Notes under the pieces: generated by a model | What the model saw: the letters and a program-made list of their open reading frames with translations, nothing else | The model's database searches: none | What the model was told of the DNA's origin: nothing | Position numbers and translations under genes: made by a program | From: a virus | Taxonomy: Duplodnaviria; Caudoviricetes | Virus record (IMG/VR): IMGVR_UViG_3300031992_000033 | Span: 32,001-96,000 of that record | Strand: one strand, 5' to 3' | DNA: 64,000 bases | Shown here: piece after piece, positions 1 to 64,000 of the stretch | Layout: each line of letters starts with the position of its first letter | Position numbering within the stretch: the first letter of the stretch is position 1

Positions 1-1049
1 TTGTCGTCCGACTTTACAAACGTAGAACAATAGTCCTTATAATATGGACACTTAGAACTATGACCGCATAATGCAGAACAGAAATAACTATCATTCTTTA
101 TGTCTTTGGGTGGATAATTCTTTTCGTCTTGACCACGATCCTTGTAAGACTTAATCTGTTTGTCCACATATTCTAGTGTCTCATCAATAACACATTGATT
201 ATAATCATAGTAACGGACATACTGCTTAACTTCAAACTGGTCTCTTAGTTCCGCTGGAAGTCCAGCAAGTGAGTTTTCTTGCACAGCCTGATCAACTAAT
301 AGGTCTAATTCAATCTCGTCGATATTGACCGCCTGAGGAGGATCTAGAAGGTATGGGCGTATTTGTGATACATAATTACGCCACTCACAAATTTTTTCCT
401 TGGTCTTTCCATTCTTCTGTTTCCAACTTACCACGCAGTACTTAAGCATAACCCATGCTAACTTATTGATCTTGTATCCCTCTTGCTCTTTGGCTTTAGC
501 ATAAAGAACCAACTGTCTTCCCGCCTCAATAAGATGATCCCCTTTGAATTGACTACTCGTTTTCCAGTCGAATATACTGATGACCTTATTTTCTTCATCA
601 TCGATTCTTGTTAAATCAATATACCCCTGTACATAATCATCATCCGAAACCTTATAGATAACTAACCGCTCTGTTTCAAATTTTCCATCAGGCACTTGAA
701 AGTTCTGACAGAAATTTGTCATATTCTTTATCCAGTTATCACGAATTGATGTGCCGCCATTGCGATCCTTGGGAAAATCAAGTCCTATTATATCTAAGTC
801 TTCAATACTGTTGTTTAGATTTTTTATAAGCACATCTGTTGGCGTACTATTATCTATGATATCCTGTAAGGTATCATGCATAACAGATCCAAGAGCAGCC
901 CATATATTATCCTCGCCTCTGTCTTTAAGGACATATGTTATATACGCTGAGTAAGGACACTGGTCAAGAGTGTTAAGTCTAGAGATCGAGTAGATATTCT
1001 TTCCTTGCTCTCTTAATTCAGTCAACCTTGCGTCTTCTATTCGTTCCAT
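1..1049 (-). CDS. PD-(D/E)XK nuclease, AddB/Cas4-like with probable 4Fe-4S cysteines (runs off window, not in ORF track)
   Basis: Manual translation from ATG 1049: MERIEDARL..YSISRLNTLDQCPY..GSVMHD..GYIDL..FDWKTS..QLVLYA..FCSALCGHSSKCPY. Confidence 0.8.
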   Translation of the reverse strand, partial: MERIEDARLTELREQGKNIYSISRLNTLDQCPYSAYITYVLKDRGEDNIWAALGSVMHDTLQDIIDNSTPTDVLIKNLNNSIEDLDIIGLDFPKDRNGGTSIRDNWIKNMTNFCQNFQVPDGKFETERLVIYKVSDDDYVQGYIDLTRIDDEENKVISIFDWKTSSQFKGDHLIEAGRQLVLYAKAKEQEGYKINKLAWVMLKYCVVSWKQKNGKTKEKICEWRNYVSQIRPYLLDPPQAVNIDEIELDLLVDQAVQENSLAGLPAELRDQFEVKQYVRYYDYNQCVIDETLEYVDKQIKSYKDRGQDEKNYPPKDIKNDSYFCSALCGHSSKCPYYKDYCSTFVKSDD

Positions 1050-1332
1050 TACTCCTCTCCTTTTTAGTTATACTTATAGGAAATCCTGTATTTGGATTTC
1101 TGTATACGATATATTTATCGGTATCATATCCTTCGTATCTAAGTTTGCGCAACATTACGCCAGAAGTAATGCCACATATATCACCAAAAAAATCATCTGA
1201 TAAAACATCTTCTTCAATCTCGATCATTGCGTTAATATTATTTCTTTCTACGGCAAACTGATAGTCTGCCGCAATTTGTTTTAAATATCCAATTATTAAA
1301 TTGCAATAACCGATATCACATATGTTTCCCAT
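1018..1332 (-). CDS. hypothetical protein
   Basis: ORF with AAGGAGG RBS before ATG 1332. Confidence 0.55.
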   Translation of the reverse strand: MGNICDIGYCNLIIGYLKQIAADYQFAVERNNINAMIEIEEDVLSDDFFGDICGITSGVMLRKLRYEGYDTDKYIVYRNPNTGFPISITKKERSNGTNRRRKVD

Positions 1333-1343
1333 TTTTCCTCCTT

Positions 1344-2369
1344 TCACTGCAATTTTATTAAACAGTTTTTTGACATCTGTTCAAATACGTATCGTCCGTG
1401 ATCGGAGGGACTATCTTTAGAGCCATGATTTAGATAATAGCCATCTTTGTCAAAAATATAAAACACATTATTCTTCATAATATGATTATCTACTATTAAC
1501 TTTTCGGCGTCATATCTGATGGAATCTTCATCAATCCCCTCATCATAGGCTAACACAATATTCTTAGCACCAAAACTTTTAATATAGTGCGCTTGCGTAC
1601 TGCTTATGCAATGTCCACCAACAGCAACTGCGGTAGGACATCCAAAACTATACATCTGCTGTACGGACTTCTCTGCCTCTAAAACTACCAGAGTGTTTTT
1701 GTTTACTATTGAGTGGTAGTTGATATGATATCCATACACTATACTTGTTTTAGGATAAGGAAGTGAAGCATAAAAGCGTTCGTCTTTAGGACATAGCGGA
1801 TCATTACTCCTATTCTTACATCCTATTAACATCCCTGAATAATCATATATTGGAGTGGCAATTGAATTGTTTTCAAGATCCATGCGCACTCCAAATAATT
1901 CTTGTGTTTGAAAATCTACACCATCTTCAAAATACTTTTGAGACAAAGCATCGGGTGGTGGCAAAGCAGACTCTGGATAATATGTAAAATTGGGTGTGTA
2001 ATTACCCAGCATATCCTTTTTCACTTGCTTATAGAATCCACCAAAAGGAAGTTCTATCTTTATATTTTCGTCGTATCCACACCAATACGCTATCTTTTTA
2101 ATTGCTGAAGGAAACGAGCAGTTGGTTTCATCCATTACAAGCGTGAAGATATTTCCTGAATTGTTGCGTGTCATCATCTTGTAATTAAGACTATCTAACC
2201 ATACCAACAATCCGTTTTTATTGTCGCCACCTTTACGACACATCGATAGATAATTCTGGGTAGGATGATATTTAATAGTGTCCGTATCTATGCCTATGTT
2301 CTCAAGAATTTTAACCACTTCATCTTCTTTATCTCGAAGAAATTCCTTAAGATTTGCAGCATCGATCAA
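1344..2369 (-). CDS. DNA primase (TOPRIM), SPbeta YorJ-like
   Basis: VVLEAEKS and LAYDEG TOPRIM motifs; located near the helicase. Confidence 0.85.
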   Translation of the reverse strand: MIDAANLKEFLRDKEDEVVKILENIGIDTDTIKYHPTQNYLSMCRKGGDNKNGLLVWLDSLNYKMMTRNNSGNIFTLVMDETNCSFPSAIKKIAYWCGYDENIKIELPFGGFYKQVKKDMLGNYTPNFTYYPESALPPPDALSQKYFEDGVDFQTQELFGVRMDLENNSIATPIYDYSGMLIGCKNRSNDPLCPKDERFYASLPYPKTSIVYGYHINYHSIVNKNTLVVLEAEKSVQQMYSFGCPTAVAVGGHCISSTQAHYIKSFGAKNIVLAYDEGIDEDSIRYDAEKLIVDNHIMKNNVFYIFDKDGYYLNHGSKDSPSDHGRYVFEQMSKNCLIKLQ

Positions 2370-3484
2370 CCTTCATCACCCCTTAATTCGATGTAAAATT
2401 TGAGTGTTTGGAGTAAATAATCCATATCCTCTTTTGTTGTAGTGTTACCTATTGAGATACGTATCGAGGATTCTGCTTGCTCTTCAGTTAAACCTATAGC
2501 CGTAAGGACATGTGATGGCTTGTCGCTGTGTGTATTACATGCACTACCAGATGAAACATATATATCATTTTGCGATAAAAATTCTACGAGTTCTTCGCCT
2601 CTGATATTCATAAAACAGATGCTGAGATTTCCGTCGTAGTGATTTGTTTCACCATTGTTTATAGAATAAATTATATTACTATTGGCAAGTTGCGCAACAA
2701 AATATCTGTTGATTTCTGAGATATGTTTGCTGTTTTCCTTAATGTGTTCTATTGCTTCTTTAAGTGCCGCCGCCATTGCCATAATACCACACACATTCTC
2801 AGTGCCTGATCTAAATTCGTTTTCCTGTCCGCCACCAAGCGTAAGAGGTGGAACGTGAAAACCCTTTCTTATATAGATAAAACCAACGCCTTTGGGCGCA
2901 CCAAACTTATGTCCGCTCGCAGTAAGCATGTCAACACCAAGTGCGTGACAATCTATGGGAATATGCCCCACCGCCTGAGTGGCATCTGTATGCGTGACAC
3001 CCTTATGTTTTCTGACTATCTTGACAATGTCAGCAACTGGCTGAATGTAACCAATCTCATTATTAAGCAACATAATTGAAACTAGATCGTTTGTGTCCAG
3101 TGCACACCTAAGGTCGTTCATATCTATGCCGCCATCATATCCAACCTTAACTATGTAATTGTTGTCAGGATATAATGAAGTTAGATTAAGAACTGAATGA
3201 TGTTCAGTTTCAGCAGTAATAAATCTACCTCTTACTATCTTCATGCCGCCCTGAATAGCAATGTTGTTACCCTCAGTAGCGCCACTAGTAAAATAAATCT
3301 CCTCAGGATCAGCGCCAATGCAACGCGCAATATCTGCGCGTGCATTTTCAATCGCCACCCTAACTTCTCTAGCGCCAAGATAAGCCGCCGAAGGATTATA
3401 GTATTCGTCCATATAGAAATTTACTGCATCTTTTGCCGCCTGTACTACGGGCGTAGTTGCCGCATAATCAAGATATACTCTCAT
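2366..3484 (-). CDS. iscS: cysteine desulfurase (IscS/NifS family, PLP-dependent)
   Basis: YLDYAATTP, FTSGATEGNN, HTDATQAVG, SGHKFGAPKGVG (PLP Lys), SSGSAC (catalytic Cys). Confidence 0.95.
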   Translation of the reverse strand: MRVYLDYAATTPVVQAAKDAVNFYMDEYYNPSAAYLGAREVRVAIENARADIARCIGADPEEIYFTSGATEGNNIAIQGGMKIVRGRFITAETEHHSVLNLTSLYPDNNYIVKVGYDGGIDMNDLRCALDTNDLVSIMLLNNEIGYIQPVADIVKIVRKHKGVTHTDATQAVGHIPIDCHALGVDMLTASGHKFGAPKGVGFIYIRKGFHVPPLTLGGGQENEFRSGTENVCGIMAMAAALKEAIEHIKENSKHISEINRYFVAQLANSNIIYSINNGETNHYDGNLSICFMNIRGEELVEFLSQNDIYVSSGSACNTHSDKPSHVLTAIGLTEEQAESSIRISIGNTTTKEDMDYLLQTLKFYIELRGDEG

Positions 3485-3505
3485 ATCAGAATCCTTTCGT
3501 TTAAT

Positions 3506-3534
3506 ATTATATCACACATTTGTATTTTTGTCAA
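3506..3534 (-). promoter_or_regulatory. sigma-A promoter driving iscS/primase
   Basis: TTGACA-17 bp-TATAAT with extended TG. Confidence 0.85.
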
Positions 3535-5004
3535 TTAACGACTTCTTGAGAAGTTATCAAACGCTACGTCTATCCAGCCAATCTCTTTCATCCTCATAAA
3601 TGCCATATCAAACTGTACGCAAATCTGTGGTGAGACTTCGCCCGATCTGTTCTTAGGCACAAAGAGAATTATGTAGTGCTTCTCAGGATCAAGGTCAAGT
3701 AATACTTTGATTTTCTTTCCGTCTTCTGTGGTACGATAGTTGTAGGGGTGCAAGTCCTCATACTCATTGTTGAATACAGGACGGAACATAATACATGCGT
3801 GACATGTTTCAGCAATGCCTCTTGACTTACCAATGGAACTAAGATCGAGATACTTTCTTGTGAGAGAATCAGGCGCTAACTGGAATGTACATACCAAAGC
3901 AACCTTGGTTTTCTTTGCCATCTGGAACAGTGTCTCAGCGCATGCGGAAAATTCTGCCCACGCTCTTTCCGACGCTCCGTCTGCGGGCTTAAGCACATCA
4001 TAAATTACTATAGGATAACCAATCTTTGAATACTTAGTGATAATCTTACGTACTGCCGCTGTGCTGTAATCCTGAAGTTCTACAAATCTTACATGCCCCT
4101 TAAGATTTTTGAGCCAATTTGCCGCCTTTCTAAGACCTTCTTTTTGTTCAGGTGTAAAATGTCCAAGACCTATCTTCTTTCTGTTTAACTTCAACTCCTT
4201 ACCATTGAATTCGGGATTATTAAATAGTGCATAAGTGAGCATAAGTTGGCGATACTCTTTACAAGTCTGCTCGTTGCTAATAACAAGAACGTTGCGACCC
4301 TCTTCCAGATTTTTCATAATGATAATAGGGACAGATCCACTTGTTTTACCCTGTCCTATGGGAGCACCAAGCAAGGTCATTGTCCCCGCATGTAAACCAC
4401 CAAGCATATAATTAAGTGTATTAAGTCCGAGAGGATATCCCTGTTCAGCGCCCGTATCAAGTTCTTCTATGAAAGCATCGTTGTCTTCGTTGACATCTTC
4501 CGTATGGATCTTTTCTACGCCAGCAACCATACAATCACTTATCTGGTACTCGATATAGTCATAACATTCTTCGGCTGTCATATTCTTAAACTTGCCAACC
4601 TCTTTAATAGACATAAGACCCTTGAGATATAACTTAGTGATAAAGTTATTTTTCGCAAGGCTGTCATAATATGTTTCAACGTTATTCTCGTTGACAAGCG
4701 CAAGCATTTCGTGTAGTGTACCCAAGCCGCCATACTCGTCGAATTTCTTTTTAGCAAGATTCTTATCGGAGAGGTAGGTAACGATAGCCATATCGTCGAA
4801 CGTATTATATCCAGCCCTTTCAAGTCCAAGAGCAAGTCCATAATAGAATTTGCCAGCATCGGTCAGAATATCATCTTCGTCTGCTATCTTTTCCTTGTAT
4901 AATCCAATGAGGTCTGGATCTTTATAAAGACTAATAATGAAATTACATTCTGTTTCTTGCCTACCCTCAGTTAATTCCTGAGGTAAGTCTTTAATATTTG
5001 TCAT
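3535..5004 (-). CDS. dnaB: replicative DNA helicase (DnaB-like), YorI-like
   Basis: Walker A GAPIGQGKT, VISNEQ, IYDVLK, TFQL and KNRSG motifs. Confidence 0.88.
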   Translation of the reverse strand: MTNIKDLPQELTEGRQETECNFIISLYKDPDLIGLYKEKIADEDDILTDAGKFYYGLALGLERAGYNTFDDMAIVTYLSDKNLAKKKFDEYGGLGTLHEMLALVNENNVETYYDSLAKNNFITKLYLKGLMSIKEVGKFKNMTAEECYDYIEYQISDCMVAGVEKIHTEDVNEDNDAFIEELDTGAEQGYPLGLNTLNYMLGGLHAGTMTLLGAPIGQGKTSGSVPIIIMKNLEEGRNVLVISNEQTCKEYRQLMLTYALFNNPEFNGKELKLNRKKIGLGHFTPEQKEGLRKAANWLKNLKGHVRFVELQDYSTAAVRKIITKYSKIGYPIVIYDVLKPADGASERAWAEFSACAETLFQMAKKTKVALVCTFQLAPDSLTRKYLDLSSIGKSRGIAETCHACIMFRPVFNNEYEDLHPYNYRTTEDGKKIKVLLDLDPEKHYIILFVPKNRSGEVSPQICVQFDMAFMRMKEIGWIDVAFDNFSRSR

Positions 5005-5513
5005 GTGTAATTATTCTCCTGTAAAAACTTTGATATATCATGAATCTCTCCACGATTTGTTGGTGCTTGCATTGACTCTACTTCCTCAGAAGTTATTGCA
5101 TTGTTGGAAATGTGTTGTAATTTTTGCTCCTTATCCATCTTCTTCTTAACATCATTTATACTGTTTGTTATGATAGCCATTACATAAGATACTCTGTTGT
5201 ATTCTGAAGCAAAATCTTTATGACTAATAGAATAAACTATATCAGCACGCTTGCTAATAATAGTCTGTAAAACGACTTTGTAACCATAGTAACTATATTC
5301 TTTCAGTTTCTTAGGCACAATTGTAGGGAACTTTTGCCCGTCCGAATATCCCAAAATGTTCCCTAACTCTTCGAGACATTTCTGGCGGTACATCTTCTCG
5401 TCCGAAATGCATTTAAAAGCCTCCGCCGATGAGTAGTACTTACCATTGGAGGCTTTATATGCTTCGTTCGAGGGGACGAGTTCGCCAGTATCTTGACACT
5501 TAACATTTCTCAT
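5001..5513 (-). CDS. hypothetical replication protein (YorH position, possible helicase loader)
   Basis: Synteny between the AAA ATPase and the helicase. Confidence 0.5.
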   Translation of the reverse strand: MRNVKCQDTGELVPSNEAYKASNGKYYSSAEAFKCISDEKMYRQKCLEELGNILGYSDGQKFPTIVPKKLKEYSYYGYKVVLQTIISKRADIVYSISHKDFASEYNRVSYVMAIITNSINDVKKKMDKEQKLQHISNNAITSEEVESMQAPTNRGEIHDISKFLQENNYT

Positions 5514-5525
5514 CCCCCGATCTCC

Positions 5526-5735
5526 TTAATTCTTCTTAATTAAATCTCTATTTACAAGTGAAATGGTAACGCTATTATCTGCCTCAACAATTGTAGAGAA
5601 TACCTCTCTACTCAGAATACCTCTCGTTGTATCATCCTTGCATCCCTTGTCAAGCAGAATCTTTTCTCCGTCTTTAATCGTGATCTTCTGATCCTTCGCT
5701 CTGAGTACCCTCAACTGATCGTCTAACTTCATCAT
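5526..5735 (-). CDS. hypothetical protein
   Basis: ORF with AAGGAG RBS. Confidence 0.5.
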   Translation of the reverse strand: MMKLDDQLRVLRAKDQKITIKDGEKILLDKGCKDDTTRGILSREVFSTIVEADNSVTISLVNRDLIKKN

Positions 5736-5979
5736 CGTTATCTCCTTTACATACCTTGAATCCGTAACTCTGGTCGTACCCAATAGATTTGAGCACCTCT
5801 TTGAGTTCGGTCATTTCATTTTCATCTTTAATTTTCATCATTACAACACCGCTCTCCATAAATGCGTTGATCCCGCGAGCCGACAGTTTTTTAACTGCCG
5901 ACTCTTTAACGGTTTCTTCGCGCACGTATGCGACTGGTGCTTTTTCTTCGGTTTCTATAACCTTCTTTTTTCTAGCCAT
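5674..5979 (-). CDS. hypothetical protein
   Basis: Start overlaps the upstream stop (TAATG). Confidence 0.55.
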   Translation of the reverse strand: MARKKKVIETEEKAPVAYVREETVKESAVKKLSARGINAFMESGVVMMKIKDENEMTELKEVLKSIGYDQSYGFKVCKGDNDDEVRRSVEGTQSEGSEDHD

Positions 5980-7109
5980 TAGCCAACTCCGAGAATATCC
6001 GCTGCCTCCTGAAGCATATCAAGTGTGAACTCTTCCTTGTCCTTGAAACTCTTAAGTCCCTTGCTCTTAAGGAAGTCCTTAATCTTTGCCTTAGTGTCAT
6101 CGTCCATGCCGTTGCAAGCGCCCTTGATCTTTTCGTAAAGTTCCTCGAACTTTTCAGCATTGGCTTCAGCATTCTTCTTGTCCTCAGAGTACTTCTTTGC
6201 CGCCGCTTCTTTAGCAGCCTCTCTAGCCTTTGCTTCTTTCTCAATCTCAGCATCAGACTTGCCGCCCTTGCGCTTTTCGTTGTTGATAGCGTCTCTCATA
6301 GCGGCGATAAACTCATCTGCATCAAATGAGATTCTGTCTACAATATCTGCAAAACGAGATCCCGAATCAACAGAATATGTGTCGTCTCTGAATGAGATAA
6401 TACGGCTTTCCTTGACAGTCTTATTAATCTCGATGTCCTTCTTTGTGACAACATTCTGTCTGCCAGTCTTTTCCTTTACGATTTCTCTGTCAATATAAGC
6501 GAGAGCAACAAAGTGCATCTTGTTCTTAATAACATTGAAATACTTCTGGGTAGTATCAGCAGTAAGTTTTGAGAAGGTTTCCTGAGTAGCGGGATCAATT
6601 ATGTCGCTTCTCTTAACGTGTCCAATGATGATGGAACTTACGCCAACCTTCTTGAGTTCCCAAATGGCATCCACGATAAGATTAGCAGCAAAATCCTGAC
6701 CCTTACCAAATCCGCCCCATGCGCTATTGATTGTGTCTGCTCTCTTATCGGGATGTGTCTTATTCCACTGGCGAATCGACTCAGCCTCTGCAAGAAGAAT
6801 AAGTTCGTCAAGGGTGTCAAAGATAACAACCTTGAGTTCCTTATAGTCGGACTCCTTATTTTCAACGATATCATCTACAACATCAACGAGTTTTGCCCAG
6901 TCCTCGATAGGCTCGGATACAATACCTTCGATAGCAGACGCACCCTCTTCACGACCAATGTCAAGATGAATGTAGCCATCACTTCCTACGAGTTTCTCGC
7001 ACATCTCCTTGGCGATAGTAGTTTTACCGATCTTAGACTCACCAAGGATGCAAATGTTATAATCGAGGGGATTAGTACTAATCTCCATCTTCTTACCAAA
7101 TTTTCCCAT
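5979..7109 (-). CDS. AAA_24/Sak4-like ATPase, YorG-like
   Basis: GESKIGKTT Walker A, VIFDT Walker B, WGGFGKG and IIGH. Confidence 0.85.
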   Translation of the reverse strand: MGKFGKKMEISTNPLDYNICILGESKIGKTTIAKEMCEKLVGSDGYIHLDIGREEGASAIEGIVSEPIEDWAKLVDVVDDIVENKESDYKELKVVIFDTLDELILLAEAESIRQWNKTHPDKRADTINSAWGGFGKGQDFAANLIVDAIWELKKVGVSSIIIGHVKRSDIIDPATQETFSKLTADTTQKYFNVIKNKMHFVALAYIDREIVKEKTGRQNVVTKKDIEINKTVKESRIISFRDDTYSVDSGSRFADIVDRISFDADEFIAAMRDAINNEKRKGGKSDAEIEKEAKAREAAKEAAAKKYSEDKKNAEANAEKFEELYEKIKGACNGMDDDTKAKIKDFLKSKGLKSFKDKEEFTLDMLQEAADILGVG

Positions 7110-7136
7110 ATTGTCATCTCCTTTTATTCACATGTA

Positions 7137-8246
7137 TTAATTAAATAAGTCCACGTCATCATCGTCAGAATCTTTATCATTCTTCTTAGTCTCTTCGGGC
7201 TTATTCATAAATACATCGTCCTCGGATTCAGCCTGAGAAGGAACGTAGATGTTGTCCTCAAATGTCTCAATGCTGTCCTTAAGCGCTACGCATCCGTCTG
7301 CAAACTCGTCTCTGATATCAAAGTCAACAAGTTTATATTCAACCTTGACATTGCCGTAGATATTACCCTTAGGCTTAAAATCATCGAGGGTCTTAAAGCC
7401 AAGTTCGATAGCAGTTCTCTGGTTTTCGGTAAGTTCACTCTCATCAAAAGGAATTTCTTCCTGTCCCCTGATATAAGAGATATTAGCGCTGGTCTTATAA
7501 ACCTTCTTTGACTTAAGATTGTTTACAATGTTGCCGTTTTCATATGCAAGTCCGATCTGTGCAAGACGATAGTTGACGATAGCCACATGCTTTTCGTTCT
7601 CCCAATCAATCTTACTGCAATCAAAAACAAGAGTACGCTCAACATACATCTTCTTCTTATTTGTGCTTATATACTCCTCAGTATATCCGTTAATGTAGAT
7701 CTTGTGCTCACTCTTCCAATCTGCTGTATCAATGCTGTCCTTAGTAAAGAAGAACTCGCCGTAAATATTCAGACCAGTCTTAGCATCGTCGTCTGCAATA
7801 AAAACACTCTGGACAGTGAATCTGTCGCGAGGCTTATCCTTGTAAAAATCTCTACTAGCCTGACCAGTTACAACAACCTTCTTCCCGTCAAGTTCGTGAA
7901 TGTTATCCTTGATATAATTTGCAACATCAAAGTCGGCAATGAACTCCTTTCTTTCGTCCTTAATGAAGTTCATAACATTCTTTGAACGTACTGACTTAAG
8001 AACTCCCTCGCTATTGCGATCTTCCCAGTCAATCTCGATCTGCTCGTCATTGACATCATAGGTCTTGATCTTGTCTCTTTCCATGCCAAAGACTTCAACG
8101 TACCCCCTATTATTCTTTGTGGAGGCAACAGAGAACGATACACTCGTGTATGGATCTCCGTTTTTTGTTTTGCCGCTACGATCAAAATAACCCTTGGCAT
8201 TAGGATCGGTTACGGCATGCGCGTTACCAATAAACTTAAATCTCAT
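7137..8246 (-). CDS. probable ssDNA-binding protein (YorF position)
   Basis: Beta-rich sequence with acidic tail DSDDDDVDLFN; likely start ATG 8246 downstream of a promoter and RBS. Confidence 0.55.
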   Translation of the reverse strand: MRFKFIGNAHAVTDPNAKGYFDRSGKTKNGDPYTSVSFSVASTKNNRGYVEVFGMERDKIKTYDVNDEQIEIDWEDRNSEGVLKSVRSKNVMNFIKDERKEFIADFDVANYIKDNIHELDGKKVVVTGQASRDFYKDKPRDRFTVQSVFIADDDAKTGLNIYGEFFFTKDSIDTADWKSEHKIYINGYTEEYISTNKKKMYVERTLVFDCSKIDWENEKHVAIVNYRLAQIGLAYENGNIVNNLKSKKVYKTSANISYIRGQEEIPFDESELTENQRTAIELGFKTLDDFKPKGNIYGNVKVEYKLVDFDIRDEFADGCVALKDSIETFEDNIYVPSQAESEDDVFMNKPEETKKNDKDSDDDDVDLFN

Positions 8247-8307
8247 TCCTTTTTTCCTTTCTGTGAAAAATGATAAGTTAATAACACCCATGGGGGTGTC
8301 TAATGAT

Positions 8308-8336
8308 ATAATATCACAACAAGAAGATAATGTCAA
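8308..8336 (-). promoter_or_regulatory. sigma-A promoter of the replication operon
   Basis: TTGACA-17-TATTAT with extended TG. Confidence 0.8.
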
Positions 8337-8576
8337 GAGGAACATGAAATTATCTTCGTTGTAATATTCAGTAATGTGAGAAGTGGAATGTTAGCGCCAG
8401 AGTTCAGCGCCAGTTTCGAACGAAAAAATAATTTTATTTACTCATACTTTTTCTTATATACTTGTGTTCTGTACGTTTGATATCTATACTCTACCTACCG
8501 CTTAACTCTATAAGTATTTCTTTTACTTATTTTATTTACTCCACGGTCACAGTATAGCATATTCTGTTCTAATCAG

Positions 8577-8605
8577 ATGATATCATATTTTGAGACATTT
8601 GTCAA
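8577..8605 (-). promoter_or_regulatory. sigma-A promoter
   Basis: TTGACA-17-TATCAT with extended TG. Confidence 0.7.
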
Positions 8606-8870
8606 GCCTAAAAAATATAGTTGTAAAAAATAAACAATTATAACTTTTCTCTTTTGTGAAAAGTATCTATACTGAAAGATCCGCTTCTGGGTCTCATGTC
8701 TCGGTTTTCCCAGTTGGTGGGGTTAGTTGCGTACTCTACGACGGCAGCCTCTTCTTCGGTGAGGTAAATAAATCCGTCAGACCAATCATCTGCAAATAAT
8801 GATACAGGATACCAGTATCTCTTTTTGTTTTCTGACATATAATATAGAACTCCTTAACGTTTATTACACC

Positions 8871-8899
8871 ATTATATCATATTTGCTTAGATTTATCAA
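8871..8899 (-). promoter_or_regulatory. sigma-A promoter
   Basis: TTGATA-17-TATAAT with extended TG. Confidence 0.75.
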
Positions 8900-9441
8900 G
8901 AGGCTGCCTACGCTCAATACAACGTCCATCACAAAGCAAACAATACAGTTTGTTGCGAGGCTTATCTTCTTCTGTGTTCCAACGTTCACACTTATTACAA
9001 GAGTCATAATATGTAGGTTTCAGGAATGGCTTATTAGATTCCATCTATTATTCTTCCTCTTCAAAAAATGACACAGGATCAAACCACTTATCTTTAATGA
9101 TGTTGCCGATTATTTTTATGGGGGAATTACCCCTTTTCATTGCCACACGAACATATTTGCCCTTAATGTCATTAAATTTTTCACAGCCAAGAATATCCAT
9201 AATTCGCATAATATATTCCATACCCTTGTTTGTACCGACAAAATCTTTCGCGCCAACATAACCGTGCCCCAGACAATATCCGCCATAAACTACGTATCCA
9301 GAATTAAAAGAAATTCCCATCGCTAATGTTATGCATCCATGATCAGCCATTGAAAGATCTACGTAGTCAATAAAACCATTCTCTATTTCGTATCCCTGTT
9401 GTATTAATTCTTTTTCTGTATAATTATGCATCTTTCACCTC

Positions 9442-9975
9442 TCAATGTTTCTTGTTGTACATCTGATTAAAGTGGATAACTTCGTCCGCCGTTCTGGGAC
9501 AGAAATCAAGAATATCAACACCGACGTTATAAGCGTTAGGAATGCTCTTCATAATCCTATAAGCATCGTTGTCAATATTATTGTGGATGTGTCCATAGAA
9601 ATGCAATGCCCCTCTAAAATACCCGTTCCATTCAACGATAGGATAATGGAATAATACAATCTTTCTTGCTCCGTCTTCCACTTCTTTGTATGATCCTACC
9701 CACTCACAGAGTGACTTCATTTCGGGCGTAATTTTATCGTGATTACCAACGATAATATACTTTTTTCCTTTTAACTGTTTCAGATAATCTTCGCCATTAG
9801 TCCTGTTTTTGAAATTAAAATCACCAAGAATATAAACCTCATCGTTATTTTTTACGACGGCGTTCCACTTATTCTTTATTACTTCATCCATTTCTTCTAC
9901 CGATTTGAATGGACGATTACAATGCTTCATGATATTCTCATGTCCAAAATGAGTGTCACTTATATAGTATTTCAT
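9442..9975 (-). CDS. calcineurin-like metallophosphoesterase
   Basis: SDTHFGH, LGDF, GNHD and GHIH motifs. Confidence 0.92.
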   Translation of the reverse strand: MKYYISDTHFGHENIMKHCNRPFKSVEEMDEVIKNKWNAVVKNNDEVYILGDFNFKNRTNGEDYLKQLKGKKYIIVGNHDKITPEMKSLCEWVGSYKEVEDGARKIVLFHYPIVEWNGYFRGALHFYGHIHNNIDNDAYRIMKSIPNAYNVGVDILDFCPRTADEVIHFNQMYNKKH

Positions 9976-11504
9976 AACCTCCCCTTCTTATCAATTATAA
10001 ATGCTACAGTTATAAATATTATTGCCAAAGACTGGAGCAGATCTATCATAGAATTTGCTGTCATTTTTATCCTCCTATTGCCATTGTTCTTAAATAATGT
10101 ATTTCATCTAATGCACTTGCTATTTCGTCTTTATGCTTCTTTTCTAACTCTCTAATGTCAATGGTTATTCCATGAACCAGCCGCAATCTAGATGTGTGTA
10201 TTTGACTTAACACATCCGTTAATACGCTTTTTGATAAACTTGCCCACACTAGTTTATCTCCCGCCATCAACTTCCAGTAAGTATGTCCCCATATTCCCCT
10301 ATCTGGAATAATAACTAGATCCACATCGTCAGGTATTGCCGCCTCTTTTGTATTTTTAAAATGAACATAAAACATATTCTACTTATCTTCCCTCCACTCG
10401 AAGTATTTACATCTATTCCAATAGTTACATTCTTTATCAAAACGTGGACTATTGTCGTTTCTACAATAGCCGTTAGAATAGATGCTTGTTGGTTTTATCC
10501 AATGCTTGCAGTGCTCACATTTGATGTTTGACTTCTTTGTCTTGTCTACAGGACGCTTATTCATTCCTCCTCCTCGATCTTAACATATCCATACATCTCA
10601 GGGTTTCGTTTAAATGTTGCGCTAGTGACAGATAAAACAGATAAATATGCAAGCAATAAAATTATAACGACAATCATACCAGCGATACAGCCGCCTTCGA
10701 AACCAAACATCGGATCGTTAGCATTTAATGCCCCGATAATCAGAACAAATGCCGTGACAATTATTAACAATACAATGAACACACCAAAAATTGTAAATCC
10801 CGTCATATTATTTTTCCTCCGTTCCTATTATGGCATCAATAATTGCCAAACAATCCTCATACTCAGAAACATTCCTGTCATCATACTCGGACATTTTCCT
10901 TTCTATTGCCTCCTCGATCCTGTCAATCTTTTCTTCCCAATCTTTACAGGCTTGTTCATATCCACTATCATAGCCCGCCATAAATGCGGCGCGTGAATCT
11001 TTTTTAATCATTATTTATCCTCACTTTCCGTATTTGCTTCTATGATTGTATCAGCGCTTTTTAAACAACCTATTGCAAAGTCATCCCATTCATCAGTCCA
11101 TTCACCAAATTCTTTTATTGTAGCATCTGCGTCAATTAATCTTCCATGTCCTTTTGGAAGTAGAGTGCCCGCTTCAATAGCATTTACTGTACAGAAACTT
11201 GTTTTGCCTGTATGTAAGATATTCTGATATTCATCTTCAGGTATTCTAATTACTAATTCTATATTTGCCATATCTACTTCCTACTTATTTCTGATCATTT
11301 GTTTCTCTCTTAAGCCAGCGCTCAACGCATCTAGCAGCGGTATAATCCAACGGATAAAGCCCAGTCATAAAGTACAGCCACTCAGCATTATCACAGTTTC
11401 TGCGCCACTTCTTAGCCTGTCTCTTATTCATATGCTTTGGTCTTCTCATTTAATGTCTCCTTATATTTAAAATGGTGAGTCAGAACCATTTCCAACTCAC
11501 CAGT

Positions 11505-11533
11505 ATAATATCATGTTTTAAATGATTTGTCAA
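11505..11533 (-). promoter_or_regulatory. sigma-A promoter
   Basis: TTGACA-17-TATTAT with extended TG. Confidence 0.75.
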
Positions 11534-13402
11534 TATTTTTATTCTTTTGCGGTTTCGATAATAGTAACTGATCCTTCCCAGACTCCGAAAACAGTATCCG
11601 CTTTGAATACATGTGTCTCAGGCTCTTCATCGTCTCGCATTGGACGGGTAAGATACCAGAGATCATCTTCTTTCCACGTAATCTCTTCGAGTTTTTCTCC
11701 CGCCTCAAGGACAATTTCCATATCTCCGCCGTAATTTCTAGCCCTATTCTGGGAACTACTACATCTTGCAAAGGCTACTATTATTATAACTACAATAGCA
11801 ATTATAGTCAGTGTTCCCATAAAGTTATCAACACTTCCTCTGTTGTTCATGATTCCCTCCTTATAACTTCTAGAAGTACATCACATTCCTCTTCGGTAAT
11901 TCTACTTGAATCGATAACTACTTCGTTCAGGTCAATGTATTTAAGCGACTCTACATAGTCGCGATCATGAAACCAGTTTGTCCAAGGACTTTCAAGGTAA
12001 TGCTTTTCGTGATACACTTTCTTGTTCCATTCGGCAACATCCTTAATCACATCTGATCTGGACACGCTTTCATATTCAGAGTTAATTACTTCGATTCTTT
12101 TTAGAAGAGATTCATACTGGATTTGTGCCTCGTTAATTGAGACCTTATCATTAATATGAACAACACAGATTTCAAGAACGCAAACGCAAATGATACAGGC
12201 AAGAACAACACTCATTAGAGTATAAGCAAAATTAATTAAGTCTAGATTTATCACAAAAGTTATTTTGCCTATCTTAATATCGATATCTCTGTAACAATAA
12301 GATTGCTGTAATCTTATTGCCGTTCTTATTGATACTACAGTACAAAGTATAAATGCCGCAAACAAGAGTAGAATTATTATCATCTATTTCCTTCCTCCTT
12401 ATTGACCTTCTCTCTTCTTGCCTTTAGTAGAGATCCGTCCGAAAGTTTAACCTTAGCGTCGCCACAATAAATCTTAGCCCAGTTAATATGTTTCCTGTAA
12501 TGATACTTCTCAGGTTCATCAGTATCTATTGCCGACTTAAACACGCAATCTACAAGTATGCCCGAGGGCGTGTCGCCCAGATATGTACAATACAGAACCC
12601 TTCGTGCGCCGTAATAAGGCTCTTCAAATAGGTTTCTACTAAGCCTTACTCTTTCTCCAATCTCAAGTCCACTCTTCATCCAACCTCTACTCATTTGTTT
12701 TGCTCTCCTTTACCACAGAATAGTTACACATCCATTAATATTTGAAAACCTAACATCATAGCCAATCGATCTTAGATATTGTACAATATCTGCCATATAC
12801 TCCAATTCGTTGCCTGAAAATTCATACCTTATATGGAAACAACCATCCATTGCATTTTTGGCAATTTTTTCAGAAATTGCCGATATATAGGGTTCAACCT
12901 TATGAAACAGTTGTTGTTTGGCTATAGAACTAGCCTCATTTGCAGTCAGCATAATCCCTCTCTTTCTGCCAGATGCTTGGCTCTCATATCTAATGCGCAC
13001 TTAAGGCATTGCTCATAAGTCTTATTTCTTTCGCACACCTTTATTCTCAGGGTCGTAATTGCTCTGTATGTGGTAGGGATTTTGTTCTCAATAATACCAT
13101 CTTCCATTATGTCTGGATATTCTATCTTATATCTTTCACTACCTAACAATGATCCGTCTGGGGTAAATTCAAACTCCCAATAATACTGTGTATTTTTCTC
13201 TAGGGTTTCAAGATCCTCAATGGTGATCGTATCTATCTCCCACGTTTCAACGCAAGGAGTACACCATCGTGTTGTGTGCAATTCTGCATATTTGTGAGCC
13301 ATATTTACGTCGCTAAAAATTGCATCGATTTGGTAGTTAGAATATTCACCGCTTGTTACTAGATATATCTTTTGCATGTCTGCCCTCCTTTATTGTAAGG
13401 CA

Positions 13403-13431
13403 ACTATATCACATATATCACGATTTGTCAA
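13403..13431 (-). promoter_or_regulatory. sigma-A promoter
   Basis: TTGACA-17-TATAGT with extended TG. Confidence 0.75.
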
Positions 13432-14242
13432 GCGTTTCTCTTACATATATTTCTAGGCAGTTATTTTCCTTGTCTATATAGATACTATCATAATTGGCGT
13501 CCTTATATAAATACATTTCTGCAATATACCATGGCACGTCGAGGACACTTCCAAAATATATTTCCTCCTCTTCTCCATAATGTTCGGAGGTTTCTAAATA
13601 TGCATCCATCTGGAATATCCTAACATTTGTTAAAAAATCGATGTACCCTATAATCTCTCTAAGTTTCATTCTGTCTCCTTCTCTGCCTTACGACAATGCT
13701 CTATTACGTCATGTGCCCATGTTGTGTAATAAAATGGGCACTCGGTTTTTACACAGTCACCAAACTCGGTTATATCTTTTGCAAAGTTTTTCACATAGCC
13801 CTCAGTATATTCGGGCTTATGAATTACTCTTGTCTGATACGGACATTTCATTCAGATCTACCTCCTATCTCTTCTATTAAATTCACGTATTGTTTCTTTA
13901 CCAATCACCGCTTTGTTGCCACATTTAGGACACACTTTATATTTTACATTATATTCAACATCTGCAATCTCATCGTTGTCACCATAACCACAATCGCTAT
14001 ACACAACGACTCCATAGTTGATTTCTTTATTAATCTCTTCTTTCCAAGCGTTCCTAAGATAGTATTTATTACATTTACTACAAAAATAATACTTTTTATA
14101 TAATCTAGATCTATATTCATTACGTAATTCCAACAGTGCTGATTCCGCCCTATCAATTTCATCAAAAACTTTATCATTATCTACAGGAAAATTTTCAAAT
14201 AAAGGTTTAAATAGTTTCTTATATTCTTTTTTATTCATAATA

Positions 14243-14593
14243 CTATATCTCCTCACTCTCTACCTTGTAGGGTTTAGGTGCGGGCATCCACGCTATAACC
14301 TCATAAGGACATATATTCCCGTCCCCATCATTCCACGTTTCTCCGTCATAGCCGACGGGATAGTGTAATATATTTTCAAATTCTTCCTGTGTTAAAATGT
14401 TTGTGTCCCAAACTGTAACCAAACACGCATAAGGTTCTTTGGGTAATTCTCCCGATGATACGGGTGTCCACTCTCTATTATTCTCTTCGAGTAAGGATAT
14501 AGCCATGTCGCAAAATTCTGGTAACTTGTCGAAGTCTATTGTATAGTTATTCTTTAAGGCGTTGGCAAAGTTAACATACTCTTCTCTCGTCAT
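14243..14593 (-). CDS. DUF551-like protein
   Basis: WTPVSSGELP...VIAWMPAPKPY. Confidence 0.75.
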   Translation of the reverse strand: MTREEYVNFANALKNNYTIDFDKLPEFCDMAISLLEENNREWTPVSSGELPKEPYACLVTVWDTNILTQEEFENILHYPVGYDGETWNDGDGNICPYEVIAWMPAPKPYKVESEEI

Positions 14594-15003
14594 TCGCTCA
14601 CCCCTCTCATATCCGATCCGCAGTTAGGGCAAAAGTTCTTATACTTCGAGAAGTTAAAGATTCCGCAGTTAGAACAAAGTTTTCTGCCACCTTTAAACTC
14701 TGCTTTCCACTCTCCCTTGTTCTCGGATAAAGCCGATATAGCCATATCAAGAGCATATTGAAATTCGATGTCCTCATTACTTCCGATAAGGTCAAATCCT
14801 TTTAATTTTTTGACTGCTTCTTCTTTGGTCATTCTCCGCTCCTTATCTAATACATTAATAAATACATAGCCTTTTTCAGACGTTACGTTCTCACTTCCTT
14901 TTTCAACCCACTCGATAACCTTGTTATGATATGGGTCAAATATCTGCACAATATTATCTTCGGGCATATCATTTAATGCTTCTTTAAGTTCCTTTACTGT
15001 CAT
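14590..15003 (-). CDS. zinc-ribbon protein, probably two fused modules
   Basis: CSNC..FCPNCGSDMR; internal RBS and MTKEEA start at about 14832. Confidence 0.7.
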   Translation of the reverse strand: MTVKELKEALNDMPEDNIVQIFDPYHNKVIEWVEKGSENVTSEKGYVFINVLDKERRMTKEEAVKKLKGFDLIGSNEDIEFQYALDMAISALSENKGEWKAEFKGGRKLCSNCGIFNFSKYKNFCPNCGSDMRGVSE

Positions 15004-15383
15004 TCATTCACCTCATATTCATCTACTGTTGTGTATATAAATACTCTTGTCGGCATGTGTGATGTGTCTACTTCAATTCTGGCGTCATATCCGTTATCTA
15101 CAAGTGCTCTGAATACATTCATTCTGTCCGAGTGATCCTTAATTTCAAACCTTACTATCTTCATTTCTTCATCGCCTCTCTCAAATCTCTTAACTCTTTC
15201 AGCCAATTTCCTAACTGCTCGGCTACTTCTGCTCTTTCTCTCCACTTGGTTTCCTCTGCCAGATAAACACCCTCGTCTGTGTGGTGAATTGCAGCCATAG
15301 AGTATGCGTGCTCCGCTTTGCTTTCATATATAGTTATTGTTTCATTAAGGTCTAGGATCATTTCATTCACCCCTTCTACTCGC

Positions 15384-15665
15384 TCATGTATTTCTCATAT
15401 CAGCCCCACAATTAGGACAGAAATTATATCCGTTATCATACGGAGTTCCCTCGATTAAGTTAAATTCTTCGCCACAATAAGAGCACTCATAGACATTCCA
15501 TTCCTCATGTTCAGGATAAATCTTAATCCAACGTGCGTGAATATTTGCTCTCACATCAGCAGTTGGTGCTTCATTAACAATTTGATGAAACAATTTTTGA
15601 ATATAAGGAGATATGAGTCCAAACTTATATCCACTTAATTCTGTTGCGTCTATATATCTACTCAT
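15384..15665 (-). CDS. zinc-ribbon protein
   Basis: CSYC..NFCPNCGADMR. Confidence 0.75.
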   Translation of the reverse strand: MSRYIDATELSGYKFGLISPYIQKLFHQIVNEAPTADVRANIHARWIKIYPEHEEWNVYECSYCGEEFNLIEGTPYDNGYNFCPNCGADMRNT

Positions 15666-16391
15666 TTTTTACTCCATAGATTTCTTAAAAGTCTCAAACG
15701 ATTCGGCTATTGACTTTTTAGTGTCCTTTGTCCCCTCCTCATAGCCTAACTTGTACGCATTCTGGATTGCGTCAGTATCGGTTAAGACATTAATAAGTTC
15801 GTTTAATTCTTCCATAGTAAGCATTATATTTGCAAGTATAAATTTTCCCTCGCAAAAAGTTCTATGCTCACGCAAATGTTTCAACGCACATTCTCGCATA
15901 TACATATGCCGATCAAACACAATCTTGCTCTCGTCTCTCATACCACTCCCATTTGCCATTCACCTATTTCTCTTAATTCTGCTCTAGCATCTGCCAAATC
16001 CTCTTTAAGTCCTCTTAAAACATCTTCGGCATTTTCTAACTTGATCCGCAAAGTTTTATTCTCTGCTTCAAGTGCGGCTATGTCAACAGAAGGTAAATCG
16101 TCAACATCCTGTGGAAATATAACCACAACGTCTCCACACGATTGATACATCTTTTGTGCTAAATTAAGCACGTCCTCTTTCTTGATATATTCACTCATTC
16201 ACTCGTCTCCCCTTTTATAAGATTCGGATTCAGCATCAAGTTCTAATGACTGATTGGCAAGTTTTTTACCAGCCACTCGATCTTTCTTATGGTACATTGC
16301 ATAGCGTTTTAAACGAAAGAGTGATCCTTTTTCTCCGCCTCTATCAAGAGCAGTGTGTGAACATTTCTTTTTCTTATTAAGACTGGTCATA

Positions 16392-16652
16392 TTAAACACC
16401 CCTCATATCCGCACCACACGAACAACAAAAATTTTCTTTGCGTAACTCTGCTCTGCCGCATTCCGAGCAAATATATGGTGGGTCAATGAACTGATTTTCG
16501 GGTGCGTTTTTTATCCATTCCCCTTTCGGTCTTTCCTCAGTCGTTGGTATTCGGTCAATTTCTCTTTCGGCTATTTCATAAACTCGGCTTTTGTCCGTAG
16601 AGTAACAATCTCTCAATCGGCGTTTTAATACAAATTTTTCTGCTTTTGTCAT
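16392..16652 (-). CDS. zinc-ribbon protein
   Basis: GEW..CSEC..NFCCSCGADMR; likely start ATG 16652. Confidence 0.7.
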   Translation of the reverse strand: MTKAEKFVLKRRLRDCYSTDKSRVYEIAEREIDRIPTTEERPKGEWIKNAPENQFIDPPYICSECGRAELRKENFCCSCGADMRGV

Positions 16653-19116
16653 TCCACACCGCCTTTCTCTCCTTCGGGTAAATCCCAAAAATACGGCGTT
16701 TCGTGGGATAGTGAGCATATATACATCGGGTCTTTGCTCTTAAAAAGGCATTTATCACACTTTTTCCCGTCACAATATTCCTTTATTGCCCTTGCACAGT
16801 CCATAATGTCTGCGGAAGGCTTTTCATATACTATGTTATACGCACCCAATAAGCCATTAACTGAGTCGGGATTTCTCTGTACGCTTGGTTCTTTTGCCAA
16901 CTTAAGAATATCGTCTATTACTTCTTCTCTGCTGATTAAGTCCATTTACTTACCACCTTTCCACCATTCATCAAAAGATTCCGCACAAGCCTTGCATAAA
17001 GTGCTGGGTTCATAACGACCACGATCAGTGTTCCATATTGTAAGTAAATTTCTGCTTTTAAATCTTTTTATTAGCAAATCAAATTTGGAATGGTGAAAAC
17101 TATCTGTTTCTTTCCCGCATCTGTCGCAGTAATACTTTTCGACAATTCTAACCATTTACTTATCCTCCTCTGTTTTGTAAGGTGATATCTCATTTTCCTC
17201 TAATAGTTCAGGTAGTTTATCTAGTTCTACCTCTGTGATATCAAATTGACTATCAAAATAAATTGCTTGCTTTACGGCGCGAGCGCACCAGTCTTCTGCG
17301 GCTTCTTTTGAGAGGTTGCATCCGATTATTTCTGTGACCAGTGGGTCATTCTCGAAAGAAGTGTGTATTTCAAATATACGAGTTATTATGTATGCTTTCA
17401 TTAACGTTTCTCCTGTTTTATATCAGATCAAAGAGTCTTTGATTTCTTTAATTCTATTTTCAAGCATTGTGATCTCTTCCAATTTCTCCTCACGACTTTT
17501 CATTTCTCGATATGCACGACAATTTTCGAGGGCTTCGGATATCCAAGAGTTGTCTGGACGATAAAATAATTCCATGGGGATTGATATGCTGCTAATTATA
17601 TGAGTAAAAACAAGATTGTCGTTGTAAACACATACATCGACAAAATCAATAGAATCTAGAAAATTTCTAATTGTTGTATGTGATACTTCTATTCCCAGAA
17701 ATTCACATATACTGGATTCATCATATTCAAATATATATTTAAATTTTTCGTTATACGAATCAATAATAGACTGAAGTAAATGCTCTGCCAAACTGATTAC
17801 ATGCTTCTTATATTCCATATTTTCAGCACGCAAATCGCTAATTGATTCTTCAAACTCGTCTATCTTATTATGTATTTCTTTTGATGATATAATAAATTTC
17901 TGGATCACATCGCTTTCCATTAAAAGAATCCTCCCCACTTAAGAAGTGCTACCTGAATAATAATTGAAACAGTAGTAGCAATCCAATTTGTTTTCTGAGG
18001 TTTGCCATCATTGTAAAGTGCTGATACAAAACCTATTGTAAGTAAAACAATCATAATTACCTGAGGTGCGCCATAATTCATATATTAATCCTCCTTATTC
18101 CAGTGTCGCCATAAACCACATACCAATCAAAAATCCTATCATAATTCCCGCTATAAATACTATGATCATGTCCATTTCTTTAACCTCTCAATTATTTCAT
18201 CCGCAGTTAAACAGCCAGCCACTACATCCGATTCTCTTTCTTTGTCGGTCATAATATTTCCAGCAATTTCTAACAGTCCACGTTCGTATCCATAACTGCC
18301 GTATTGACAGATCGCGTCCCAAAGACACTCCCCGTTCGAATTAAACACAGCAACAGAGTGTCTTCCATAAGGGTGATACTCGTCATATGTGTGTACGATA
18401 TAGTTATTGTCCTGTAAATACTTAGTTAACTTTTTGAGTTCGTCAAGATTTTCCACGCACTATTCCTCCTTTTAAAAGTATATTGGTCTAGGCTGATCGC
18501 ACTCTTCGTATCTAGCATATCCTACTAAACCTTTTGTTGAACTCAGAGTGTTAACCCATTCAATAAAATGATCAATTTCATTGTCGTAGTTTTTAATATT
18601 GAAGCGAACAGAAAGTTGATATGCATTAGAAGGTTCATCACTATATTCACTGTCGATAAAATATAGATGTTCTAGCGTACTATGTGGTTCAAAATCAAAA
18701 TAAGCAGATCCGCCCCTGAGCATTCCCGCCCACCTAGTAGTACGGAATAAAGCGAACTCCTTCTGTTTAGAATTCAACATTTCGTAATCAGCAATGCCGT
18801 GACACATCGCGTCCAGAACGGCAATATCATCTTTATCAGCCTTATCAATAATACAACTTAGATAGCACATTGTGTACATTCCCATAAACTATTCCTCCCT
18901 TTGCAATTAACATACACTATTTAATCAAATTTGTCAATACCCTTGTCTGCACCTTTATATTCCTCATTCCACCAAGTTTCACAGTGGCAACCACCATCCA
19001 ACTCCTCATAATAAGGACATTGTGATCCATCATGATCTTCAGGACAATTTAAAATGCCGAACTCTGTGTCTGGTTTGAATCCAAATATGCTTTCAAATTT
19101 TTCCAAATTAGTCATA

Positions 19117-19809
19117 TCATTGTCCTCTAAATGATGTTTTTGTATCAAATCCATGCATAATTATCTTATCATCATTGGTCGCACCCAGTGGTTCTGTTCG
19201 CTCTGCCTCGGTCTTAAGCAACGAGAAGTGTTCCTCGATAGCAACAAAAATCTCCAAGGGATCGATTATACTGGATATGCCGCAAGCCTTAAGAAGTGGA
19301 GGCTGATACTCCTTGACATACTTCTTTGTGGTATAGTCCCACGTTCTGCAATATTCATCACATATTCTGGCACAACCATAATCATTAACTCGGATTGTCT
19401 CCTTGATCTTGTCCATGTGCTTAACAGCAATCTCTTCGATAACTCCATGTGTATATATGCTGTCATATATCTTCCACACAGGAACTGTGATAGCATAAAG
19501 GGAGATTAACTCTCTCTCCTTAGAATAATCTGACCACTTACTTAAAACCTTGAGGTCATAGTTCTTGGGTATCTCATGTGTCGCCCAACGCCCCTTTTCC
19601 TTTTCGGTGATCGTGGCTAAAATAAGCCAGTATGTTGCGCCGCAATGTAACAAGAGTAGATACTTGTCAGTTCTGTCGTTATAAAGTGACAGCGCATGAC
19701 ACACATCTTCCTTGGTTAATACATGCGAACCTCTGCGATCAAACACTATAGGATCTGTATAGTTCTGTAAATAATCGTAGTAGTCGTACTGGCTATCAAT
19801 TATTCTCAT
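19117..19809 (-). CDS. phage hypothetical protein
   Basis: 230-aa ORF, MRIID..DYYDY start and HGFDTKTSFR end. Confidence 0.65.
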   Translation of the reverse strand: MRIIDSQYDYYDYLQNYTDPIVFDRRGSHVLTKEDVCHALSLYNDRTDKYLLLLHCGATYWLILATITEKEKGRWATHEIPKNYDLKVLSKWSDYSKERELISLYAITVPVWKIYDSIYTHGVIEEIAVKHMDKIKETIRVNDYGCARICDEYCRTWDYTTKKYVKEYQPPLLKACGISSIIDPLEIFVAIEEHFSLLKTEAERTEPLGATNDDKIIMHGFDTKTSFRGQ

Positions 19810-21608
19810 GATGCTTATCTGCCTCCACTGCTTATCTCTTTAAAATCTCTCGTGCAATTTCAATAACAATTTTCTTAAACCACTCGAACTGCATAAAGAA
19901 TTTGTAGGTAATCTTGTGAGTAACAATGAATTTAACTACTTTGAATTTTACCCTAAATGCCATATATTTGTCAACCTCCATTTTAAATATTTAAACGGAT
20001 GCCCTTTGAATATTACTTTCCTTACAAACTTATTATTAAGTTTACAATTAGATAGAACGGCGTGGAATGTTACACTATTAGTAAGAAATCTCTTTGTGTC
20101 GCCAACAGAAGACTCAGGCTCTTTAATTTCTGTAATGTTGCCCAGAGAATGAACTTCTCCTGTTTCACTATTTATAAAAGTTAGAACAAGTGGTTCTGTT
20201 GGTTTAAAATTCATCGTTGTTTCTCCCTTCTGTTATTATTCCCAACTCACAATAAGTCCCACGCAGTCGCTGGTTACTATATATCCCTTTTTTCTACAAG
20301 CCTTGGTGATCATCTTTGACATTGCCTCACCATAATTCCCGTAGATTCTTATCGCACTATCTCCTTCTTTGCTCGCGCTTTCTATCCTATCAGAAATTCT
20401 TGCTAGTACATCATCAATTTGATTATTACAGTAAGTCATTACGTTTTTTCTTGCCTCCGCTGCCGTTATCATATCAGTCCTCCTCTATAAATAAAACTGT
20501 TATCTCTTTTCTATTACTGCTTGACGGATTTGCAACAAGTGTTCTTCCCGATATCTTCTGTGCGTAATCCCTTACAGCATCTTCAAAGGTTCTTCCATTG
20601 CCAAACTCGCCTATTAAAAAACCGCCATCCTTTATGTATGCGAAGTTTTCAAAACATACTCCTATCTTATTATCTGGCAGTTCCCAAACTTCCAAGCGAT
20701 CAATCTTTAGCATATCTTTTAAAAGTTTCATTTCGCCAATCCTCCACTAATTCTACCTGAGCATCGTTAACTGCTATCCAGTCATCTGGATCTCCGTCGA
20801 TGGGTTCAATTGACATTACGTAATGTTTAGATCCGTCATCGAATACAAGATAAGGTTCTGGGGAACACAGGATAACTTTATACAACTCGCCTCCGCACCT
20901 AACAGTGTGTCCCACCCAAGGATTGAACATTCCAGAAGTCAGTTCATCCAACTTCATTACCGCTATTATGCTCACAACTTCGTCATGTAATTCAGAAGCC
21001 ATTGATAGTATTTCCCATTTACTGTCAATGTAACGTTGGATTTCTTCTTCCACTTCTTTAAAATTGTCTAGTAGTGAAAAAGTTTTAGTATATATCTTTA
21101 TCATCTTTTCCATATTTCCTTTCCGCAACAAGGACATACGCATATATAAGTTCCTTCACCCCTTTGCATAGCCATTGAGGGTGCGTATCTCCACTCAGTA
21201 TGATCAGCCACAAATACACAGCCGCACTTGTCGCATTCAAATTCTACGCCACCATTAGCCTTGTTCGGATCGCCTAGTTTAATTATCTTCATTATGATAC
21301 CTCCCTTAGCAACGCAGTCCGTTGCTGTCGTATTTATCTACCTCGTATTCACTAAATTGTATTTCGTTTTTATGTTTGTCGTAAAATATTTCAGGATCAA
21401 CAGGAATAACTTTTGCATGAGGATTTAAGTCGTACATTATTCCAGTCGATAATTTGGTTGCAAAGTCTCCCCAATGATCGGGGCTACAGATTTTGTGGGT
21501 TTTTATGTATAGTTCATTGTTGTATTCAAAATACTCGCCCACTTTAATATCTTCAAAACGCTGGGATTCGTATTCGATTTTTAATACACGTTCAGAAATC
21601 CTCATATA

Positions 21609-21884
21609 TTATTCACTCCTTCCGTTTATTACACACTCAATGTCGGTTAGTGCCAGTATGCAATATCCCTCGGCTACTCCGTATTCACCATTGCCGTGAT
21701 GGATATAATCGATCTTGGCTTCAATATAGTTTCCTGTGTAACGACTCTGGTATGGATTCCATTCTTTGAGAATCAACTTATCTCCGACGTGGAAGTCTCT
21801 ATCATCCTTCCTTATCTCAAAGTTCTTGCCCTCAAACATGATATCCATAAAATAATCATGAAGTATTTTAAGTTCGTGCGTCAT
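21609..21884 (-). CDS. ASCH/DUF3850 domain protein
   Basis: HELKI..KNFEIRKDDRDFHVGDKLILKEW..YTG. Confidence 0.88.
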   Translation of the reverse strand: MTHELKILHDYFMDIMFEGKNFEIRKDDRDFHVGDKLILKEWNPYQSRYTGNYIEAKIDYIHHGNGEYGVAEGYCILALTDIECVINGRSE

Positions 21885-22185
21885 TCCTCTTCTCCTTTGT
21901 TTGCCTCATGTCCGCTCCACAATTAGGGCAAAAGTTGTAAAACACAGGCGTATAATCGTCGTTTAACTTCTGTTTAATTTCTTCATCGCAGTTTGAACAA
22001 ATAGCCCACAGTTCATCAATGTCGGTATGTGAGACGAACCATTCTCCTTTATCCTCTACGGGTGGAATAGAATCGATGCACTTTGTTAATTCTTCCCAGT
22101 CCTTAGCCGATAACCAAAAACAAGTATTTGCTATTGCATTTATAACTGCCTGTCTACAGATTAAATCCCCTCTATTCTCTTCCAT
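21868..22185 (-). CDS. zinc-ribbon protein
   Basis: DLICRQAV..KGEW..CSNC..NFCPNCGADMR. Confidence 0.75.
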   Translation of the reverse strand: MEENRGDLICRQAVINAIANTCFWLSAKDWEELTKCIDSIPPVEDKGEWFVSHTDIDELWAICSNCDEEIKQKLNDDYTPVFYNFCPNCGADMRQTKEKRNDART

Positions 22186-22315
22186 TGTTACTCCTTATCT
22201 TTATTTGCCTTACACTCTGGGTCATTTAAGAACAGTATTTCTTTGCCGCATTCTTTTTCATGATTGTATATGCACTCTGTGTGATTGCAAGTAATGATTA
22301 GGTTTACATCTTGGC

Positions 22316-22630
22316 TCATTCGTTTACCTCACTTCCTTCATAGGGTTTAGGCAAAGGCATCCATGCCGTAACTGTGTTATCTTCTGTGTAATGTTCCAAT
22401 CTAAGAAATTTTCCTTCGACAAATGCAGCCTGATGCGTTCTCATAATCCCCGCATATTTATGAGTTACAAGTACATGGCATAAACCATGTCCTTTTGTCT
22501 TTGTTTCTTCGGGTAGTTTCCCCGACGAGATGGGTATCCAGTCTTCCTTAAGTACTTTAAAGGCTTCTTCGGTTTCATCGCAATGCTGGCAACGATCATA
22601 TATAATTTGCAATGCTTCTTCTTTAGTCAT
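22316..22630 (-). CDS. DUF551-like protein
   Basis: WIPISSGKLP..VTAWMPLPKPY. Confidence 0.75.
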   Translation of the reverse strand: MTKEEALQIIYDRCQHCDETEEAFKVLKEDWIPISSGKLPEETKTKGHGLCHVLVTHKYAGIMRTHQAAFVEGKFLRLEHYTEDNTVTAWMPLPKPYEGSEVNE

Positions 22631-23432
22631 TTCTTATCCTCTCCGCATGTGTCATATATAATGATGAACGCTTGGTCTGACCATCCGTGTCCGCCATTAG
22701 GGACTTTTGTTTCTATGACATTTAAGACCTTATATCCCCACTTTTTCTGTACTACTTCCAACATCTTTTCAAGTTCTTCTGAAACGGGTCTTTCGAGGAA
22801 TATCTGCCTTACTGTTTCTGATCCGATCATTTACTTACCCTCCTTATTCAGAATCCATTTCCTTCAAGATCTTGCTCTTAAGATGCTCCATGTTTCTTTT
22901 CTTCTTCTGCAACTCAGCAATTTCCTTGTCTATGCTATTAGTGGACAGAAGTTTTATCAGATATTTCTTCCAACTTCTTTTTGGACAGTGATATATTTCA
23001 CACGCTCCCTCGTTATCAAAACCCAACAGATGTTGAGTTGCATAATGGGGACTAATATCTTCTACTGTATATTTACCTGATTCGTACAAAGACACACGCA
23101 CCATTTCACGACTCATTTACTCTGCCTCCTTAACACTAGATGTATAAGTCCGTTCGAGATATGCGTTTATATAGAAGACCACATCCTTAAGCCATCCTCT
23201 GTCGGGACATTCTCTGATTACGGCATCGGCTACAGTAAAGGGCGTTGCTCCGTTTCCTAGTATCAGTTTGTTTTCTACAATAATATTTTCCATTTCATTC
23301 CTCACTTTCTGCCTTATAAGCCTATAAAGTAACCCAAAATACAAGTGAAAAAGACTCCGATAAAGAAACCAATTAAACACCATATCTGCCTTACAAAGTT
23401 TAAATCATCTTTTTTCATCTTTTATCTCACTT

Positions 23433-23986
23433 TCTGCTGATTAAATCACTCATTCGGATTTACCTCTCTTTTGTAAAAAGAATCCCACCACTCTTTATGA
23501 CTATCCTTTTTATGCCCTAACAGTTCCTCGGTAGTCCAACCTTTAAATGCATCTTTCGGCATCTCAGTCACTCCTTCAAACATATGAGTCAAATCGTATG
23601 AGTATGCTTCCTTATAAGGCTCGGGTTCAAAGTACGGCATATATGCTATGATAGAATCTCCATCATCCAAAGCCCAACCTTCCTCATCATCCCAATGTTC
23701 GTGATATGTATCCCACCCAATATGGGATATCGCACGATCTCCATTCTTATACTTGAATGTTACCCAATATGCTCCATTCTTGGGTATCTCATCAATGCTT
23801 GAGATTGGTATCCATTCCTCTTTGTTCTCTGCGGACGGCAACTCATAGATAGCCTTATATAAGTCTTTGCCGAAATACTTCATTTGGAGCAATTCAAGAA
23901 CCGCCTGTCTGCTGATCAAATCACTCATTTTGCTTTACCTCTCCTTTGTAAAAAGAATCCCACCACTCTTTATGACTATCCTTTTT
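23433..23986. repeat. 79-bp direct repeat (23433-23511 and 23908-23986)
   Basis: Manual alignment gives 74/79 identity. Confidence 0.95.
23446..23928 (-). CDS. DUF551-like protein
   Basis: MSDLISRQAV..WIPISS..IIAYMP. Confidence 0.7.
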   Translation of the reverse strand: MSDLISRQAVLELLQMKYFGKDLYKAIYELPSAENKEEWIPISSIDEIPKNGAYWVTFKYKNGDRAISHIGWDTYHEHWDDEEGWALDDGDSIIAYMPYFEPEPYKEAYSYDLTHMFEGVTEMPKDAFKGWTTEELLGHKKDSHKEWWDSFYKREVNPNE

Positions 23987-25222
23987 TGTGACTTTTCGTG
24001 CATTCCTTACTGTGTCCTCACTTTCTGCCAACTTCTTTATGTGGCTTACTTTGAAAGATATATTGCCGATATAAAAATATTTGGGCTTACGGAAGTCATG
24101 CTTTGCTGAAAATTCATCTGCGTATCCCAACTTGCCCCATGCCCAAGTTCCGCTATGAAAGAGTACACAGACATTCTTTCCGACAAGTTTCATAAGTTCT
24201 GCGTGCTTCATAGATCCTCCTCATTAAGACACTCTTTTCTCCACTTATATATTAAGTACTCAAGTCCCTCTGCATAAAGACATTTACCAGCCTTCATTGC
24301 CTCATGCTCAATCCACTCAACAGGGATTGCCTCTATAACTTCGGCGTTGAAAATCTCCGTGTCGCTTACCACGGCGACATCTTGAACTACAGGATTATAA
24401 CGACGTAAATATATTCTCTTTAACTTATTTGAATCGATTAGTCTCATGTGTTCTCCTAGTATGTCATATACTTTGATAGGTTATTGATTTGTTTTTTCAA
24501 TGCTGGATCTGAAATTATTTGTAATACGTCTGATAATTCTACGAATGTGCGATGTCTATTTGGACATGTGCTGCAAACGTTACTTCTTCCCATAGCATCG
24601 TCACATTTATATTGATGAATATATTTCTGGCAATGAGATTCAAGTGGTTCTATTTCTTCTTCTGAATAGACATTCATACTTATCACTCCTTCTCCTGTTT
24701 GCAATCGACCCTTTATCGTACGTGGTTGTTTATGTAGCGGTTACAATTAGGGCAGTAAAACGGCGCAAATGCTGTGGTTTCGAGTATGTGTCCACACCCT
24801 GAGCATATGTACTTTTTGTCCTCAGTTTGCATCCAATTTGCGCGATTTCGGTTGTCCCGCCAGAATTTTATATCGTCTAATGTAAAGAGTAATTTGCCTG
24901 ACTCGGCGTGTAGTATACCCCACCTTTTGTCGTATCCATATTTGACTTCGAACTTAGTGTAGGGGGAGATCATTTTTGTCGTTAGATAGTAGTGCTGGGG
25001 CGCTGTGCAGATAAGTTTGTCACCTTCTCTTTTGATGGGACAGAGAGGTGCTGATATCCAGTTTGGCTCACATGATTTATAGAAATCCAGTGTGTCTTTA
25101 TCGCGCTGATCCTGTGCGGAATGTTGTGCAGAATACCCGAGTGCTACTATGCTCCCGTATATGAGGTAGATCAGACAGAAAACTATGCTTGTTAGTAGGA
25201 ACATTTTCTCACCTCCCTTCGT

Positions 25223-25251
25223 ATTGTAGCATATGCGCTGAAATGTGTCAA
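25223..25251 (-). promoter_or_regulatory. sigma-A promoter
   Basis: TTGACA-17-TACAAT with extended TG; supports ATG 25204 as the start of the downstream gene. Confidence 0.75.
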
Positions 25252-25415
25252 GCGCCAGTATTTGTGGGCAATGTGGATAAGTTGGGGATACTGCGTAACT
25301 ATGTGTGAAAGCGTTTTGACTACACATCACAATAATTTTGTATTAATTCGAAATAATTTTATTATAATTTTGATATCATTTTGATATCATTTATGTAATA
25401 TTTAAACAAAAAACT

Positions 25416-26348
25416 TTATAAAATTTTGTTAATTATTTCCATACCCTTACGCGCCTCCTGATCGTCTGTAGATATGTACCTTTGCGTGGTAGATGCATAG
25501 CGGTGTCCCACCGCACGTCTGACAAACTCTATGTCGTGTGTCTTGTCGTACAGGATAGAGCAGTACCCACCCCTGACCTTGTGTGGACTAAGTTTATTGC
25601 CAGAGTATTTCTTGGTCACGTACCGCACAGTGTCGTGTGAGATCCTGTCGCCATCTCTGGACACAAACAGGGCATCGGTTTTCTTTTGACGTGCGTCAAG
25701 TAAATTACCCCTATCCTCAAGCCACTCGTTTAAGATTGTTACAGTCTTGTCGGACAAATATATACTTCTCTTGGTGTTTCCCTTCTCTATGACAACAATG
25801 TGGTCGCCATCTAGATCACTCACGTCTATAGATGTTAGGGCTGTCTCACGTATGCCAGTCTCTATAAGGATAGCCAGCATAAGCCTGTCTCGGTTACGTA
25901 GGGTGATCCCGCCAGCATATCCATAGCGCTGCTTATCTTCTGATACGGCAGCGGTAATCTGTGTAAAGTCTTTCGCAGTTACCTTAACTGGCGCATGTGT
26001 ATCGTTGTTTCTGCTACGTGAGATCCCCGACATGAAGTTGATCGGCGTGATTCCCTCGTTGTACAGATAAGTACAGAACGAATTTAATGTGTACCAGACA
26101 GATGTTCGGTAAGTATCGGTCACATCTTTCTCACGCAATTCTGTCATGTAGGATATTACACCCTCACGAGTAAGTTCGTAACCAGATAGAAAAGCCTTTA
26201 CCTTCTGTATGCGATCCCGTCTGGTCACGGCGGTGAGACCACTCGCCCGCATAAGTTCGTTCCAAAGTCTAATTTCGGACGGACTATCCTGTAGGCTACG
26301 GGCGATGGTCTTCTCTATGTTTTGTTCGTTTTCCTTTCTACCGCTCAT
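25416..26348 (-). CDS. tyrosine recombinase (XerC/D-integrase family)
   Basis: ETGIR, EKGN, HKVR, VGH and TQRY: catalytic set complete. Confidence 0.92.
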   Translation of the reverse strand: MSGRKENEQNIEKTIARSLQDSPSEIRLWNELMRASGLTAVTRRDRIQKVKAFLSGYELTREGVISYMTELREKDVTDTYRTSVWYTLNSFCTYLYNEGITPINFMSGISRSRNNDTHAPVKVTAKDFTQITAAVSEDKQRYGYAGGITLRNRDRLMLAILIETGIRETALTSIDVSDLDGDHIVVIEKGNTKRSIYLSDKTVTILNEWLEDRGNLLDARQKKTDALFVSRDGDRISHDTVRYVTKKYSGNKLSPHKVRGGYCSILYDKTHDIEFVRRAVGHRYASTTQRYISTDDQEARKGMEIINKIL

Positions 26349-26357
26349 GTCTCTCCG

Positions 26358-27122
26358 TTAGATGTGGCAGTCAACCACAACAAGTTCCATGTTGTCATCA
26401 AGGTTGTCAATGAATCTCTCCATGAAGTGCAGATCCCAGTCAAGAGATTCCTCGGCAGTTTCAGAACTCATTCCGAACCAGCCCATCTCACCTTTCTCGT
26501 GCCACTCGCCGTCAGGAGTAACAACCGCAAAGAATATAGGCAAGGAATGGATCTTCGCATAGTTTTCCTTAGTCTTGTAGGATTCGCGGAGATAGTCAGG
26601 ATTGTAGATGGTGAAGAAGTCGTCCTTGTTTTCGCCTTCCTTAAGGGGTGCGCCCTCAACCGCTACTTCATACCATCTGAGGGAGTGATCATATCTTTCC
26701 TTGTTGATGTCAAGGTTAAGTTCCTTTACAAGTCCTCCGTCTACCTCTTCGCCTTCCTTTGTGAGGAGACTACCAGACCATCTGCCGCCTACCACCCACC
26801 AATCCCACTTAGACTTGGGGTTGTAAGTAGTAAGTTCATTACCATCTTCATCATAGTCGCGGCAGTTGTCGTACTCCGCATCATAGAACTGCTGGTCGGT
26901 CTCTGCGTCAAGGAAACGCTGCTGGTAATCGCTGATCTCTATGTCGGGCTTCTCCTTAATTCTCTCAAGAAGTGTTTCCTTGTACGCCTTGGCTTCTTCG
27001 ATCATCTCCTGTTTGGTGCGATCAATGCGAGGTTCTACGGCAAGGTTTTCGCTGTAGGGTTCAAGCATTGCTTCGAGATTTGCGTCCTGATCCTTGATAA
27101 CTAATACTGCGTAATGACTCAT
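26358..27122 (-). CDS. acidic phage hypothetical protein
   Basis: YNPKSKWDWWVVGGRW..GEMGWFG..VDCHI; strong RBS. Confidence 0.75.
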   Translation of the reverse strand: MSHYAVLVIKDQDANLEAMLEPYSENLAVEPRIDRTKQEMIEEAKAYKETLLERIKEKPDIEISDYQQRFLDAETDQQFYDAEYDNCRDYDEDGNELTTYNPKSKWDWWVVGGRWSGSLLTKEGEEVDGGLVKELNLDINKERYDHSLRWYEVAVEGAPLKEGENKDDFFTIYNPDYLRESYKTKENYAKIHSLPIFFAVVTPDGEWHEKGEMGWFGMSSETAEESLDWDLHFMERFIDNLDDNMELVVVDCHI

Positions 27123-28962
27123 GTGTTTTCCTCCTTAGTTTAAACCATTTTCTTTCCTTAAGTTTGCAAGTTCCATTTCGTGCTGAGCCTTGAGTTCCGT
27201 TGCGCTTATCAGTTTGGCATTTAAGTTAGCAATGGAATTAAGTGTCTCCTGTATATACTTTTCGTCCTGTTTTATCGTATACTTCTTCCACCTAATAGAC
27301 TGATACTTCTCCACTGCTGGGGAATGGCTTGGACTCTGCTCATGTGCAACATTATTATACCTCGTGTTGAGCAGATTTGTAAAGTCTATTTTTATATTTG
27401 CTGGATCGCCCCAATGGATCTTACTTCCACGCACATTGCTACCCCAGTAAATACACCAGCGCTGACCCTTGTCATAGTGTCCGCTATAGAAAGCATAGCA
27501 GTAGCGGTAAGTAGAACTGCTACTAACGTGATAGTAACCATCTACCTTATTGATTTTGTAGCCAGCGTCCTCGACAATCTTATGCGCCTCCTTCGCATCC
27601 TTTTTATATTTATTGGTGATCACTTGGATGATAGCCTCATTGAGTGTCATAAGTACTCCTTTCTGAGTTTATCCAACTCTTTAGATTGCTGTGATCTTAA
27701 CTTCTCTTTCTTACCTTTAAATACTGATCCGCATGGGACTGCTGGTACTTCTGTTCCATCGGGTAACGTCCAGCCTGACCAACGTGGTACATCCTTAGTT
27801 TTCTTTTTCATCACTTCTCCTTATACGTAAGTAAAAGTCTATTTACGCAATTGTTTTACCGATAAGATAGCCCCTGACTAGGCACATCACCTCACATTCT
27901 GCGTCTTCAGGTTTGATACGACTACTCCACGTCTCTCCTTCTACCGCTATTCCCAGCGTAGAATCAACATTGCTCCATACGTAGATGGACTCACGAGACA
28001 GACCAGCCCTTCTTACGAGATCATTTAACTTGGCTACCATATTATTCCTGTCGCCTACGATCTTCCTTGTTGCCTCGTACTCTTCTTCCGTAAGGTAACT
28101 GTAACTGAAAAGAAACTCTTCCCTTGTTAATTTCCAGTAGTCCACCATCTTTTCCATATCATTAGCAAAATCCATACACGCCTCCAAGTATATACCACTT
28201 TGTTTATCTTGCCAAGCCCTTATACTGTTTCCTCCGTTATATAAATAGTGATCTCGTGTGACTGGAATATAATACTACTGACCACATGATTTGTCAAGAC
28301 CCTACTTATAGAATCTTTTCCGTTGTACTGTCCTAAGACATTCTCATCCTCGTCTCTGATCAGCACATTAAGATTGTTGTCTATTAAAGACAGAACATCT
28401 CCCAGCGAAGTTCTCCTTGAATTGCAACCATAATTTGATCTAAGATTCATATGTATACCTCCTCTTAAAAAAGGGCAGACTATCCCGTACACTGTAAATT
28501 CTAATGTTAGGGATTTAGTTTGTAATTAGATTAGATTAGATGTTGTATCCTCTCTTGCGAAGTTCATCCAAAAGATCGTCGTCAGATATATCCGACAGAT
28601 CGTAGATTGTCTTGCCATCCTGTTCTACCCACTCACCGTCCTGAAGTGTGATCCTCCAGTGAGCGTCGTCTTCTCCAACATAGTCGATGTATCCCTTGGT
28701 AATATACTTGGTCAAGATATTAAGATCGCGATAAACTTCTTCCTCGTAGTACTTCTGATCTTCCGCAGACAGGCTGATTCTATTTTCTTTCACATCGATC
28801 ATCTTGCTTGCTGTGAGTCTGCTTACCTCAATCGTATGCGCACCATTTGTATTAAGATCGTAGTTGAGTAAAAGTAAGTCAACTCCACCCTTAAGTGTGC
28901 ATTCACCATATCCACTGGCATAATATCCCATAATTAACCTCTCTTTCTTTTCTTACGCAATT

Positions 28963-28991
28963 GTTATACCATAAATAGAAGGACTTGTCAA
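28963..28991 (-). promoter_or_regulatory. sigma-A promoter
   Basis: TTGACA-17-TATAAC with extended TG. Confidence 0.7.
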
Positions 28992-30135
28992 TCCTCCCAT
29001 TCATCCTCTGATTTTCTTTCGATCTCTCCTTCGTGCAATGAGCCGAAGGTGTAGCCGTTATCATAGGACAGGATGACAAGATCGTCGTCGTCGTAATTCC
29101 TAAGTACGTTGCGAAGTTCTCCCACAGTCATTGCCTCATCTGCAATATCCTGTATTGAATAAGCCTCGTGTCTTGCGTCAAATACTACTGCGTCTCTACT
29201 CATAATTAATCCTCCTTTAATAAGTACATGATATAATAATCACAGACTTCCGTATCCAGCCCGTTTATCTTCTCGTACCTATCGTCCAGTGCCATTCTAA
29301 CTACCTGACGATAATCTGTCAAGCACTTGTCACATCTCGTTCCGATCCAGCGCACAACATCGTAGGTATCATTGCGATCAATACCCCACTCGTGATTGCC
29401 CCATACACGAAGATGCAGATTAACTACGCTGCCATCTACTTTACGTTCTACCTTCTTAACGTTGACACAACCATAACCTTGCCAGTGTTTTACTCTCATA
29501 GTTTATTACCTCCTTAATTCCAGTAGTCGATGATTTCTTTCTTTGTGATCCCTATGGTATCAAGAATGCAGTACAGGAAATCTGCACCTTCATCTGTAAG
29601 AGTACCATCGAACCAAACGAATTCGGGCTGGTGTTTAGCATAGTCTATTATGTTATCAATTAGTCTCATGCCGACAGCCCCGATAGTAAAGTGATCATTG
29701 ATGTATTCCAGCAGCATAGCATTACCCCCTTACTACAACATAAACCTTGTTTCCTACGGCGCGGATATCATACACAGGCTCTTCCGCAAGATTGCCATCT
29801 TTTCCGTCTCCTCTTATTACCTCTTCTCCGTTATTTTTAATCATTCCGATCTCGTCAAGATATCTGTTGAGGATGATGACGTTGCCGCTAAGGTAATCCA
29901 TAATACAACCAAGGGTTAATTCTGATTCGGTATTTACTGTTATAGTACAAGCGCTCTGATCATTATCATAACGCATTACTATAACTTCATAATTGGGGAG
30001 CATCACATCGCTTACATCCTCATCTTCTGATAACGTTTTTCCCATCTCATTATATATTGTAATATGATCACAGTCTGACACAAAATTTAATACCTCTCTT
30101 AATTTCTTCATAACCAAATCCTCCTTACTTTTTTC

Positions 30136-30165
30136 ATTGTAAACTATAATGATTTACTTTGTCAA
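30136..30165 (-). promoter_or_regulatory. sigma-A promoter
   Basis: TTGACA-18-TACAAT. Confidence 0.6.
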
Positions 30166-31207
30166 CAGTCAATTACTATACGATGAATCACGCTGATGAA
30201 TCCATTGGGACAACGATGGAAGTGTATCCAGTATGTGAACGCCTGTCCTGTACAGTCATATGGCGTCCATACATAACACCTTCCTAATTCTTCCCAAAGC
30301 AATTCTTTTATTTCATCATCAGAGTAATCCTCGGAATCATAGAATCCAAACTCATACCAGCCGCCGTCCCTGTCGTACACTCTGTGAAGACCGTCCATGA
30401 GTGACGCTGGCAGATCTACACAATGCTGCTTGAACAACTTTTTAAGGATTCTCTTAGTTTGCTTTGTCATAAACTTAACCCTCCTGTGTTGATTAACGAT
30501 CTGTGATTCTAATTTCCTCAAGAGCGTATTCTTTAAGTTCGTTATACTCTTTCTCTGTAATCTCCACGACTTCGAAATAATTATTCATGTCGGGATTCAT
30601 ATTAAACGCGAATACACTTATAACATCGCCTACAAGATCGTTAACAGTTTTGCCGTCTTTACAAACGGCTACTGCTGGTACTATATTTGCCTTTGGTACA
30701 ATCTTAAAGTGCTTGTTGTGATCCTCATTTACTTTTGCCATAAACTTAATCCTCCTGTATCTTCATTATTGAGTCGCCGTTCAATCTGCCCATTGAATCA
30801 TCGACGTAAGCAATATCGCCCTTCTTACTGAAGCAACGTATAGTTCCTATTGCCAAAGTAGAGCGGACAGATGTCTTGTATGAGCAGTTTACCTTTCTGC
30901 TTTCCGCATAAACTACTTTGTCACCAACTTTTAATTCTACTCCTCTGATATCTTTCATAGTGTAATTACCTCCGCAGTTTTCTTATACACATCGAGACAG
31001 TAACGCGCCTGACAGCCGCAGCCAGCCACTGAACAAGTGGCTATTGCTGGACAGTCGGTGATCCTTTTCTTTGGAAACATCTTGCGGTATTTGTTGTAGT
31101 GCTGCGCACATAAATAACTCCAGCAAATACCAAGTTCGTTGTCCTCTTCGGCGTCAATGCAGTTGTCGAAATGGATTCCTTCATACCAAAGCGTCTTTCC
31201 CATAAGT

Positions 31208-31408
31208 TTACCTCACTTTTAAATTGTACTGTTTGATCAGATCGTAGAGTGTAGTCTGTGCTGGATGATTAGTTGGCATCGAAAGTATTTCATTACCGCG
31301 CTTATAAATGCGATGATTGCCCGCCTGTCTATGAAATTCAAATCCGTTATCAGCCAGCAGTTTCTTGAACTCTCGCACACTCCACGTTCCGTTGTGCATA
31401 CGAGCCAT
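31208..31408 (-). CDS. HicA-like toxin (dsRBD fold)
   Basis: REFKKLLADNGFEFHRQAGNHRIYK..SMP; start ATG 31408. Confidence 0.75.
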   Translation of the reverse strand: MARMHNGTWSVREFKKLLADNGFEFHRQAGNHRIYKRGNEILSMPTNHPAQTTLYDLIKQYNLKVR

Positions 31409-33014
31409 ATTAATCCTCCTCTCCATAATCAAGATCGAGATTCTTTGCGGTGAATTTGAATTCATTAGGATTGAAAGTGACGGGCAGTTCGTATATCCTG
31501 TCTTCAATAATTCTGCCGTGATCATCTGTTATTACTGCGGCATATACTACTCCGTCATAATCATATGCCACTTCAACATTTTGGTCATAGAATTCTCTGA
31601 ACTCAATCATCAAGAAGTCCCAGTAATTATCCCTCTCGTCCTCATAATCTACAAGGAACTGTTTCATAGCGGCTTCGTATTCAGTTTCTGTCATCTTAAT
31701 AATTCTAATTTCAGGTCTCATCGTTTTTGTCCTCCTTATCTTTCTATTAGTGTAGGGTTAATCTGGTGATACTTAGAACTGGGCTTACGATCTCTGATCT
31801 CAATTTCATCAAAAGCCCACGCGCCTACGATTTCCATACAAGTGCCGCTATAGTCTCCGCCTCCAAGTCCATTGCCGCACGCGGTAAGAATAGGCAGTGG
31901 ATGTATGCACCAAATTGATTCGTGCTTGACACCTTCGCCGTCAGTCCATGATTCCTTCCACTGGTTTGCCTTATAGTACTCGTCAAAGTTAATGTACTGT
32001 TTCTTAGTTAAGTTGACGATATACTTACCAGAGAGAACGTGATCGGCAGCGGGCGTATGATATTTAATTACGCGACCATTTCTTTTCCAAGGATTATACT
32101 TTACATATTCATTGGGAAGATCTGCATAGTCTCCTACCCACGCTATCTGAGCCGATCCATTCTTAATTATCTCCTCGGTAATCGCATCAACAAACTGGTT
32201 GTCAACATAACTATGCTCCATAAGTTTAGCCATAGTATAGTAACTTCCTGTTTGCTGAACTTCTTCGCGTCTCCATTCCGACAAATTTTCCAGCCCCTTC
32301 TTATCGGGCTTAACATATCTGTTATAGTACTTAGCCTTTCCGTTCCTTAAGATTGTTACCATATAATACTGTCCCATATTATTTGTCCTCCTTTATTACT
32401 CTATAACCTCTTCTTTCAAGTGCATTTATCAACTCGTTGTCTGATGCTCTTACTTGCCAGATATCCTCTTTATCATAGTACTCCCAGTCGTTGTTTTCTA
32501 TAATGTATACACCCTTAAAATCTTCATCGTTGTCTACACATTCTATTTCTCCGTTTGCGATATACTCGTTGTCATCGAGAGCGGTAAGAAAAATGTCAAT
32601 GTATTCATAAAAAGCATTATCCAATGTCTTAGAAATAGTGATGCAGTTATCATCTACGGCATCAAGAATACATTCCGCCCACGAACTTAAAGCGGTGTCA
32701 TTTAATTTCTTATAAATATTGTATGCTGCCTGAAGGGACAAAGGGTTGTTTAAGTGAATATCTCCGCTGCAATATATTCTTTCCATAATTTATTTCCTCC
32801 TTATATTCTTTCTGTTTCTCTTAACCAGTCAATGCAGTCCAGCAAACTCTGGAACATATAATGTCCCTGTGCCCACGTACCAGTGTTGGGGTTATACAAG
32901 TAGGCAATACAATAATCACTCTTCCTTTTAAGAATAGTATAATCGCCTATTGTGTCGATCACCTTATAACCCTGTTCTGAATATTCGTTGTAATCGCCCA
33001 TGTTTATTACCTCC

Positions 33015-33611
33015 TTATTTGTAATAATTAAGGTTACAATAGTTTTGTCCGTCAGGTGTTACTATACTATAGTATATGTATCCGTTTGTCAAACGTTCAA
33101 CTGTGTTTTCGTGGTAGATATATGTTCCGTCATACCACTGCAATCTTCCGTATAATAATGCTCTATGCAGAATAATTTCGTCACCATCTTTATGGCGAGA
33201 CAAATTCTTTGCCACTACTTGTATGTGTACGTTGGGAGTAGACTTAATCTTTTTCCAAGCACTCATTCTATTCTGGCGTTCGCGGCACCGCACGCGCCAC
33301 TCTATTGCCTCTTCGTTCTCAGTAGGGCTAAGTAGTTTTAAGATCGACGTAGGGCAATCAAAAAAGTATGGACATTCAGTTTCATCCATTTCCTTATACA
33401 GGAACTCATTGCCGCGCACTTCGGTTAATATTACCAGTCCAAACACATGCCCTCTCGGATGTTCAATGGCGGCATAATAAGTGCTGTTGTGCATAGAAGA
33501 CTTGACTACGTGATAGCCGCTCCACGATGTTTCTATTTCGTGGTCAACTAAATCGCGTCTTGCCTTGGGCGAATCATTTGACAGCGTGTTTCTGATACCA
33601 GTCCAGCCCAT
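33015..33611 (-). CDS. conserved mobile-element protein (DUF6927-like)
   Basis: MGWTG..YYAAI..YKEMDETECPYFFDCP..WR. Confidence 0.65.
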   Translation of the reverse strand: MGWTGIRNTLSNDSPKARRDLVDHEIETSWSGYHVVKSSMHNSTYYAAIEHPRGHVFGLVILTEVRGNEFLYKEMDETECPYFFDCPTSILKLLSPTENEEAIEWRVRCRERQNRMSAWKKIKSTPNVHIQVVAKNLSRHKDGDEIILHRALLYGRLQWYDGTYIYHENTVERLTNGYIYYSIVTPDGQNYCNLNYYK

Positions 33612-33666
33612 AACTTACCTCCTTAATAAATCAGGGACTGCATTATACAGCCCCTTAAGTTTGCGA

Positions 33667-34326
33667 TTATCTTAATACTTCAGCAACGTTACCGCGCTGG
33701 GTATAGCAGAAACGACAGGCGTTACATGAACCTCTACTGCAACGGCACTTCCACTCATTCGGAGACGGAGAGTATCCCTTCTCGTAGACAGTAAAGATCA
33801 CATCCACAAACGGATAAGTCTTCTTTACGCTGTCGCTAAGAGGGGAATTAATTAGCGGCGAACTTAATACTATGTTCATGTTGTCAGGCTTGCCGCCTTC
33901 TTCCTTGATCGCCTTCTTATAAATCTCGGGGCGCTTAGTGAAGGCAGAGAAGTTAACCGTAGGATTTGCCTTAGCAATTCTAATGAAGTTGCGGGCGTGA
34001 GTTACGTTAATCACATCACCGTGAGACTCAAACCTGAATACCTCTCGTTTGCTTAAGTTAGGAACAATCTTAAGCAGCGATTCACTCAGAGCCTTGCCAT
34101 TACGTTCCAGTGCTACACGCTGCTGGGGATATACACCAGACATAACTTGCTTGTAAGCATAGCAGTGAGAGCAAACAGTGTTGGTGTTCCTCATCAGGTT
34201 CATGCACGACGGGTTCATGCCAGCAAAACTGCTAATGGAACGGACGTTCTCCATTTTACCAGTCAGGTGGCTGATGTGAATTCCAGTCTCTTTTTCAAAC
34301 TGGGCTACTGATACTACGTTAGGCAT
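33667..34326 (-). CDS. Gp88-like radical-SAM-related Fe-S protein
   Basis: C..CSHCYA, FRFESHGD, FTKR and C-terminal CNACRFC. Confidence 0.7.
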   Translation of the reverse strand: MPNVVSVAQFEKETGIHISHLTGKMENVRSISSFAGMNPSCMNLMRNTNTVCSHCYAYKQVMSGVYPQQRVALERNGKALSESLLKIVPNLSKREVFRFESHGDVINVTHARNFIRIAKANPTVNFSAFTKRPEIYKKAIKEEGGKPDNMNIVLSSPLINSPLSDSVKKTYPFVDVIFTVYEKGYSPSPNEWKCRCSRGSCNACRFCYTQRGNVAEVLR

Positions 34327-34350
34327 AATATTATCCTCCTTGTTGGTATT

Positions 34351-34379
34351 AGTTTACTACAAAATAAAAGTACTGTCAA
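34351..34379 (-). promoter_or_regulatory. sigma-A promoter
   Basis: TTGACA-17-TAAACT. Confidence 0.7.
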
Positions 34380-34403
34380 TTACGGCGGCGGTCTTATTCT
34401 CAT
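34380..34403 (-). CDS. minigene MRIRPPP (arrest-peptide-like)
   Basis: GAAAGGAGAGTCT-ATG AGA ATA AGA CCG CCG CCG TAA. Confidence 0.65.
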   Translation of the reverse strand: MRIRPPP

Positions 34404-35770
34404 AGACTCTCCTTTCTATTTATCCTTCATGCCTTCGTCATATATGGAATTAAGTTCGTCGTGAAGTTCAGGCGGTATAGTATCCTTTATATGATGCTTT
34501 TCGTAGAACTTTCCGATCTTAATTCCCAACTTCATACCCAACCTAAATCCCTTGCGGTATGCCGACAGCACACTTTCATTAATAAGATCTCTCATAATTA
34601 ATCCTCTCCTCTATACTGCAATACAATACACCTATGTTTAGTCATAGGGCGGACAACAATAAACTCGTCACCAATCTGTCTTTCGAGTTCGGCAATTACC
34701 TTGGTGAGTTGTTCGTCGGTAAGATTCCATTCGATGCAATCCTCACCAATATAGTCGTCGCGCTTTACGCAACCTCTGCCATTGTCCGCGTTCTTGAAGA
34801 GGATATAAGAGATATCATCATAGTCCGTATCTTCAAGTACTTCATTGTTGCGCCAGTATCTACTGGGCAGATCCTTCGGACCATAGCAGCAACTACACAT
34901 GCCCCGCTTGTATGTATAGTGAGCAAAGTCTATGTCGCATACTTCTCTTAAGTGCTTCAGGTTTAAGTCCTTGTATTTGTATTTTGCCATAATTAATATT
35001 CCTCCTCTTCTTCGTTTTCATATTTTGATGAGCATAAATAATATCCTACGCTCTCCTTTATGTTGCTGGATACCTTGTCAGATATATCCTTGGAAATTCT
35101 TTCCACGATCATAGACATATATTCAGGCGTGAATATTGCCTCTGCCTCTATCTTTTCATTCACCGCCTTTTCAACAGCGTCCCTGATGTATTGACGCATG
35201 GTATCAAATGAATAGCGATGTTCTCTGTCCATCATTTGATCTACGACTATGTTAACATATTTACGAGCCGCATCTCCAATGGCGTTATCAATGATACCAT
35301 TAATTTTGCTATCAATCATCTTCTGTAGTGTTTCCTCATTGATTTCGATTGTCATAATTTTATTCCTCCTATTATACAAAGTTAAACTTAGGCTGCTTGC
35401 GACGATGTTCAAAGTTAACTAGCCACTTCTTTACTTCGTCATTCCAATGGCGCTGGTTACTGGTACGCCTTCCATCAGAGAAGATAATTCCTTCATCATT
35501 CTCTATCATATGAATCCAGTAATCTGGACCACGGAACACGGGGCGAAAACTTATTTCCCATGGATAACCACCATTGATTCTTTTTGCCGCTTCGGGTGTC
35601 GGGACACTCATTGCCCACGATGCTGAATAGTCCGCTTGCATCTGATTAAATATCCAATCCTCAAGTTCCTTTAAAGACTCAAACCTTTTGACGTGATTAT
35701 ATCTAATATAATCGTTATGGTATTCTTCATAGTAAACAGTAATCATATTTTCTCTCCTTGTGATATTAAG

Positions 35771-35812
35771 TTAACAGTAAACTAATCTAGTCTTCGGCGG
35801 TGGTCTAATCAT
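35771..35812 (-). CDS. minigene MIRPPPKTRLVYC (arrest-peptide-like)
   Basis: GAGGTAACAACCT-ATG ATT AGA CCA CCG CCG ... TAA. Confidence 0.6.
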   Translation of the reverse strand: MIRPPPKTRLVYC

Positions 35813-36218
35813 AGGTTGTTACCTCACTTATTATTCAACTTAGTCATTTCCTTGTTAAGGAAGAGATACTCGATTGCCTCTCCTACCTCGGGATCTATGA
35901 GCATATCCCTCAGGTTCATACCCTCAACTCCGTCAAGCATATCTGAGCGGTCAATCAAGTCATAGATGATTTCAGAGACTGTGGAATTTACTTCCTGAAT
36001 GAGTGTGGTTTCCATTAACATGCCGCCACCAATGTTGCCTTCGTTGGAATATACTTCTACATTCCAGTAATCAACATAACCTTCATCCACGTCTTCGGGG
36101 AGAAGATTATCTCCCGTGCCTTCTCTTGCAACAACAAGTACATTATTGTGAATGTCGTAGAAAAACAACCCGTCCGTATGATATTTCTTTGTATAATCAA
36201 TCCACTTTAAGTCCTTCA

Positions 36219-46946: not shown

Positions 46947-46975
46947 AGTATATCACACACACAACATAATGTAAA
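46947..46975 (-). promoter_or_regulatory. leftward sigma-A promoter, followed by boxA-like TGTTCCTTGAAAA (46926-46914)
   Basis: TTTACA-17-TATACT with extended TG. Confidence 0.75.
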
Positions 46976-47029
46976 GGGGGGTATATTTTCGCAAAACATT
47001 AACGAGTTTATGCGTATTTTCCTAAAGTT

Positions 47030-47575
47030 CTTTCACATACACACCACGCACGCTACGCTTGTGCTACACCCATGCCCCACGTACACCCCTCCTATTTTGC
47101 CCAAGAAGCCCCACTTCATACCCTAGGCGATAAAAATATCGTTCAGCATACTAAACCCACCTTCCTGACCGCCTAGCGAAGTCACAGGGGCACATGTGCC
47201 ACGGGGGGGGGTAACACACACCGTAAGGTAACACACAGGGGGGGGTGCATTAGGGGAGGGTGTACACACACTGTCGGGGCACACAAAAAAGCAGTGTATA
47301 AGACTAGGCACATATTTCTTGTCAGAGTTTTATACACTACTTATATTCTACCCAATAATATAATATATATAATATATAGTAGAGTATATAGTATATAGTG
47401 TATAGTATATAGTATAGTATATAGTACTAATAGTATATAGTATATACATAGTAATAGTAATATATAGTATAATAGTAATACATATACACATATATATATA
47501 CATGTATAATAATAATAATAATAATATATAGTAGTATTATAGTAATATATGCATGTATGCTAAAAAACTTATACT
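47030..47575. other. putative replication origin or terminus region: C-tracts, G-tracts with GGTAACACACA repeats, then about 230 bp of TATAG/TAGTA low-complexity DNA
   Basis: Non-coding, at the strand-divergence point, next to a wHTH gene. Confidence 0.5.
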
Positions 47576-47580
47576 ACTTC

Positions 47581-47609
47581 TTGACATCCAGCGAAAAGTG
47601 TGGTAATAT
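47581..47609 (+). promoter_or_regulatory. rightward sigma-A promoter
   Basis: TTGACA-17-TAATAT with extended TG. Confidence 0.75.
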
Positions 47610-47629
47610 ATGCTCAGGAGGTTTAATAT

Positions 47630-48193
47630 ATGAGTAAGATGATAATCGACAGGGAACTGTTGGAGTCGCCCCTGACTGGCATAGAGTTTGCGGCGTATTT
47701 GTCGGCGGCAGATCTGGGCACAGTGTGGCGCGACAATATAGTGTTGTGCGACATAAGCATCTATTATAATATGACGGGCAAGATGCCCAATCCCAAACAG
47801 AGAGTAGACTTAAATGAGGCACTGCTAGAACTCATCGGGGAAGGGTATCTGGTTGCGGAGGTAGTTACCCGTGGCGTATACTTAATAGATTGTAAGAAGT
47901 CTTTTCTGTACGACCTAGATCAACTACCTCGTGGCGGCACGACAATAATATTCGATAATGTGCGCAAGATAATAGCCAGCGACAAATACTGGCAAGGCAT
48001 GTTGCGCTACTATTTAATGCTGGTGTCGCACCAAAGGAATGGCAAGGCATGCGCATTTAGCCGCCAGTATTTCTCCCAGAAACTAGGCATATGCGAATTG
48101 ACGCTTTCAAAATACAATACGAAACTCAAAGAACTGGGGGTAATAGATGTGGTGCGGCGCAAGAACAGTACAAGTATTTACAAAATCACTTGA
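47630..48193 (+). CDS. winged-HTH DNA-binding protein, candidate replication initiator
   Basis: C-terminal SRQYFSQKLGICELTLSKYNTKLKELGVIDV..NSTSIYKI. Confidence 0.6.
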   Translation: MSKMIIDRELLESPLTGIEFAAYLSAADLGTVWRDNIVLCDISIYYNMTGKMPNPKQRVDLNEALLELIGEGYLVAEVVTRGVYLIDCKKSFLYDLDQLPRGGTTIIFDNVRKIIASDKYWQGMLRYYLMLVSHQRNGKACAFSRQYFSQKLGICELTLSKYNTKLKELGVIDVVRRKNSTSIYKIT

Positions 48194-48218
48194 CAAATGC
48201 GGCATTTTGTGATATTAT
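48190..48218 (+). promoter_or_regulatory. sigma-A promoter
   Basis: TTGACA-17-TATTAT with extended TG. Confidence 0.8.
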
Positions 48219-48266
48219 ACAATTGATGGCGGGCATGGTGCTCGCCTTATTTGAAAGGAGAGTGGC

Positions 48267-48902
48267 TTGAAAAAGCGCGGCATTTTTCTGGCGCAGATAC
48301 TGCCAACAGTATTGACGCTAATCATTTTCTTAAATCTTATTACAATATGTCATAACTGGCGAGTAGAGGAGCAGCAGTACGAAGCAACTATTGCGGAATA
48401 CGAAACCAAGTTGGCTGAGGCTGAGGCATCGCGGGATGAGGCATATTCGTTGCTCGAAGATACAAGAGAGCAGTTGGTGGACGCACACGTTCGCATTGAC
48501 GAGTTGGTGGCGTTAACCGAAATGCTCGAAGACGTACAGTCATATTTTGGAAACAATCCCATAAACCTAACAAAGGAAGAAGAGATGGAACTTAAACTGC
48601 TGGCTCAGGCAGAAGGCGAGTCCGAAGGCGTTATCGGAAAGGCACTTATTATGTGCACAGTATTTAATCGCATGGGCGAAGGAGACACAGTACATTCTAT
48701 TGTGTTTAGCGGTGCTTATAATGTGACGGCTGAGGGTGGCAGATATTACACAGTGACCCCAGACGAGGAATGTGAGATCGCGTTGCTTATGGTGGCGGCT
48801 GGCTGGGATGGCTCACAGGGTGCAAAGTATTTTTGTGCGGGCGGATATTCCGCCTACGGAGAGCCACTGTTTAGATACAAGGGGCACTGGTTTTCGAGAT
48901 GA
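48267..48902 (+). CDS. SleB/Hydrolase_2 cell-wall hydrolase with N-terminal TM segment and coiled coil
   Basis: LAQAEGESEGVIGKALIMCTVFNR..GAKYF..KGHWF. Confidence 0.8.
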   Translation: MKKRGIFLAQILPTVLTLIIFLNLITICHNWRVEEQQYEATIAEYETKLAEAEASRDEAYSLLEDTREQLVDAHVRIDELVALTEMLEDVQSYFGNNPINLTKEEEMELKLLAQAEGESEGVIGKALIMCTVFNRMGEGDTVHSIVFSGAYNVTAEGGRYYTVTPDEECEIALLMVAAGWDGSQGAKYFCAGGYSAYGEPLFRYKGHWFSR

Positions 48903-49079
48903 GAAAAATACTGGATACATTTTTTATGATAGCCTGTGCAATAACAATAATATGTATGTTTCTTACTATATTTGATCCTTACGGAGAATGGTTGATTCAT
49001 AAATTGTTATCACTTATAGGTATAAGTATATTAGTTCCAATTACAGCATTAAATCTTATTTACTGGAAGGGAATGCCAG

Positions 49080-50042
49080 ATGAGAACAATAACTAAAACA
49101 CATACGGGAATGATCGTTTCTGATGATGAATTAAAGTTGGAATATCTTTATGTCGGAGATTACGGCAAGGAAAATAATATAAAGGCAGACTTTCTCGGTT
49201 ATACAAAAAGAATCGAAAAGGTTGAGCATAAGGATGTAGATATAACGGATAAACTTGTTGTAACTGTATCTTCACAAAAAGGATGTCCAATGGCTTGTGA
49301 TTTTTGTGATTGCCCTAAGTATGGTTTTCACGGAAATTGTTCAGTCGTTGAACTTATCTCGGAGATTACAACTGGAATAGCATTGTCTGGAATTAAACAT
49401 GGGAAGAGACTCAATGTTCACTTTGCTCGTATGGGAGAACCTACATTTAACCGTGATGTAATCAAGGCTGCTGTGACCATAGCGACCATGATAGATTCTG
49501 GTAACACTGTAAGTTTCGATGAATATCATCCAGTAGTATCTACTATGATGCCCAAAGGTAATAATAATCTTGAGGACTTTTTACAGGAATGGGTTAAGTG
49601 TGGTAAAATATACGGGGGAGAGGACGGCTTTGGACTTCAGTTCTCTATCAATACCCTCAATGAAGCAGACAGAAATCAAATGTTTCGAAACAGATCTCTT
49701 TCCTTGAGTGAGATAAGCAATATTATCAAGAAACTTCCCGCTCCCGCAAAAAGAAAGTATACGCTTAATTTTGCGGTAACAAGTAAAAGCGACTTAAATC
49801 CTGTCCTTATGGATCAGTTATTTGATAAAGAAAAGTGTATTGTTAAGATTACACCTATTCATGAAACTCATGAAGCCTTGAATCAGGGATATGAAATTGT
49901 CAAAGACTTTGATGTTTACGAAAAGTTCGAAAGACCTCTTGTGGAGGCTGGATGGGAAGTTATCGTATTTGTACCATCCGAAGAGGAAGATAAGGATAGA
50001 ATTACTTGCGGGAATTCACTGATAGCAAAAGCCTCTAAGTAA
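49080..50042 (+). CDS. RlmN/Cfr-like radical SAM protein
   Basis: SSQKGCPMACDFC, RMGEP, QFSIN and C-terminal TCG. Confidence 0.8.
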   Translation: MRTITKTHTGMIVSDDELKLEYLYVGDYGKENNIKADFLGYTKRIEKVEHKDVDITDKLVVTVSSQKGCPMACDFCDCPKYGFHGNCSVVELISEITTGIALSGIKHGKRLNVHFARMGEPTFNRDVIKAAVTIATMIDSGNTVSFDEYHPVVSTMMPKGNNNLEDFLQEWVKCGKIYGGEDGFGLQFSINTLNEADRNQMFRNRSLSLSEISNIIKKLPAPAKRKYTLNFAVTSKSDLNPVLMDQLFDKEKCIVKITPIHETHEALNQGYEIVKDFDVYEKFERPLVEAGWEVIVFVPSEEEDKDRITCGNSLIAKASK

Positions 50043-50252
50043 GATATCACGTAGATTTAATTCACATTGGAAAGGTTTGAAATGAAGACTGAAGAAATTT
50101 TAAATAAAATAAGCATAGCACTATTGGCGGCGGGGATTGTAATGTTGTCCGTTCCAATAGATTGTCGAGTGCCATGTAGAGGTGTCCTTATTATACTTTG
50201 TGTGTTGGAGATTATCAATTTTATAAATAACTTAAAAGGAGAAAATTAAATA

Positions 50253-50504
50253 ATGCGTGAATGTTGTGTGTGTGGCAAAAAGGTGACAAGCGGAACTGGT
50301 TATGTGGTAATGGGTTATGCTTACCATAACGAGTGTTTTCCATTTAAGAGTTGCGACGAAAAAGATCGTTGCCATTATTGCCACAAAATTTTGCGCAAGG
50401 GCGATACCATAGTAACGCTGGGAGATTTGGGAGCGGGAGGCAGAAGTGATAGAGTATGTGTTAAATGCGCCAATAAGCATTTTGCTGAGAGCGGTACTAA
50501 CTAA
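50253..50504 (+). CDS. Cys/His-rich double zinc-finger protein
   Basis: CxxC..HxxC..CxxC..CxxC. Confidence 0.6.
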   Translation: MRECCVCGKKVTSGTGYVVMGYAYHNECFPFKSCDEKDRCHYCHKILRKGDTIVTLGDLGAGGRSDRVCVKCANKHFAESGTN

Positions 50505-50665
50505 ATACACGCATCCAAAAATGTTGTGCGACATGTGTTTGCGCGAAGGGAGATGTGTACCCGCTACGCATATATTCCCAATAAAGACAACTCGATATTA
50601 CTTTGTTTGCGACAAACATTATGCCTTTTTAAATTTTACAGGAGGGAGAACGGAGGAAAAATACT

Positions 50666-50962
50666 ATGAACGAAAAGATGGCTGAACTTGGGTTCTACAA
50701 AAACTCTTCAGGCGAGTACGTGCTGATCAAGTCAATGAGTACCGAACATATTGCGAACACAATATCTAAGATCAAACGAACGGGTGAGAAGACTGAATTC
50801 CTTCAGGCACTCGAAGAGGAATATGTACTCAGAAAGGGAAGTTCTGATTTTGATAAGATCATTGCTCGGCAGAACGAGTACATTGAAAAGTTGAGACAAG
50901 ATTATAATGATCTTATTTCAAATATGGCAAACATAATTAATGCAACAAAGAAAAATGTGTAA
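50666..50962 (+). CDS. hypothetical protein
   Basis: ORF with RBS; MSTEHIANTI motif. Confidence 0.6.
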   Translation: MNEKMAELGFYKNSSGEYVLIKSMSTEHIANTISKIKRTGEKTEFLQALEEEYVLRKGSSDFDKIIARQNEYIEKLRQDYNDLISNMANIINATKKNV

Positions 50963-50975
50963 TGGAGGAAAGAAA

Positions 50976-51341
50976 ATGGAAACAAAGACAAAGACATTTT
51001 ATGAACTTATGGAGGAACTTGGTTGCGACAAGTACTACGTGGTAGAGATCGACGGCACTGACGATGGGGCTGAATATACCATTGCCCCTGATGAAGTAAG
51101 CGACAGCCTTGGTAATTGTAATGTAATGGACTACACACACGTAAGCAAGTCGTTCGCCGTAGTATACGTTGACGTAACCGACGAGGATGAGGATGAGGTT
51201 GAAGATGATGACGATGCTTTTCTCGCTGAAAATGTTGCAAAGGTCATCGAGGAATACATAAGAAATAGTAATGGGGATGTTAAACTCGTTGTTGGTATCT
51301 TCCCCAGCGAAGGATTTTTTACCATTGCGAAGGTAAACTAA
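50976..51341 (+). CDS. acidic hypothetical protein
   Basis: GGAGG RBS before ATG 50976. Confidence 0.6.
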   Translation: METKTKTFYELMEELGCDKYYVVEIDGTDDGAEYTIAPDEVSDSLGNCNVMDYTHVSKSFAVVYVDVTDEDEDEVEDDDDAFLAENVAKVIEEYIRNSNGDVKLVVGIFPSEGFFTIAKVN

Positions 51342-51353
51342 AATTGAAGGGAA

Positions 51354-54227
51354 GTGATAACGCTGGGTAATTATGGCTACAAGATCAACAATTACGAAGC
51401 GGGTTCAATTTATGAGGTTGACTGCGGCGTAAGAAAGAAATATGATACCAAACCAGCGATGCTAACCAATTCGTTATTCTTAGACTTCTTAAAGGCAAAT
51501 GGTCTGACCACGAAGAACGATAAGTTTACGCGGGATATCATTTGCCTAAACTTTAATTACGGGAGTCGCACATACGATAACGAAATGGCGCGAATAGATG
51601 TAGCGCTGGCGGAAAGCCCCGACAATGAATACCTTAAAGCACTTAAGGCAGAGTGCGAGGCTAACAAGGACAAGTTTGATTGTAAGAGCGCGGATGAAAT
51701 CCGCCTCAAGTATTACCAAGATGGTGTTACGATCCATTATAAGAACGGAGATGTAAAATATAAATACTTGTACCGCACGGCTGGTAAAGCCAAGGTGGGG
51801 TCATGTATGTTTATCAAGCAAAGCCTGTATAAAAAGGCTCATAACTTTCTTTATATGGGACTTAGTCTTCCAAAACACGATGCCCCCATAACGGAGTTTG
51901 GTGCGTATACATCTCTTGTAACATCAACAATTATAGACAAGGTCGAGATAAATCCAGAAGACATAGTAATATTAAAAGACGTAAGGTCGGAATTCAAAAC
52001 CAATGTGGTGAGCGTCGAGGTAGAGAATGGTAAGTGCAAGGCGGTGTACCGCAGAGACTACACGTTGGGTTGCGATATGTTCGACGGACAGGCGCTGATC
52101 GACTTGTCAATATGTCCCGAATGGACAAATGGCTATGTGCTGTTGCGACATCATTTCACAAAAGCGGCGGCATTTGCCACAGATATACAAGGCTTTCTCA
52201 AAGACCATTTTGGTCAGGAATATGATACGGCTTATCTGACGGATATGTGGGGTAATAAACATTTAGCCAAGAACGTGAAGGTAATTACCACCAATAATGC
52301 CTGTAAGTGGATTAAGTACGACGTACCCTATGAGACATGGTGTGACAAGGTGCGGGAGAACGGATCAATGTTCGGCATTGTAAAGACGGCACACCCAAGC
52401 AAGTATGGAGACTACCAGAGAATGTCATACCAAATGGTGAACGCCCTAAGCAATGAAACCATAGATGAGGTTGCGTCGCCAACAAAGGATTATGTAAAGG
52501 CACTCAAGACCGATTTAAATACATATCTGGAATTTCTGAGAAGAAACGCCAACTTCTCAAACGACTATGAGGCACTGTTGGCAATATGGACTCAGGATCA
52601 TACGTTTGAACAAAGTGAGTACTTTCGTGAGAGAAAGCAAAAGATCATATACGACTACACTACAAGCGTAAAGACTGGCAAGTTGTTACAGAACGCGGAC
52701 AATCTTGTAATATGCGGAAGTCCATACGCAATGCTATTACATTCAGTCGGTATAGACGTAAGCAAAGATCCTACGTTTGAAGTAGAGGATGATGCAATAC
52801 AATGTTACTCGGAAAGATTTGAGGACGGGGAATACTTAGCAGAGTTTCGAAATCCGTTTAACTCTCAAAACAATTTGGGCTATTTGCATAATCATTTGCA
52901 TCCGCTGATTAAAAAGTATTTTAGATTAGGCAAGTTGTGTATAGCGGTTAATCTACAAGGAACAAGTTTCTGTGACAGAAACAATGGCTTAACAAACTGG
53001 GCTAGCGTACAGAAATGTGCGTGATAAACACTTGGTGAAAATTGGAAGGCTAAGTATATGATTAATTTCCAAGTCAATTTTGGAAAGGACACTTATTGTT
53101 AAAAGAAAATCTTGGAAAAATATTTAATCATATATACGCTAATCAATTACGAAGCCTGTATTGCCAATAATAACTACAGGAACGTTTAACGACTAGGTGG
53201 TGAGTAGGCAGCAATAATCCACCCACGAGCGCCGAGCACCTGAACAGATAATGCTGAAGGTGATGAGATAGTCTGACCTTATAGGAAACTATAAGAAATA
53301 TCAGATAAAGAACTGATATGATAACATAATGCAGATCAAGACAGCGACTCAATATACACGACTAACGCGCCAGCGATAGTCGAACATGCGAAGTATTGTT
53401 ATAAGGTTTATCCAACGATAGTAAATAATATACCGCAGAGTAAAAAGAAATATGATTCAGACATGGCATCCTTTGCGGCAATGGATAATGCACTAAGCGC
53501 TAGCCAGAGAAATATTGGTGAATCAAGTAATCTGGCTCAGGTGTGCTTAACATATACGTACAATTTTAAAGATCAGAAGTTTAAAGACTATGCCTGTATT
53601 TTGGCAGTGCTTGCTCAAGCAGCAATAGATAGTAGCAAACGTACGTTCTCTATAGACATAACAAATGAAATAAAGCGCATACGCGAAGATATGGGGATTA
53701 AGGACAATAAGTATCCACCATTTTGGCAACAGATCCGTAAGGGCTTTCCTGTAAACAGAGTTAATTTTAAACTTGACTCCCCCATGTGTAGACTTTACAA
53801 AATGGATTTTGAATCCTACAAACCAAAAACCGAGACATTGCCAACGTCAACATTCTTTGAGAAGTATCCGTTGGATATGACCAAGAAGATGTCGCGCAAT
53901 GTAGAAGACTTAATACAGAAGTATCAACTGGAATTGCTAGATAGCAGAATAGAAAAAGAAGATAGCGAGAATAATTCGGAGACATTTTTACTTTTAAGAG
54001 AAGACTTCGATCAACTCGTAAATGATATAAGGCGCATAGCCCTCCCCAGTAAATATGTTGGATTGTTTAGTTGGTTAATTGACAGGGCTTTTAGAATGAC
54101 GCCACAACTTGAACAGCAAACCGCTGGGTTAAAAAGCAAACTAAATAAGAATAGAGCAATCTTATTAAGGGTTTTATATGAGGTGAACCCCGAAGCATTA
54201 CTCAAATGCTTCTCCAAAAATCTGTAA
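51354..54227 (+). CDS. yonO: YonO-like single-subunit DNA-dependent RNA polymerase, spliced: join(51354..52989,53332..54227), 843 aa
   Basis: YRTAGKAKVG, FDGQALID, LLRHHFTK and FRNP motifs; splicing restores NNGSDQDSD (DxDxD); IGESSNLAQ and AIDSSKR in exon 2. Confidence 0.85.
52990..53331 (+). mobile_element. group I self-splicing intron (342 nt, no homing endonuclease)
   Basis: Exon ends in U and intron ends in G; P1 UGGCU/GGCUA with U.G; IGS CUG pairs exon-2 CAG (P10); P7 elements AACGACUA and GAUAGUC; P9 hairpin with GAAA loop; reading frame restored. Confidence 0.92.
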
Positions 54228-54373
54228 AAATAGTGTTTTTTCAGACCCCCCTCACTACATTTTGTAGTATAGAACCCGCATGAATACTGGAACTTGGTCA
54301 TTTCCGAAAAATGACTATATGAAGAGGGTGGCACTTGTGTCGCCCTCTAAAGAATAAAACGGAGGAAAATGAA

Positions 54374-55006
54374 ATGAAAATTAAAGATAAACTTGTTGAC
54401 CTATCTTCGCTGATTGATAGCGACGAGGTAGGAACTTGGGAAAAACAACAGGCTGGATTTTTGCAGAACAGGATTATTGTCTTCGATAACCTTGTAGACG
54501 AGGCGGCAATCAGAGACGTGTCCGCTTGGATCTTACAGTGGAATATGGAGGACACCTATCTTGCAAAGAAAGACAGAGCGCCAATAACTCTTATTATACA
54601 TAGTTGTGGCGGAGATATGTATGTTGCGGGAAACATAATGGATATAATCAAGGCATCTGAAACGCCAGTTAGGGCGATTGGACTTGGACTTATTGCATCG
54701 GCATCATACTTGATCTATCTGGCTGCACACGAGAGATATGCGTTTACTAACTCTATCTTTTTACAGCATGACGGAGGCATTGATCTGTCAAACTCAAATA
54801 ACAAGGCAAAGGATACTATGAAGTTCTTTGACTTAATGAATGACAGGATCAAGCAGTTTATACTTGACAATACCATTATGACCGAAGAACAGTACGATTC
54901 AAACATTGATCGCGAATGGTATATGTATGCGGATCAGGCAAAGGAACTTGGAATCGTCCACAAGATCATAGGTGAAGATATAACTTTAAAACAGATTTTC
55001 AAATAA
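54374..55006 (+). CDS. clpP: ClpP-family serine protease
   Basis: IHSCGGD, IASAS (Ser), LQHD (His), DREWYMYADQAKELGIV; RBS GGAGG. Confidence 0.88.
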   Translation: MKIKDKLVDLSSLIDSDEVGTWEKQQAGFLQNRIIVFDNLVDEAAIRDVSAWILQWNMEDTYLAKKDRAPITLIIHSCGGDMYVAGNIMDIIKASETPVRAIGLGLIASASYLIYLAAHERYAFTNSIFLQHDGGIDLSNSNNKAKDTMKFFDLMNDRIKQFILDNTIMTEEQYDSNIDREWYMYADQAKELGIVHKIIGEDITLKQIFK

Positions 55007-55018
55007 TTGGAGGAATTA

Positions 55019-56206
55019 ATGGAAATAATGGAGATGCTTCAGGAGTTTGATATTTCTGAAGAAGAATACGAGAAGTGTCTTTCCGATATTACAGATAAAC
55101 TCGATGGTGTTTCTGATCTCGAATGGGAAGATATTAAAACAAAATACAACTTGCCCTATAATACTGACGTACTTAGAAAAGCAAATGGCACAATTTTTGG
55201 TGGCTATTGGGTTAAGAAGTTTCTTTCCAGAAAGAATAAAAATCTTGACAACAATGCGATAATTGACATCCGAAAGGAGAAGCAGAAACTCTTTGACGAG
55301 AGGGCTGCCATCATGAAGATTAAGCGCGAAGAGGCAAGGTTTGAAGAAGATTTCTCAAAGATGTGTAATCTGATTGCTGAGACTGGCAAAGAAAAGTATA
55401 AGCCAGTGGCGGTTAAAAATATCGCTGGAGATACTGACCTTATTGTATGCTTATCGGATCTCCATATTGGACAGGACATTAATTCCTGTGGCGGTGTTTA
55501 TAATTCAGATATTGCCAAAAAAAGGCTCGATGATTACTTTGAAGAGATCGTTAGAATAGGCAGAAGAAATGCGTCTCAGGATGTATATGTGCTTTGTCTT
55601 GGAGATAGTCTTTCTGGCAACATACACGTTACTACTCAACTTGAGAATAGAGAAAATGTGGTTGAGCAAATTGTTAAGGCTTCAGAACTTGTGTCTGAAT
55701 TTATATTTAAACTTAGCGAAGAGTTTAATCATGTATATATTAATAGTGTAAGTGGTAATCATTCTCGCGTAGGACTTAAGGATAATGTTCTTAGAGGAGA
55801 AAGGCTTGACGACCTTATTCCTTGGTACGCTAAGGCAAAACTTGGTCATATCAAAAACATTACATTCATTGATAGTTCCGACAACTTTGATTCCACTATA
55901 GGCAAGATTATAGTACGTGGTAAGGAGTACTGGCTGGTACATGGCGACTATGATAGTTTTGATCAGAACGGCATATCAAAGTTGGTGCTCATGATTGGAC
56001 ATAAACCTTCTGGTATATTCTACGGACATTTACATTCAAATGCATATCAGAGTATTAATGATATCGAAATAATCCGTAGTGGTTCTTTATGCGGTACAGG
56101 AGATGATTATACGATGAGTAAGCGTATACAGGGATCTCCCTCTCAAATGGTTGTAGTCGTGGATGAGAGGGGCGTTGCGTCCTTCAATCCCGTTACTTTT
56201 AATTGA
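55019..56206 (+). CDS. metallophosphoesterase, YonJ-like
   Basis: SDLHIG, LGD, GNHSR, VHGD and GHLH motifs. Confidence 0.85.
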   Translation: MEIMEMLQEFDISEEEYEKCLSDITDKLDGVSDLEWEDIKTKYNLPYNTDVLRKANGTIFGGYWVKKFLSRKNKNLDNNAIIDIRKEKQKLFDERAAIMKIKREEARFEEDFSKMCNLIAETGKEKYKPVAVKNIAGDTDLIVCLSDLHIGQDINSCGGVYNSDIAKKRLDDYFEEIVRIGRRNASQDVYVLCLGDSLSGNIHVTTQLENRENVVEQIVKASELVSEFIFKLSEEFNHVYINSVSGNHSRVGLKDNVLRGERLDDLIPWYAKAKLGHIKNITFIDSSDNFDSTIGKIIVRGKEYWLVHGDYDSFDQNGISKLVLMIGHKPSGIFYGHLHSNAYQSINDIEIIRSGSLCGTGDDYTMSKRIQGSPSQMVVVVDERGVASFNPVTFN

Positions 56207-56268
56207 TCATTTTTCTTTCCGTTAGCGTTCCTTTCACTGCTGTCCTAGCGGTGGAGGGGGCGCAATCT

Positions 56269-56337
56269 GGGGCTGGCGGCAGAGGCGTTATTCTGATAAC
56301 GCGCCAATTTTTACAGGTTCAACTCCTGTTAGCCCTA
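56269..56337 (+). tRNA. atypical tRNA-like element (no D-stem, irregular anticodon loop)
   Basis: Acceptor GGGGCTG/TAGCCCT, T-arm ACAGG-TTCAACT-CCTGT, central GCGTT-ATTCTGAT-AACGC. Confidence 0.5.
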
Positions 56338-56354
56338 TTATTAATATTGCAGTT

Positions 56355-56380
56355 TAGCGGGGAAGTTCCCCGCTATTTTT
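56355..56380 (+). terminator. intrinsic terminator
   Basis: TAGCGGGGA-AGT-TCCCCGCTA followed by TTTTT. Confidence 0.75.
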
Positions 56381-56400
56381 GATTTAAAGGAGAAAAACGT

Positions 56401-57480
56401 ATGGCAACGAATTTAGTACCCGCGCCTACTGGCGACGAACACAAACTCGGTGTCGCAGAAATGCGTAAGCGGTATGACAAAATCGCCACTACGTATAATG
56501 AAATGCTAGAATGCGACATCATGCATTGCGCTAAGTGCGACAACTGGTTTCGCAATACTGGAATGCATAAGGGGTTTTATCAGGATTCCAGATTTAAGTC
56601 TGGGTTCTTCCCCATTTGCAAAGAGTGCGTTCAGATGATGGTTGAACAGCGCAAAAGGGAGAGTGATCTTCCAAATGAAACAAAAGAAAGTGTCAAGTTT
56701 ATATTACAGTTAATGGATAAGCCTTACTACGATGATCTTTATACGAAGTGTGTAGAAGGCGTAAAGAACGGAATGAACGATCCAACAAATAAAAAGATGT
56801 ATGTGTCGCCGTTCAAAACCTATATTACACAAGTACAGAGTCTGCCTAATTATAAGGGACGTAAGTGGAAGGATAGTAAATTTGGTAATTCAGAAGAGCG
56901 CCCTGTCGAAGAACATTACGATGAGAGCGATGAGATATTCGTAAATGCAAAGAAACATTTTGGCAACGAATATACTTTACCAGATTTATATTATCTTGAA
57001 ACTGAATATGCTGACTGGTGTGATAGATATGAATGTAATAGCAAGGCGCAAGAAGAGTTGTTTAAGAACATTGCCTTTACTCAACTTGAATTGCACAAGG
57101 CGCGTTTGAATCATGAGAGCACTGATAAACTCACCGCTACCTTGCAGAAACTTATGGAGACTGGTGATATTACGCCCAAACAAAACAAGAACGATGTTAC
57201 GGGTGGAGTAGAATCTTTCGGACAACTTATACAGAAGTTGGAGGAAACACGTCCAGTAGCCGAAATAGATCCTGAACTTAGAGACGTAGATAAAATTGGA
57301 TTATATATTAGCGTATACTTCTTGGGGCATTTGTGTAAGATGCTTGGCATTAAAAATAAGTACTCTAAGATGTATGACGATTATATGCGACAATATGCTG
57401 CTACCCGTCCTGAGTTTAGTGCAGATGAGGATTCGGAAGACATATTCAATAAAATCTACGGCGGCTCATTAGATGAGTGA
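56401..57480 (+). CDS. probable terminase small subunit (YonG position), N-terminal Zn finger
   Basis: CxxC..CxxC; overlaps the terminase large subunit start. Confidence 0.6.
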   Translation: MATNLVPAPTGDEHKLGVAEMRKRYDKIATTYNEMLECDIMHCAKCDNWFRNTGMHKGFYQDSRFKSGFFPICKECVQMMVEQRKRESDLPNETKESVKFILQLMDKPYYDDLYTKCVEGVKNGMNDPTNKKMYVSPFKTYITQVQSLPNYKGRKWKDSKFGNSEERPVEEHYDESDEIFVNAKKHFGNEYTLPDLYYLETEYADWCDRYECNSKAQEELFKNIAFTQLELHKARLNHESTDKLTATLQKLMETGDITPKQNKNDVTGGVESFGQLIQKLEETRPVAEIDPELRDVDKIGLYISVYFLGHLCKMLGIKNKYSKMYDDYMRQYAATRPEFSADEDSEDIFNKIYGGSLDE

Positions 57481-59242
57481 TAAAAAAAGTTTTTCTCAGA
57501 TACAGCAAGAAAAATACGAAAACCTAATGGAGGGTGTCAGCATATGGGCGGCGTTTTATCGTGCGAATCCTCAACGTCTCGCTGCTGAATTTTTGAATAT
57601 ACAGTTGGGTATATTTCAAAAGATCTTGCTATATGTGATGAATTTATGTACAGTCTTCAACTGGATTGCAAGCCGCGGACTGGGCAAAACCTACTTAATC
57701 GCACTGTATTGTGTGATTAGATGTATACTCTATCCCGCTACTAAAGTATGTGTGGCGTCTGGAGTTAAGTCTCAGGCTGCTGAAATAATTGGCAAAATAG
57801 AAACAGACTTTATGAAACTTCACGATTGGGGTAGTAGAAATCTTGCAAATGAAATTGAAGAGATAAGCACATCAATAAATAATCCACATGTTAATTTTAA
57901 AAACGGATCATGGATTAAAGTTGTTACCGCGAGCGACAATGCTCGTAGTAATCGTGCAACTATAGTGATTATAGACGAGTCAAGAATGGTTAAGAAAAAG
58001 ATTGTAGACACTGTTCTTAGAAAGTTCTTGACCTCGCTTAGAAAACCACCCTATATGGATCTTCCTCAATACAAAAGAAATCCTAAGTATCAGGAAAGAA
58101 ATATAGAAATGTACATGACTTCTGCGTACTACAAGAGTTCGTGGATATTTGAAAAGTGTAAGTCCGATGCAGCTCTTATGCTTGACGAAACAAAGAAATA
58201 TTTCTGTTGTGGTCTTCCGTATGAGGTTGGTATTGAAGAGGGTATTTTCTCGCAAGAAGCCGTTGAGGACGAAATGGCAGAAGCGGATTTTGACCCCATA
58301 TCTTTTAGAATGGAACGTGAGGCTTTGTTCTATGGCGAAGCCGAAGATGCATTCTATAAATTTGATGAAGTGTCTAGTTGTAGAATAATAAAGAATGCCT
58401 TTCTTCCGTTAGAATTTTATGAAAAGCGTGGAATTAATGTGCCTGATCTTGCAGAAGGCGAGCGCCGCATATTATCCGTGGACGTTGCGCTTATGGCAAC
58501 AAAGGCTACCAATAACGACGCCACCGCAATAGAAATTAATATTGCAACGCCAAGCAATAATGGTATGGCGTCACACATTGTTTACGTCGAAACTCTTGAG
58601 GGTAAGACAACTGATGAAGTTGGTATTATCATTATGAGATATTTTAATCATTACAAATGCACAGATCTTGTGCTTGATACTAACGGACTAGGTCTTGGCG
58701 TATACGACTTTATTGCGCGTCAGCAATTTGATGCAGAGACAGGAGAAACCTATGACGCTATGTGTAGTTGCAATGATGTAACTATGGCTGAACGCTGTCA
58801 TGATCCTAATGCAAATAAATGTGTGTGGACTATTAAGGCGTATGCACAGGAAAACTCGGAAATGGCAACAGCACTTCGTGCGGGAATCCAAACTGGAAAT
58901 TTGTCATTGCTTATTAACGAGTATGATGCTGAGCAAAGTATCAAAAAGATATCTGGTTATGGTACAATGACGACGGAAGAAAGAGTGAAGTTGCTTATGC
59001 CTTATGCACAAACAACCGCTCTTGTTAACGAAATGGTAAATCTTGAGGGTAAGATTATAGACAATAAGGTTAAACTTAAGGAACATTCTGGAATGCGAAA
59101 GGATAGATTCTCAAGTCTTGAATATAATTATTATGTCGCTCAGGAAATTGGTAGAGAAAATCAACGCAAAGGAAATCAAGATAAACAAACGTTAGTTGGT
59201 CTTCTCGCTTCTTCTATCAGGAAGAGTTCTATTTTAAAGTAA
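57473..59242 (+). CDS. terL: terminase large subunit, YonF-like
   Basis: ASRGLGKT Walker A, IIDES Walker B, ILSVDVA and KDRFSS nuclease motifs. Confidence 0.93.
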   Translation: MSDKKSFSQIQQEKYENLMEGVSIWAAFYRANPQRLAAEFLNIQLGIFQKILLYVMNLCTVFNWIASRGLGKTYLIALYCVIRCILYPATKVCVASGVKSQAAEIIGKIETDFMKLHDWGSRNLANEIEEISTSINNPHVNFKNGSWIKVVTASDNARSNRATIVIIDESRMVKKKIVDTVLRKFLTSLRKPPYMDLPQYKRNPKYQERNIEMYMTSAYYKSSWIFEKCKSDAALMLDETKKYFCCGLPYEVGIEEGIFSQEAVEDEMAEADFDPISFRMEREALFYGEAEDAFYKFDEVSSCRIIKNAFLPLEFYEKRGINVPDLAEGERRILSVDVALMATKATNNDATAIEINIATPSNNGMASHIVYVETLEGKTTDEVGIIIMRYFNHYKCTDLVLDTNGLGLGVYDFIARQQFDAETGETYDAMCSCNDVTMAERCHDPNANKCVWTIKAYAQENSEMATALRAGIQTGNLSLLINEYDAEQSIKKISGYGTMTTEERVKLLMPYAQTTALVNEMVNLEGKIIDNKVKLKEHSGMRKDRFSSLEYNYYVAQEIGRENQRKGNQDKQTLVGLLASSIRKSSILK

Positions 59243-59246
59243 TATT

Positions 59247-59281
59247 AGACAGCATAGGCGTCAAAACTTATGCTGTTTTTT
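59247..59281 (+). terminator. intrinsic terminator
   Basis: ACAGCATAGG..CTTATGCTGT followed by a T-run. Confidence 0.75.
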
Positions 59282-59344
59282 CATGGGTAATTCTCTGCCC
59301 GACATGAGAAAGGAAACAAAATACTAAAGAAAGGAACGGGGATT

Positions 59345-59818
59345 ATGGATATAATTACTTATGTGCTGTCGAGAAAATATACAGACAAAACCGTTAAAGG
59401 TCTCGGCGCTCTAAAGGGTGCTCCGTGCAAAGTCGAATCAATTGTTCCCATTCAGGGCGGACAACGAATAACTTTGTCGTGGGAGACCGACGACGGCATC
59501 AAAGAAACGCAATCCTTTGATGTTATGAATGGCGAAGATGGTGCAGATGGTATTGGTATTTCATCGGTAAGTATCAATGGATCGTATCATTTAATAGTTA
59601 CTTATTCAAATGGAACTAGTGTTGATGCTGGATCTGTAGTTCCCGATTACGAACAGTTACAGAACCTACCAGAGATAAACGGAGTTCAACTTACTGGAGA
59701 CAAGTCCATAGAAGATTTAGGACTAGTCAACAATGATACTACTTATATGGATAATGGAGGGGCTGTGGCTATTAGTTGCATAACTAGTGAACAGATCGCA
59801 GCGTTGTTTGAAAATTAA
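59345..59818 (+). CDS. fibre/decoration-like protein
   Basis: GEDGADGIGISSV, YEQLQNLPEINGVQLTGDKS and C-terminal ITSEQIAALF. Confidence 0.65.
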   Translation: MDIITYVLSRKYTDKTVKGLGALKGAPCKVESIVPIQGGQRITLSWETDDGIKETQSFDVMNGEDGADGIGISSVSINGSYHLIVTYSNGTSVDAGSVVPDYEQLQNLPEINGVQLTGDKSIEDLGLVNNDTTYMDNGGAVAISCITSEQIAALFEN

Positions 59819-59830
59819 TGAGGTGAAATT

Positions 59831-60643
59831 ATGGCGGATATTACAAAATCATTTTTAACACATGAAGGTCTGCAAGAGTATGATACTAAGATAAAGGAGT
59901 TTATCGCGGGTAGCACAAGTGGCGGAGAAGTGTATGTCACTGAAACTGCTGGTGGTTCATCCGATCCTTTCGGAAAAAGATATGGACTATATCAGGGTGG
60001 CGGAAGTGCACAAGCACCCGTTCCCGCAGAGAAGATAGCAGACATTGACATCCCTAAAGACATGGTTGTTGAGTCGGGTTCTGTTGTTGATATCACATAT
60101 TCTAATGGAAAACTTTACGACAATGGTACTGATGTTACCGCTCTTATTAAAGGAACGGGCGGAACTGCAACAGCAGCCGACGCGGGTAAGTACTTAAAAC
60201 TTATTATCGCAAATGCTACAAGCGATGTTGTTTATATTTCAGTAAAGGATCTTGGACAGATATATACTGTACAGCCTAATGCTTCTGAAGTGCAACTCGC
60301 TATTGACGCGAACAATGTTATTTCGGCAACCATCGTAACTATTGATGGTAGCAAGATTACATATTCTGTAAATGAGACTGTTAAGCAAGCGCTTACCAGA
60401 CTCGACGGATCTGATTCAACTACTGGATCAGTATCAAAGAAAATTAAGGATGCTATTAGTGCATTAGACACTAGTGCTAATGTTCCTATTGCCACTTATT
60501 ACGCTGCAACTGGCTCTGCTGGAGATAAGATTGAACTTACTAGCGCCATTGCAGAATCAGACGGAATAGTGGAAGGAGTTTCTGGCAACAAGATTATTCT
60601 TACTGCTATAACAAACGCACAGATAGATGCTTTATTCTCATAA
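59831..60643 (+). CDS. fibre/decoration-like protein
   Basis: IDIPKDMVVESG, TTGSVSKKIKDA and C-terminal ITNAQIDALF. Confidence 0.65.
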   Translation: MADITKSFLTHEGLQEYDTKIKEFIAGSTSGGEVYVTETAGGSSDPFGKRYGLYQGGGSAQAPVPAEKIADIDIPKDMVVESGSVVDITYSNGKLYDNGTDVTALIKGTGGTATAADAGKYLKLIIANATSDVVYISVKDLGQIYTVQPNASEVQLAIDANNVISATIVTIDGSKITYSVNETVKQALTRLDGSDSTTGSVSKKIKDAISALDTSANVPIATYYAATGSAGDKIELTSAIAESDGIVEGVSGNKIILTAITNAQIDALFS

Positions 60644-60665
60644 ATTGTAAAAGGAGGTTTGGGAA

Positions 60666-62693
60666 ATGGCAGATGTAAATAAAGAGTTCCTCGATCTCCA
60701 AGGATTAGAGAGATATAACTCGGATATAAAAACTTATATCGACAGCAAGATTGGTAATTCTGGTGGAAGTAAAATAATAAAAAATCAAACCTTAACCTTT
60801 ACTAATCTTGTTGCAACAATAAGTGACACAGATATTACTGCGGATTCTGACTTTGCTGTATATTATTATAATATAGCGGCAGCAGAGGCTGCGGATATAA
60901 CGGCAGTATCAAGTAGCGGCACTATAACTTTTACTGCTCAAAATAATCCTTCAAGCACTATAGTGGTTGATGTTGTGCTTTTTGATGTTAGTGGAGAAAA
61001 TAATACTGGTCTACCTTCATACTACAATGTGGAATTTGAAACTACGAAGGCAAGTTTATTTAATCTCTTATCTATATATCCAGAGTGTTTAAATCTTGTA
61101 TTTATGACAGATTTACATTTTAGTTCAAAGAATGGTGGTTATCATCCTGAACTTTTAAGAGACCCTTTATTCAGAACTATAAAAGCGGCTAAAAAGTTTA
61201 TGGCGCAAATGCCAATAGATATGTTTGTATTAGGTGGAGATTATATGCAGTTTGATGCAAACAATACCACTAAGCAAATGGGTATAGATAATATTACAGA
61301 ATTAAATGAACTTGTAGATGGATCTGCAATTCCGACATTTTTACTGACAGGAAATCATGACGCACATTATAATGGCGGAACAGGAGTAGGATTAAGCAAT
61401 AATGAACTTTTTGCTTTATTATCAAGAAAAAATATTTATCCATATGACATAGAGATGGTTAGTCTTAATACTGGTGTAATGGTAAATAGTAAAGCACATT
61501 TATGTTGCGTTTTTATATCTACTTCGTCTTCTGCTGAAACAGCGTCTGTAGTAAGTAGAGATTGGGGTGGCGTTAGAACCATTAATTCTAATAATTATCC
61601 AGTTGTGATATTTAATCATTTCGGATCTACGGATGCGGCACAAGATGATGTTGATAGTGACATTAAGACTTGTATTGATACAATTCAGACTGCTGGTGAT
61701 ACTATAATTGCTTGGATAAGTGGACATAAACATTTTGATTGGGTTCACGTTTATAATAATACTCTTGTTATAAGTATTCTTAATTCTGGATATTGGACTA
61801 ATAATCAGGGTCAAGATGGACAGATATATAACAAAACAGTAGAGACTGCCAACGAGAGCGCTTTCTCTGTCATTTCAGTTAATCCAATAACTGGAAAATT
61901 GTATGTGTTTAGATTCGGCGCTGGCGTAGACTTCGAGTGTAATTATAATACCACAAGCGGTGCAGTAGGACGTATTGGATATTTACCTACTGATACATGC
62001 ACTATAACTCAGAATCTGCTTGGTGGTACTGGATCAACAAATAGTTCAACTATAATATCTACTGGAAGTTCATACAATAATACTATTACAGTTCCTGATT
62101 CTCACTTTACTATTGGTACTGTAACTGTTCTTATGAATGGCAACGATATTACATCAACTGCATACAACGCTTCAACACATGCGATTAGTATACCTTCGGT
62201 AACTGGAAATATTACTGTGACTGCAAATGCAACAAATGATTATATATTGGCAGTAGCGGAACTTGGATCTTTTGAACAATATAATAATTCTACTCCCGCT
62301 TCTGCGGAATATCTCGGATCGAACGACTTTAGTATGTATACCGATTATCGTAATTCAGGTATTAATGCATATGCAGATTTACACTCTGCTGTAGCCCAGT
62401 CTGAAAATTGGTATTTAAAAGCGGATTCCGTTGATATTGGTGATTATGCCAATACTGGATGGGTCATTCGTGCTTATTTCTATGACAGCAATGGTAATCA
62501 ATTGGGAAGTAATGTTGATTTCTTAACATCTTCTACAGAGGTTACATCCATAGTTAATGGACGAAGTGGATGGATTGGCTCGTCTATCGTTGGGGCTGTT
62601 CGTGTAAAAGTTGAAATAAGAACGTCAAATAATACTACGACCCCTATTGGAGTACGCTTCACAAATCTCAGACTCCAATCAACAAACAATTGA
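60666..62693 (+). CDS. multidomain protein: fibre-type N-terminus, metallophosphoesterase, and Ig/carbohydrate-binding-like C-terminus
   Basis: TDLH, GGD, GNHD and GHKH motifs; Thr/Asn-rich beta domains. Confidence 0.75.
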   Translation: MADVNKEFLDLQGLERYNSDIKTYIDSKIGNSGGSKIIKNQTLTFTNLVATISDTDITADSDFAVYYYNIAAAEAADITAVSSSGTITFTAQNNPSSTIVVDVVLFDVSGENNTGLPSYYNVEFETTKASLFNLLSIYPECLNLVFMTDLHFSSKNGGYHPELLRDPLFRTIKAAKKFMAQMPIDMFVLGGDYMQFDANNTTKQMGIDNITELNELVDGSAIPTFLLTGNHDAHYNGGTGVGLSNNELFALLSRKNIYPYDIEMVSLNTGVMVNSKAHLCCVFISTSSSAETASVVSRDWGGVRTINSNNYPVVIFNHFGSTDAAQDDVDSDIKTCIDTIQTAGDTIIAWISGHKHFDWVHVYNNTLVISILNSGYWTNNQGQDGQIYNKTVETANESAFSVISVNPITGKLYVFRFGAGVDFECNYNTTSGAVGRIGYLPTDTCTITQNLLGGTGSTNSSTIISTGSSYNNTITVPDSHFTIGTVTVLMNGNDITSTAYNASTHAISIPSVTGNITVTANATNDYILAVAELGSFEQYNNSTPASAEYLGSNDFSMYTDYRNSGINAYADLHSAVAQSENWYLKADSVDIGDYANTGWVIRAYFYDSNGNQLGSNVDFLTSSTEVTSIVNGRSGWIGSSIVGAVRVKVEIRTSNNTTTPIGVRFTNLRLQSTNN

Positions 62694-62705
62694 TAGGAGG
62701 CAGAT

Positions 62706-63500
62706 ATGAACGGCATAAATAATTTAAATAAGAAAGGTGTGTCAGCACTTGAAGATTTAACAGATGTAAATATTACTAATCCGATAAACGGACAAGTGAT
62801 TAAATATGATGCTATAAATGATAAGTGGATGAATGCGAATGAAAGCGGCGGGTCTACTTCTAATATTAGATTGTTTGAGACACTGACTTATGCAGAGGTT
62901 AAAGCGAGTGACTCGCCAACGTCACCATTTATTATAAACGATAATGTATTAACTTCTACCGCAAGTAGTATGACAAATTCAGAAACCAACATATTATCTA
63001 CCAACACTATTGATTTATCTTATGTTGATTTAATTGAGATTACATTGCATTCAGCAACATTTTATTCGGGAAGTCTTTGGAACGGTTTCTTCTATGTATG
63101 TAATGATGATACGGAAATAAGAAATGATACTTATCCATCCGTATCAGACAAAATCGTATTTAGTGATACGTCTACCCCTGTAAAGTATTATTTTGATGTG
63201 TCTCAATTGACAGGTAGTTGGTATATTGGAGTATGTACGGGTGGTCATACTGATTTAGTTGTTAGTGCTGTTATTGTTGGAATGGGTTCGGGTGGTCACA
63301 CCATTATTAATGAAAACAATACTGAAATGACCCAAAGAGCAAATTTACAGTTTACGGGTAATGTAACTGTGTCTGACAATCCTACGAACAACAAAACAGT
63401 TGTTAATATTGGTTCGTATACTCTTACAGCCCAAGACAAAAGCGACATCGCTGATATTGTTCTTGCAGAACTGCCTGTAGCAGAAAGCGAGGTGGTCTAA
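62706..63500 (+). CDS. fibre-like protein
   Basis: LEDLTDVNITNPINGQVIKYD..W repeat; C-terminal YTLTAQDKSDIA. Confidence 0.65.
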   Translation: MNGINNLNKKGVSALEDLTDVNITNPINGQVIKYDAINDKWMNANESGGSTSNIRLFETLTYAEVKASDSPTSPFIINDNVLTSTASSMTNSETNILSTNTIDLSYVDLIEITLHSATFYSGSLWNGFFYVCNDDTEIRNDTYPSVSDKIVFSDTSTPVKYYFDVSQLTGSWYIGVCTGGHTDLVVSAVIVGMGSGGHTIINENNTEMTQRANLQFTGNVTVSDNPTNNKTVVNIGSYTLTAQDKSDIADIVLAELPVAESEVV

Positions 63501-64000
63501 TGTCATTATGGACAATAAATGACAGTACGCTCGTTGACATCGCTGATGCTATACGTGCAAAGCGCGGAACTTCTTCGCCTATTCAGGTAGATGAATTGGC
63601 AGACGAGATTGCTCTTATCGAGGGAGATGGCTTATTAAGAGATAGGCTTATAATTCCTGACAAGTATAACACTGGATGTCATGGAGAACTTACAAAATTT
63701 GATTACTCTACCGATACAAGTGGATTGATTTGGAGAGACGCTAGTGCAACCCTTGATTTTAATAACGGTAGGGCTGTTCAAAATCTCTCGGATAATCAGG
63801 TCATAGTTTTTGAGAATTATGATTTCACAGGCTCTAGTCCTTTTTATTTTATGAATGTTCAAAGTTATACTTCGAGTTCAACATATTATAAAAACAATTT
63901 AAAATTCATATTCAAAAATTGTCTCTTTGAATGGGTAAGACAAGACTACCCCTTCACGGATACTGCTGTGATTGGTCTTGAATTTTATAATTGTACTTTT
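63500..64000 (+). CDS. fibre-associated protein (partial, not in ORF track)
   Basis: ATG overlaps the upstream stop; MSLWTINDSTLVDIADAIRAKRG..; appears open to the window end. Confidence 0.7.
   Translation, partial: MSLWTINDSTLVDIADAIRAKRGTSSPIQVDELADEIALIEGDGLLRDRLIIPDKYNTGCHGELTKFDYSTDTSGLIWRDASATLDFNNGRAVQNLSDNQVIVFENYDFTGSSPFYFMNVQSYTSSSTYYKNNLKFIFKNCLFEWVRQDYPFTDTAVIGLEFYNCTF

Follow-up and report, generated by a model that had tools for sequence, protein, structure and literature searches.

Homing group I introns usually sit in the most conserved motifs, and they pass through a cycle of invasion, endonuclease decay and intron loss; among phages, nrdB of T4, where I-TevIII is defective, illustrates this cycle. 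The DNA polymerase introns of the phages SPO1, SP82 and Bastille encode nicking HNH endonucleases, I-HmuI and I-BasI. Group I introns in phage genes, RNA polymerase genes included, are already known: in the Pseudomonas jumbo phage PhiPA3, an intron with the HNH endonuclease gp210 interrupts the gene of an RNA polymerase beta subunit beside conserved aspartates, and a role of gp210 in inter-phage competition has been shown (Birkholz et al. 2024, PMC11620839). The single-chain RNA polymerase YonO transcribes the late genes of SPbeta, and its aspartate triad is essential to catalysis (Forrest et al. 2017, PMC5467207).

The intron described here lies in a YonO-type gene within a 64-kb stretch of viral DNA, referred to below as the window. 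As in PhiPA3, it interrupts the phage's own RNA polymerase gene by the aspartates of the catalytic center, and relatives of the window intron carry HNH genes; the PhiPA3 host gene, however, encodes a subunit of a multi-subunit enzyme in a nucleus-forming jumbo phage, whereas the window gene encodes a single-chain enzyme of YonO type and its intron has lost the endonuclease. The first-pass annotation of the window placed phage group I introns mostly in genes for nucleotide metabolism, DNA polymerase, terminase or lysin; that they would avoid RNA polymerase genes is contradicted by the PhiPA3 beta-subunit intron (PMC11620839). The likeness to the Bastille intron, which bears I-BasI, extends to the HNH genes of the relatives, to the location of both elements in the active-site region of a polymerase, and to the segment 53261-53328 (3' strand of P8 through P9.1), which is 84% identical to the DNA polymerase intron of Bastille-group Bacillus phages; it is limited to this part of the ribozyme core, and the host in SPO1, SP82 and Bastille is a DNA polymerase. 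With SPbeta YonO the host protein shares homology, length (843 against 839 aa), a predicted two-barrel fold and a position upstream of structural genes, although identity is about 23%, the triad reads DQDSD where YonO has DNDGD, and SPbeta yonO is uninterrupted. As expected of the homing cycle, the ORF-less intron, in which a remnant of its gene is visible, coexists with alleles of close relatives that are either empty or carry an ORF, but here decay took the form of one clean deletion of about 485 nt, and not of accumulated point mutations.

The host gene

The first exon, on the + strand at 51354-52989, consists of 545 codons and the T of a Ser codon, and was delimited from the ORF, a match to PHROG 8308 (phrog_8308, E 3.5e-71) and tblastn, which finds SPbeta yonO and homologues from gut phages, with roughly 24% identity to SPbeta-like yonO. 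The second, at 53332-54227 on the same strand, was placed by tblastn to homologues; it completes the Ser codon with CA and continues with the aspartate triad (GAT 53334-53336, GAC 53340-53342 and GAC 53346-53348), 292 more codons and the stop. Pfam and NCBIfam returned no match for the intact ortholog or for the two exons, and a PDB sequence search returned none for the host protein; its identity was drawn from tblastn, hhalign and fold search. By BLASTP, the protein of the closest intron-less ortholog, L007, matches SPbeta YonO at E 5e-11, and hhalign of a 16-sequence profile against SPbeta YonO gives a probability of 98.45% (E 4e-15, 502 columns), placing NGSDQDSD on QFDNDGD of YonO and A-I-D-x-A-K-R on T-I-D-F-A-K-T. 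L007 was modeled by AlphaFold from 47 sequences (pLDDT 87, pTM 0.83), and a Foldseek search with the model retrieved RDR2 and QDE-1 (E 1e-13 to 1e-15) as well as phage P32 gp64, P74 gp62 and the virion RNA polymerase of the crAss-like phage phi14:2 (P32 gp64 and phi14:2 at E 1e-5 to 1e-6), all of them two-barrel RNA polymerases. On these sequence and model comparisons, the host protein is a distant relative of YonO and a predicted single-chain two-barrel RNA polymerase, which bears out the assignment made in the first-pass annotation.

Immediately 3' of the polymerase gene, and on the same strand, lie genes for a ClpP-like prohead protease, an exonuclease and the large terminase, and by analogy with YonO a role of the polymerase in late-gene transcription is plausible. 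The columns Gly-x-Asp-x-Asp-Ser-Asp and Ile-Asp-x-x-Lys are invariant in 47 homologues. Compared with locus L008, the exons are about 76-77% identical in nucleotides and 88-91% in amino acids; both are thus under purifying selection, which implies that translation of exon 2 continues.

Boundaries of the intron

The Rfam model of group I introns, RF00028, matches positions 52999-53295 of the + strand over its full length (model positions 1-253) with 58.5 bits and E 2.9e-12, against a gathering score of 50 bits. This is the sole Rfam match in the window, and also the single RF00028 match across the whole 123.7-kb virus record, which is estimated to be 98% complete. The ORFs flanking the match, 51354-53024 (556 aa) and 53463-54227 (254 aa), are both on the + strand and in the same frame, as had been noted previously. 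Excising the 342 nt from 52990 to 53331 joins AAT GGC T to CA GAT CAA GAC AGC GAC, the predicted ligated-exon junction being AATGGCT followed by CAGATCAAGAC, and yields an intron-free coding sequence of 2532 nt for 843 aa that reads ...CDRNNG-S-DQDSD-SIYTTN..., so that the insertion point falls inside a Ser codon, one codon ahead of the catalytic aspartates.

Comparison with uninterrupted genes gives the same boundaries. In about 60 intron-less homologues, exactly three bases, i.e. one codon, separate the match to exon 1 from the match to exon 2 (...NG to DxDSD); this codon is usually Ser, and Cys in L002. L007 has an ORF of 843 aa with 93% and 85% amino acid identity in the two parts. The one-codon gap, together with the length of L007, fixes the splice junction to the base. 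The group I model search and the alignment to intron-less homologues, both of which the first-pass annotation had proposed as checks, therefore agree with its reconstruction of an 843-aa protein containing G-S-D-Q-D-S-D. Its further statements that unspliced mRNA would end before the aspartates and that the intron holds no endonuclease gene also stand: after 11 codons of intron the frame meets TGA 53022-53024, ahead of the aspartate codons at 53334-53348, and no endonuclease ORF was found on the + strand of the window intron, where there is an HNH remnant and nothing more. As read from the homologous sequences, 52990-53331 is confirmed as a group I intron with exact boundaries. The exact 36-nt spliced junction had 0 matches in metagenome contigs, a result that is uninformative as these records are mostly DNA.

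Among related introns, only the ORF-less L014 passes the RF00028 gathering threshold (69.5 bits), whereas the ORF-carrying relatives and L071 score below it; L007 and L010, run as controls without an intron, gave no Rfam match.

Structure of the predicted ribozyme

The elements of a group I fold can be placed on the + strand of the window intron, including the P1, P7, P9, P10 and terminal G recognized in the first-pass annotation. P1 (52985-53004) pairs exon bases UGGCU 52985-52989 with an internal guide, GGCUA 53000-53004, the splice site itself falling at a U-G wobble, and P10 pairs CUG 52997-52999 with CAG 53332-53334 of exon 2. P2 (53005-53022) is a hairpin with a GAAA tetraloop whose 3' end overlaps the in-frame TGA at 53022-53024, and an identical 18-nt P2 hairpin is present in 22 viral contigs. 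P3 pairs CUUGGUG 53031-53037 with CGCCGAG 53230-53236; P4 pairs 53040-53045 with 53143-53148 and is followed by a long P5 extension; P6 is the hairpin CCUGUA/UACAGG (53155-53160/53175-53180). P7, GACUA 53191-53195 with UAGUC 53269-53273, was placed by the RNAalifold consensus and pair counts, and encloses P7.1 (53196-53200/53219-53223), the P3 3' strand at 53230-53236 and P8 (53237-53241/53258-53262), an arrangement that gives the P3/P7 pseudoknot. P9, with a GAAA loop, lies at 53278-53295 and P9.1 at 53298-53319, after which come the 3' tail and the terminal G53331. The extra P7.1 hairpin suggests that the intron belongs to subgroup IA. When 52982-53340 is folded, the minimum-energy structure is more stable than those of shuffled sequences (z = -4.4) and recovers P1, P2, P3, P4, P5, P6, P7.1, P8, P9 and P9.1.

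We compared the window intron within a set of 12 related introns. All 12 have U as the last base of the 5' exon and G as the last base of the intron, and the guide follows the exon that it pairs with: GGCUA or GGCCA occurs with exon UGGCU, GCCC with GGGU (L003), and GGUC with GACU (L014, L059 and L086). P10 follows the exon in the same way, with a UCAU-type sequence for the 3' exon GUGAU in L003 and UAG for UUG in L086. In P3, 7/7 pairs are maintained through changes on both strands across 11 members. A MAFFT alignment that covered the last 212 nt, with helices drawn by hand, mis-registered some helices of divergent members, and a shorter one with RNAalifold's own consensus took its place. On this plain MAFFT alignment, RNAalifold predicts a 3' domain of P7, P7.1, P8, P9 and P9.1 with 22 of the 30 pairs doubly changed; the paired fraction of cells is 93.4%, whereas shuffles give 72.3% (0/500 of which reach the observed value) and shifting the partners by 1 to 3 columns gives 33-43%. 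P7 is invariant in the family and hence uninformative on covariation. Taken together, the compared sequences argue clearly for selection on the intron fold, and we infer that the window copy is self-splicing.

Distribution and origin

The homologue set consists of 74 loci and three GenBank gut-phage records, collected by tblastn of a phage collection and by an IMG/VR scan in which the query was the C-terminal portion of exon 1. About 64 of the 74 loci have no intron at any site, and the same is true of six of the eight closest (89-93% amino acid identity). The remaining two of these eight are L008, with an HNH intron at the insertion point seen in the window (site A), and L014, whose intron, ORF-less and 241 nt long, interrupts the Ser codon of D-Q-D-S-D 12 nt further downstream (site B). 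The 74 loci together hold five introns at site A, two at site B and three at site C, which lies in the invariant A-I-D-x-x-K motif. Scanning for the P2 hairpin added further site-A introns (L082, L090, L091, L100 and L102), a fourth site, A2, in the codon after the first Asp (L086, L093 and L097), and copies in unrelated genes; a site-C copy is present also in L087, a homologue only about 22% identical. Three of the four sites in the polymerase gene are thus within 12 nt of the DxDxD codons, and, as both sets of columns are invariant in the 47 homologues, the introns occupy the two most conserved motifs of the protein.

In the SPbeta-like phage Goe11, site C is also the point at which yonO is split.

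The introns differ in what they carry: the ORFs of L008, L003 and L067 are HNH genes (HNH_3 or NUMOD3 being the domains found among the relatives' ORFs), those of L029, L059 and L065 are GIY-YIG-like with NUMOD3, and the introns of the window, L014 and L071 have none. The L008 intron, 829 nt long with a 183-codon ORF containing an HNH_3 domain, shows how the window copy may have arisen. By blastn, window intron positions 1-137 correspond to 1-139 of L008 and positions 105-337 to 591-824, with 88-90% identity either side of the deletion, and the window intron thus equals the L008 intron minus roughly 485 nt of ORF (from about 106 to 591). What is left of the gene can be seen on the + strand within the P5 extension as a ribosome-binding site at 53082-53089, a former start codon that is now ATT, and the last 11 codons with the stop at 53094-53127. 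Judged from this comparison, the window intron is a former HNH-endonuclease intron whose ORF was lost by deletion.

The two introns are more alike (88-90%) than the exons that flank them (76-77% in DNA), as would be expected if the intron spread laterally, though part of the difference could stem from constraint on the RNA fold. There was no clear signal of a co-conversion tract in the identity of window and L008 exons near the junction: in the first two 60-nt segments upstream, L008 is 92% and 87% identical to the window, and the intron-less L010 is similar with 90% and 85%. A tree of the 3' domain interleaves introns of different sites, one case being the pairing of L086 (site A2) with L082 (site A) at support 0.93; built from about 150 nt, it is suggestive only.

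A probable selfish intron and its alternatives

The reading that we consider best, with a probability of roughly 85%, is that of a self-splicing intron, inserted in the Ser codon ahead of the catalytic triad, that is a selfish, formerly HNH-bearing homing element which has lost its ORF and has no dedicated regulatory function. Guanosine would attack after U52989 and the exons would be ligated after G53331 to give the 843-aa product; splicing of the pre-mRNA would be required for an active enzyme, since the unspliced message would yield a 556-aa fragment devoid of the triad. The ancestor would have been an HNH homing intron from which a deletion of about 485 nt removed the endonuclease gene while the splicing-competent core was kept, and the ORF-less state would represent a late stage of the homing cycle. 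Of the features of a homing intron, the element shows a patchy presence with empty cognate sites and lacks a homing endonuclease of its own. Its position in the catalytic motif would then reflect the persistence of homing introns where target DNA is most conserved and least free to mutate, and not a regulatory function.

A competing view, possible but doubtful, is that the element serves in conflict between phages: in co-infecting phages without the intron, the endonucleases of its relatives would cut at the catalytic codons, and the window copy would mainly shield its own target site. The HNH or GIY-YIG-like ORFs of related introns at the same site speak for this view, as do the precedent of PhiPA3, in an RNA polymerase gene beside conserved aspartates (PMC11620839), and the expectation that an occupied site is not cleavable. 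The window intron itself has no endonuclease, however, so that for this copy a competitive role could mean only target-site protection. Nor do the intron-less alleles appear to have escaped invasion by avoiding TCA at the site: AGY Ser codons make up 13/39 (33%) there, against 40% elsewhere in the gene, so that no AGY enrichment was found.

We consider it quite improbable that the intron is a regulatory checkpoint, as the first-pass annotation had proposed, in which GTP- and Mg2+-dependent splicing would set the timing of active polymerase and so gate late transcription. Such a device would be in keeping with the dependence of the active enzyme on splicing, with the place of the gene directly ahead of those for protease, exonuclease and terminase, all on one strand, and with the probable transcription of late genes by the enzyme, by analogy with YonO (PMC5467207). 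Against it, most relatives have no intron; with six of the eight closest loci and about 64 of the 74 in this state, this type of phage evidently works without one. The intron is moreover the deletion derivative of an HNH element, in other words a decayed homing element, and the use of four sites, with ORFs that differ or are absent, is a pattern of mobility and not that of a conserved control device. Ligand-controlled ribozymes have an adjoining aptamer and a conserved arrangement, neither of which is seen here: Rfam finds no aptamer or sensor RNA beside the intron in the 64-kb window. Group I introns bind guanosine at micromolar levels, far below the concentration of GTP in the cell. GTP sensing is thus unlikely, since guanosine binding would be saturated far below cellular GTP. 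From these comparisons we infer the absence of a dedicated regulatory role.

Hardly credible is the idea of a dead intron, with the polymerase gene a pseudogene or expressed in two pieces, for while splicing itself is predicted from sequence and the Rfam score of 58.5 bits is only moderately over the cut-off, the core helices are all intact with compensatory differences from L008, the two exons have open frames and conserved protein sequences, completeness of the genome record is put at 98%, and an exon 2 begun at ATG 53463 would miss the triad at 53334-53348. Translation of exon 2 as a separate second subunit was considered and rejected, its first ATG, at 53463, being downstream of the triad.

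Beyond the preferred reading of a decayed, selfish homing intron in the window, one could also speculate that a single intron lineage has repeatedly colonized the catalytic center of YonO-type polymerases, by RNA-guided switching of sites through reverse splicing in addition to endonuclease homing, and that the copies with endonucleases are possible weapons. Every site is preceded by G(G/A)CU, matching the almost constant guide GG(U/C)C, and it is this match that suggests reverse splicing as a means of site switching; we put the proposal forward as a tentative one.

Implications

Taken singly, the window intron is nothing unusual: a mobile intron that interrupts an essential phage gene at a conserved motif. 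Within the library of papers searched, none connects YonO with introns or homing endonucleases, and the preprint on SPbeta relatives that describes Goe11 and Goe14 makes no mention of introns. The practical consequence is for annotation, where pipelines split the gene into two "hypothetical" ORFs, neither with the catalytic triad, and YonO-type polymerases in gut and rumen phages are for this reason under-called; knowing the intron sites allows split YonO-type genes to be joined correctly. More broadly, the family of introns centered on the triad may offer a natural system for studying how introns switch sites and how they mediate competition between phages.

Genomic surroundings of the RNA polymerase gene

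The window's polymerase gene stands at the head of the packaging and structural arm, since the genes downstream of it on the same (+) strand (window 54335-59242) encode a ClpP-like prohead protease, an exonuclease (phrog_284), an unknown protein and a large terminase carrying additional domains. In a related phage contig, L091, we observed a ROOL RNA (Rfam RF03087; L091 1-470, minus strand; 184 bits, incomplete at the contig end) close to the RNA polymerase gene. On the minus strand, two ORFs overlap the window's group I intron, one of 66 aa (window 52892-53092) and one of 69 aa (window 53143-53352); both fall in the structured RNA of the intron and are likely to be spurious.

Introns at several sites of the same gene

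The closest GenBank homologue of the window's RNA polymerase, at 53% amino acid identity, is that of a human faecal phage (L003, MT837385), whose gene carries two introns, at 4161-4884 and about 5169-5444. The HNH-carrying one occupies a site identical to that of the window's intron, and the second is compact and lies at the A-I-D-x-x-K motif (Rfam 77 bits).

The motif corresponding to this latter site in the gut-phage homologues is also interrupted in a cultured SPbeta-like phage, Bacillus phage vB_BsuS-Goe11 (L005, MT601272), in which yonO is annotated in two parts, yonO_1 and yonO_2. With SPbeta yonO as the reference, a 1289-nt insertion (4460-5748) is found inside the conserved T-I-D|F-A-K motif, and it encodes a GIY-YIG + NUMOD3 protein. 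An exon U precedes the insertion, its last base is G, and CGAU/GUCG could possibly form its P1 helix; the group I match is weak (18.9 bits, E 0.043). We consider the insertion to be probably an intron, previously unreported. A yonO_2 annotation is present in phage Goe14 as well.

Related introns occur at three sites of the RNA polymerase gene other than that of the window's intron: one inside D-x-D-S|D, one following the first Asp and one at the LAQ..AID motif, as seen in four loci (L014 3602-3842, L059 2121-3141, L086 3489-4370 and L032 2054-3092). All of these introns are preceded by G(G/A)CU, which matches a near-constant guide, GGUC, and this combination may point to RNA-guided site switching.

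The intron lineage outside the RNA polymerase gene

The 18-nt P2 hairpin of the window's intron recurs in viral contigs with no RNA polymerase match nearby (L084, L089, L094 and L099; L088; L092 and L095; L101), which probably carry the same intron lineage. Because the hairpin is found in such contigs, the family appears not to be confined to the RNA polymerase gene.
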